Assembly: GCF_006345805.1 (NCBI RefSeq) | Contig: NC_042998.1 | Location: forward strand, 189,906,001-189,970,000 | Length of the DNA stretch: 64,000 nt | Origin: Octopus sinensis | Lineage: Eukaryota | Reading direction: 5' to 3' | In this document: piece after piece, positions 1 to 64,000 of the stretch | Numbering within the stretch: position 1 is the first letter of the stretch | How the letters are laid out: each line of letters begins with the position of its first letter | Position numbers and translations under genes: made by a program | The notes under the pieces: model-generated | Seen by the model: the letters and a program-made list of their open reading frames with translations, nothing else | Databases searched by the model: none | Told to the model about the DNA's origin: nothing

Positions 1-2
1 GT

Positions 3-49
<47 letters not shown>

Positions 50-57
<8 letters not shown>

Positions 58-312
58 ATACTTGCCATCTCAATATTGCTAACCACTAAGGGTGGGTGTT
101 ACTGTAGCTTGTAGCCCCAGGAGAACATCGTCTCCAGCTGGCTTTAGGCACACTTTTTGTGCCCTTATGGTATTTGCTGTATTTGCAAATACCGAAAGGG
201 CACAGAAAGTGTGCCTAAAGCCAGCTGGAGACGATGTTCTCCTGGGGCTACAAGCTACAGTAACATCCACCCTTAGTGGTTAGCCATATTGAGATGGCAA
301 GTATACCTCACA
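50..312. mobile_element. Foldback / MITE-like long palindrome beside a (TG)n tract
   Basis: Arm 50-177 is the near-perfect reverse complement of 185-312, with a 7-nt loop TGTATTT. The mirror ORFs 79..270(-) and 92..283(+) are a by-product. Confidence 0.8.
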
Positions 313-2125
313 TTGTCGTGCAGTTACTGTTTATACCTCGTTCAGAGATTTATTATTGCTATATATATGTATGTAAATATATAAAGGAATACAAAACGTT
401 ATACATGAACGCAAAATATCCAGACACCTAAATGATACAATAAAGGGACAACAAAACATACAGACAGATGATACAAAAAAGGGACAAGAAAAAACACGGA
501 CGGGTCATTCGATGTTTTCTTTCCTCGGTCGAGTTCCAGATTATCTTTGCAATTTCGGCTGGTTATACTCGATGTCCCTCCAACAGAGATCCGATTCTAT
601 AATTTTTTGTCGATGTTCCTTCTTGGATGAGTTCCAGCATCCTGTTAACCTTTGCTTCTTCTACAACTGTGTGGAGTTCTTGGTGTTTCCAATCTCGTGG
701 GTTGCGAAATAGCTCAAGCCCAGGCACCGTATCACTGCAGTCGCTACCAGAACCCTCTGCCTCAATCGTTCCTCTGGGCACCTACAACTCTCTGGCAGCA
801 CTTCCCTTCCAACCTAATATCAGCTCCAGCTATTTTTGAGTCACTGGGATCTTTACACTTCATAGTTTCTCTTTTCCTTCATACAAACTCCTCTGAGAAG
901 CCACTAAATAAGAGTCTTAATGTGTTGGTTGACTCATGCAGAGCGATGTGGCTTTGGCTCTTGGGTAAGGCAAGCAACCTCCTCACAAAACTGTTAATCT
1001 TCCTCTTCAAGGTTTCCCCAAAGAACATGCTGACACAAAATCTCGGAGGATGTCATGCTGATGAACCCAAGCTTTGAAGCGATTTGTCGATCTTAAACCA
1101 GTTCTCATAATTTTGCAAATTCTGCGGAGTGAAACTGTCAGGCTGCTGTCAAAGTGTTTCTCCAAGCTCTTGACTAGTTGCTTTGTCAAGATTGACAGTG
1201 CCGGACAAGATCAAGCGAGACTTTTTCAACACTCTCTCTTTGCTTGGAGAAACACTTTGACAGCAGCCTGAAGTTTCCCTCCGCAGAATATAACATCGAT
1301 GAAGTCGCGAATAGCGGTGAAAGGACTTTGACAAACAAACGATTAATTGTTTAATCGGCACATTAAACAAATGGTTGATTAAGTAGTTAATTGGATATTT
1401 AGCCGATTGACTAACAGTAAAGAAGTGATATTGAACCTGTGCGTGTGTTTATTGTTATTGGGCTAATGACCCTCCCAAAACACTACACACACACATACAC
1501 ACATATAAATGTATGTATGTATGTATGTATGTATGTATGTATGTGTGTGTGTATAGATAGAATTATATGCGGTTATGTGTGTTTCTGGTAAATGTGTATA
1601 TAGTAATAAATAAGACGGTGAATACACACAAACACAAATACATATGTCTTTCTGCACGTGCGTGCGTATGTGTGTGTGTATGTATGTATGTATTATGTAT
1701 GTATGCATGTTTGTATTGCATGTGTGTACGTATGTGTGTAGTATGTATATAAATATATACAAACACATACATATTTGTGCGTATGTATGTGTGTGTATCT
1801 GTGCATGCGTTTGTGCCTGTGTACAGCGATATGTGGGTCTTTATACGCATAAATATCAGAAATATTCATATATTTAAATAATGTGACAGTCTGAGATGGA
1901 CGTAGATATGCTGATATATATATATAACGGAATGGACGGACTGAATGAGTTATAAAAATATTTACAAATACCAGCAAGCAGGTATATAAATATATGATTA
2001 GAAATGAAAATTGATGACAAAACTGCAAGCGTGTGTAAATGTGTGCTTTTATGCATGTTGATTTGTTTGTGCGTAAGGACGTGCTTATACGCAGGATTAC
2101 ATATATAAATACATTATATATATAT

Positions 2126-2563
2126 AGGCGCAGGAGTGGCTGTGTGGTAAGTAGCTTGCTAACCAACCACATGGTTCCGGGTTCAGTCCCACTGCGTTGC
2201 ATCTTGGGCAAGTGTCTTCTGCTATAACCCCGGGCCGACCAATGCCTTATGAACGGATTTGGTAGACGGAAACTGAAAGAAGCCTGTCGTATATATGTAT
2301 ATATATATATATAAGTGTGTGTGTGTATGTGTTTGTGTGTCTGTATTTGTCCCCCTAGCATTGCTTGACAACCGATGCTGGTGTGTTTACGTCCCCGTAA
2401 CTTAGCGGTTCGGCAAAAGAGATAGAATAAGTACTGGGCTTACAAAGAATAAGTCCCGGGGTCGATTTGCTCGACTAAAGGCGGTGCTCCAGCATGGCCG
2501 CAGTCAAATGACTGAAACAAATAAAAGAATAAAAAGATAAAGAGTAAAAGAGAGTAAAGAGTA
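2126..2563 (+). mobile_element. tRNA-headed SINE, family A (CORE-like centre, internal microsatellite, LINE-derived tail)
   Basis: A-box-like TGGCTGTGTGG, B-box-like GGTTCAGTCCC, CORE-like CTTGGGCAAGT, tail GGCGGTGCTCCAGCATGGCC...TGACTGAAAC followed by TAAAAGA repeats. At least 6 copies in the window. Confidence 0.9.
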
Positions 2564-2595
2564 TACCCATACACGTACATATATGTATATGCATT

Positions 2596-2823
2596 GTGGA
2601 GGCGCGTAGCTCTGTGGCTAGGGTGTTGTACTCATACTCGTAAGATTGCTATTTCGATTCCCGGACCGGGCGACACGTTGTATTCTTGAGTAAAACACTT
2701 CATTTCGTGCTGTCAAAAATGAATAATCCTGCGATGGACCGGCGTGTCATCCAAGCGGGGAAATATATGCTTTGGAAACTGAGAAACTGGCCCTATAATT
2801 CTATATGATTCGGGAAGGAACTT
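2596..2823 (+). mobile_element. tRNA-headed SINE, family C (V-SINE-like domain), diverged
   Basis: tRNA-like head (GGCGCGTAGCTCTGTGG...TTCGATTCCC), TTCTTGAGTAAAACACTT and CCTGCGATGGACCGGCG. Tail is similar to the copy at 39985-40275. Confidence 0.75.
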
Positions 2824-2989
2824 CACTATGTATATGCATTTATACACTGACGCTTATCACGTTTATATATGTGTATATGCATTTAGGAAAACGTACTCAA
2901 GGCTACACTAGTAACGGGAAATTATTTCTTGGATATTTCATAATAAGTTGAGGTAAAAGTTCTTGTGACGTGTTAAAATAATGCTTTTT

Positions 2990-3456
2990 TATATATTTTT
3001 GTGGTGTGTGTGGTCATTCAGTTCATGTGATGTTCAATGGTGACTCACTGTTGAAAAGTATCCAAGACTTGTTCGTCGAAAAGGCGCTTTGTTTCAAGAA
3101 GACAATGCAAAGCCACATACCACCAGAAAGATCAGTAACAAGATTGAAGAATTGGACGGTGTGGAAGTTCTGCTGCATCCAGCCTATAGTCCAGACGTTT
3201 CTCCATCTGACTTCTCAATGCAGCTCTTTATGAAAGGTCACCGATTGGAGTCATTCGATGACGTTGAAGAAGCTTGTCAAAAACTTTTCAATTCAAAGCT
3301 GAAGAATTGGTATTTTGACCAAATCCAAAAGCTTGCTGATTGTTGGCAGAATGTCGTGGAAAATGATGTTCTTAAATTTTGGAAAATAGTTGTTGTTGTT
3401 TTTGAATAAATTCGTGCGCAAAAAACACGGCGCATGAACTTTTTCCCTGCCCAGTA
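2990..3456 (+). mobile_element. Mariner transposon 3' fragment (transposase pseudogene plus right TIR)
   Basis: ORF 3089..3409 has QEDNAKPH, LLHPAYSPDVSPSDF and IQKLADCWQNVVENDV, the mariner DD34D C-terminus. A TIR-like end GAACTTTTTCCCTGCCCAG-TA lies at about 3436-3456. Confidence 0.85.
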
Positions 3457-3655
3457 TTCTGAGTTTCGCGAATGTTATTATTCATGTAAATGAATTCTAA
3501 ATTGTATAATACAGTATATATATATATATATATATATTATATATTGTTATATTCGGAATGGTCATATTGCCAGTTTAGCCAATAAAAAAATCTTGCACAA
3601 CAAATATTTAAACGTATATATATATGTATATATATATATAATATATATATATATA

Positions 3656-3713
<58 letters not shown>

Positions 3714-4835
3714 CGCATGTATGTATATATAGCAAAGACGATTGGCACCTGGTAGTAATACGCACATACACACAAACGATTTCCCATAGGCATAGCGATG
3801 CTAATAATCTGTTGGTAGAACTCAATGTACATACACTCAGAATAAAGCGTTAGGCGATTACAGAGCGTAATATGAAATAGAGAGAATAACAAGTGAACAA
3901 GTGTTATGTAATCAACTTTATTAGCAAGCAGCTGTTTGCTCCAAGAGCAGTTCACCCAGACTTTAATGTTTGTAAATCACCTTATAGCTTCCTTGATGCC
4001 TATTAGATATATTAAAATAAATTTCATAATACTCTCGTGTGCTTGATACTTGATCTGGGCGGCGTGTTCGGGTTGTTTCAGATTACTCCGTCAAGTGCTA
4101 GAGTAGCTGGAGGTCCCTTCAGCTGTCACCTTGTCGATGTTCCACTGGGACAAGGATGAGAGGGCTGAAAGGGTTTAACATCTGCTGGGGAATATATAGG
4201 TATTCTGCATTTTACGAAAACTCAGTACATGACACCATGACATACTCGATTCCAACTCACAGGTCAGCACGTACACACACAAATACATACACAAACACAA
4301 ACACATATACACACACATATATATATGTGTGTGTGTGTGTGGGAAAAGGGTGAGTTATATTTCATCCTTTACTTTGGAGGGTTCCAAAAGGTGATTTCTA
4401 ACAGAGATTCTTCATATTTTGCTGGTAGCGTACGGGCGTAACATTTTTGTGGGTATCAAACTATTACACGTATATGGTGTGTTATGAGAATTTATGGAAA
4501 GGTATCGCATAGAAATTCAACAAATATGTTGAAAATGGAGACGAGATGTTAAAATTTGAAAGAATTTTAATACATGCATACGATCGTTTCAAACAGCGAT
4601 ATTAACATGTAACTAACATGGTAGTATAATTAAAATTAATTCGATTAAATTAAATTAAATTAATTGCATATCCCTGTTCTCCTCAGTGCAAGAAGTATAC
4701 AACAAAAATTATTATTATTACAGAAGACTTCATGAAGAAAATAGCAGATGGGATACTATCTTAATTCTGTAGGATTAATAACTAATTTTCCTACAAAATT
4801 TGCATTTTTAAGCGATCTGTATATGTGTATATATG

Positions 4836-4925
<90 letters not shown>

Positions 4926-4939
4926 TATATATATGTATG

Positions 4940-5041
4940 AAACCCTCCTTCCCTTCTTTCCTGAGCGTCAATAATACTTTAATTGTTCCACGTCCTCGCG
5001 TTGCTGTGTTTTTTTTTCTGTGTTTTCTTGTTTGGATTAAC

Positions 5042-5113
<72 letters not shown>

Positions 5114-5140
5114 TTTTCTTGTTTGGATTAACTATGTATA

Positions 5141-5183
<43 letters not shown>

Positions 5184-5390
5184 ATATATAGAGAGAGAGA
5201 GAGGAGAGAGAGAGATCAGTAGCCACTACACACATTTCTCTCCTTGTTTTTTTCTGTGTCCCTTTCTGTAGAAGATCGTAGGCTCGAAACGTAAAAGACT
5301 TTATCAATTCCTGAGCGTTATACTAATGCATCTGTTTGTTTTCTGCACCACCTGTGTACGTCTTTTGTTTTTTTCGTGAACTCTCCATAT
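4940..5390 (+). mobile_element. Penelope-like 3' terminal fragments between (TA)n/(GA)n tracts
   Basis: 5220-5388 is similar to the reverse complement of 48203-48400, the end of the GIY-YIG-bearing element. 4950-5045 shares TTCCTGAGCG, and its last ~30 nt are duplicated at about 5112-5140. Confidence 0.7.
5262..5297 (+). ncRNA. Minimal type I hammerhead-like motif (core variant CUGUAGA)
   Basis: CTTT-CTGTAGA-A-GATC-gtag-GCTC-GAAA-CG-TA-AAAG: stem I CTTT/AAAG, palindromic ACGT stem III, GUA site. A6 is substituted and stem II has one mismatch. Confidence 0.5.
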
Positions 5391-6180
5391 ATATATATAT
5401 ATATACTGAGTGTAACATATAGATAGATGGGGCTGCATGCACAATCTTACGTGTAACTGTGTGCGTGTCTAGAGAAGCATTCTTACAGTTATACACACAT
5501 ACATATATCTGAATGTGCATCTGTGTGTGTTGGTGTGCGTGAGCGACCGAGTGTAGGTGTGTGTATGTTTATAATTTCAGAGACGTGGATAAGTATGTTG
5601 CTAAATAGTAATATACATTAGACTGATGAAGGTTTACATTCATTTTTATATACCATTATAATTATAAAGCACATACAATGTATGTCATACATGTACTTGT
5701 ATCAGGTTTGAGTGTGCTCGTATATATATATATATATATATAAATATGCTTGTATGTATGTATGTACGTACGTATGTATAATCCTTCATGAACTTATATA
5801 TAATAATCTCCAATGATAACTTCGTTGTTTTGATGTGAACAATAGGGATTGTTAGTCTATGAGTAGCGATTTAACTTTTACTTGTTCGTTTTCTCATTGT
5901 TCATCGTTGCTTTTACTGCTGCGGGTGCTGGTGCTGTTGCTGTTGTTATTTCTGTTGCTTATACTGCTGCTGCTGCCGCTGATTACTTTATCTTGCATTT
6001 TCCCGACCACTTACTAATATTTCTTTGATTCAATATTTCATAAAAGGGTAAAGGTAATGTATGGATTCTATTAGCTGTAATCGGTGAAACACGCGCACGA
6101 CAATTATATATTCACACACACAAATGACTGTAGATGCACAGACTCTCAGATACGTATGTATACAAACCCCCCCCACCCAC

Positions 6181-6341
<161 letters not shown>

Positions 6342-7820
6342 CACATATATATATATACATATACGCGTGCACACACACGTATATGTACATGCATACATAT
6401 TTAAATATATGTTTTGATATCAAAGTATATTTAGGTTGTATATATATATTATATATATATATATATACACACGTATATGCGAACGTTAAGTTACTTAAAA
6501 TGTGTTTGGGACATAATATGACTTCAGAAGGCAAATTCACTGCAGTTACTGCGGAGAATAAGAATTATCTCGTGGTAAAAGGTGTAAAAACACCATATCT
6601 GCTCAGTGATTCCCTACTAGCGGATTCCCAGACGTGTTTTTGGCTCTTGAGCTTTTCTCAATGGGAAATACCAAAGAGAGATAATCCTGGGTAGATTGAT
6701 CACCGTAGGTTTATCTAAAAATAATTAATATCAGTGACCAGCATGGACTGCCAGGTTGAACTAAAATTAACAGCATCAATGCCAAGCAGCGATGAGTAAT
6801 AAACAAACTTTATGGTAGTCAAAATATGTTTGTGACATATTTTAACTTCTAAAGGCAAATCCGCTGCACTTACCGTGGAGAAAAAATTACACCTTTTACC
6901 AAAAGATAGAATGTTTTTTCCACGATAATTGCACCCAACTCCTCTCTCTGTCACTCTAGAGATATTTTATCACACACACACACCTTATGTTTAGTTATAA
7001 TAAAAATAATTTAACATTAATCTCATGGGGTACTCTATAATTTTCTAGAGTACAAATTTATTCTCAAACAAGAATGTTGTTGACAGTCACGTCGAAGTTT
7101 CGGTTAGCTAAGGTATCGTCGGCAGTCCGACGATAACCTAGCTGAGCGTTTAAAATACATACAAACATACAAACACACATACATACATACATACATACAT
7201 ACATACATACATACATACATACATACATACATACATACATACATACATAGATACATGCATGCATGCATACATAAGCGATAGTTAGTAATAAATACCTTGA
7301 ACAGGCTGCAGAGAAACAATATACAACGTATACACAATGCTCAAAGCATTGGAATATTTTCAACTTGTAAAGAAATCTCTGTCGTTTTATAAACGAAGAA
7401 AAATAGAAAATAGCGGGAATATTAAGAGCAACAACAACGTCAACAGAACAGAACAAAAAACAATGCGAAACAGGAAAAGGAAGAAATGAAAGAATGTTTC
7501 TTTAAAACGAGCCTTTCGTTGAAGTAGAAGGTGGTGTGCATGGATTAGATATCTGCATAGTGGAACTTGATAAATATCAAAAAGTCATTAGTGGAGAGAG
7601 GTTTTCTGTTTTTTTTTTTAATTTTTGCTTTTGTTTTTGAGGGTGGGTGAAGACTTCTCTTTGCTTTTTTTTTTCAGTTTATTCTGTTTTTTTACTTTTT
7701 ACTTTTTTTTCGGATATAGAGAATTTTTAACGGAATCATATATTTTTTACAGAACATCTGTTTATCTGCATCAACCAGCGTATAAGTGTGTGTGTGTGTA
7801 TGCATATGTATATATTTACG

Positions 7821-7871
<51 letters not shown>

Positions 7872-9064
7872 CATATACATATATATGCATATATACATAT
7901 ATATACATATATATGTACACATATACATATATATGTATATATATGCATACATACACGTATATATATATATACATACATAATCGTATATAATATAGATATA
8001 TAGATGCAACAAACATATATATACATATATAGACACACACACACACATAGATATACACACACACAGAAACACACACACTCACACACACACATATATACAT
8101 TTGTTTGTATATACGTTTGTGTATGCGTACGTGTGTGTGTGTATGTGTGTGTAACTGTCTACAACATTTTTAAATTGTCTCATTTTATCTCTTTATCTTC
8201 TCAATTTCTCTCTCTCTCTCTCTCTCTCTCTATTCTCTCTCCCTCTTCTCCCTCTGATTTCTCTGTTTCTTCTCTCCCGCACTCTTTACTCACTCATTAT
8301 TCTTTCAATACTCTTTTCTCTCTTTTTCTATTTTCTCTTTGCCTCTACACTCTCTACTGTAGCTTACTCTACTTTCACTTTCACTTCCTAATCAACCTCT
8401 ACTGCCACGCAAAATCAGATTTGCAATTTATTCTATATTTTCTCTTTCCATTATTACTCTACAGCAGACAGCATCATTTTTACCTTCTCTCCTGCGACGG
8501 CTCCGTGTCTCTTCCCTCACCTTATACCTCCTCCCTCCTTCCTTCTCCCCCCCTTCTGTAACTCTGTCTCTCTTTATCTCCTCTCTCTCTCACTCGCTCT
8601 CTCATTCTCTGTCACTCGTTTTCTGTCATTCCGCGTTGTTTCATTTGCTTTCCATCCACTTCCTATGAAATTGCTTTTAGCTTATTTTCATTCCTTGATA
8701 TTGATATTATTTTCTTATGCATGTTTGTATGTGTCTGCCGGTATTTCTGTGTATATGTGTGCGTACGTATGTATATAGATATATGTGTGTATGTTCGTAT
8801 GTGTATGTGTGCGCGAGTATATATGTATGCGCATATATATACATAAACATGTATCTCACCTTTACGACATATTCATGTACATAGATATATAGGATGTGTG
8901 TATGTACGTATATACGTACGTTATGTATGTATGTATGTATGTATGTATGAATGTATGTATGTATGTATGTATGTAAACGTATATGAATATACGTGAGTGG
9001 GTATATATACATATATATTTTATATATATATACACACATATATGCATGCACACACACATTTTGG

Positions 9065-9586
9065 TTTTTTTATTTGTTTCCTTTATTTGACTGCGGCCAT
9101 GCTGGAGCACCGCCTTTAGTCGAGCAAAGCCTAGTACTTATTCTATCGGTCTCTCTTGCCGAACCGCTAAGGGACGGGGATGTAAACACACCAGCATCGC
9201 TGGTCAAGCAATGTTGGGGGGACAAACACAGACACACAAACTTATACATACATACACAAACACACACACACACACACCACACACACACGTACGCATATAT
9301 GTATATATATATGTATATAATATATTAATAAATAAAACATATGCATATATATATACATTTATGTACGTACCTACCTCTACATGTACATATACACGCATAT
9401 ATGAGTACAGGACACCAAAAAAACGTCGAACACAATGATATATATATATATACGACAGGCTTCTTTCAGTTTCCGTCTACCAAATTCACTTACAATGCTA
9501 TGGTCGGCCGAAGCTATACTAGAAGAGACTTGCCCAAGGCCGGAACCATGTGGTTGGTAAGCAAGCTACTTACCGCACAGCCACCC

Positions 9587-9589
<3 letters not shown>
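9065..9589 (-). mobile_element. SINE family A, internally deleted and expanded copy
   Basis: Reverse complement of the family A tail (9075-9125), body (9145-9235) and head (9455-9589). Confidence 0.85.
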
Positions 9590-9624
<35 letters not shown>

Positions 9625-11189
9625 ATATGTAAATATCAATTTTTGTTTTCACGTTAAGTTATATGTAAAGATTTAACGCAAAACTGAAGGGTTGTTCTAC
9701 ACGTTTCGTAGAGTACATGTTTATAAATCTCTTACAAGCAAAAGGTTGACAGTCACTTCGAAACTTTGGTGCTTGCGTTCATCAGACGCCGAAAATCCCA
9801 ACGGCTTTTACGATGAGATTATAATCAGACAAGTCTGTAGCTATCATTATACTATCTTTAGGTGGCAGGACAATATGCTTCCCACATTTTATGTGGTAGG
9901 TCTACCACGCCGCTCGCTTCTTAAATTTATCTTTATATTTTCGGGTAGGCTTAATATGTCTTTCAGTTTAACGCCATCACTTATTCCACATGAACCTTTA
10001 CTGGCTTTTATTCAGTTGCGAGTATTTAGACCAGAACTCGTGACTTGAACTCTGGACCTTACCTTTGGGCTATAACTCAAGACATGGTCGTTCGATATGT
10101 TAGAATTAGCAACCTAATCTCATTCAAATTTCACCCTATTGTCGTTAAAAAGGAGGATACACAGGACAGTGGTTCTACATATACACAAGATATGATAATA
10201 TTATATACACTGGATAATATTGTTCTGTATACGTAATACTCGAGTAAAGAATAGGATGGTCATGGCTAGAACGCCTTTGATCATATGTGAGTTCTGTCAT
10301 GGTTGATATGAGATTAAACGGGTACAACAACAGCAGCAACAGTAGAAATAATATGCACCGTAATAATGCTACATGCCACTCTACCGATTATACCGTCACC
10401 CGCCATCCAAATACGTTAATAATCCAAAGCAAAGCTGGATTAATAATTTGATGAGTTGCTGATTTATGTAAATGGCAATACTATCTGTAATTCTGCAGTC
10501 TGGATTCCTGGAACTAAGTGTATACATATCTTAAATTACATGTTATTCAATAAAGGAATCCTTGAATCAATAACCCCAGATATAATATCGTTTCAATGAG
10601 AGATATTGTTTTATAAGGTTTATTGACTTTCTAATGATGATTGCTGAGAAATGTTGTTTTGAAATGCCGTCACTTATTACTGAGCTTCCATATTTATCTC
10701 TAAACAATGAATCTTGATGTATTTACTGGTGTGTAATATTATAAGATAAATTATTTCTGGAACAATACAATGGGAATGATATAATGAGAGATGGAATAGT
10801 GATACACTGCAACACTTTGCTATAGTGGGGAGAATACGTATTACTGAATTCTCGCGCGGATCTTGGCCCAATTTTCCATGGACTGTCACAGGAAATCTGT
10901 TTCTAAATATCTATTTATACCATAAAATAAATATATTTTGAATGTTTATAAACATTTATTTATACTATAAACATTTATTTATTTGTTCAGAGAAGGGTAT
11001 GTATTTTCGGCGGGCTTTCCGACCTTCATAAATTGGTGAGATCAGTTTGACTGATGCTCAGTTGGAATTTTTAACTGCCTGAGAACTGCAATCATGGATA
11101 TATAGGATTGGCGCAAAGTATTTAGTGTAGGGATTGTGATCTGCGACCCAGTCAGGATGATGAATGAAAAGTAGGGCATAAGTTAGGTG

Positions 11190-13145
11190 GGTTTATGCAG
11201 ACCAAGGCTCATCAAATAATTTCAAGCAGGGGTGAATGTAGCATATATGGCTATAATTTCTTTCCGCTGGCAATAGCGTCTTTGGAGCGTGAGCTATGGC
11301 CTTTTGGCTGCCATCTTCACATTTGTGTAGGAATACGGCACCTACCCCGTATTCACTAGCATCTGTTGCCAGTATCGTTTCCAACTTCGGATCGAAGTGT
11401 GTAAGCGACAAGTCTGAAGGTAACATGATTTTTAGTTTCCTAAATATCTTCGGGCATTTTTCTTACCAAAACTATTTTGCATCCTTTTTAACAGCTAATT
11501 TAGTGGAGCCTTTGTGTTGTGTATGTTCGGGATATATACTTGATAGTATTTTACCAAGCCTAAAAATGCTTGTAACAATTTGACTTTCGTTGGGGGAAGC
11601 ATATTCCGTATTGCCATCGCCTTTGAAGGATCTGGCCTTCGTCTCCTTTCGTCAATTACGTGTCCTAAATATTTGCTTTTTTTTCATCGAAATTTCACAC
11701 TTTTCCTGTTAGTCTAAACCCGTATTCATTTATTTTTCCAAATACTTTTTTAATATGTTCGAAGTGTTTGCTCCACTGACTCGCAATTTATCAATATATC
11801 ATCGAGATAAGTGATAGAGAAGTCGCAATCATTTAACATTGTTGGAATATAGCGGGTGCCGCTTTTACTCCAAAAGGGAAGCCGCTTGAATTTATACAAT
11901 CCACGGTGCGTGTTGATTGTTAAAATGTGTTTGCAATCTTCCTCTACAGATATCTGTAGATACGCCTCCGCGGGGTCTAACTTCCAGAAAACTTTTCTCC
12001 ATTTAGTTTTGAGAATATTTCTTCAGGGCTTGGGAATGGATAACTTGTTCGACTAAACAATAATTTAATCCAGTTGAAAAGTTCGTGCCCACTCTTATTT
12101 TATTTATTTATTTCCTTACATAAATCGTCGGAACTGCTCAGTCTGAATGGTCGACCATTTCAGTTATAGGTAGACTCTCTAGTCTTTCTAGTTTTTTATT
12201 GACCTGGTCCAACGACATTTATAAATTGCCGTGGAACATGAACTACACCTTTTTACTAAAGGAGCACGGTGTTGATATTTTAGAAGGCTCCGGGTACAAA
12301 AAGAAAAAATGAACAGAAGTAAAAATGAGGTAATTCAGAGGTGGGGCTGAGGAAACTTCATTCCATTTCTCATCTTCATCTGATCATTCATTAAAAAATA
12401 CGCTTTTCCTTTTTTTTTATTGGTATGTCTCCCCACATGTCTCACCTATGTTGGCCCTTTATGGGTAATAAAGAAAAAGAAAAGTTACATTGCAAATACA
12501 TTGGACGATGAAATATAATTTCTTTCCTGTAACACTGTATCCTACTTTATTTGATTTAAGTAATTCCAACTCACCGATTTGTCGCCATGTGTCTTCATTT
12601 ATGACAGTGATGTCACAACCCGTGTCTAATTGCATTCTGACACTAACATTTTCGATTCTCACACTGATGAATTTTCTGTTCGTTGTACAAACTTTTTCTC
12701 TGATGGCAAACTATTTATTTTTTTTCGTTTGGTCCAATTTCTCGTCATCTTATTTCTTCAGTGCGATTTAATGTATCCTGTGTTCCCACAACAAAAACAC
12801 TTTGCTTTTTTTGAACGGACACTCTTTTCTCAGGTGCCTACCACCGCATGCCATAAATGGGTTTATCTCCTGTTGTATATCCTGTTTTTTTGTGAAACAC
12901 TTTACCTGTCTTCCGACTCTTCAACACTGGTTTTATCTGTAACCAATCTCTGCGTTGGATTTCTTCTGTGTCGTGCCTTACTTTTATTATCATATCGCAC
13001 TCTTTTGACAGTTTCTGGAGAGTTATATCGAAGTTCATTTTCAGCTTTGCGAGAATTTTCGTTGACTTCTGCGTCTTTTGTAGCAGTAAGCTCCAAAACA
13101 AAAATCAAGCACTTGAATGAATCTGGAGTTAGTTTATCCAGCTAA
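11190..13145 (-). mobile_element. Decayed Ty3/Gypsy (Mag-like) gag-pol fragment
   Basis: Gag (TPDSFKCLIFV, CCHC-like knuckles at about 12780-12850), protease MQLDTGCDITVI (12459-12662), RT (LDPAEAYLQI, LTINTHRGLYKFKRLPFG at about 11870-11990), RNase H ATDASEYGVGAV...LPAERNYSHI (11193-11426). Multiple frameshifts. Confidence 0.9.
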
Positions 13146-13149
13146 AATA

Positions 13150-15000
13150 AATTGCTGACCCACTCCCTGAAAGTTTTACGTGCCGGAAACGACATGTTCA
13201 GCTTCCAGTACCCGGGTCCTAGCCTACGCGACTTGTCTAGGTCGACCGTAGAGATTACAAACTTATGGTCTGAATAGGCGAACTGTTTTAAAAAGTGGAC
13301 ATCCTACACTATTACTATATATTAGGTTGTTTCACTTGAAATGTCGTATTTGAAAGGTAGCAATAAAATGTTTCAGAAGAGTTAGAGAATTGATTTATTT
13401 AATCATAGTATGATCCATGTTCATTTATGACATTTACCCAACGTTTCTCTATGTCGTATATTCCACCTTTAAAAAAAAAAGTAATCTTTTGCTGTGATAA
13501 ACTGCTCGAATGCTTCAATTACCTTTTCTCTATTTAAGAATGTTTTATTACTTATAAAAAGCTCAAAATCCTTAAATAAGTGATGGTCAGTAGGAGAGAT
13601 ATCAGTGGAATAGAGAGGATGTTGCAAAATCTTATAATTCAGGCTTTGCAACTTTTGGATCGTAGATTGAGGCATGTTAGGACGTGCATTGCGTGGAGCA
13701 AAATTGGGCCATCTCTATTCACTAGTCTGGGTTGCTTCTTTTTCAAATTCTCATACATACAATCAATTTCTTGGCAATAAGATGTTGCTGCTACCATTTT
13801 CCCTTGTTGCAAAAATGAAAAATGAATAACTCCCTTCGCAGACCACCATACAGTGACCATTAACTTTTTAGAGTGCAACGTTTTGGTGACTCTCCTGCAT
13901 CTAATCACTGCCCTGTTCTCCTGCTGTTGTCAAAGAGTATCCATTTCTCAAGTAATGATTTGATGCAAAAATGATCTTTTTCCAGTCGAGAGAGCAATAA
14001 GAAGCACACTTCGAGGTGTGGAAGAAACCTATCCGTTTTCTTGTCTTTTCCAATTTTTTTACGGGTGTCCAAAAACAGTTGTGCGAGATGTTTGGAGTTC
14101 TGATGAAAGATTTCGAACCTTTGTTCTCGGATTTTGTTCAACAAAAGCATTTAATCCATCATGCCGAATAACTGATTTTGGTCTACCCTTTGGTTTATTT
14201 TCAAAGCTATCATCTGAATGAGAGTTTTGAAACCATCTCTGAACAGTTCTGATGCCAACAAAACCATTACCGAAGGCTCGCTTGATATTCCGTAGAGCTT
14301 CTGCAGCGGAGTGAGCCAGTTTGTACTCATATGAGAAAATCACTCAACATAGTTTGGGTGTTATCATTTTCATAAGGTCTGTCGGTACAAATTTTGTATA
14401 CCAATACTATTGGGAAAGCAAAAGAGTCAAGATTAAATGCAAAGTATACATAATTGAGTTTTTAAATGACTGGATTAAGAAGTAGTTAAAAATGCGACAT
14501 TTCATGTGAAACAGCCTAATATTCCCCTAATGAAAATCCTATCTATATACGATTTAGATGACCCTAAGCGATTGGTCCAGCTCCACACTGGCCCATTAGG
14601 GAAATCTCGTCGGTACATGTCAGACAGTTGGCACTGGCTGATCAAGTGCTTGAGGTTATTGCAACCCCACTCTACTTTCAGCTACTCCCACACAATCCCA
14701 ACGTTGATCTAAGATTCCCTATTAACAGTAAAGGGGAGACGTGCCCAGAAAGGCCTCCAGGCACCTAAAGAAATCCGACCGTTTGGCTCCGGTAAGAGTG
14801 TAGATGGCCACCAGTCTAAAGACACTACCTTCACTATTGCTCACGTCCAGAACCAGAAACTTCCCGTCCGGCTCCTGGAAGATCGACTTTACCTCGAGAT
14901 CCAGTTATTTTCCGAAAAGCACTGCAACTCCACCTCCCATTCCCGGCCGACTAACAAATGCAAAGATCTGGTAGTCATCGAACATGGGGGCTAGTGCACA
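13150..15000 (-). mobile_element. L1/Tx1-clade LINE APE-endonuclease fragment, split by a mariner insertion
   Basis: The minus strand reads ...PVWSWTNRLGSSKSYIDRIFIRG (14522-14600), then after the mariner SDHK...GPGYWKLNMS (13190-13275). This is the typical end of an L1/Tx1 endonuclease domain. Confidence 0.75.
13322..14519 (-). mobile_element. Near full-length decayed mariner transposon with both TIRs and TA target duplication
   Basis: TIRs TTAGGTTGTTTCACTTGAAATGTCGTATTT and reverse complement AAATGCGACATTTCATGTGAAACAGCCTAA, each flanked by TA. Transposase pieces: RTVQRWF, GRPK, EKWILFDN, KKLMVTVWW, HPLYSTDISPTDHHLF. Confidence 0.93.
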
Positions 15001-15027
15001 TGTATTGGAAATCTTGGTCACAGTGAC

Positions 15028-15394
15028 AGTGGCTGTGTGGTAAGTAGTTTGCTTACCAACCACATGGTTCCGGGTTCAGTTCCACTGCATGGCACTTTGG
15101 GCAATTGTCTTCTACTATAGCCTCGGGCCGACCAAAGCCTTGTGAGTGGATTTGGTAGACGGAAACTGAAAGAAGCCCGTCGTATATATATATATGTGTG
15201 TGTGTGTTTCTGTGTTTGTCCCCCCCAACATCACTTGACAACCGATGTTGGTGTGTTTACGTCAAAAGAGACCGATAGAATAATTAGTAGGCTTACAATG
15301 AATAAGTCCTGGGGGTCGATTTCCTCGACTAAAGGCGGCGCTCCTGCATGGCCGCAGTCAAATGACTGAAACAAGTAAAAGAGAGTAAAGAGTA
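15028..15394 (+). mobile_element. SINE family A
   Basis: Head, body and tail match 2126-2563. Confidence 0.9.
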
Positions 15395-15891
15395 ATTCTA
15401 GAAACCTGAGGTCGTTGAGCAGGCGTCCCTGCTTCCAAGGCGACCCCAAGTCCCGAACATTTAAAAATCTTAACTCATGTTGGCAAGCTAAAGTGAGAAA
15501 GGAAAGGTTTACTTACTACCAGTTGTCTTGTGAAGGTTGGGTGGTTCGACTTCCATAATTGGTGGGGTCTTTTGGGGGGGAACCCTTTTAAGAGCATCGA
15601 CGTGGATCTCATGTTCGGGATTCCCACGTCCTCTGGAAAGCTCTCTCGAATTTTTGTGTAGTAATCGAGCGACATTCGCACCAGAAATAAATTTTCCAGT
15701 ACGCGAAATGTGCTCGATTCGAATATCACTCCTCCCTATTTCAAATTCCGTGTTTTTATTATGAGGGCCATCAGTTTCTCGTTGTCCCTTCTGATGAGTA
15801 CGAAGTTGAGTGTTTTGTGCTGATGTTGTTTAATTTGTTTGCTTGGCTGTAATGGTGATGGTCTTGTTGTTTCTGTTGTGTCTGTGTATGC

Positions 15892-15900
15892 TTATTATTA

Positions 15901-15952
<52 letters not shown>

Positions 15953-15954
15953 CA

Positions 15955-16019
<65 letters not shown>
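15892..16019. repeat. (TTA)n microsatellite
   Basis: Direct reading. It is the source of the poly-N/Y/I ORFs. Confidence 0.95.
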
Positions 16020-16020
<1 letters not shown>

Positions 16021-17111
16021 CTTTTGCTATAGGCGCAAGACTTGAACTTTAAGAGAGAAACCAAGTCGCATTCGTAGATCAGTACCTAACTGGTATTTAT
16101 CTTATCGAACCCGCAAGGACCAAAAGCAAAGTTCACCTCGGTCATTTCTGAACTCAGAACGTAAAAATAGACGAAATGCCTTTAAGCGTTTAAACAGAAT
16201 ATTCTAGATAGTAAACCAGTCTGAATTGGGTAATATTCTCTTCTCCCACTTTTGTTAACTCAAGATTTTATTCTATTCATCTAATCGCAATAGAAATATC
16301 TACAAAGCTAATACAGCTATGCTATCTCTGTTACGTACATTATGCAAAACTATCTAGGACTTTAAAGACGCACTTGAAAAGCCATTTTTTTTCTAATTGT
16401 GACATTAATAGTTCTTACTAATAGATTTAATTTTAGTAATTGCACCTGGACCAATGCGCACAAGCCAGTAAATTTCACAAAAGAACTAAAGGTAGATGAA
16501 GTATAAAATTACTTTCATACCAACAGAGCATGGTAGTTTGAAAGAGTTAATCCGAAACTAATATACCAGACAGTTCTGAATAATTCTAAAGAATAAACTG
16601 AAAGCAGAAAATAAGATTTAAAAAGAAAATAAAAAAAAAAAGCAATGAACACCTTAGCAGTCTCGGCAGTTTCAATATAATAAATTGGAAACTGCATGAG
16701 ATCGAAAAGTCAGACAAAATGAAAGAAAAACAAGAAAACAATTAACCAAATTTACATTTTATCAATCAAAAGCTGATGTACATTACATTTATATTGCTGG
16801 GAAAAAATGCAAATGACGGAAACGTTTTCCTCAGCAGGAGAAGGCCTATAAAACTATAAAATCTCGACAATTTGGCTTAAACACTTACCTTAAAAAATGC
16901 AACGGATTCAATTACAAATATTAGTGAATCATGACAAACACAAACAACAGCAAAACGAAACCAAAATCTATAGACAAGACATTGGGACTCTAACCAGGCA
17001 TAAGTATAGCGAAAGTATAAGCCTCTCTCTCAGAAGAGATTTAAATTGGGAAGATGATCACAGCAGTGTGTCTGGGATCTCTTAAATAATTCTACAAAGA
17101 AATAAACAAAT

Positions 17112-17522
17112 AGGCGCAGGAGTGGATGTGAGGTAAGTAGCTTGTTTACCAACCACATGGTTCCGGGTTCAGTCCCACTGCATGGCATCTTGGGCAAGTG
17201 TCTTCTGCTATAGCCTCGGGCCGACCAATGCCTTGTGAGTGGATTTGGTAGACGGAAACTGAAAAGAAGCCCGTCGTATATATGTATATATATATATGCG
17301 TGTGTGTGTTTGTGTGTTTATGTTTGTCCCCCTAGCATTGCTTGACAACCGATGCTGGTGTGTTTATGTCCCCGTTACTTAGCGGTTCGGCAAAAGAGAC
17401 CGATAGAATAAGTACTGGGCTTACAAAGAATAAGTCCCTGGGTCGATTTGCTCGACTAAAGGCGGTGCTCCAGCATGGCCGCAGTCAAATGACTGAAACA
17501 AGTAAAAGAGTAAAAGAGTAAA
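17112..17522 (+). mobile_element. SINE family A, full length
   Basis: Near-identical to 2126-2563. Confidence 0.92.
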
Positions 17523-17849
17523 TTAGAGTTATAAACTAACAGCTTCAGGGTACCAACTACTCTCCACAACACACAGACACACACACACACACACACACAG
17601 AGTACTATTTGTAAGCTAGAACTCTATTCTACGACGTATAAATGACCGAGATAACATTTGCCCCTGAACAGAACGTCGGTCCGTTGCAGGGTCCAATGCC
17701 AGTAATTTTGCTGCATGAAGGCAAAGCTGACCTTGATGGAATTTAAACTCAGAACGTAAAGAGCCAGAAGACGGCAAAGATGACACGAAGCCCTTTGACC
17801 CTCGTGCTGACATTTTCGCTAGCGCACCTTAAATATATATACATATATA

Positions 17850-18062
17850 CGAGTGATGCTGAAAAGATCCTGGCGTTAAGTTTATCGCGAATGGCCTGGG
17901 TGGAGGACCAACCTTTCCAAGTCCTTTTACTGGTCTTAGAAAAACTGTCGAACTGCTGCATTATGTGAATCTGAGAGGGGAGTGTGTTAAATATAATCAT
18001 AATTAACTGATCCACCTGTATTTTCTTTACTCAAAGCCAGGGAATTTTCAGCACCCATCGCG
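17850..18062 (+). mobile_element. Mariner-derived MITE (~210 bp)
   Basis: Imperfect TIRs TA-CGAGTGATGCTGAAAAGATCCTGGC and GCCAGGGAATTTTCAGCACCCATCGCG-TA. The internal sequence resembles a transposase C-terminus (EKL...LRGECVK). Confidence 0.7.
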
Positions 18063-18321
18063 TATATATATATAATTTTAAAATAAGGTGAGAAATTAGA
18101 TATTAATTTAATTAACATCGATTTCACACCCGTGATCTAGCATTAAAAAAAACTGAAGGTTCAGTAAAACTATTATAATCCATATTTTTATTACTTTTTC
18201 TTTTGTCTTGCTCGATGGTTGTTTTGCTAAAGTTATCTTGAGAACATTTCTTGGTGGTGAAACCGTAGCGGATCTATTTCTAGCATATGGGTGTCCACAT
18301 AGTGGTTTCCCTCTATATATA

Positions 18322-18363
<42 letters not shown>

Positions 18364-18528
18364 TATATATTATATATATATATAATACAGTGTACATTAA
18401 AACACATTAAGAGGCTTCCATCATATGAATCCATTACGCTAGAAAGAACAGTTAAAGTCCAAACCACTAATTAGGGATAAATTCTCGAAGGGATTGAAAA
18501 ATAAAAACATTTACCATCTAATTTAATT

Positions 18529-18602
18529 CCCAGACCATGGTTTCTGACTTATTTCAGTAAATAAAAATTATTATTTACCGAAGCTAAGTCTTCATCAGCG
18601 GG
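18529..18602 (-). ncRNA. Type I hammerhead-like motif with long AU-rich stem II
   Basis: Minus strand: CCCG-CTGATGA-A-GACTTA(gc)TTCGGTAAATAA-taattt-TTATTTACTGAA(a)TAAGTC-A-GAAA-CCATGG-TC-TGGG. Palindromic stem III ACCATGGT and GUC site. Confidence 0.65.
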
Positions 18603-18784
18603 TAAGCCTTATATTAAATATACATATAACGAGGTCAATCCAGCATGTAAACTCATTGCTCGTACATTTTATTTTTTTTTCAAATCCACTACGCAGTCGC
18701 AGTCTATTGTCGGCAACAAAGAGGGACTTCGTATATTTTACCCCAGTGTTACTTTGACGGCATGCACTGCTCTCTCACTCAATG

Positions 18785-18843
<59 letters not shown>

Positions 18844-20170
18844 TAATAATAATAATAATTATAATAATAAGGCCCTGATATTGATAACTTCTCTTTTGAA
18901 ATTCTGATACTTTTTAAACTTGCCTTGTTCTTGTTCCTTGATAATTATAACATCAATTATTTCACATTCTATTGTATATTTGCATTTTTTTCTTTCCCCT
19001 ACAACAATACTGGTTCTGTTACTGTCTGGTCATACAGTAGCAGTGGAGGGTGAAATCTCAGGATTTTGCCGTTATTACAGTTTGGTGTTAATGTCATTTC
19101 ACTCTTCTTTCTAATTTGTACTTTCATAATACTTCCCAGTCGTCGATCTGTTCGACATTATTTTAGCTTTTCTTATATTTCTTTGGAAATAATTTGCTGT
19201 ATTGACTTATCAAATGCACCGTATAAAACAGCAGCCAATTTTCTCTGATATCACATTATATTCTCTTAAAATGGGAAGGTGTTATGTCGCATGTCCGGAT
19301 GCCTCTTCTACTCTACTCTTTTCTAGTCTACTACGACTGCTACTCCCTCATAGTTGTGCTCCTGACGTCTAGGCTTCACCCTTTATATCTACGTATTGGG
19401 CTAGCTAGCCTACTTCATCGTCTGGGGGCGTTCACAAAACAGAAGGATACACAAAATAATCTTGTATTCATTTATTGCATTACACTTTATTCTCTTAAAA
19501 TGGGAAGGACACAATGGCTAATGCAATATAAATATAACTATACCTCAAAATAAACGGGATCACACCAACGTTGAATAGGAACAGCAACACAATTTCTTGT
19601 AAATCACATCTACCTTTTTAAAAAAGAGATGACATAGATTATATGGTTGTAGATGCATTTAGCTTGAATATAAAAGAGAAAAGCCATAGTCGAAACAAAC
19701 CCCATCATAGGTTTGCTAGATCAGAGCTGACTTGGTGTTAAGCACTGACACAATAAACACTTTTGCTACATTTTAGAAATAGTCGAGACTCGGGGGTTCC
19801 TTATACATAGATGCCACAGTTTTCTTTCCAACGCAGATTTCAATGCTATTAAGATTAGAAAACACACATACACACACTAATGCATACATATAAGTCGCTT
19901 TCCATCCATACATCCATCCATCTATCCATCTATCCATCGTTCCATCCATCCATGTATAAATATATCTTTGTCTTTGTGTCTGTATGTCCGTCTGTATGTA
20001 TGAATGAATTTGTGTGTGCATGTGTATGTATGTATTCATGTATATATGTATGTATGTATACATGTATATATGTATGTATGTATATATGTATGTATATATG
20101 TATGTATATATGTATGTATATATGTATGTATGTAGGTATGTTTATATGTATGTATGTATGTAGGTATGTT

Positions 20171-20202
<32 letters not shown>

Positions 20203-20421
20203 TGTATGTATGTATACGTATAAGTAACGTACTTGAGGAGAGTGTATCGCTATTGGGTGGCGGAAGAAATAGTAAACCGTTCATCGGACAAAATAAGTAG
20301 AGGCTTTATTATCTGTATCCTTTGCTTTCTATCTTCAACTCTCACCCAATTCAACTTTGCATTTATTCATACAGGAATCGATAGAATAAAAATGCGATGA
20401 GGTTGATGTGATCGACGATTC

Positions 20422-20508
<87 letters not shown>

Positions 20509-20513
20509 GTCTG

Positions 20514-20558
<45 letters not shown>

Positions 20559-20559
20559 T

Positions 20560-20610
<51 letters not shown>
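20422..20610. repeat. (TCTA)n microsatellite
   Basis: Direct reading. Confidence 0.95.
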
Positions 20611-20720
20611 GTGCTTGCATACTTACAAATACACATACATTCTTACATACATACATGCATCTATATATTCTTTTATTCTTTTACACGCTTCAGTCATTTG
20701 ACTGTGGCTATGCTGATACA

Positions 20721-20762
<42 letters not shown>

Positions 20763-22068
20763 CATACATACATTAATATGATACATAGTGCGTTTATGTG
20801 TGTGGGTTTTTGAGTATGAGTGTTCATATATATATATATAATTTCGGTAAACGCTGAAAATAGCAAATAAGGGAGGAAGAAAAGGAAACGGGAGGAATGA
20901 ACAATTAGCTGACGAAAAGACAAAGAAAGCAAAAAGACTGAATTGGAGACCAATAAAAGAAGAAGAAGAAGAATACAAATATAAAGAGGTATTTTGTTTT
21001 CCTTCAAAATACTAGCATCCATTAGATAGTGACATTAAGCTGAGGAGCTGTACCCGGATGTGACTGAGCGTACTTCCGGCAAGGCGTTACCGATGTTCAA
21101 CAATAACAATGGTGTTAGTTGAAATAGAGAAAAGCCAAGAGAGTGATTCGAATAAAGACGTGAAATCGGAGTCAGAAATGAATGATATGAGATTAAAAGA
21201 AAAGCAACGATTGAGAAGAGTTTGTGAGACGTTTAAAGATGAGCGCGGTGATGGTGCGGAGAGGGAAAGTGTTATGGAGGTATGATGTCAGTAAGAGAGA
21301 GAGAGAGAGACAGTGGTGGTGGTGGTGGTGGTGGTGGTGGTGGTGGTGATAGTGACAGCAGTGTCGAGAAGGAGGTGGGGAGAGGGAGACGGCGTTTTAA
21401 AAGTAGTCAAAACCTTGCGATGATTGAAAATGAAAGCGTATCTGAAAGAAAGCAGCTACCGAGATATAAAGAGACAAGTAGAATTGTTAAATGTTGGTTG
21501 AGAGATTCGAAGTAGGCGACGGATGTAAAAAATAAAAAGAATCCGGGGGTTGATGTGGGGGAAGAGACAACAAGAAGAAACAAAGACAAAAAAAAAAAAA
21601 AATAGACTATCGTACAATATAATATAATACGTTTAGTTAGAATTTGATGAAGTAAATTTAGAAAACAAATAAACCAAAAATGAATGTATAAAAGAGAAAA
21701 AAGAAGACTTAAATATGAGTGTGTTATTGTTCGTATTCTTGGTATTTTCATACTTGGTTCCGTTGTATTTTTACGTTTTCTATGAATCTTAAGCTTTCTG
21801 TGATTCTTCTTGAGTTCAATTTTTCCAAAGATGTTTTATATCGATATCTCATCGTTCATGCATTTTCTGTAAGTCGGTGCTTAGCTTTTATTGTTGTTGT
21901 TTTCATGAGAGAAATCAATGAAAACTGTACATATATATTATACCATTTCAGTTCAAAGAAAAAAGGACAATATATGTGCGTGCGCGTGTATGTGTACGTA
22001 TGTATATGTACAGGCGTACACGCACACACAGAGACGTGTATATACATGTGTGTGTGTGTATGTATATA

Positions 22069-22298
22069 TATTTCTTTATTGCCCACAAGGGGCTAAACAC
22101 AGAGGGGACAAACAAGGACAGACATACGGATTAAGTCGATTACATCGACCCCAGTGCGTAACTGGTACTTAATTTATCGACCCCGAAAGGATGAAAAGCA
22201 AAGTCGACCTCGGCGGAATTTGAACTCACGACGTAACGACAGACGAAATACGGTTACGCATTTCGCCCGGCCTGCTAACGTTTCTGCCAGCTCGCCTT
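22069..22298 (-). mobile_element. tRNA-headed SINE, family B
   Basis: Reverse complement of GGCGAGCTGGCAGAAACGTTAGC...GAGTTCAAATTCC...TTTCATCCTTTCGGGGTCGATAAA...GTGGGCAATAAAGAAATA. More than 10 copies in the window. Confidence 0.9.
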
Positions 22299-22329
22299 AA
22301 TGTGTGTGTGTATGTTTACACTCGTTCTT

Positions 22330-23720
22330 TCATTCTTTTTATTCTTTTAACGGTTTCAGTCATAGGATTGTGACCATGCTGGAGCACCGCCTTTATTTTC
22401 ATCCAGTCACTTTATGGTTGGAAGTTGGTCCATGATTGAGTTTGTAGCGTCTGATCTTCCGTGGGTGTATCTTTGAATAATTGGCTGGCCCTGCATCGTC
22501 GTTAGGAATTTATCCGATGTTTTTTTTCTTTAATGTCTCAGTAGCGGTTCCTGGTTTCTTTAGGTAGGCAGTTGAACAGTTGAGAGCCTTTAAATATGAG
22601 ACTGGGATAATAGAATGGTTTTGCTAGTAATTTCGAAGGTGGTATGTTTGGAAACTGACTATACCTACCGGTTCGTGCATTAGAATTCTCTCTAATGCCG
22701 AAGTTTGGAACATGCCCCTCCAGGATTTTTCATACGAATATGATAATAAATATATATATCACTTTTTGGCGTTCAAGAGAGTAGAGACGCAATGCTTTCA
22801 GACGTTCCCATTAAATGAGGCTTTTAACCGAAGATATTTTACTAGTGAGCGTTGTTTGTAATCCTTCAATTTCTTCTATTAGACTGGGTGAGTTTCGGGA
22901 CCAAAGATGTTAACAGTAATCTAATCTGCCCAGAAATAGAGTTTTTCATAGTATTAGCATAACTACCGGTTCTCTTGTCACGAAAGTTCATAGGATCCAT
23001 CCTTTGAGATGACTGGATTTACCGGTCAGTTTGGTGATGGGACTGATGAAAGATACATCATTTAACATGATTACTCCTCAGTCACTTATGTCCTTAATGT
23101 TCTGAATGATTGTATTACCTGGTGGAAAATATTGTGATCCGTGTGTAAATCCCTCCATAATGAAGAAACTGAAATTTTGATGTACTAAATTTCATAGTTT
23201 CCATCTGAGATTCAGTTCATTTTATAGTGTGACAGTATCTTCTGGATTACTTTTGTCATTGGCGTAATCCATTAGGTTGGTCTGGTGCACTTGTCACCCT
23301 ATACCTGATACAGTGATGATAAATATTAATGGTCCTAAAACCGTGTCCTGATTGATACCAAGATCCCTTAACTTATGATAAATGATTCCCTGTTCAATCT
23401 TGTCAAACACCTTAACAAAATCAAGGTATAAGCAATCAATGTTCTTTCCTCTGAAGAAAATATTAAGGATAGTATTATGGTGTTGTAATAGTTGTGACAG
23501 GCAACTTCGTCCAGTCCGAAAACCATGCTGTGTGTCATCTAAGAGGTTGTTTTCCTTAAGATATTTAAGTATTCTTTTTCGGACAATGCGTTCGATAATT
23601 TTAGACGTGTGAAAGTGAGAGAAATAGGTCCATCATTTTTTTGCAAGAAATCATCGTGTACCTTCAACATTGTTATTGAATTGAGTTTGTAAGTTAATGA
23701 CAGGAATGTCGGGTGGTTTT
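22330..23720 (-). mobile_element. Old CR1/L2-group LINE, RT region through 3' tail
   Basis: Minus-strand remnants QHGFRTGRSCLSQLLQHH (about 23480-23535), YLDFVKVFDKI and GINQDTVLGP (equivalent to GVPQGTVLGP, about 23330-23360). 3' tail GGCGGTGCTCCAGCATGG...TGACTGAAAC...TAAAAGAATAAAAAG at 22330-22392. Confidence 0.75.
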
Positions 23721-24600
23721 GCACTGGGGTAACAGCTGGGGTTGATGTTATGGAGAGCTAAAAGTTTTCTATCGATTTCTTTTGCCAAGAAAAACGTTTC
23801 TTATGCACAATGCTTAATGATATATTTTCTTTATATATCTAAAATAATTAGCTGTATCATTCTCACAATGCAAATTTGATTTTAAAAAGGCAATAAATTT
23901 TAAGCGTCTAAATAAATATTTGAGTAAATATACTGTCAATGATTTCATCAGAGAAGATGGAACACTTCCAGGACCATTTAAATCTCCGATGTTGGTGGAA
24001 TGAAGTTATCCTCTGTCCGGAGTTTCGTCCGAATGCCTACAGCATAGCGGATTCTTCTAAAGTAATGCAAGAGCAAGAGGCTATGACAGATTATATTTAC
24101 ACTCTGTACCAGTGAGATTGCACTCTGAAGAACGAGGTTACGAAACGATATTCTTAGGCAGGCAGTTATGATTGCGTTTATATATATTATAAAAGATAAA
24201 GAATTATTAATAAACGTTCGACAAATATACCTGTCTAAATATATATATGGGAGTAAGTGTTGGTGTGGAAGTGCGTATGTGTATGTGAAGTTATTAAAGC
24301 GTCCAGTGAAGTGTACGATACACGACCAAGCAGTTGAACACTATATGTTTCATTACACTCCAAAACAAATGTCTGAGGAAAAATCCGTGGTATTACAAAG
24401 ATAAATTCAATGTTAAAGGTTTGTGGCCTATAAAAGTCGTAGAGTACAGATAAATAGTAAATGTCAGGACAATAAAGTCAGGAGTAATTTACTTATAATA
24501 TATAAAGACATTTTAATTAATGATTACATAAAATCTAATATTTTCAATTTTTAACACGGAAGATATCTCCTCAATAACATTATAGGGAATAAAGAATGAT

Positions 24601-25055
24601 GGATCTTTTCGGTTTGACCGGCAGTTTTTTTTTAATAATTTCCACGTAACTAAACACTTTTAAACTTCGTATACTGGTTGAATGTGTTTATAAAACATCT
24701 TTTTCTCTTGGATTTATTGAGAAAATTCTATAGTTTGTAAGATATTTGTTGCTTTTTTTCCTTCAATTTCTGCAATTTCAACCAATCAATGACGTCTATT
24801 GAGATGAAACAGTCTGTGCCGTATGAATATGTCCCTCGTTTAAGAAACAGATTGGGTTTATTTACATTTCTGAAGAAAAAATATACCCTTCCCCCCACCC
24901 CTAACCCTAACCCTAACTAACCCTAATTAACTCTAACTCTAACCCTAACCCTAAAACAAATTGAAATGCAATAGATCGATACTAGGGTCATAATTATGGG
25001 TGACAATTTCACATGACACCGCTAGAAAAAACTGCCGTTCAAACCGAAAAGATCC
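24601..25055. mobile_element. MITE with ~30-bp TIRs and internal degenerate (CCCTAA)n
   Basis: GGATCTTTTCGGTTTGACCGGCAGTTTTTT versus AAAAAACTGCCGTTCAAACCGAAAAGATCC (1 mismatch). Flanks GAATGAT and GAATGTT. Telomere-like tract at 24898-24954. Confidence 0.88.
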
Positions 25056-26085
25056 GAATGTTAGATACTTTAGGCTGTCAAGAAGATACAAAGAGAGATG
25101 TTGTAGATAATAGGTAGACATCAAATTTGGTGTTAGTTTATGGATAATATAAATAGTTGTTATAAAATAAATTGCTTAGATTAAACGGATGATCCGATTT
25201 GTCTATCAAAGTCTAGATAGTAGAAACATGACATCGCCAAAGGTCATAAAACTATCTTAGATAAAAATGCTGTATAATCTAGATAATACGCACACACAAC
25301 CACACACACACACAACCACACACACACACACACACACACACACAGCGCTGAATTAACATACATTTAGCCTTTCTCTCACTACAGAAAACCTCATGGAAGC
25401 AACTCAGTTCATTTCCCTTGGTTTTGCTGAATACTCAAGAGAGACCACTTCATTCTACAAATGCGGAGAAAGTAACTTACAGTTACTAATAAAAAGTGAA
25501 TGTGCGTACGTATGACATGTAAAGGAATTACATCATCACTTGTTATTCCTAGTATTTTTCATATGAGTTTGTAATCTGCCTCTTCTCTGTATGGAACGAA
25601 CAGAAAAGACACGCATGATTTTCTGTTAAAAAGAAAAAAAGCCTTCGTGAAACCAGCTGGTCTCTGGTTCGTTTTCCTGAGAGAGGACTGTAATTTCACC
25701 ATGGATTCAACACACACATGCACACATATATGTTGATATGTGCGTGTGAGCGCGCATATGTGTGTGTACGCTTCTGTACGTATGACCATAAACGCAAGTA
25801 CGTATGTGTGCATAGCTACAATAGCATATGAAATATGATAGCATATTAATTTTAAATGGTTCTTGGCTTGCTTATTGAAAGAGTTAAAGTAACACCTGAA
25901 AATTCGTACTCATTCCCACTTGACTAAAGTGTAATTGTTCAAACTATTACAAGCATGAAGGATCAGTTCTGGAAATCTTCTGTGAGTAATTCACAATAGG
26001 TAATTGGATATATTTAACAACTCTTATGCTCTTACGCATAATATCTATAAACGAGAAACTTTGTCGCGGCTCGTAATGTGTTTGT

Positions 26086-26300
26086 AAGGCGATGAGATGG
26101 CAGAAACGTTAGCACGCCGGGCGAAATGCTTAGCGGTATTTCGTCTGCCGCTACGTTCTGAGTTCAAATTCCTCAGAGGTCGACTTTGCCTTTCATCCTT
26201 TAGGGGTCGATAAATTAATTACCAGTTACATACTGGGGTTGATCTAATCGACTGGCCTTCTCCTCCAAAATTTCGAGCCTTGTTCCTAGAGTAGAAAAGA
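26086..26300 (+). mobile_element. SINE family B (alternative tail)
   Basis: Family B head and central domain. Confidence 0.85.
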
Positions 26301-26341
26301 AAGAATGTGTGTGTATGCATGTATGTATGTATGTATGTATG

Positions 26342-26375
<34 letters not shown>

Positions 26376-27289
26376 TGTATGTATGTATTATGTATATCCA
26401 TATAGGCATTCACAAAGGAATAGAGAGAAACACAGACTGTCTGAAAACTATGGAAATATCTACAAAGCATTTCACTTAATTTCTTTCTCCAATTTAATTG
26501 CTTTTCTTGTTTTACTCTCAGTTGAAAAAGTCTAAAAAGACAGAAACAGGTGGTAAAATGTATTTCATGATAAAATTATTTTAGCATTTTCTATCTTGTC
26601 TTATTTTCCTTATACATATCAACTCATGTGTTACTTTTCTACCTTCTACACACACAGACACACATGTATGTATGTATGCATATATATATATATTCTTTCC
26701 TTTTTTCTTTCTTTCTCTTTCAAATTCTTTTACCTTTTCTTCCACTATTCTATCCTATTACTCTGTCACTCTCTCCCTCTCACTCCTCCTCTCTTGCTCA
26801 CGTGGCTCCCACGTGACCATCGGGCATCTTTCTATTTTCTCCCAACTTGTGTTTCTTTCTCCCCGTTGTAGCTGAAACAAGGAAGACGTCTTCTTGTCTG
26901 TCTCCTGTCCAAGCTTGATCTGCGCGTTCGCCACAACGTTTAGGCTTAGCAACCCTTCCTGTTTGTTTTCACTGTCCTGTTTGTGTTACCAATTTTGAAC
27001 CTCCGCAAAATCCCAAATTTTAATTAATTTACTTTGCGAGAGCAACTGTTTTATCGAAAGCGTATATTGTTGTTAAATGCTCGAAATACGAGAGTAGAAA
27101 AACAGCAACAACTGATGAAGGGTCGTTCTTTATGTTGTTTGTCTTGTTTTCCATTTGTGTCTTTCGTTGTTAAAAAAAATAGTTCATAATCCATGTACTC
27201 GTGCTTCGTATGTTTTTGTTGTACACGTTTCATGACGTCCCGTGCCCACATATGCATATATATATATATTATATATATATATATATATA

Positions 27290-27329
<40 letters not shown>

Positions 27330-28475
27330 GTATACATGTAAGTATGTACATATACGTATGTATATATGCATATATACATATACGTTTACATGTAAGTATG
27401 TACATACACGTATAAATATATGCATATATATATATTATATTATTATATGATTGAACGCCACGCATCCTCTTCCAAGTAAGTTTTATCTGTATGTGTGTGT
27501 GTGTGTGTATACATATATATACTTTTATATTTATTCATACATACACACACATATATATAAATAAATAAAGGTGTATATATGGTGATATTTCATTAGCACA
27601 ATTTTGTTTAATATCAATCAAACTATTAGGGGCCAAACATTTTTGTAACTCTTTGCTATACGTAATATCTTCTGTTTACTTAAACGTCTTCGAGCTTACT
27701 ATGCTTCGCTAACGAAGTACTACAGGGTCAAACCATTTTTGCTGCTATTACCGTCTAAAAAAAAACAGCAAATTCCCAATAAAGTGTGATAATTAATTCA
27801 TTAGAATTAATTCTTAATTGAAAAAAGAATTATTTTGTGAATTTTGTGATTGCCGTTTGATAAATCTCAATTCGGCGACTGGTTTATCTTTTCGCTCATA
27901 CATCATTGACAATATCGAAACGTTTGTGATTTATTCCAGCCATGCCGTTGGCTTGTTGGTTAATTCCTTCATCTAATCTTTCTTAGAACATTGCCACAAA
28001 TGAAATTTACCAAACCCCGCTCACTGCTGCATGTTATCATTTAAATTTGAACCAATTTTGGTTTTGGAGTTGCTTCCCTTGTAGTCAATGAGAATTATCA
28101 TTAACTCTAGTGATTTCTCTTTCCATCGTCAGTGTATCTTTAACTAATTAATTTAAGAAAAAATTTTTGGGTTCACTACATTATGTTAGACCAAAGTTAA
28201 GTATATATGGATGTACGAATATGTGTTCGAATTATTTATATGTATGAATTTATACTTTTTGTGTATCCGTCTTTACATTAGACACTACTTAAAAGACGGT
28301 TTATTTTATGATTCATAACCTAGAAATGATAAATATACATTGCTAAAATTAGTATGAGGCGTAGAAATAAGTAATGAGATTAATATGAACAACCCAAATC
28401 CTTTAAAACGGGACCCAAACATCGCTGTAATTTAATGAATGAAACAAATAACTGATTAAATGGACTATATATATA

Positions 28476-28529
<54 letters not shown>

Positions 28530-28674
28530 GTGTGAAATTTGATTTAGTATTTCTAAATTTAATTTTTTCCCTGTAAGTTAGGATTAATATTCCCTCAAAT
28601 AATTATTATATATACATGCCTATATATATATATATGTATATATGTGAGTGTGTGTGTGTGTGTGTGTTTGTATG

Positions 28675-28708
<34 letters not shown>

Positions 28709-28726
28709 TGCATGCATGTATGTACG

Positions 28727-28768
<42 letters not shown>

Positions 28769-31088
28769 AATATATATATATAATACATAACCATGAGTTA
28801 ACGCTTCAGCAGTACGAACATAGTTTACTTCTAAATATATTTGACATAGGAAAATATAATGGCAATCAGTTCCTCGCATTTTCCTCTCTTTAAAATTGCA
28901 ATATTTTGTTTAGTTTAGATGCGTGTAAGTCAAATAAGTTTATACACCTGGATATATATATAACCATTTGTTTTTAGAATATTGAGAGCTAGGTTAAATA
29001 AAAAATATTAAATCTTAAAATATTCACAATCTCTCTTGAAGATTGTAAAAAAAAAATTCAAATAATTATAAAAATAAATAATGCATCACAATAGATGTAT
29101 AGAAAATGAAAAACAAAATTCCCATGACGCATAAAAATGAAATGCTCACTGAACACTCTAGTTAGAAGGAATGATTCAACTAGATTGCTGGAATGAGATA
29201 TTGTGACAAGAAATGAGGCACTGGCAACTTCATAAAGCATGATGAAGAAAATGGCGAGAGATGAGTGAGAACTAGAAAATCAAGATGAAAGAAACGTGAA
29301 ATGTGATATCAACCCTTATTCTTGTTTCTTTCAAACAGCCTTCGAATTGTTTTGTGCTTTGGAGGCAGATAATGACTATATTAGTTTCTTGTTGGGCCAA
29401 CCACAAAACACAGTTCACAGAGCTCCCCCTACAGGGTATTTCAAAAGGAGATAAAAATACTTCTTTTAAATGTTCCTCAATAAAAAGAAAATAAACAATA
29501 AATCCAGTGAATGAGCCAACGATGAAAAAAAAATAGAAAAGAGAACTTTGAAAAAAGTATATGAATAAATCAGATAAAAATTTTTAAAAAATATCTCCAA
29601 ATAAAATCAAACAGGGGAGGGCTGGGAAAATGAAGAAAAAAAATAGGCTAACATGCTGTTCAAGCTACGCTTAAAATGGCTGCCTGCCGTTAGCTATACA
29701 ATAACGCTAATACAAAGGCTGCTTGCTTTTCTATTGCTTGTCTGCCCTCTTAATGAGGGTTTTGCATCAATTGAGTCAGTCTTCGTGTCAGCCATGTCAC
29801 TACGTTAAACTATTATAGCGCTGTGATAAAATACTCTTCATAAACCCCGTGTTTTCAAAATTGACTGCTGGATTGTGAATGCGGTCTCAAAGATCAATTG
29901 TTGTTTAGAATGTTATACATGACTTTTAAAGTGTGTCGAATGTTTGTTTGCACCGCTGCACCTCAAACAATTCCATGGAAATATATAATCGGTAAACAAA
30001 GGATACACAAATTATTTTATATAATATAGATATTTTTGTTGATACTATGTAAACTACAGAGTTAGTTAATAAGCACAGGCGAAGGAGGAGCACAGTAAAG
30101 CTATTTCGGCTGCTGTTGAAAACAACTCTGTGTTAGAGTAAGAGGGGGAAAAGAAGTAAGAGATAAAATTTAATTTTGTTATAGCGACAGAGGATTGACT
30201 TTGAAGGAAAAAAAAATCATTATAAATTGTCGAGAGCTATAATATCTATCTAAAAATTATGCTTTATGGGGAAACAGTTATGAAGCGATGAACTCATTTC
30301 TATGTAGAACAGTTCGAATCCTGTGGGTCATATGTTAGAAGCAAATTGACAGAAGAGAGATTATTACAAACTGAATAGGATTAAGTTAAGGGGAGGGTGT
30401 TTCTCAGACTGAATATTCTATAACTTGGAGAGGAATCGGTTTCGTTTACAAGGTAACCGAGTTCAGCAACGCATTAAAATTACTAAAGTAAATTAAAAAC
30501 AAGAATAAAAATTTCGAATGTGGAACACCTTTGTATTTAATCAAGATAATGATTATCTGGAACTTAACATTCTTGAAATTTGAGAAAATTTCATGCGAGA
30601 TAAAGTCATTTTACTAATTGAAAATGTTTAAAGACGCTGGAATGTAGCAAATTGAACATTTGAAATGGATGGCGAGTATTAGAGAAGATGGAGTAAAGAT
30701 ACAATATGATATACATCAAAATATTACCAGAGATAACCATCAATAGAATGTGTGATTTAGCGTTTAGAGACTAACCCAGACAAACTGGCGTAAGCATTGT
30801 AACGTAATTTAGAAATTTATGCAAAAGTAAATTGACTGGTGAATATCACAAAATATTCTACAGACATTGATCGTTTCTCTTCAATACGTCCAAGTGGAAT
30901 TAAATAGCAATTTATGAAGATGAAGGTCAGCTGTTTGAACCAGTATTTCATACAAAAGAAAAAGAGAAAGAAAAAATAACAATATGAAAATGAGTTGCAA
31001 CTTGACATTTCTCATCGAATCCTTTATTGTAGACACACATAAACACGCACAAACACATATATATATGCATGGACACGTAAGTGCGAAG

Positions 31089-31135
<47 letters not shown>

Positions 31136-31144
31136 TAGATAGAT

Positions 31145-31195
<51 letters not shown>

Positions 31196-31234
31196 TAGTT
31201 ATAGATAGATATACATACATACACACATACATAT

Positions 31235-31296
<62 letters not shown>

Positions 31297-31902
31297 AATA
31301 TGTATGAGTGATATGCGTGTGTAATGTATGCTTACTCTGTCGCAATGCCTGGCAGTACTAATAAAAAATATTTCTATACTGACCTCGTGTGAATCACACC
31401 ATGTTGTCGCTCTTCTTGCTAGAAATAGAAGCAAAATGTTATCAAATCGGAACATAATGGCTTAAAAAAGTAATATCACTTTAGATAATATAGTTGTAAA
31501 TATACAAAAAGCAGAGATGGTCACGTTGAATATATGTCTGACCTGGAGATAAACGAAACAACCCTAACACTGTAGTTTTTGTTAGATCCTGTCTTATTTG
31601 GTGCCTCTAATTCTGCGGTTAGCCAAAACCATTTATCATGGACGACGGTTTTAATTAGTTTTCTATTGTCTTTTTTTAATGAGGTCAATCGAAGCGCAAC
31701 AACTTTACCAAAAGACAGAAAGAGGGAGAGAGAGAGAGAGACAGACAGACAGAGACAGATAGACAGACAGACAGAAATAATGTGATGTACTAAATATGAC
31801 CACGATCCAAGTATGATAGAATCTGCTATATTACATCCTTGTTAGTTCCAGTGACAACAAAAACGTAAAGCGCACTTTTATCTACTAATTAGTTTCCTGC
31901 AG

Positions 31903-31986
31903 GTGAAGGAACTTAAAGGAGAATACGCTGCAAAGACCCGCATTATCAAATCACAAGAGAGAATAGTCCTAACAGATGCACCACAG
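31903..31986 (+). CDS. Candidate internal coding exon of an unidentified host gene (VKELKGEYAAKTRIIKSQERIVLTDAPQ)
   Basis: Branch-point-like TACTAAT, acceptor TTTCCTGCAG, 84 nt with one open frame, donor CAG|GTAAAG. Non-repetitive sequence. Confidence 0.4.
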
Positions 31987-31993
31987 GTAAAGC

Positions 31994-32352
31994 AAGGACT
32001 CCAAATTTGCCATCAAGATGTAGGACAAGATACTGTGATAGCCTGGGCTTCAGAGGCCCACAGCTCTTCAATATCCTCCCGAGGGACCTGAGAGACCTGC
32101 ATGGGGTGGATGCAGATGTCTTTAAAATAAAGCTGCACCTCTTCCTGTCAGGTGTCCCAGATGAACCAACTTCACAGCAGGAGGTGCAGATGAGGGCAGC
32201 TGCATCAAACACTTTCATGCACCAAATGTCAATTGCTAAAAAGTATTCGTGAAGTAAAATTATGTAGCAACACCGAATGGCGGTGCCCCAGCATGGCCAC
32301 AGCTCCTCAGCTGAAACTAGATAAAATAAATAATAAATAATAATAAAATAAA
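31994..32352 (+). mobile_element. 3' fragment of the CR1/L2-group LINE family seen at 41.7-44.5 kb
   Basis: Closely matches 44133-44455 (PSRCRTR.CDSLGF...LFNILP...GVPDEPT) and ends in TAA/TAAAA repeats. Confidence 0.88.
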
Positions 32353-32419
32353 TAGAGAATACCAAGAAATTTTATGAAAGTGATCCAAAGGTCGCTGTGG
32401 ATGAAACAATTTTAAAAGA

Positions 32420-32925
32420 TTCTTTTGCTATATTGACTACAGAAAGCCCTTTGATTATGCACACTATGATTATGTGGTGCATCATGTCTAATTTCAGCAT
32501 TCCGAATCACCTCATTAGGTTCATCAACCAGCTTTACATTCAACAAGACTCCTGCATTCGATTATATAATGAGAACACAAAAATTCGAAAATGGGAAAAG
32601 AGTTCGTCAGGGATGTATACTTTCTCCATACTTGTTCAACATCTGCACAGAGTGGATAATAACAAGAAACAATACAGGAATACATGGTTTGCATATTTCT
32701 AATCTAAAGTCTACAGACAATACTGCTCTACTTGCCAAGACTGAAGTCAGACTACAAGAAATAATAAGCAGAGTCGAGAAGGTATCAAATACGCATGGTC
32801 TTTATCTTAACCGTAAAATTCATGGAAGTAGGAACAGAGGAAGTAAATGTTAACACCGAACTGGGCAGTAAGAAGCTCGAACAGGTTGAATTGTACAAGT
32901 ATCCTGGAGTCCAAATCTCTGAGGC
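32420..32925 (+). mobile_element. Decayed RTE-clade RT fragment
   Basis: IPNHLIRFINQLY, VRQGCILSPYLFNI, ISNLKSTDNTALLA (degenerate YADD), LEQVELYKYPG. Confidence 0.8.
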
Positions 32926-33109
32926 ACGTGTAGATAAACTACCCAGTTCGGATGCTGACATTTACTTCCTCTGTTCCTACTTCTATGACTTTTACGGTAT
33001 CTGTACTTATCAGCAGCCAACTTACCAGGAAGTCGTTTTCCCGATTAAGCACGCGAAATTGCTAGTTTTGAACCGAAATTTAGAACCGCTATTATCTAAA
33101 CATGCAAGT

Positions 33110-33560
33110 GGGCGAAGTGGCGAACTGGCAGACTCTTTCCAGTGCTGGACAAAGCACTTAGCAGCATTTTTTCCGCTACAAGCTCTGAGTTCAAATTCGG
33201 TGGAGGTCTACTTTGCCTTTCATTCTAACGGGGCCGGTAAAACATGAACCAGTCAAATACTGGGTCGATGTAGTCTACTGGCGAGCTGGCAGAAACGTTA
33301 GCACGCCGGGCGAAATGCGTAGCCGTATTTCCTCTGCCGTTACGTTCTGAGTTCAAATTCCGCCGAGGTCGACTTTGATTTCATCCTTTCAGGGTCGATA
33401 AATTAATTACCAGTTACGCACTGGGGTCGACATAATAGACTTAATCCGTCTATCTGTCCTTGTTTGTCCTCTCTGTGTTTAACCTCTTGTGGGTAGTAAA
33501 GAAATAAGTCTACTAGTTTTGTCACCAAAATTACGGTCTTGTACCTGAAGTAGAAAAAAT
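33110..33560 (+). mobile_element. Young family B SINE (33280-33506) nested in an older family B copy
   Basis: AGTCTACT is duplicated at 33272-33279 and 33507-33514, and the older copy resumes after it. Confidence 0.85.
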
Positions 33561-33710
33561 TGTCTACACGCGCAATATTTTTTTCAGCTTAATTCAATGC
33601 TTATTGTGAATGTTCAAAAGGATACACCATTATGTAAAGAATTAATTCTATTTCATCACTTTAGTACACACATGCAAATACGTACACGCATATGCACACA
33701 AAACTAGAGC

Positions 33711-33771
<61 letters not shown>

Positions 33772-33871
33772 CGCGCGTGTATGCATGTACGTGTGTGTGC
33801 ATATATATATTTATATATACATGCATATCTATATCTATAGCTATATATATATATATACATATATACATACA

Positions 33872-34027
33872 CGCCGGCGTGGCTGTGTGATAAGAAGCTT
33901 GTGTCCCAAACCACATGGTTCTGGGTCCAGTCCCACTCCGTGGTACGTTGGGTAAATGTATTCTACTATAGCCTCGGGGCGACCAAAGCCTTGAGGATGG
34001 ATTTAGTAGACAAAAAGAAGCCTGTTG

Positions 34028-34086
<59 letters not shown>

Positions 34087-34275
34087 ACGTGTGTGTATGT
34101 ATATATCTGTGTGTCTTTGTTTCCATGTTTGACACCCTCCATCACCGCTTGACAACTGGTGTTGGTGAGTATACGTCCACGTAACTTAGCGGTTCGGCAG
34201 AATGACCGATAGAATAAGTACTAGCTCCATTATGACCACAAACAAACGACCGTAACAAGTAAAAGAATAAAAGAA
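33872..34275 (+). mobile_element. SINE family A, diverged
   Basis: Same module order as 2126-2563 with many substitutions. Confidence 0.8.
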
Positions 34276-35403
34276 TATATAGATATATATATATATTTGT
34301 AAAAAATGAAGTTCGAAAATGCTGCTGTATTATACAATTTTTAATTTTTATATATACATTATAACATGTTTCAGTTCCTGAAGGATATATAAGGATTTTT
34401 GCGTAATGAAATAAAAAAAAACCCAAGGCTGTGTAGATATTAGAACATTTATATGCCGACTTATAAAAAGAATTGTACAATCCGACGAACGTGAGCAGGC
34501 TGAAAATCCTTTCAAAATATATATGTGTATCTGTATGTATTTTACACATACATACACACACACACACTTATATTTTTAATGTTATCGGATGTTTATTATT
34601 TATATCGTTTAACGGAATCAGTTTTCTAAGTTCATAAACTGTTCCAATTGCCTTTGCCTACACAGTACATGTGCTATCAAATGAGCAAACATTATTTCGA
34701 TTAGATCGACCTGAGAGAAAAAATTACTTGTGCCTTGGCAAAATAAATCATTATTATTTATAGAGAAATTAAAATTGTTCACGCTTCTTTCTTGAAATTA
34801 AACAATAGGAATTATTTTAAGATGACTAATGCTTCAGGGAATTCTTTTATTATCTTATCGATCTTCTTTTACTTCTTATTCTTTACATGACATTTATTTG
34901 TGTTAATTATTGGTTCGCGTAATTATTGCTACATTTGTGTGATCGTAGTATGCTATTTAAACATTTGATATTAATTGCTTAAAACGTTTCTGACAGAACT
35001 CCTTCTCAGGTCTATACTAGTATGGTGGTATTTTATTTAAGGATTTGTTGAAATATGAGGCAGACCGTAAACAATTTTTGCTAAGCATAAAAATGGCACG
35101 TTTTTTTCACTCAGTTTTATAAGATGTGTGTGACATTGTTCATTGTCAGACAAATATTTCAATATTTTTTTATCTCACCTTCTTTGATATATTGAATAAT
35201 TTTGAAAGTTCAGTGACATTTAGTAATTTCGAAAGTATTGAAATTGTGTTTTACTAGTTCTAGAGAGATATTTCGTGTTTTTAGTTTCTTATTCAGTCTA
35301 TATGTATATATATATATATTGTTTCTTCTCTCTTATAGTGTGTAATGATTTAATGATTTGGATGCCCAACTCTCATTGTTTATGTATCATTGTTTGACTT
35401 ATT

Positions 35404-35636
35404 AAGGCGGCGAGCTGGCAGAAACATTAGCACGCCGGGCGAAACGCTTCACGGTATTTCGTCTGCCGTAACGTTCTGAGTTCAAATTCCGCCGAGGTCG
35501 ACTTTGCCTTTCATCCTTTCGGGGTCGATTAAATAAGTACCAGTTACGCACTGGGGTCGATCTAATGGACTTTATCCGTTTGTCTGTCCTTGTTTATCCC
35601 CTCTGTGTTTAGCCCCTTGTGGGTAGTAAAGAAATA
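35404..35636 (+). mobile_element. SINE family B followed by a ~300-bp (TA)n tract
   Basis: Full head, central domain and tail. TA tract at 35635-35942. Confidence 0.92.
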
Positions 35637-35649
35637 TATATATATATAG

Positions 35650-35711
<62 letters not shown>

Positions 35712-35712
35712 G

Positions 35713-35795
<83 letters not shown>

Positions 35796-35796
35796 G

Positions 35797-35944
<148 letters not shown>

Positions 35945-37089
35945 TAGAGGAGAGAGAAATGAGAGAGGCGAGAGAAAGACAGACAGGCAGACAGAAGGAG
36001 CATAATTCATTTGAAAGTTACTATAACGTTTGCTCTGATTCTCTTTCGGATTTTTTTGAGTGCAAATTGAAAATAGACATTTATCACTCTTAAACTCTTT
36101 TCAATGAAATTATCGGGATGCAAACACAGAGGGCGGGTTGTTCCAAACTGAAAGGAAAAAAAATAGAAAAAACATTATAGAGGCAATGACATTTGTTCAT
36201 AGCGCTTGGAGACAATTGTGAAGAGAGGTCATGTGTTGCAGCATATCAGTTTAAACGAGAATATAATGAAATAAGAGTGATCTGAAGAATAAATTTCGAT
36301 AGAAATAAAGCAATGGAACGATTACAATGGAAGCTGAACAGGAATGTTAACTCATCTGAAAAGTCAGAGTGGTACCAGAATCAATGTCAATCAATTAATG
36401 AGATGAATAGGTGATTTTTTTTAATATACATATATTTGGATAAGAAAAGTCTACAACAATCTTGATCATATTTTTTTACAATTTAGTATGCGATCAGCCC
36501 TTATGGAAGAGGCGTTCCAATCGTAACCATCACCACTTTTTGTTTATCATGGACGTCGTTGCCCAATGCCTGTTTCATTATTTAAGATAGAAGAGTTTGA
36601 TTTGAGAGATGGAATATTTTATAAGTTGGTCGACTAAGAAGAGGCTCTACTCTAGATTCGTCTTTATCATATTTATTTAGATAGGTGTGATAGAACGCTG
36701 TGTAAATGAAGTTTAAAGAGGCCTTTAATCAGTGAGAATTTATAATCTATAAAATAAATGCCTTATCACAATATTTATTGATATTACTTTAGATATGAGG
36801 AGATACAGACACCATTGGTTTATAGAAAAAGTAGCTATTTTTTATCTAAAGAAAGGACATATAACTCCTGTCTGACAACACCAGCCGTATCCTTGAAGGT
36901 AAAAGCTGAAAAGATTTAAGTTCATTTATTCTAGGACTCCCACTCTTTCTTTGTTTGGTTACATGGATCTGTTCATTAGTTGTCATGTATTGTATGAATG
37001 AATACTTTTAATCTTCTGTGTGATCCGTTGTTGCCTATTCATCGATTCTGCTCGCTAATCTTCTAATTAGTTGTGTCCATTATGCTCAC

Positions 37090-37410
37090 GAATGCATAAT
37101 ACTTAGAATAACGTGGAAGGACTAGACAGCAACGAAATGGATCTGAGAACAAACGAAATGAAATAGCATTATCAGGTTTATAAAATGATTGAAATCGAAT
37201 TGAGGTGGACATGTCCGGAAGATGAGTGGCAACAGGCAGACGAAAATGTAACCGACTGGATTCCGAGATACCGTAAAAGAAACTGATTATGGGCAACGGA
37301 TGGGGAATTAGGTAAATTTCAGTAATAAAAAAAAATGGGTGGGGAACATCTTAGAATTTTACAACTGAAAAATCTGGAGACATACTAGACCTTTACACAG
37401 TAGTAGGGAA
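37090..37410 (+). mobile_element. Very old RTE-type LINE 3' remnant
   Basis: Frameshifted GGHVRKMSGNRQTK..VTDWIPRYRKR resembles the RTE C-terminal GHVAR...VTEW.PR..KR motif. Confidence 0.5.
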
Positions 37411-38308
37411 TTGATTTCTAATTAATATCATCTGTTAAACATGTGGATTCAATAACTGTCTATATAAAATTTCATCAAAAAGAGGATTAAATATTGTTAG
37501 AGAAGTGTGTATAGTCGATTGATTGGGTACCAGCACTCTATGACCTTCTTGAAATAGTACTTAAATTCCCTTAAATCACAACCTGTCGTCTTAGCAAAGG
37601 AAAGAGCTCATTGCTTGATATAGTTTGAAATACACGCAATGATCACAGGATGCACTTAATCATAAGTCTGTACAGTGAGAGCCGACTGTGGCTTGTTTTA
37701 ACAAAATTAGGAGGGTGGAAAAAGAAAGTAATACTATTGGCATGATTTTAAATTAAAGCTGAAGACCTAAAGTAAAAATCGTAGTTAAGAATTTTGCTTT
37801 GGTTTGACGTGGTTCGGGGTTCAATATTACAGCGCGGCGCCCTGGTCAACTCTCTTCTACCGTTGCTTCATGTTGACCAACACCTTATAAACGGAATTTG
37901 GTAGAAACTGTGCAGAAGCCCATTGTGTGTGTGTTTGTTTGAGTGTGTGTGTGTGTGTGTGTATGTGTGTGTGTCAGCGAATGGTGTAAACATCGATGAG
38001 ATAATCGAAAAGTAGATGATTTTCAAACGAAGTCCTTTCCATACTTATTCAGAAACTCCTTCGCTTTCCTCGCTATCAGAAATGCCACATACCATTGAGT
38101 GAGACATCGATCACTAATTTTCAGATTTCCTCAATGTTAAATATGTGTGCATGTGTGTGTGTGGTAGTAGTGAATTCAATGATCCCAGTATATGGCAGAC
38201 TTCTATATAATCGACTCTAGTAGTACATCACAAGCCATTATGCACTATATGTGTTTTGTATATTGCAGTTATCGCGTACTGTAAATGTTGAGCAGTATTG
38301 CAAATATC

Positions 38309-38541
38309 TATTTCTTTACTACCCACAAGAGGCTAAACACAGAGGGGACAAACAAGGACAGACAAACGGATGAAGTCGATTATGTCGATACCAGTGCGTA
38401 ACTGGTACTTAATTTATCGACCCCGAAAAGATGAAAGGCAAAGTCGGCCTCGGCGGAATTTGAACTCAGAACGTAGCGACGGGCGAAATACCACAAAGCA
38501 TTTCGCCCAGCGTGCTAACGTTTCTGCCAGCCCGCCGCCTT
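38309..38541 (-). mobile_element. SINE family B with 20-bp target-site duplication
   Basis: Flanked by TTGAGCAGTATTGCAAATAT (38288-38307) and TTGAGTAGTATTGCAAATAT (38542-38561). Confidence 0.92.
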
Positions 38542-38899
38542 TTGAGTAGTATTGCAAATATTGTGCAGTAAAGAAGCCATTTGTTATCATTTAACTCTAG
38601 TGAACCCTGATCGAGCGGACATATGACCAAAGCTATACCAATCGTGGTTAGCATCGACTTTCCTTTGGCGATAGTATATCTAAGTGTTCTGCTTTTTAAA
38701 GATGATTTTATTTGAAGGATACCTGGATGGTGTGATTTCTATTATTCCAAGTGACCAGTTAGCGAGCCTTTTGTTGTATGAGGAGTACAAGGCAAAGGTA
38801 TTGAATGGCAGTTTGAGTAGAAGATTATACATAATTTGTTGTTTTAATCATGAATCAGGATGAAATCAAAAATTTTTTCTAATTTTAAAATTGCAAAAG

Positions 38900-39300
38900 C
38901 AATTTTAAGGGGAGGGAGATAGTTACTTCAGTCAACCTCAGTATATAGACCGGTACTTACTTTATCGTCACCGAAAGGATGAAAGGTAAACACGAAGGAA
39001 TTTGAACGCAGAACGTAAAGAGAAAGAAAAAATGCCAACACACCAACGATTCTGCTTGCTAGCCACCTTAAAGATGAATTTAACATATTGGTTTTACATT
39101 TTAGCACAAGGCCAGCAATTTGGGAGGAAGGATGTCAATCATTTACATCAACCCAGTACTCAACTGGTACTTATTTCATCGACCCTGAAGAGATGAAAGG
39201 TAAAATCTACTTCTGTCGAATTTGAACTCAGAACTTAAAGATGGACGAAATGGCGCTAAGCATTTCGCCCGGCGTGCTACCTATACCGCTAGTTGGCTAC
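38900..39300 (-). mobile_element. Two tandem diverged family B SINE copies
   Basis: Repeated GGTACTTA..TTTATCG/TTCATCGACCC..GATGAAAGGTAAA..TTTGAAC.CAGAAC blocks. Confidence 0.7.
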
Positions 39301-39984
39301 CTTATGCCTTAGGTGAATTTGATATATTAAAAATGGATTTTCATCATATAATTACGTCCTTTCCCTTTCTGACTTCAAATCACTCAAGGATTGATTTTCA
39401 ATAATACTAGTAATCCAGTAACGTGCATCAGTAGATACATTTAACTATATTGAGGCAATAACAATACCTACATTATCAGCACTTTTACAAGCACAAACAA
39501 CGACAAAGCCAGTCAGTTCGAACTTCTTTCAAGTGTAACCTTAATGTCTCTCAAATCACTCCCTTTTCTTTATACAAAAGGACACGTTGGAGAATGTCTT
39601 TTGATGTAAAGGATAAAATTTTTTTTAAAAAGCAGGACGAAATAATAGTTTAAATGCAATTAATCAGTGGTCTGCTTGGTCAATGGAGGCTAAACACTTG
39701 GAGAGAATTATGTTGACACACATGTGTACATACGTAATTTCTTCCAGATATTGGTTTCAGTACTCAACAGGTACTTGGTTTATCGACCCCAAAAGGGCAG
39801 GCTCACGATTTTGCCGGCACGCCGCCTTAATTTCCTCCCCATATTAATGGTAGTAACAGTAGTGCAAAAATAGTTTCAAATATTGACGTATATAAGCATA
39901 TTCACAACCACGTACATATAAATGAATATGAATACGTGCATACATACATGCATATATGTGTATGTGCGTGTGTGTGCTGTTGTT

Positions 39985-40275
39985 TGTTCCTTCTCGAGCC
40001 ATGCCTGGCTCATAAGGGCCGGTTTCCTTGGCGTATAGGTTCCCCACCTGGACAGGACGCCGGTCCGTCGCAGGTGAGCTGCAAGATGCAGGAGGAAAGA
40101 GTGAGAGAAAGTTGTGGCGAAAGAGTCAGCAGAAGTTTCGCCATTACCTTCTGCTGGAGCCACGTGAGCTTAGGTGTTTAGTTCATAAACACACACATCG
40201 CCCGGTCTGAGATTCGAACCCGCGATCCCTCGACCGCGAGTCCGCTGCTCTAACCACTAGCCATGTGCCTCCACG
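39985..40275 (-). mobile_element. SINE family C variant, well preserved
   Basis: Minus strand head GGAGGCACATGGCTAGTGGTTAGAGC...GGTTCGAATCTC (A and B boxes), ending in an (AAC)-like tail. Confidence 0.85.
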
Positions 40276-40506
40276 CGCATGTGTATGTGCGCACACGTAT
40301 AAAGATATCCACACACCCACACTCATACATACATACATTCATACATACATACAAACATGCATACATACATACATACATACATACATACATACATACATAC
40401 ATACATACATACATACATACATACATACATAAATTCCCATATTACCTATCAACAAAAAGTCTTCATGATATTGGTGGTTGCAATAGTTAGTAGTACAAAA
40501 TACATG

Positions 40507-40735
40507 TGGAAACGTGTGGTTTAATGGTTAGAGTAATTGGCTCATGTCATAAGGTCATGAGTTCGTTTCCCGGTGGTGCGTTACATCCTTGAGTAAAACA
40601 CAACTTCACGTGGTTACAGTCCACTCAGCTAGTAACAGGCTATGCGTGTCTGTGGAGCACTCAGCCACTTGCACGTTAATTTCACCAGCAGATTGTTCCT
40701 TTGATCGGAGCAATTGGAATACTCATCGAAACCGA
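40507..40735 (+). mobile_element. SINE family C, diverged
   Basis: tRNA-like head, CCTTGAGTAAAACAC, CAGTCCACTCAGCT. Confidence 0.65.
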
Positions 40736-41069
40736 TGAAAAAAATACTTACCAGTACTGATCACATATGTGGATAAAAATATGTCCACACTCCAAGACAA
40801 CACTATCTTAGTGGTTATAATAATAATTATAAACAACGTTCAAATGTTGGCCCCATATAGAGAGGAGATCCTTTTTCTGTTTATCAGTCAACTTCGTGGT
40901 TAGTGTTAGATTAAATATTTGTTAAGATTACACAGCAAATTTGAAACAGTGTTGCTATGAGTTTAAGTGTGCTCAATGCTTGTGTGAATCAGTGGTACAT
41001 ATGTGCGACAAACTTTTTCCAGTTTCTCAATGAAAAAATTGAAACGTGTTATATGTATGTATGTAAGTA

Positions 41070-41106
<37 letters not shown>

Positions 41107-41151
41107 ATATACATACATACATATATGTATATATATATTATATATATATAC

Positions 41152-41213
<62 letters not shown>

Positions 41214-41426
41214 AGAGAGTGAGAGAGAAAGGAATACATACGCACACAAACATATCTATATATAAATATGTGTGTGTGTGTGTGCGTGCATGTGTGTGGT
41301 TGTGCGTGCATGTGTTGTGTGTGTGTGTGTGTGTGTACATGCAACATCGGTAGTTCGGTTGTCAAGCGGTGGGGCTGGGTAACCTCAAATACTTACACGC
41401 CCCACATATATGTATATGTATATATG

Positions 41427-41505
<79 letters not shown>

Positions 41506-41581
41506 TATACATATGTATATGTGTATGTGTATATGTATATATAGTAATCCATATATACATATATATGCATACATATAAGAC

Positions 41582-41620
<39 letters not shown>

Positions 41621-41719
41621 GTAGTCCATAGATACATATATATGCATACATAATAATATATATATATATATATAATAATATAATATATATATATATATAT
41701 ATATACTCAAACTCGGTGT

Positions 41720-44471
41720 GTGATACACTAATTGTACATATTAAGCAACTTGATGTAGTTGTGTGTGCTACATATCGCCCTCCAGATGCCCCAAGCCATG
41801 TGGGCAGTTTGAAGACTGCCTTATAAAAATAGAAGAAATTCTAACCACATTAGAACAACACATAGGTGTGCTTCTTATGGGAGACTTCATCTGCCAATGT
41901 CAGATGGCCCGAGGGGCCTTTCTCTCCCAGGAATGACAACGATGTGAACGAGGACAGGCGAGAGTCCTTCCTGAACCTCATCAACACCCTGTACATGGAG
42001 CAGGTAATACTCCACCAACCAGGGCAGGAACACACTGGATCTCTGCTTCACAAATGACATGGATCTCATCCATAATGTGAAAGTGACACCGACACTACTC
42101 TCGATCACAACATGATAGAGCTGACCATGTACGGGCCAAAAGAGAGCACGGACATGCAGCCTACAAGAAACCCTCAAAATCTTTCCAGCTTGAACTACCA
42201 TAAGGCAAAACTGGAAACAAATTGAGAAAGAGATCCTCAAACAAAACTGGCCTAATGTCTCTCCTCGCCAGACATCGACGTGAAACTTCAACAATTCATG
42301 TCTGTAATGCAAGCCATATGCTACAAATGTGTCCCAGAGAGAAAGGCCACTGTACACAAGAACAAAATCCCCAGAGAGAGGAAAATCTTAATGAGACAGC
42401 GTACGAAATTTTCAAATCGCCTAAACAAACAGATTGAAAGCAGTGAAAGTCCCGCCTAAAAATAAAACTGTTGGAAATCGAAAAAATGTCTGCAACTCTC
42501 CCATGAAAAAAAGAGCAGACAAAGAAGCCTGGGCTATAGAAAACATAAAATCTAACCCCAGAGCTTTCTACAGGTATGCCAAAGAAACAGCTACAGTGCA
42601 CTGTAGAATAGGGCCACTCCTCGAAAAGGATGGCACACTACAGGAAAACCAATGAGGGTAAGTGAATACTGAATGAGCAATTCAAGAGTGTTTTCACTCC
42701 ACCCTTGGGAATCTCCAAATCACCAATCCAACTGACTTTTTACACACTGCAGATATAAAATCAGAGGCGGCGACGATAGATTACATCGATATAAAGGAAG
42801 ACGATGTAACCAAGGCTATAGATGAAATGAAAACAGACTCAGCTACTGGCCCTGATGGATTCCCGGCAATCCTCCTAAAAGCATGTAAGAGAGTCCTAGC
42901 AAGACCACTGCAGTTCCTCTTTCAGAGCTTCCTTGCAGCTGGCAAACTTCCAGGAAACTGAAGGAAGGTAAAATATGCCCCATTCATAAATGAGGTAGCA
43001 GAGCGGAAGCCAAGAACTATAGACCTATCTCTCTGACCTCACACATCAGCAAGGTCATGGAACGAATAGTCAGAAGGAAGCTGATCACCTTCCTTGAAGA
43101 GAATGACTTGCTGCCCGACACCCAACATGGTTTCCGACCAGGGAGAAGCTGTTTAACTCAGCTCCTACAACACTATGACTGGGTGCTGAAACGGTTGCTC
43201 AACCACTCAAATGTGGAAGTGATATATCTCGACTTTGCAAAGGCCTTTGATAAAGTCGATCATGGAATGATATGTCACAAACTGCGTGATCTCAACATAG
43301 TTGGAAAACTGGGAGAATGGCTTCATGACTTTCTGAAGGATAGAAGTCAGGTGGTAGTAGCCAATGGGGCCACCTCCATTAACACACAAATAGTGAGCGG
43401 TGTTCCGCAGGGCACTGTTCTGGGACCACTACTGTTCATAATGGCCCTCTCAGACATGCCTCAGCCACGCAGAGAGCCACGATCACAAGTTATGCAGATG
43501 ATACAAAAAGTTTCACAGGCAATACAGAACCTGAGGACACTAAACACCTGCAATGTGAGCTGGACGAAATATACAAGTGGGCTGAAAAGATAGCATGCAG
43601 TTCAATGCTGGAAAGTTTCAAGCTTTATACTATCAGCATGCAAACTGAATGCAATACCCAATGAATACACTGGACCCGGAGGGATTGCAATCCCAGAGGC
43701 ACAATCAGTGCGTGACCTGGGTATTCACATGAGTGATGACGCGACCTTTCATGTACATGTTGCTAAACTGACAATGAAATGTAGACGGCTGGCTGGATGG
43801 ATTCTTAGAACCTTTAGAACAAGAGAACAAGAAACCATGATGGTCCTCTGGAAGACACTTGTCCTAAGCCACTTTGACTATTGCTCTCAGCTATGGTCAC
43901 CATCCAGTGTCAAGTTGATCACAGAACTTGAGGCGATCCAACGAAGCTACACAGAATGCTATGCAGAATGTAAGCTACTGGGAAAGACTCAAGAGATTAA
44001 AATTATATTCCCGGAGCGTAGGCGGGAAAGATATGCCATAATATACATCTGGAAGATCCTGGAGGGAGTGTCCTGAACTTTGGCATCGAGAGTTACGCAA
44101 ATGCCAGAACTGGGCGCCACTGCGTGGTGCCTAGGACTCCAAACCTGCCATCAAGATGTAGGACAAGATTCTGTGATAGCCTGGGCTTCCGAGCCCACAG
44201 CTCTTCAATATCCTCCCGAAGAACCTGAGAGACCTGCATGGGGTGGATACAGATGTCTTTAAATGAAGCTGGATCTCTTCCTGTCAGGTGTCCCAGATGA
44301 ACCAACTTCACGGCAGGAGGGGCAGATGAGGGCAGCTGCATCGAACTCTCTCATGCACCAAATAGCAGTTGCTAGAAAGCCTCCATGAAGTGAAACCAAG
44401 TAGCAACACCAATGGCGGTGCCCCAGCATGGCCACAGCTCATAAGCTGAAACTAGAATCAATCAATCAATC
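41720..44471 (+). mobile_element. 5'-truncated CR1/L2-group LINE with frameshifted ORF2 (APE endonuclease plus RT)
   Basis: MGDF, TLDLCFTN and SDHNMI (APE). GPDGFP, NYRPISLTSHISKVMERIV, QHGFRPGRSCLTQLL, YLDFAKAFDKVDH, SGVPQGTVLGPLLF, YADD, RDLGI, DYCSQLWSP. (ATCA)n tail. Confidence 0.95.
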
Positions 44472-44510
<39 letters not shown>

Positions 44511-44512
<2 letters not shown>

Positions 44513-45050
44513 AAGCAACGTAGCTAGTTTTAAAATTTCAAGAAGTGATAGAGTAGTTACGTACACTAAACAGTAAGCAAGTTGTCACATCAAAGCGGCA
44601 GCTAAGATCCGCTTCTGCCAGCGATATATTGTAAAAAAAAAAAAAGCTTAGCTATCACTCCATCTGCCTGGGGTTAAACTAGAAGTAACATTTACCTGCC
44701 ACCTTGATGTGGCAACTCGATCTTCTGTTTACTATACATCACTACTCTAGCTCTTCTTTAGATTTATAACTAGTTACTTTGCTTGTTGCAACAAATCAGT
44801 GACCGATGTTTACTATATATCGTTGGCAGGAGCGAATCTTAGATTCCACCCCATTGTGCAGGTACGTGCGGCTGACGAAGAGCCAACTAGCTCGAAACTG
44901 GGCCAGTCCCGCAATCCTGTTAGCTGATGGAGGTTAGTAGGGGTTCGCTTCCCCAGCTAGGGATATAGTATATAAAGGATGCAGAACGCTGCATCAAAAA
45001 CCAGCTGGCAGAGAATCTGCTCGAGGTTAAACTAGTTGTAACACACGCAC
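44511..45050 (+). mobile_element. ORF-less, highly structured hammerhead-containing module between microsatellites (retrozyme-like or Penelope pLTR-like)
   Basis: Bounded by (TA)n tracts. Contains the hammerhead at 44867-44913, long imperfect inverted repeats, three small hairpins and a 29-nt direct repeat at 353-nt spacing. Confidence 0.65.
44867..44913 (+). ncRNA. Type I hammerhead ribozyme motif with intact core
   Basis: TGCGG-CTGACGA-A-GAGC-caacta-GCTC-GAAA-CTG-ggc-CAG-TC-CCGCA: all conserved core residues, stems I, II and III pair, GUC cleavage triplet (cut after 44908). Confidence 0.85.
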
Positions 45051-45051
45051 A

Positions 45052-45111
<60 letters not shown>

Positions 45112-45462
45112 CACACACACACACACACACACACATGCTCTCTCTCTTACTTTCTCCTCATTCTTCACCCTCTTGTACTATCTTATATCCCTCCCCACCA
45201 CTACACACTCAATAACACTATAAAATGGTCGAAATTTTTCCACAGGAACTTAGTTCCATTTGAAAATTCGACCAGAATGGACGAAAGCGCTAATATTTGA
45301 TATATGATATAAGTTATATGATGTATAAAAACATGTAATATGCAAATAAATATCTGTAAATATAAAACCATCCGAATTTCTGAGTACCTCATTTCTTCTA
45401 AATAAAAATACCTGTACATCACCTCCAAACTTTTAATATAATATATATATATATATATATAT

Positions 45463-45497
<35 letters not shown>

Positions 45498-45501
45498 TAT
45501 A

Positions 45502-45552
<51 letters not shown>

Positions 45553-46157
45553 TATATACACATATGTGAGTGCGTCTATGTGTTATACATATATTATAGA
45601 ATATTTTGTGACAAATGGTTATTTATATATACATACATATATTTACTTATACATAGATACCTATATGTACATATGCGCGTCACAATTGTGATGCATCTGT
45701 GTGTGTATATATATTTATATATAGTTGTGTATGTTAGTGTGTATGTATGTATGTATGTATGTATGTATGTATGTATGTATGTATGTATGTATGTATAAAC
45801 CTATGTATACATGCACATCAGAACTATTTAACATCAATTCACCGTACATCTGTCGCCTTCCTGTCTTTGATTTCCGTCAATTTTTCTAAATTGTCTTCTG
45901 CTATGAGATATATGTATGCATTCGTTGAATTACAGCATGCATTTAAGTATATATATTTGTTCTTATTATATAATATATGTAATACATTGTATGTGTGTGT
46001 GTGTGTGCGTTCGTGTGTGTTGAGTATGTGTGTATTTATATATGTGTATGCAAGCAACACACCAATCAGTTTATATTTCCGTATGCTTTCACGTCTATAG
46101 TTCATGTGTGCGTTTGTGTTGTGTGTATGTATGTGTATGTGAGTGTGTGTGTGTGTG

Positions 46158-46188
<31 letters not shown>

Positions 46189-47278
46189 TGTGCATGTATT
46201 GTCTCTATTGGTATATATAAAACACACATTGTCACTGCGGGTGTGTTCATACTTAGAAAATCACTTATTCATGCATGTATATATATATGGCCACACACAC
46301 ACACATATGTATGTGTAAATATACATATTTGTAAATATACACTCTTATAAACACGCTGCTTGTCATCTCCCGAGGAATATAACACATTTTGAATGAATTC
46401 ACTTATTTCATACTTTTCCTGCTTCGCTTGTTTGATAAAATCCTCCACCCAGCTTCATTATCGCCACCATACTCTCCTCCACAATTTTCTAACAACACAA
46501 ACTACATTCGCTAAACAATTTCTCATTCTTCGATTAGTTTTTATTCAATTGTCGTCGTTTTTCATGCATTTATGCTATTTTTTTTTATCTGTCTTTCCAA
46601 GGAGAGTTTCAAATTGTTTTAATCTTTTTTTATCCCTAATATTTTCTACTAGTTTTTTTTTCTTATTAACTCTGTGTTTTTCTTCTCCCCTCCCTATTTT
46701 TTTGATTTCTTTCAAGGTAATCGAACGTCCATTAGGATATTAACGTTTGGCCCATCAGACCATTATGTTTCCCGTGCAGGATGAAGTGATTTCGTTTATT
46801 TTTGAAAACCTGCATTCTAAGATGGATATATACCGACTACAATCTGATTGAAACGAGAAGTAAAGAAAAAAATTATGCAAAGAATGCATTAAAGGGGGAC
46901 GAGCAATATACTAAAGAACAAAAAATACAGTAGAAAAAGTTTACAAAGTTATCGTCATTGAAAAGGGAAAGACAAATAGCTAAGTGCGAAGAAGAAAAAA
47001 ATGGCAGCGAACGTTTGAGTAATGAAGGTCTTATAGTACAGAAAGTTAATAGATGGCACTGTCAGTTTATATATGAATTCATAATGGTTAGGAATAAGTT
47101 ACAGAAAGAATGCTGTCAATAGACAACAAACCTTACGTTTAGAAGCTACTGCAAATGTATATAAACTGCCATGATACGAATACAATATATGATCCATATC
47201 TATCTATCTGTCTGTCTCTCTGTTTGTATGTATATCTGTATGTATGTTTGCCTGTATGTATGTCTGTATGTATGTTTG

Positions 47279-47490
47279 AAGGCGGCGAGCTGGGCGAAAT
47301 GCTTAGTGGTATTTCGTCTGCCGTTACGTTCTGAGTTCAAATTCCGCCGAGGTCGACTTTGCCTTTCATCCTTTCGGGTTCGATTAAATAAGTACCAGTT
47401 ACGCACTGGGGTTGATGTAATCGACTTAATACGTTTGTCTGTCCTTGTTTTTCCCCTCTGTGTTTAGCCCTTTGTGGGTAGTAAAGAAAT
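47279..47490 (+). mobile_element. SINE family B
   Basis: Family B sequence with a short head deletion. A partial minus-strand tail copy lies at 47740-47855. Confidence 0.88.
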
Positions 47491-48202
47491 GTGTATGTAT
47501 GTCTGACTGCCAGTATGTATAGTTATATGTCTGTCTGTATACCTGTTTATCTGTCTGTCTGTATGTATGTATTTATTAAACTTGAAAAAAGCCTTGCATA
47601 TTCTTAATGTTCATTTACAGATTGTATCTGTAATGTGCAAATTAGATCCTTGGTTTCCTTTTCTGAAAACTCTAGCTCATCCAGAACCAAGTGCACAAAT
47701 TATCACTGGTATAAACGTGAATTTATAATCTAATATATATTTCTTTACTACCCACAAGGGGCTAAACACAGAGGGGACAAACAAGGACAGACAAACGGAT
47801 TAAGTCGATTACATCGACCTCAGTGCGTAACTGGTACTTTATTTATCGACCCCGAGTTGGAAGTTTCGAAGTTGTTCATAGTTATCCTTTATCCTTTCGT
47901 TTTCGAAGATATTTTCATGTCAGCTAGGCAACTAGCCTCTATGACGTTATATATTTTCCCACTTTATCCCAAACAACAATTTCCGGCCTTTTATGGTTAC
48001 ACTGACAGAAGTTTTGATGGGAATGTTCCACCAATATTCTTTTTCTATGTTGATATTTGCATATGCATTCAATAACAAAGAAATTTTCTTCATTTATTCC
48101 AGGTCAGTCACTTTTTAATGACTTGTAAAGCAACTGTGACAAAGCTCGTGACAGTAATGCTAGACACACACACACGCTTATATATATATATATATATATA
48201 TA

Positions 48203-49606
48203 TAACGGGAAGCTTTATGAAAATAAACAAAAGACGAAGGCAGGTGGAAAACAAACGAACAATTGTATTAGTATGGCGCTCAGGAAATATAAATAAAACA
48301 AGTCTTTAACGTTTCGAGCCTACGCTCTTCAACAGAAAGATACACAGAGAGAAAAAAAACACAGAAAGAAGGAGAGAAAAAAATGCGTGCAGTAGCTAAC
48401 GAATCAACATGGCGATCTGATTTCGGCCAGAGGTCAAAGATCAAACATGAGACGCGAGAGCGAAATAAGGGGAGATAATAGGGTTGATAATAGGGTTGAT
48501 AATAGGGTTGAGGGACCAGCTAATAGTGCGTAGGAGGGGTCTGGATGTGTGTATGTATAGGGTTGGTGTATGTATTAGTATGTATAAGGGTGTGTGTGTG
48601 TGTGTATGAGAGAGTATTAGTGCGTAGGATTGGTCTGGACGTGCGTATGAATGGGGTTGGTGTATGTATTAGTATGTATTAGTATGTATTAGTACGTATT
48701 AGTATATATAAGTGTGTGTGTGTGTGTGTATGAGAGAGTATAAGTGCGTATGCGGGGTCTGGACGTGTGTATTTATAGGGTTGGTGTATGTATTAGTATG
48801 TATTAGTATGTATTAGTACGTATTAGTATGTATTAGTTGGTGTATGTATTAGTATGGCACATCATATGTGATGTGATGTGTAAAGTCGTGTGGTGTAGTG
48901 AGAAGAGGGGGAGGGGGAGAAGAGGGGGGGAGAAGGGGAGGGGAAGAAGAGGGGGAGGAAAGGGGGGAAGAGGAGAGGGGGGAAGAGGAGAGGATGGGGG
49001 AGAAAGAAGGGGAGGAGGGGGGATGAAGGAGAAAAGAGGGAGAGGGGGAGAGAGAAGGGGAGAGAGGGAGTGAGGGAGCAGAGGGAAGGGGAAGAGGGAA
49101 GGAGGGAGGGAGAAAGAGGGAAGAAGGGAAGGGGAGTAGGGGTGAAAGGATGAAGGACTGAAGAAGTAGGGGTCGGGGGGAAAGGATAGGTGAGGAGGGG
49201 GGAGAGCGGGGTTAGATGAGGAGGGGGGAGAGTTGAGACCAAATGGCGTATAAGAGCGAAGAGAGAAGATTAATTCCTGTTCACGGCGCAAACGGGAATC
49301 CGGATGGCCTCTGTGTAAGGACAAACCGAACACAGATAGGTGTTGCAAGGAGTGACCGGTGGAGCGGAATGGCGTGAGACCGGTGTGTCGTTCGCAAGGT
49401 GGATGTCACGAAGGTGTTCCGCGAACCGGTCAGCCAAGCGGCGTCCCGTTTGTCCGATGTACAAGGAATTGCAGAGAGAGCAAGAGAGGCAATAGATAAT
49501 ATTGCTGGAGGTGCAGGTGAAGGAGTGGATGATGGGATAGGGTCGATGGTGGGTGCTAGTGAGGCGGGTGGTGTTGGAGAGGTAAGAGCAAGTGCGGCAA
49601 CGTGGG
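48203..49606 (-). mobile_element. 5'-truncated Penelope-like retroelement (Neptune-like): Cys-rich linker, GIY-YIG endonuclease, repeat-rich 3' region and hammerhead-bearing end
   Basis: Minus strand PRCRTC...FTCTSSNIIYC..CSLCNSLYIGQTGRRLADRFAEHLRDI (49400-49606) and RLRREQELIFSLRSYTPFGLN (about 49230-49300). Tandem repeats at 48474-48860. Ends in (TA)n. Confidence 0.88.
48303..48340 (-). ncRNA. Minimal type I hammerhead-like motif (core variant CUGUUGA) in the Penelope terminus
   Basis: TCTTT-CTGTTGA-A-GAGC-gtag-GCTC-GAAA-CG-TT-AAAGA: perfect stems I and II, palindromic ACGT stem III, A6U substitution. Confidence 0.6.
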
Positions 49607-49608
49607 CG

Positions 49609-49644
<36 letters not shown>

Positions 49645-49660
49645 TATGTATGTATGTATA

Positions 49661-50653
49661 TCATCATCATCATCATAGTTTAACGTCCACTTTCCATGCG
49701 GGCATGGGTTGGACGGTTTGACTGAGGACTAGCGAGCCAAATGGCTGCACCAGGCTCCAATCTGTTCTCGCAGAGTTTCTACAGCTAGATGCCCTTTCTA
49801 ACGCCAACCACTCCAAAAGTGTAGTGCGTGCTTTTACGTGCCACCGGCACGAGGGCCAGTCAGACGGTAATGGCAACGGCCACGCTCAAATGGTGTTTTT
49901 ACGTGCCACCACGTAAAGAAAAGTGGTGTTTTTACGTGCACAGGAGCCAGTCCAGCGGCACTGGCAAAGACCTCGCTCGAATGTTGTTTTTCACGTACCA
50001 CCGGCACAAGTGCCAGTAAAGCGACGCTGGTAATGATCACGCTCGAATGGTGCGTTTTGCGTACCACCGGCATGGGATCCAGTCAGCGGCCCTGGCAACG
50101 ATTACGCTCGGATGGTACTCTTTGCGCTCCACTGGCACGGATACCAGTCATGCAGTGCTGTCATCGAATTTGATTTCGATATCACTTCCCTCAATAGGTC
50201 TTCGCAAGCAGAGTTTAGTGTTCAATGAAGGACAGGTACGGATAAATGGGCTGGTTACACCACTGGTTATGATCTCACTTGGCTTGCCGGATCTTCTCAA
50301 GCATAGCATATTTCCAAAGGTCTCGGTCACTAGCCATTGCGTCGGTGAGACCTAATGATCGAAGGTCGTGCTTCACCACCTCATTCCAGGTCTTCCTGGG
50401 TTTACCTCTTTCACAGGTTCCCTCAACTGCTAAGGTGTGACAGTTTTTCACACAGCTATCCTCATCCATTCTCACCACATGACCATACCAGCGTAGTCGT
50501 CTCTCTTGCACACCACATCTAATGCTTCTTAGGTCCAACTTTTCTCTCAAAGTACTAACACGCTGTCGAGTATGCACACTGACATTACACATCCAGCGGA
50601 GCATACTGGCTTCATTCTTTGCGAGTTTATATATGTCCGCAGCAGTCACGGCC
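49661..50653 (-). mobile_element. RTE-clade LINE 3' portion (ORF C-terminus, long 3' UTR, (ATG)n tail)
   Basis: ORF 50275..50649 MLRWMCNVS...RRLRWYGHVVRM...GKPRKTW. Tail GGACGTTAAACTATGATGATG on the minus strand. Confidence 0.9.
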
Positions 50654-51014
50654 CAATACCCTAACCACTACACCACTGAATATCCTAACTACTACACCAC
50701 ACGCTCACCTATACATAGAATAAATATTTTGTACAATGTGGTCACACATGATTTCTTAACATCACACCGGAAACGAAACAATGATAACAAAAGCACGAAC
50801 GTAGGCAGCAGATTTTTTAAGTTATAACAAACAATACCAGTAGATTATCGTTTTCTCTCATACATCACCAAGCAAAACCGTAGAGGCAGTTTGAATGAAG
50901 TGGAAATGATTCGTGTAGAGTCCGTTCCAGACTACTGGCCATACACAGTTCTTCCATCAGGGTTAACGAACCGGGACTGCATTTCTATGAGTTACGTTTA
51001 AAGATGCACTGCAC

Positions 51015-51052
<38 letters not shown>

Positions 51053-52071
51053 ACACTCAGATACACACATGAACGCACGCATACATACATACATAAACGT
51101 GCACACATACATTATGCACACATATGCATGCTCATATGCATACATGCACACATATATACGTACACATACACATACGTACATATATGCATACATATATGCA
51201 TACATCTTTACATATACATAGGCTTGCACACATAAATAAATTCATACACACACCCTTGTTTCTGGGTTAAAAGCAGGCTATATCTCAATTGGTGAGAAAT
51301 TCGGAAAACAAAACCGGAACATACATACATGCATACATACATACATACATACATACATACATACATACATACATACATACATACATACATACATACATAC
51401 ATACATACACGTACATATTGACATACCTTTGTACATATGAACATTGAAAAGTGAGTACATTGACTTGCTAGCAATAGCATAAAATCTGAATTAAGATCCA
51501 ACCATATTTTTAAAAGTGTACTCCATGGTGTAATGTAGTCAAATACACACTAATACGGGATAGTCACGGGAGGAATATTTTATATCAAAGCTTCAAGGCG
51601 ACATTCCAGCATGGTCGCATTCCTGAAACTGATATAAATAAATAAATGATAAAGGGTAGATAACTTGGGAAGTTTAACTGCATACAAGACGATACATAGT
51701 AATATTTTCTGCTCTAGGCACAAGGCCCGAAATTTTGGTGGGAGGGAGCCAGTACGCAGCTAGCACTTCATTTATCGACTCCGATATATCGGTGGGACGA
51801 TATATAGGAATAAAAGTCCTAACAATGCAAATAGATGTTTAAGTATTGAGAATGAACAATGACATACACCGGGCTATCAGGAATGTAATCTATAATACTT
51901 TAGCACTTCTAAAGCTTAACTAATATAATTGCCTTCCCAAAAGAGCTAGGAAACGCAACTTAGGTGTACCATAGGAGTTTTAAAGGTTACTTACATGCAC
52001 CTCTTTCTTCTTTTCTCCCACTCTTCACACACATGCACACTTTTATATGTCTGGCTATCTATCTATCTATA

Positions 52072-52141
<70 letters not shown>

Positions 52142-52155
52142 AATATATATATATA

Positions 52156-52675
52156 TCTTATATAAAATCCGTTCAGTCAGTCTGTCTGTGTGACTTCTAG
52201 GATCTCGGGCATCCTCCATCCGATTGCGCTCAAATTTGATGTGTAGATACCGACAGTATCATGTCGTGTATAAGTCTTGAAAAAATTACAAAAATCGATT
52301 CTAGTTGAGAATGCGATCGATAAAGCCGTGGGAACGTGCATTTGTACGCGCAAGTACATCAGCTGTTGCGATCGATACTACGCGTACGCGAGAAAAATAC
52401 ACGTGCAGTTTGAGCAAAAACAGCCGGCTGGCTTGAAATAATGCCACATAATGCAGTATATAGTCTTTTGCATATTTGTGTGAATAAAATCGTTTTTCTT
52501 TGGAATAGAAACAGTCTATCTTTATTTCTTCTTTTGCTGGTGTCTCAAATTTAGGTTAAATCAGTGTTTCTCAAAAGGGAGGCCTATGGGACGGTCGAAC
52601 AAGTTGTTTTGAGAAAATTTTGTTTAAATGTTTGACAACTCAGCACCGTCCATTGGACGAGGGGCGTTTTGCCCG
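52156..52675 (+). mobile_element. Probable non-autonomous Helitron
   Basis: 5' A|TCTTATATAAAA, then GTCTGTCTGTG and CCGATTGCGCTCAAATTTG. 3' hairpin CGTCC-ATT-GGACG followed by GGGCGTTTTGCCCG|T, a degenerate CTAG end. Confidence 0.5.
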
Positions 52676-53065
52676 TTGATAAATATAAACAGAAAATATA
52701 ACATTACTTAGAAAGCTACATTAAATATTCATTGGATCAATTACTATTTGATGTTCATTTAATTAACTGTTAAGTAACAGAATCAGTGTGACGCTGAGTA
52801 AAATACTCTTTAATTACGATTATTTATATTTGTGTTCTAAGCGCTCATAAGTCAACTAATCTTTCATTCATCTTTCTGGCTCTGACAAAACTAAAGTACC
52901 GGCCCGTAACAGGGATCGATGTCAATGGACTATAAACTCCTGAATACTTGAGGCCGTCTATTAATGCAAATCCATAGGAATCGATACTAAATATATTTAA
53001 GGATCGTTTATAATCATAAAATCTATGTGTTGGTTAGTCATAATCATTAATATTTAGCTCCATGA

Positions 53066-53493
53066 GGGCGGCGAGCTGGCAGGGTTGTTACTATGCCGGA
53101 GAAAATGCTTAACGGTAATCTTTCTGTCTTTACGTCGTGAGTTCAAAGTCCGCCGAGGTCGACTTTGCCTTTCATTCTTTCAGAGTCGATAAAATAAGTA
53201 CCAGTAGAGGATTGAGGTTGATTTAATAGACTTACCCACCACCGGAGAAAATGCTAACATTGTGCCAAAATTTGAAACCAATATTTAAGGCGGCGAGCTG
53301 GCAGAAACGTTAGCACGCCGGGCGAAATGCGTAGCCGTATTTCGTCTGCCGTTACGTTCTGAGTTCAAATTCCGCCGAGGTCGACTTTGCCTTTCATCCT
53401 TTCGGGGTCGATTAAATAAGTACCAGTTACGCACTGGGGTCGATATAATAGACTTAATCCGTTTGTCTGTCCTTGTTTGTCCTCTCTGTGTTT
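53066..53493 (+). mobile_element. Tandem family B SINEs (old 53066-53280, young 53287-53493)
   Basis: Two successive GGCGGCGAGCTGGCAG heads, each with the central domain. Confidence 0.88.
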
Positions 53494-53534
53494 AGGTAAT
53501 TGCGGTCGTTCTTTCTCCTCTCCTTCACTGTCAC

Positions 53535-53574
<40 letters not shown>

Positions 53575-54914
53575 ATATGTTTGTGTACGTGACCTTACGA
53601 ATTGGTAAGTGTGTATGAAAGAGAGCGCGCGGACTGTTTACCGCATTTGTTTGTGTATGTATATGCATTTGCATGTATGTATGTGTGTTTAAAAATCTCT
53701 GTCTGACAGGAGAGACGTGGAAGGGATAAAGAGAGAGAGAGAGAATCGAGAATCGTATGCAATGCATGTATTGTACATAATCCATATCATTGTGTATTTC
53801 TCTGCTATCTAACCTGACAGCAAAAGTTCATAGGTGCAATATGTTTGTCTCATCCTACCATGTTCTCCGTGTTCCAACATAAAACTAATTCCTAGAAAGT
53901 TGCTGCCTGTGACCACGGAATGGATATTTGACTTTATGAATTTCAATTCCGTAGTCAATGAATATGTTATTTCCTCTTTGAATTTATGAATGAAAATATC
54001 AGAATTGCTGTTTGATCGTGACTAATTTTACACTATATTTCTGCTAGATTTTTTTTTTATATAAGAATAAAAAAACAGAAGAAAGAAAACCTAACAAAAA
54101 ATGGATTTTCTTTATCATTGTTTATTTATATTGTTCCGTTTTTATTCTGTATTTTTAATCCGCATTTTCAAGCATAATTCATCAATTTTAATAAAAAATG
54201 AATTATATCAGTTTTTAAGCAGAATGAATTTAAGGATTAGGAGTATTACAGCTATCACTTAGAGAGCAGCCACAGAAATGGAATGTTTTCACAAGATTAT
54301 TGATCTGAAATTAAAGAGATTTTCCTATGATGAAGTCTTTTCTCTCAGTGCCTAAAATTGATGAGGCCGAGAGAAAACTCTTAACCTTTTTCTGCTTTTT
54401 TTTTTAAATATAAAATCATGAAATTGAAATTCAAAAGCTGCTTTTACTTATGAACACTAACGCACACAGAGGCCAACGTAATCCTCTTTCTGCTTGGAAT
54501 CATTATTGAATATGCAAATTGTTCTGATTGTTTGACACATAAAACAATGGAATAAAAAATACTTCTTATAAATACCTCCTCACTCCACTCACCTCATTTA
54601 GAAGGGAAGCTAAAATTTAAAAAAGTAACAGATAAATTAAAAAGAAAGAAAGAAAGGAAGAATGAAAAGCTTCTCTTCTAAAATAAAATTCTACGAATAA
54701 AAGATATGAAGGAGTGGGGCGGTATTTGTCTCTTCTATCAGTTATTCTGTCTCGCCTTCTAAGTGTGATACAGAAAGTATAGAGATGCATCACCCCCATC
54801 TTCTCTCTCTTTCGCCATCTCCCTTTCTCCTCTCTCTCCTTCTGATACTTTCACTTTTCCTCTCCCTCTCTCCCTCTCGCTTTTTCTCTCCTTGTCCTTG
54901 TCTCTTTCTTTCAG

Positions 54915-54945
54915 ATAATGATTGCTGAATCCAACAGATGGCGCC
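54915..54945 (+). CDS. Candidate 31-nt micro-exon (IMIAESNRWR)
   Basis: A ~110-nt polypyrimidine tract ending TCTTTCAG, then 31 nt, then the consensus donor GTGAGT. Confidence 0.4.
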
Positions 54946-55639
54946 GTGAGTATTCGGCTAATATCTCTGAATACAGTTAACAGAGCTGTGTAAGCAGCCA
55001 GTTTTTTTTTCAAAACTCAATACGGTTCTTTTTCATCTATCCCTTCCTGCTGACTCAATCGACCATTCTTTGCCCTTCCTCCATCACTGTCTGCTCCCAC
55101 ACTAGAACTTTATCCTGTTACCCATTTCATTAGAATCCTTCCCTACCTCAACCCCCATTGCTACCGTGACTAGTATAAAAGATTACTGAATTGAAGTCAA
55201 ACAAGACGATTCAGCGAGAGTCGCAATAAATACTATGAAAGTTAACAGCAGTCGTGCAACCCATATGGTGTCGCATAGAATAATCTTTTATACAATATAG
55301 TAATTGTGGTCTCCAGGAAAACAAGCATGCAAATAAGTCTATTGTTTAAAGTGGAGTAATCAAGAAAATACGTCTGTTAAAAAACAGAAAGCATCAATTG
55401 TAATACGAAGAAAAAAGACTAATTAACGATTTTTAGAGTAAAACAATTACACAAAATATTTTTGTTTAAGGCCTATACAAAGACTTTCAGTGTCATAGCA
55501 AATTCATGAACATAATTTAGAAAGATCAATAATAACAAAAACTATGAAAACAATTGAACTTCAAAAATAAATGACCGGAGAACTAACGAAACATTAATTA
55601 TTTATTGATTTTTAAAAGGAATAAACTGGTCTATAATAA

Positions 55640-56294
55640 TTGCTTCTGATTTAGGCACAAGGCCAGCGATTTCGCGGGGATGAGAGTTTCCCAGATATAG
55701 TCCACCTTAGTAACTGGTTGGTACTTTATTTTATCGACCTTAAAAGGATAAAAGGTAAAGTTGACCGTGTAAGGATTTGAAATCAAGATGCAAAGAGCCA
55801 GCCGAAATTCCCCAAGGCTTTGTATCAACTGCTTTAAATATTCTTCCAGTTTTTCATCATCGATAGTTGGGGAATAACAAAATGAACAACAATAATTATG
55901 ATTTCAAATTCTGACATAAGGCCAGCAATTGCGGCAGAGGAGTTAAGTCGATTACAACGACTTCAGTAATTCACTGGTAATTATTTTATCGACCCCGAGA
56001 AGATGAAAGACAAAGACGACTTCGGCAGGATTTGAACTCAGAACGTAAAGAAGGGCGAAATACATATTTCTTTACTGCCCACAAGGGGCTAAACACAGAG
56101 AGGACAAACAAGGACCGACAAACGGATTAAATGTATTATATCACCCCAGTGCGTAACTGGTACTTATTTAATCGACCCCGAAAGGATGAAAGGCAAAGTC
56201 GACCTCGGTGGAATTTGAACTCAGAACGTAGCGGCAGACGAAATACCGCGAAGCATTTCGTCCGGCGTGCTAACGTCTTTGCCAGCTCGCCGCC

Positions 56295-56295
<1 letters not shown>
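55640..56295 (-). mobile_element. Cluster of three family B SINEs (youngest 56065-56295)
   Basis: Repeated minus-strand family B blocks at about 55650-55800, 55910-56062 and 56065-56295. Confidence 0.85.
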
Positions 56296-56357
<62 letters not shown>

Positions 56358-56400
56358 CAACAACAACAACAACAACAACGACGACGACGACGACGACGAC

Positions 56401-56463
<63 letters not shown>

Positions 56464-56511
56464 GGTAGTTGTGGTGGTGGTGGTGGTGGTGGTGATGATG
56501 ATGGTGATGAT
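56295..56511. repeat. Compound trinucleotide microsatellite (AAT)n-(AAC)n-(GAC)n-(GAT)n-(GGT)n-(GAT)n
   Basis: Direct reading. Confidence 0.95.
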
Positions 56512-57305
56512 ATCAGCAATAATAATTTCTGGGTTAGTAAAATAAATAGCAGATGAGCGTTGGTGTCGATGTAACAGACTAAACCCATTACCTAAAAATT
56601 TGTTGGTTTGTGCCAAAAAATTTGAAATTCTCATAACAGCTGATTAAGTTCTGAGCTTAAAATCACCGTTAAGATCGATTCATTTTCTTCTCTCTAGAAG
56701 TCTAGATTCATATAATTCTTATGACATATATATATAATGTTTGATACCACCACAACGTGGTTGTTCTGCATAGAACAATGTTAGTACTGTTTTTTAGAAC
56801 AAGCAACTTTGCTTATATATATATATGCTCGCGCACGTGTGAATATGTGTGTGTATCACTAGGAATACAAGAAAGATTGCAATGTAAGAGGAGACAAGGA
56901 AATATAATACATATGAAATTAAATAAGTAAAGCAATTTGTAAAAAAAAAACCCAGAAAAATTGAAGACTACAATGAGAATGTATATAGTAAATACAACAA
57001 ACAAATGCTTCAAGTTATATCCTATTCAAATAAAAATAAAAATAAGAGCACTCAGAGAGTGTAAACCTCCACCGAGGCAACACCAACGTCCTGAATTTTT
57101 ATTACCCACAAGGGGCCAAACATAGGGGTTGGTATGTATCATGCTCCTCTTTTAATAATAGGTATGAGGCTGGAAGTGTATCCTGAGAACTGGATTTGCA
57201 AACTCCTTACCGTGGCCTATAGATATGCTCTTGTATTTTTCTAACCTCAGAGGGCAACTTTCTAGGTGCAATTCCATGGTCATGAATGACCATGGAATTG
57301 CATTC

Positions 57306-57600
57306 GTGAAGGCGCATGGCTTAGTGGTTAGGATGTTGCATTCACGATTTTGAGATCGTGGTTTCGATTCCCAGACCGGGTGTTGCGTTGTATTCTTGAT
57401 CAAAACACTTCATTTCACGTTGTTCTGCGCTCATTTCGCCATCTGACAAGTGGCACATCCTGCACCTGTACAGGTAATGTCGATTTGATGGAGGGAGTGA
57501 GCTTATATGAACACCAACATTTCATCACTATAAACAAATCGTCTGCGTAGTTGTTCAGTAAGAAATTGCAGAACCCTCATACGTCATCTAGCGACAGGAA
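57306..57600 (+). mobile_element. SINE family C
   Basis: Head GAAGGCGCATGGCTTAGTGGTTAGG...GGTTTCGATTCCC, then TTCTTGATCAAAACACTTCATTTCAC. Confidence 0.8.
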
Positions 57601-57730
57601 ACTCTATAATATACATACATACATACATATATCTGTTGGAGAAATCAGCTGGTCCCTGGGCATCTATGTGGTTAAAAAGATACGAGAGAAGGGGGACATC
57701 TAAGGACCATTGATGAGGAGTTTGCAAATC

Positions 57731-57799
<69 letters not shown>

Positions 57800-57802
57800 G
57801 TG

Positions 57803-58016
57803 TGTAACATTTATTCGGTAGCCATGATAAAACTCCGAGTTTCGGATGTCGGGGTGGAAGACCACGCTGCCATCTCTTCAGTAATCGGGCCATCGAAAAC
57901 ACAAAAAGTTTTACGTTTTTTTTTCGATGGCCCGATAACTGAAGAGATGGCAGCGTGGTTTTCAGCCCAACATCCGAAACTCGGAGTTTTACCATGGCTA
58001 TCAAATAATTGTCACA
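57803..58016. mobile_element. Foldback element with a hammerhead-like motif in each arm
   Basis: Arms 57803-57899 and 57921-58016 are about 90% reverse-complementary. Each reads outward GAT(A/T)A-CTGAAGA-GATG...CATC-C-GAAA-CTCGGAG-TT-TTA(C/T)C. Confidence 0.8.
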
Positions 58017-61000
58017 TATTATATTTACAGCTAAGTTCCTCTATTTACATAATATCGAGGTCTCTTTCATTATATATATATATATATATATTCATATACA
58101 CACGTATGTTCGACTCATTATAAATATATGATTTCTATGAAGTTTTACCAAGATAAAAACAATTCTAATTATATAACGCTCCCAGGTGAACAGCTTCAGT
58201 TGCTAAATTTGAGGCCTTGTGCTCATTTACAAGTTAAAGTCTGAGGGTTGTGGAAAGTTCTTTTTTTTTTTTTTCGTACTTGATCGGTCTTGAAGAGGCT
58301 GTTCGACCTGTTGGTGTGGTTTCTGCTCTTCCCTTATATTTTGCAAAAAATGCTACACTTTAAAAAAATTGCTTTAGCGAGGAAGAAGCCAATGAAGGAA
58401 CCGCTATATAAGCGGTTACTAGAAATAGCAGTAATTTCTCCCTCTACCGCATTAAATAAAAGAACTTTGAAGAAACATAGTTGTATATACAGAGTCGATG
58501 GGATGGTCACAACTGCAAAGCTTTTGATCATAAGTTTGCTTGACTAGGTCTAAATTACAACATCAACTGTGTCCAAGCTACCTTGATGCTAGAGTAATTA
58601 ATCACTTGCCAATCATTTCTTCATAATTTCCCACCTGAATATAATACTTTCAAAACTATACACATTAGACCACTTTGTAAGCTATATTACCACGTATGTA
58701 CACTGATAAAAAATTTACAGACAAACATTAATTGTATTTATTGTGCCAAAGCACAGACGGTAGTGTCAATGTATTTTTTTTGTGTGTGTTATAACACAGG
58801 CAGGGACATTAATAATGATGCTAACAGACCGTCACAAATATTACGAGGTGGGAGCGCTAAGCAGTGGTATGTATAAATGCAATGTTATTACTAGTTCGAA
58901 ATTTTCTCCATGAGAAATTTTCTCCATGTCAAAACAGTGTGAATGGCTTGTTTACGAATTCGAACTTGCTACTGGCATATTTGAACTAGTAAAACCACAA
59001 ATATGTAATTCATAATTTTTTTCATTCGTTCCAAATATTTAAATGTCATCCTTCATATCTTAAAAACAGAAATATTTCATATGATTTTGTTCAGACAACT
59101 TCCGAACTCTATTTTTCTTACTGAAATCGGTTATTTGAGATGATAACTAAAACTGTATTTATTTACTTCGCTCATAAATGAAAACTTCTACTGCAAAATA
59201 TACTAACATCATTCTCCTTCTAAATACATTTTTGCAAAAAAAGAAAGAAAGAAAAACGAAAAAAGAAACGGTTTTTTTCCGCTTACATTTCGATTATTTG
59301 TTTCAGTGAATCCTTGAGATGACAAATTCGTCACTTCAACATGAAAAGTGTCCGAGTTGTTGACAATGGAGAAATGTACAATGGATATTCATACGATTTC
59401 AGTCTTTGTTCCAATAAGAAACTAGAAGCAGGTCTATGTATGACTGCTGGTTATTGCTAGCAATAAAAATCATCGAGCAGCGATTAGCAGTTGTCTATTT
59501 TTTCACATGCGGAAATTATTTACTGAATTACCTTCAAGTCTAATTCAGACCGAAACTATTTTTAATACAAACGTTAAATAAGTCCCATAATTTCTATTTT
59601 CTGTTCCCGTTCCAAGGCTTCTTTAAGCGTTATCCTTCCGATTAGCTCCTGGCCAATGGAACTTTAAATCTTTTTCCTGTCTACTATGATGAGTCATGTC
59701 ACATTTATAGAAAAGTGAGACGAGATAAAATTTTATTAAAAAAATACAGAAGTATAAAAGCAATTGTTATGGTTTCTCTAAGATATATCGCCAGAAAATC
59801 TCATTAATAAAAAAAATAAGCTTTGATTTATTTTTAAAATATGTAAACCCTCGGTATACCATTACATTTAACATAAAGTCTTAAATATATTCTAAAATGC
59901 TTGATTTCAGAGTAAAATTAGTACGGGAAGCAGTTCTTGAGACAAGTTCTGTACGTTAAACATTGCAGAAGTGGCTGCAATGGACACTAAATAAACAATA
60001 AGGTAACCTCTACAAGGTCGATCGAAATCTCCGTTCAAATACGTTAATAAAAAAATGAGAAATATATGCAAAACATTGGATGATCATGGTTGAAATACCT
60101 TTGATCATAGCTATGTCTAACTCCAATCAGGGCTGATCTGGATCCTATCATAATGTATATTTTACTAAATTTCAAATTGTAATTTAGAGAAAAATCTATC
60201 AATTAAATGTATTTTGATAATAATAATAATAAATCCGTCAGTTTTTACTTGGAGATTATTTCATGAAATTTATAAGAGACGAGTCATAAATATTACGAGA
60301 TAGGAACCTAAAACATAATTTAAAAACTTCATAGAATTAGTAAAACTAATATTTGTCCTTGCTAGAAAAGAAACATCAGTGTCTATGAGCCTGTTAATGA
60401 TCTCTAAATCTTTTTCCCAGTGTTATTCCTTTACTAATTTCGATAACTGGAATGGAGGTGTAATGTGACAAAGACTTGATAAAAAAGAAAAATATGCCTA
60501 CTGATAAAAACTTAAAACAACAATCTAGCAGTTGCCAGGCGACCGCGCTGACCATTGTACACTGTGCATGATTTTATAAGCAGTATGTTTTTAAAATCCA
60601 TGCAGGAGAAACCAATCATAGAAGCGGGTTGAGGAAAGGATAAAAATTTACGGTGGTTTTTCAGCATGACCATAGCCGCATGACTGAAACGTCTAAATTA
60701 GTAAAACTAATATTTGTCTTAGCTAGAGAAGAAACATCAATGTCTATGAGCCTGTTAAGGACCGCAAAATAAATTCCCCGTAATAGTTATAATAGGATTT
60801 ATTGAAATTCATAAGTGTAGTGCAAAAGGGTAAAGGAATAAGAATATATATACATAAACTTAGATAAACTTAGATATGTTTCGACCAATGATTGGTCCAG
60901 GCCATGTCTAACTTAATAGCACCACCTGAGAGGATTATTTGAATCCTGTTTAAGGATATATATACACACACACATATATATTATATATCTGTATCTATAT

Positions 61001-61121
61001 CTATCTATCTATATATATATATATATATATATATATTTCGATATTACAATGTTTCAAGCGTACCACAACGCTCATATATATGTATGTGTATATACATATA
61101 TATATATATACACACACACCA

Positions 61122-61178
<57 letters not shown>

Positions 61179-61230
61179 TTTATATATATATATACATATA
61201 TATATATGTATATACATATACATACATACC

Positions 61231-61282
<52 letters not shown>

Positions 61283-61283
<1 letters not shown>

Positions 61284-61421
61284 GCAGGAGTGGCTGTGTC
61301 GTAAGTAGCTTGCTTACCAACCACATAGTTTCGGGTTCATTCCCACTGCGTGGTACCTTGGGCTAGTATCTTCTGCTTTGTGAGTAGATTTGGTAAACGG
61401 AAACTGAAAGAAGCCCGTCGC
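61283..61421 (+). mobile_element. SINE family A, head only
   Basis: Matches 2128-2290 with an internal deletion. Confidence 0.85.
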
Positions 61422-61441
61422 ATATATATATATATATATGC

Positions 61442-61776
61442 TGAAACCCCCTTCGTTCATGACTGACCATGGATTGCACCTAAAAAGTTACCTTCCGAGG
61501 CACAAATCCGGGCAAGGTTAGTTATGGAAGACCAGCAGTCGTCCATGCATACCGGCCTCTCCTCTCCACGCCATCAGTGTTATCCAAGGGAAGGCAAAGG
61601 CCGATACAGCTTGGAACCTGTGACGTCGCAACTCATATTTACAGCTGAGTTAACTGGAGCAACATGAAATAAAGTGTCTTGCTCAAGAACACAACACGCA
61701 GTCCGGTCCGGGATTCGAACTCACAACCTCACGATCAGAAGCTCGACGCTCTAACCACTGAGACATGCGCCTTCAC
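61442..61776 (-). mobile_element. SINE family C variant, full length
   Basis: Minus strand tRNA head (GGCGCATGTCTCAGTGGTTAGAGC...GAGTTCGAATCCC) and TTCTTGAGCAAGACACTT. Tail TAGGTGCAATCCATGGTCA is shared with 57255-57290. Confidence 0.85.
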
Positions 61777-64000
61777 ACACATAAACACATATCTATATAT
61801 ATATATAGTAATTTAAGATTAGGTAGTGTATATAATACCACTTCCTAAAGTCAGAGCAGTGGGAACCCAAAAAAATTGTATCCATTCTTAATGCATTCTG
61901 GCAGATTCGATGGTGAATATCTGATCGATGTTGCTTTTGGCCACCGGAGAATTCGCGGATTTACCAGTATACGGGAACTTCGAGAGACCGCGATGTTTCG
62001 ACCTTACTCTGCGTCTCTTTAGTCGAAACAACCTCACGACTGGACTGTTCGAATTTGCCACAACGTCTTAAGAATAGATACGTTAATTTTGAGATTCTTG
62101 ATATTCTGCGTGCAGATGCAGATGCACGCATCAGCTAATAATTTATTTGCTGATTTCTACAAACAAGAGCTCATGCGGCTGCAGAGTAGCTTCGACTAGG
62201 GAAACACACATGGAGGTCAGAATGCTGCGGTGTCTCGAAGCCCCGTTACATCGAAGAATCATGTGTGTTATGAATGCACATCGCCTAAAGGATAGAGGCG
62301 TCCTTCTGAGCATATTAGAGAATATTTTAGAAGCTATTATTAAAGATTTGGCTAAAATACATTTTTCTTAAATTCCTTCATGGCACATCAAAACCAATAT
62401 TCTACTTTGTGCAGAAAACAACCGAGAAAAAGTGATTTTATAAATCAGAATATTTCAATTGCGATGCGTTGTTATAGTTTTCAGTCCTTAGTTTCTTCTG
62501 TATCTATATTCTAATGTTTACAATATTTGTTTTTACCATTAAATAGTATTCGAAGAATAACTCCCATTAAAAGAATAAATGGAGCTGAAAGAAAGAAAGA
62601 AAGAAAGAAACAAACAAACAAACAAAAACACACGCATTAAAACAATAATTCGCGCTGTGAGAATAAACTGCGTTCAAAAATAATTCACATTGTAGGGAGA
62701 AAATGACTAAAAAGAATATTCGTTTAAAAGAATAAAATACGTTAAGAAATTAGCGTTAAAAAATATATATTGCGTTGAAAGAATATTCTGCAGTCACAGA
62801 AAAAAATTGCTTTGAAAGAATATATAAAATACTGCTTTCAGATATAGAATAAATCTTCTGTATCTGCATTGTAAGAAATTATGAGAGAAAATTCTTATTT
62901 CGTCATAATTATATTATTTATCATTAGCACTGTCGAAAAGGGGAATTAAAATTGCACTCACTGCATTCAATGTATAATGCTTCCATATTTATCTTTCGGA
63001 GATTTTTTTTTACTCACATTTCTTACGACCTCTTACAGCTAAATAGATTATATCATCATATATTGTCTTATTTATAGTTAAATTTAGCATAAAATCTTTC
63101 AAGATGTATACATTTCTGGAGCCGAAATACTTCTATCGAAATATTTCTTATTCAGGTACTGAAATTATTGTCGTTGTTGTTTTGGTTGAAATCCAAATCG
63201 AAATTTGGGCTTCAACCATATTCAAACCACGACCATTGTGTCTATTATTCAGACAACATAAATAGATCCTTATGATTAAGATGTGTCCTTTCTTTTTAAG
63301 GATTCTAGGAGATTTGTGTGCTACTTCTAGCAGTTATCTCGTTCACATTGAGTCCTTTTCGTTGGCTCCTTGAATAATCGAAGTACTTCATAAATGCAGA
63401 ATAGTCTTAAACTGACACAATAAAACTACTCATGTCTATCAACGATAACTGAATTGCGTAACATTTTACTCTTTAACAAGTAGTCTGATTAATACAGAAT
63501 TCTAGTGCTTCTATGAATTATATTTAAGAGTTTCCTGTAAGTAGCATTTGTAAACCGTAATTAGTCAATTCCTATAAAAGAGTATAATTTCGTCTTAATG
63601 GTCCGCAACATTTTGAAGAAGAAGCAGTTGAAAATTTACTACAAGTTCAATACAGTGTATCGGCAGATGAAATGTGCGTCAATATATAAAATATCTAAGT
63701 CGATTTGAGGAAAAGAAACTAACCACGGGGATACAAAGTAATATAATTTACGTTCTAATTATAAAAACGTTTTGAACAATGCTCCTTCCTCAATAAAAAA
63801 GCAGGGCAAAAAGGAACGGAGGTTAGATAGAAATAGGTTTGCTGCTTTATCGTGTACGTAACTTGATGAATGAAATATTACTCGTGGCTAGTAAATCAGA
63901 AATAGATAACCCTGTTCTTCTCTAAAAACAACAGAGAGTGATTTGAAGACAGTATGTGTTTCTATATTTCCATTTAAAGATTTCAAAATAAATGAGTGAT

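What the first reader, a model, noticed from the sequence alone, without database searches (positions are those of the whole stretch)
44511..45050. Retrozyme-like module: intact hammerhead in an ORF-less structured unit with 353-nt terminal redundancy
Seen: a complete type I hammerhead (44867-44913) and three further hairpins downstream (GGGG/CCCC 44940-44954, GATGCAG/CTGCATC 44978-44995, GCAGA/TCTGC 45008-45020). An imperfect direct repeat ATCTGC..G.GGTTAAACTAG..GTAACA sits at 44662-44690 and 45015-45043 (24/29 identical, 353 nt apart). There is no credible ORF, and (TA)n tracts flank both sides. Known: Penelope-like elements and metazoan non-LTR retrozymes carry type I hammerheads, and retrozymes occur as tandem units of a few hundred nt that yield circular RNA. 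Inference: this may be a slightly-longer-than-unit copy of a ~350-nt self-cleaving or circular RNA mobilised by Penelope-like machinery. I do not recall such a family described in cephalopods.
Basis: partly seen in the sequence, partly recalled or inferred. Interest (0 to 1): 0.8.

Follow-up and report, generated by a model that had tools for sequence, protein, structure and literature searches.

The report
Hammerhead retrozyme family with Penelope footprints
This is a decayed copy of a 360-base non-coding repeat scattered over many places in this animal genome; it carries a hammerhead motif predicted to cut its own RNA and was likely pasted in by Penelope-type retrotransposon enzymes, a kind of element known from other animals, and a much younger sister family in the same genome would let that idea be tested.

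Summary
In detail: a type I hammerhead (44867-44913), the hairpins, and a 24/29 repeat 353 nt apart. The stretch is one old copy (8.7% from its subfamily's commonest letters) of a dispersed family with 646-685 search candidates. Its 353-362-nt unit closes on itself in sequence and is never joined to an ORF in 89 loci. The first 130 nt are an inverted piece of the same unit. Copies carry Penelope-type marks: 3' ends at two sites about 55 nt apart (66 of 89), random 5' ends, head-to-head arms, and (TA)n targets. Subfamilies differ by compensatory pairs (5 against 0.3 expected) and keep a palindromic stem III, pointing to a selected, dimer-acting ribozyme in a long rod. The window copy has a single hammerhead, and its intactness is what neutral decay gives (5 of 79 seen, 6.6 expected). 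Three sampled sister families exist; a young one has 10-13-bp target duplications and a 5.4-unit array. Verdict: a new clan of non-LTR retrozymes. Cleavage, expression and RNA circles are not shown, and the partner element is not identified.

The parts
44472..44511 (.). (TA)n tract at the left outer end; likely target site
   Evidence: TA repeat at the 3' end of 35 of 89 family loci against 5-7% background
44513..44602 (-). Inverted arm: 3' end of the element at the 'long' site (model 121 back to 31)
   Evidence: nhmmer 61 bits; 79% identical to the direct copy
44599..44638 (-). Second inverted fragment (model 188 back to 149)
   Evidence: (up to 98% to other copies)
44633..44663 (+). Inner junction: A run, then a short direct fragment of the unit (CTTAGCTATCACTCC) joined to the start of the direct arm
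   Evidence: sequence compared by eye with family rows
44662..45014 (+). One full 353-nt unit (family about 362 nt), subfamily A
44810..44973 (+). Long rod with the hammerhead at its tip; compensatory pairs 44821/44962, 44852/44929, 44854/44927
44867..44913 (+). Type I hammerhead with an extra base after A9 and a palindromic stem III; predicted cut after 44908
44978..44995 (+). Hairpin with a compensatory pair (44979/44994)
45015..45043 (+). Start of the next unit (the 29-nt redundancy); right-hand 3' end at a minor site
50..366 (.). Head-to-head copy of the young sister family F (no hammerhead in this copy)

Best explanation
It is a decayed genomic copy of a 360-base non-coding repeat family whose RNA likely folded into a long rod, likely cut itself with a hammerhead acting as a pair, and was likely copied back into TA-rich DNA by the reverse transcriptase and nuclease of an autonomous Penelope-like element. 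Shown: the family, its closed unit, absence of a linked ORF, two 3' end sites, random 5' ends, head-to-head arms, TA targets, and compensatory changes in rod and ribozyme. Inferred: (1) a source copy with two or more units is transcribed; (2) neighbouring hammerheads swap their palindromic stem III strands and cut, releasing unit-length RNA that is protected as a monomer; (3) the monomer is closed into a circle (about 55% likely; the alternative is an uncut multimer); (4) a Penelope-like enzyme, probably Neptune-type, nicks both strands of AT-rich DNA and starts reverse transcription inside the RNA at two sites about 165-180 and 215-235 nt past the cut; (5) copying runs for a variable length, often beyond one unit, giving direct or head-to-head partial tandems. 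This family is now inactive; sister family F was active much more recently.
For: Multi-copy family, best other copy 82% identical. Of 89 loci: 46 end at model 55-72, 20 at 108-127, none at 240-265; 5' ends are flat round the unit, with 3 at 245-260; 42 are longer than one unit. 29 of 89 have an inverted arm; 14 of these pair one short with one long end and none has two of the same class. Two internal start sites that define the 'tail', extension of both strands and AT-rich targets are the in vitro behaviour of a Penelope-like enzyme (PMC11167929). An ORF-bearing Penelope-like family here shows the same two-end, TA-target pattern (17 of 19 loci by eye). Subfamily A to B2: 5 compensatory pairs against 0.31 in shuffles (0 of 20,000), on a structure folded from A alone plus the hammerhead stems. 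Pair 244/246 is G-C in 52 rows and A-T in 32, though it cannot form in a single hairpin. Stem III hairpin -0.5 against self-duplex -16.6 kcal/mol. Sister families D, E and F keep the period, a palindromic stem III and, by eye for D and E, the two ends. 12 of 29 F loci have 9-13-bp non-microsatellite target duplications.
Against: No cleavage, expression or circle was shown. No copy of this family reaches two full units (longest 676 nt); only 3 loci have two same-strand hammerhead positions, and neither of the two that were scored is intact. No autonomous element with a homologous terminal repeat was found in 30 GIY-YIG loci or 20 loci of a second family. Target duplications are not above chance in this old family (4 of 89 against 2.4). 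Standard RNAalifold found only 8 pairs, and the number of pairs with a change on both sides was not above shuffles (117 of 500). Compensation rests on few events and is weak for A to B1 and A to C (P about 0.04-0.05). In the anole enzyme system hammerhead cutting was not needed and uncut RNA was the main template. The direct units of the F array share 7-8 changes absent from its inverted arm, which fits DNA-level expansion as well as rolling copying.
Confidence: 0.8

Rival explanations
1. Same family and same Penelope-type mobilisation, but no RNA circle: uncut read-through transcripts of tandem source copies are the templates, arrays grow by DNA-level duplication, and the hammerhead only trims or regulates the RNA. 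(Rival to step 3 only.)
For: Uncut RNA was the main substrate for the anole enzyme. All copies of this family are under two units. The F array's direct units share changes absent from its inverted arm. Local amplification is proposed in 10.64898/2026.07.22.740005.
Against: Selection kept a dimer-type hammerhead and a long rod across subfamilies and families, yet insert ends show no trace of the cut site. A cut product that still propagates is most simply re-closed. Circles are shown for coral, mussel and axolotl retrozymes.
Confidence: 0.4
2. The unit is the pseudo-LTR of an autonomous Penelope-like element, seen only as truncated ends.
For: Same insertion marks; the extra base after A9 and the palindromic stem III are typical of Penelope hammerheads.
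Against: Upstream of the unit lies the unit itself. No flank is shared beyond an unrelated repeat at variable positions. No Penelope ORF fragment is contiguous with the unit in 89 loci, nor shared in D, E or F flanks.
Confidence: 0.07
3. This particular copy has been kept by selection as a working host ribozyme.
For: It is one of only 5 of 79 scored rows with core and stems intact, and the active fold lies 1.4 kcal/mol above the minimum.
Against: 6.6 intact rows are expected from independent decay. The rest of the copy is 8.7% decayed and has lost one arm of a hairpin. Monomer stem III pairing probability is about 0.02.
Confidence: 0.05
4. A SINE-like element moved by an ordinary LINE, with inversions from twin priming.
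For: Inverted 5' parts; an RT-bearing LINE lies just upstream; in the window the two arms abut in unit coordinates (29/31).
Against: No poly(A) or shared LINE tail at the 3' ends; both outer ends are 3' ends at two fixed sites; head-to-tail permutation of the unit.
Confidence: 0.04

Closest known systems
Metazoan non-LTR retrozymes (Cervera and de la Pena 2020, PMC7229834; mussel 350-390-bp family). Seen: passages and sections 14 and 17; supplement unreadable.
   Same: Non-coding unit of about 350-360 nt, type I hammerhead, strong self-pairing, head-to-tail repeats, co-existence with Penelope-like elements.
   Different: This family is dispersed as partial tandems under two units and is decayed; expression and circles are not shown. 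The sections read propose Penelope mobilisation but do not describe insertion-site marks.
Vertebrate non-LTR retrozymes as Penelope derivatives (Li, Clavereau and Pollet 2026, 10.64898/2026.07.22.740005). Seen: parts 1-3 of 5 (abstract to discussion); supplements closed.
   Same: Non-autonomous hammerhead repeat tied to Penelope-like elements; many solo or short copies and rare arrays.
   Different: Their link is co-occurrence and homology to pseudo-LTRs; here no homologous pseudo-LTR was found and the link is the insertion footprint. Their definition needs two intact consecutive units, met only by sister family F.
Endonuclease-bearing Penelope-like elements (Craig et al. 2021, 10.1101/2021.04.23.441226, passages; Frangieh et al. 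2024, PMC11167929, parts 1-2 of 4; Cervera and de la Pena 2014, PMC4209133, part 1 of 4, passages, one supplement)
   Same: Partial tandems, inverted 5'-truncated arm, a tail on one end only, AT-rich or microsatellite targets, hammerhead upstream of the 3' ends.
   Different: No ORF; the whole element is the repeat; the tail is about 55 nt (47 in F) against 30-40 nt; the hammerhead sits at the tip of a rod of about 60 base pairs.

Membership tests
Non-LTR retrozyme | Type I hammerhead in the unit | tested here: met
Non-LTR retrozyme | Short (150-450 bp) non-coding unit without LTRs | tested here: met
   353-362 nt, longest frame 58 codons; primer-binding site and polypurine tract not looked for
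Non-LTR retrozyme | GC content under 45% | tested here: inconclusive
   45.3% in the window unit
Non-LTR retrozyme | Tandem dimers to multimers with a hammerhead in each unit | tested here: inconclusive
   This family: 42 of 89 loci exceed one unit, none reaches two, 3 have two same-strand hammerhead positions. Sister family F: 5.4-unit array with five matching motifs.
Non-LTR retrozyme | Highly self-paired RNA | tested here: met
   z -2.5; 53-65% paired per subfamily with compensatory changes
Non-LTR retrozyme | Self-cleavage | not testable with these tools
   needs in vitro transcription
Non-LTR retrozyme | Expression as circular RNA | not testable with these tools
   only assembled contigs of guessed RNA runs were available
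Penelope-mobilised element | Two 3' end sites (tail on one end only) | tested here: met
   66 of 89 ends in two windows; 14 of 29 inverted loci pair short with long, none pairs like with like
Penelope-mobilised element | Partial tandem and inverted 5'-truncated arm | tested here: met
Penelope-mobilised element | AT-rich or microsatellite target | tested here: met
   35 of 89 against 5.5-6.7% background
Penelope-mobilised element | Target-site duplication | tested here: inconclusive
   this family 4 of 89 against 2.4 shuffled; family F 12 of 29
Derivative of an identified Penelope pseudo-LTR | Sequence homology to the terminal repeat of an ORF-bearing element | tested here: not met
   none in 30 of 147 scored GIY-YIG matches or 20 loci of a second family; the sample is small
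Autonomous Penelope-like element | RT plus GIY-YIG ORF between the repeats | tested here: not met

The most novel reading that the evidence does not exclude
Probability: 0.35. Interest if true: 0.7.

Novelty: new member of a known kind. Interest (0 to 1): 0.45.

Why it matters
Which enzyme moves animal retrozymes, and whether the RNA circle is the template, is proposed but untested in the papers read. Here the copies carry the two-start-site footprint that was tied to a Penelope-like enzyme in vitro. The genome also holds a young sister family with an array of intact hammerhead motifs and long open RT plus GIY-YIG frames of 760-880 codons, which gives matched reagents for a direct test. No description of such a family in cephalopods turned up in six literature searches; the giant squid paper only counts 235 Hammerhead_1 matches. 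The window copy itself is a relic.

Tried and rejected
Expression: no RNA holder was listed for 44513-45043. Four runs guessed to be RNA hold 3-6 contigs each of family relatives under 90% alike, none of this locus and with no joints; this is not used as evidence. Rfam gathering scan of the window: nothing; no hammerhead match for single D, E and F loci at E 0.5. A pattern search returned 0 because the pattern was mistyped; a 21-mer gave 10 dispersed matches and no cluster. Young copies or long arrays of this family: none in five further aimed searches, best identities 80-85%. A-to-I editing footprint: none (A>G 0.041 against T>C 0.039). The repeat beside about half of the first 30 loci varies in place and strand and was rejected as part of the element. 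Default RNAalifold was uninformative on decayed copies. The structure counted has register slips in some helices (helix 16 is off by one), so its counts are conservative. Slower decay of the catalytic core (5.3% against 11.0%) shrank to 6.3% against 9.3% in the less biased first sample and is not relied on. The F folding test was mis-indexed and was repeated (hammerhead stems 4-11% formed in the circular monomer). The taxon was not established: named relatives of a resident Penelope-like protein are bivalves at 45-47%.

Full report
OBSERVATION. Every stated feature is present. The hammerhead has stem I of 5 pairs, core CUGACGA, one extra A before stem II, stem II of 4 pairs, GAAA, stem III ACUGG-G-CCAGU and a GUC site after 44908. 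Rfam gives no match at gathering score in the window but HH9 at E 2.9e-6 in a local scan. The unit 44662-45014 folds better than shuffles (z -2.5). No frame exceeds 58 codons.

FAMILY. The stretch has 646 first-look candidates in the own genome (40 scored; best other copy 82%) and 685 with another copy as query. These are lower bounds, not copy numbers. From five DNA or pattern searches and 14 fetched places I kept 89 distinct loci; the sample favours long, hammerhead-bearing copies. The unit is about 362 nt (model 359) and closes on itself: what precedes position 1 is position 359. Copies lie 7-19% from the column majority with symmetric CpG decay and no A>G strand bias. No young copy and no copy of two full units was found (longest 676 nt; 42 of 89 exceed one unit).

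ANATOMY OF THE WINDOW LOCUS. From left: (TA)n; an inverted arm whose outer end is model 121 (44513-44602); a second inverted fragment (44599-44638); an A run and a short direct fragment; one full unit; 29 nt of the next unit; TA/CA repeats. The two arms are 79% alike, as expected for an old insertion.

INSERTION MARKS. Of 89 direct arms, 46 end at model 55-72 and 20 at 108-127; none ends near the cut site (model 251). 5' ends are spread evenly (5-13 per 30-nt bin; 3 at 245-260). A TA repeat follows the 3' end in 35 of 89 against 5.5% in the window and 6.7% in distal flanks. 29 of 89 have an inverted arm; 14 pair a short with a long end and none pairs like with like (all). Partial tandems, inverted arms, a one-sided tail and microsatellite bias are described for Penelope-like elements (10.1101/2021.04.23.441226, passages). 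The tail was shown to be the distance between two internal reverse-transcription starts, with both strands extended at AT-rich cuts (PMC11167929, parts 1-2 of 4). As an internal control, an ORF-bearing family of this genome ends at two sites about 40 nt apart before (TA)n in 17 of 19 loci (read by eye). Target duplications are not detectable in this old family (4 of 89, shuffled 2.4).

NO LINKED ORF. Flanks of the first 30 loci share only an abundant repeat at variable position and strand. Penelope protein queries hit two of 89 loci, about 800 nt from the element. The family profile does not match 30 GIY-YIG loci (best E 6.2). The genome has 5,029 GIY-YIG candidates, some in frames of 760-880 codons, with RT upstream and a Cys-rich linker. 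I call these Neptune-type from the domain order and linker described; no tree was built.

RNA STRUCTURE UNDER SELECTION. The 92 rows covering the hammerhead fall into subfamilies A (20, including the window), B1 (17), B2 (30), C (13) and 12 unassigned. Folded separately they share 72-91 of about 100 pairs, forming a long rod with the hammerhead at its tip. On the structure from A alone plus the hammerhead stems, the 28 A-to-B2 differences give 5 compensatory pairs, 3 kept, 1 broken and 13 unpaired; shuffles give 0.31 and 8.5 (0 and 2 of 20,000). B1 to B2 is also significant; A to B1 and A to C are marginal and B1 to C shows none. The tool-based count on 36 rows gives a covariation score above all 500 shuffles but no excess of covarying pairs (117 of 500); default RNAalifold fails. 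Stem III stays palindromic in three versions, and columns 244/246, one base apart, are G-C in 52 rows and A-T in 32. They can pair only between two copies. The hairpin is worth -0.5 kcal/mol and the self-duplex -16.6. That fits the double hammerhead described for animal type I motifs (PMC4209133), though it rests on one or two events and palindrome-templated mutation could mimic it.

STATE OF THIS COPY. It differs at 30 of 346 positions from the subfamily A majority and is one of 5 of 79 scored rows (subfamily C left out) with core and stems intact; independent decay predicts 6.6. It has one hammerhead, so it cannot release a unit-length RNA, and monomer stem III is about 2% formed.

SISTER FAMILIES. 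Weak profile hits led to family D (1,429 candidates), E (367) and F (2,789). D and E match the main profile at E to 1e-19 and 1e-16; F is linked mainly through D and E and only weakly to the main family. They have periods of mostly 345-370 nt, different hammerhead sequences with palindromic stem III, and no shared flanks. D and E are as old as the main family. F is young (96-98% over 185 nt) and has a copy at window 50-366. Of 28 F loci, 23 end at unit 175-180 and 5 at 132-135 (the query favoured the former), and 14 of 17 inverted arms end at 127-133. 12 of 29 loci have 9-13-bp non-microsatellite duplications. One locus is a 5.4-unit array, 97-100% identical, with five matching hammerhead motifs. 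Its direct units share 7-8 changes missing from the inverted arm, so later expansion or assembly smoothing cannot be excluded. One F copy is joined through a 5-nt shared stretch to a Penelope-like ORF that lacks its own 3' end (L288): a possible template switch, a single case.

MECHANISM. Shown: family, closed unit, end pattern, targets, covariation. Inferred: transcription of multimers, cutting by paired hammerheads, internal two-site priming by a Penelope-like enzyme in trans. Least certain is the circle (about 55%). For it: the ribozyme and rod were kept by selection while insert ends ignore the cut site. Against it: the anole enzyme used uncut RNA.

COMPARISON AND NOVELTY. It works like a non-LTR retrozyme (PMC7229834, passages and sections 14 and 17; 10.64898/2026.07.22.740005, parts 1-3 of 5) and meets the sequence criteria that could be tested. 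The two-intact-unit criterion is met by F only, and descent from a known pseudo-LTR was tested and not met. Searches on retrozyme, hammerhead, ribozyme, circular RNA or Penelope with octopus or cephalopod found no description. The giant squid paper counts 235 Hammerhead_1 loci (passages). The supplement of PMC7229834, one file of PMC4209133 and the bioRxiv supplements could not be read and may list such a family; Repbase and Dfam were not available. RNA data were uninformative.

VERDICT. A real feature and a new member of a known kind; interest 0.45. The value lies in the clan's insertion footprint and in family F rather than in this copy.

Noticed in passing
window 50-366; G000:C30:13628680-13630975 (L287): Young sister family F: 352-nt unit, 2,789 candidates, 96-98% identical, 9-13-bp target duplications and a 5.4-unit array with five matching hammerhead motifs. 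It is the best candidate for a living retrozyme here.
   Followed up: partly
L288 1500-2150 (G000:C5:54907829 onward); L285 884-1700: A Penelope-like ORF whose own 3' end is replaced by a family F copy at a 5-nt shared stretch; a second locus joins an F-like arm to another ORF fragment. Possible template switches between partner and parasite.
   Followed up: partly
L067 23-448; L057 about 3020-3240 (oriented); L303 about 2180-2950 (oriented); window 56721-56792: Further diverged relatives of the clan; L067 has a hammerhead-like motif with a UGAUAA core and palindromic stem III.
   Followed up: no
L048, L057, L059, L289-L307: ORF-bearing Penelope-like families with variant minimal hammerheads (U3-A8-type cores, ACCGGT stem III, read by eye) and TA-repeat targets; several frames of 760-880 codons are open.
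   Followed up: partly
L175-L204: A separate abundant hammerhead family makes up 23 of the 30 fetched Hammerhead_1 matches, with one 431-nt tandem pair (L180/L181) and inverted pairs; no match to the clan profile.
   Followed up: no
window 42994-44460: Broken LINE (RVT_1, E 7e-23) ending in a (CAAT)n tail directly before the (TA)n tract that the element abuts.
   Followed up: partly
window 49270-49600, minus strand: GIY-YIG fragment of another Penelope-like family (35% over 82 aa to L048, E 5e-12).
   Followed up: partly
window 49942-50150: About three diverged 66-nt tandem units, unexplained.
   Followed up: no
subfamily C, for example L010, L019, L101: Hammerhead variant one base shorter after G8 (CUGAYG then U) with a fully palindromic 10-nt stem III.
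   Followed up: partly
L023 2117 and 2248; L010 2317: Other minimal hammerhead-like motifs, in L023 as a head-to-head pair.
   Followed up: no
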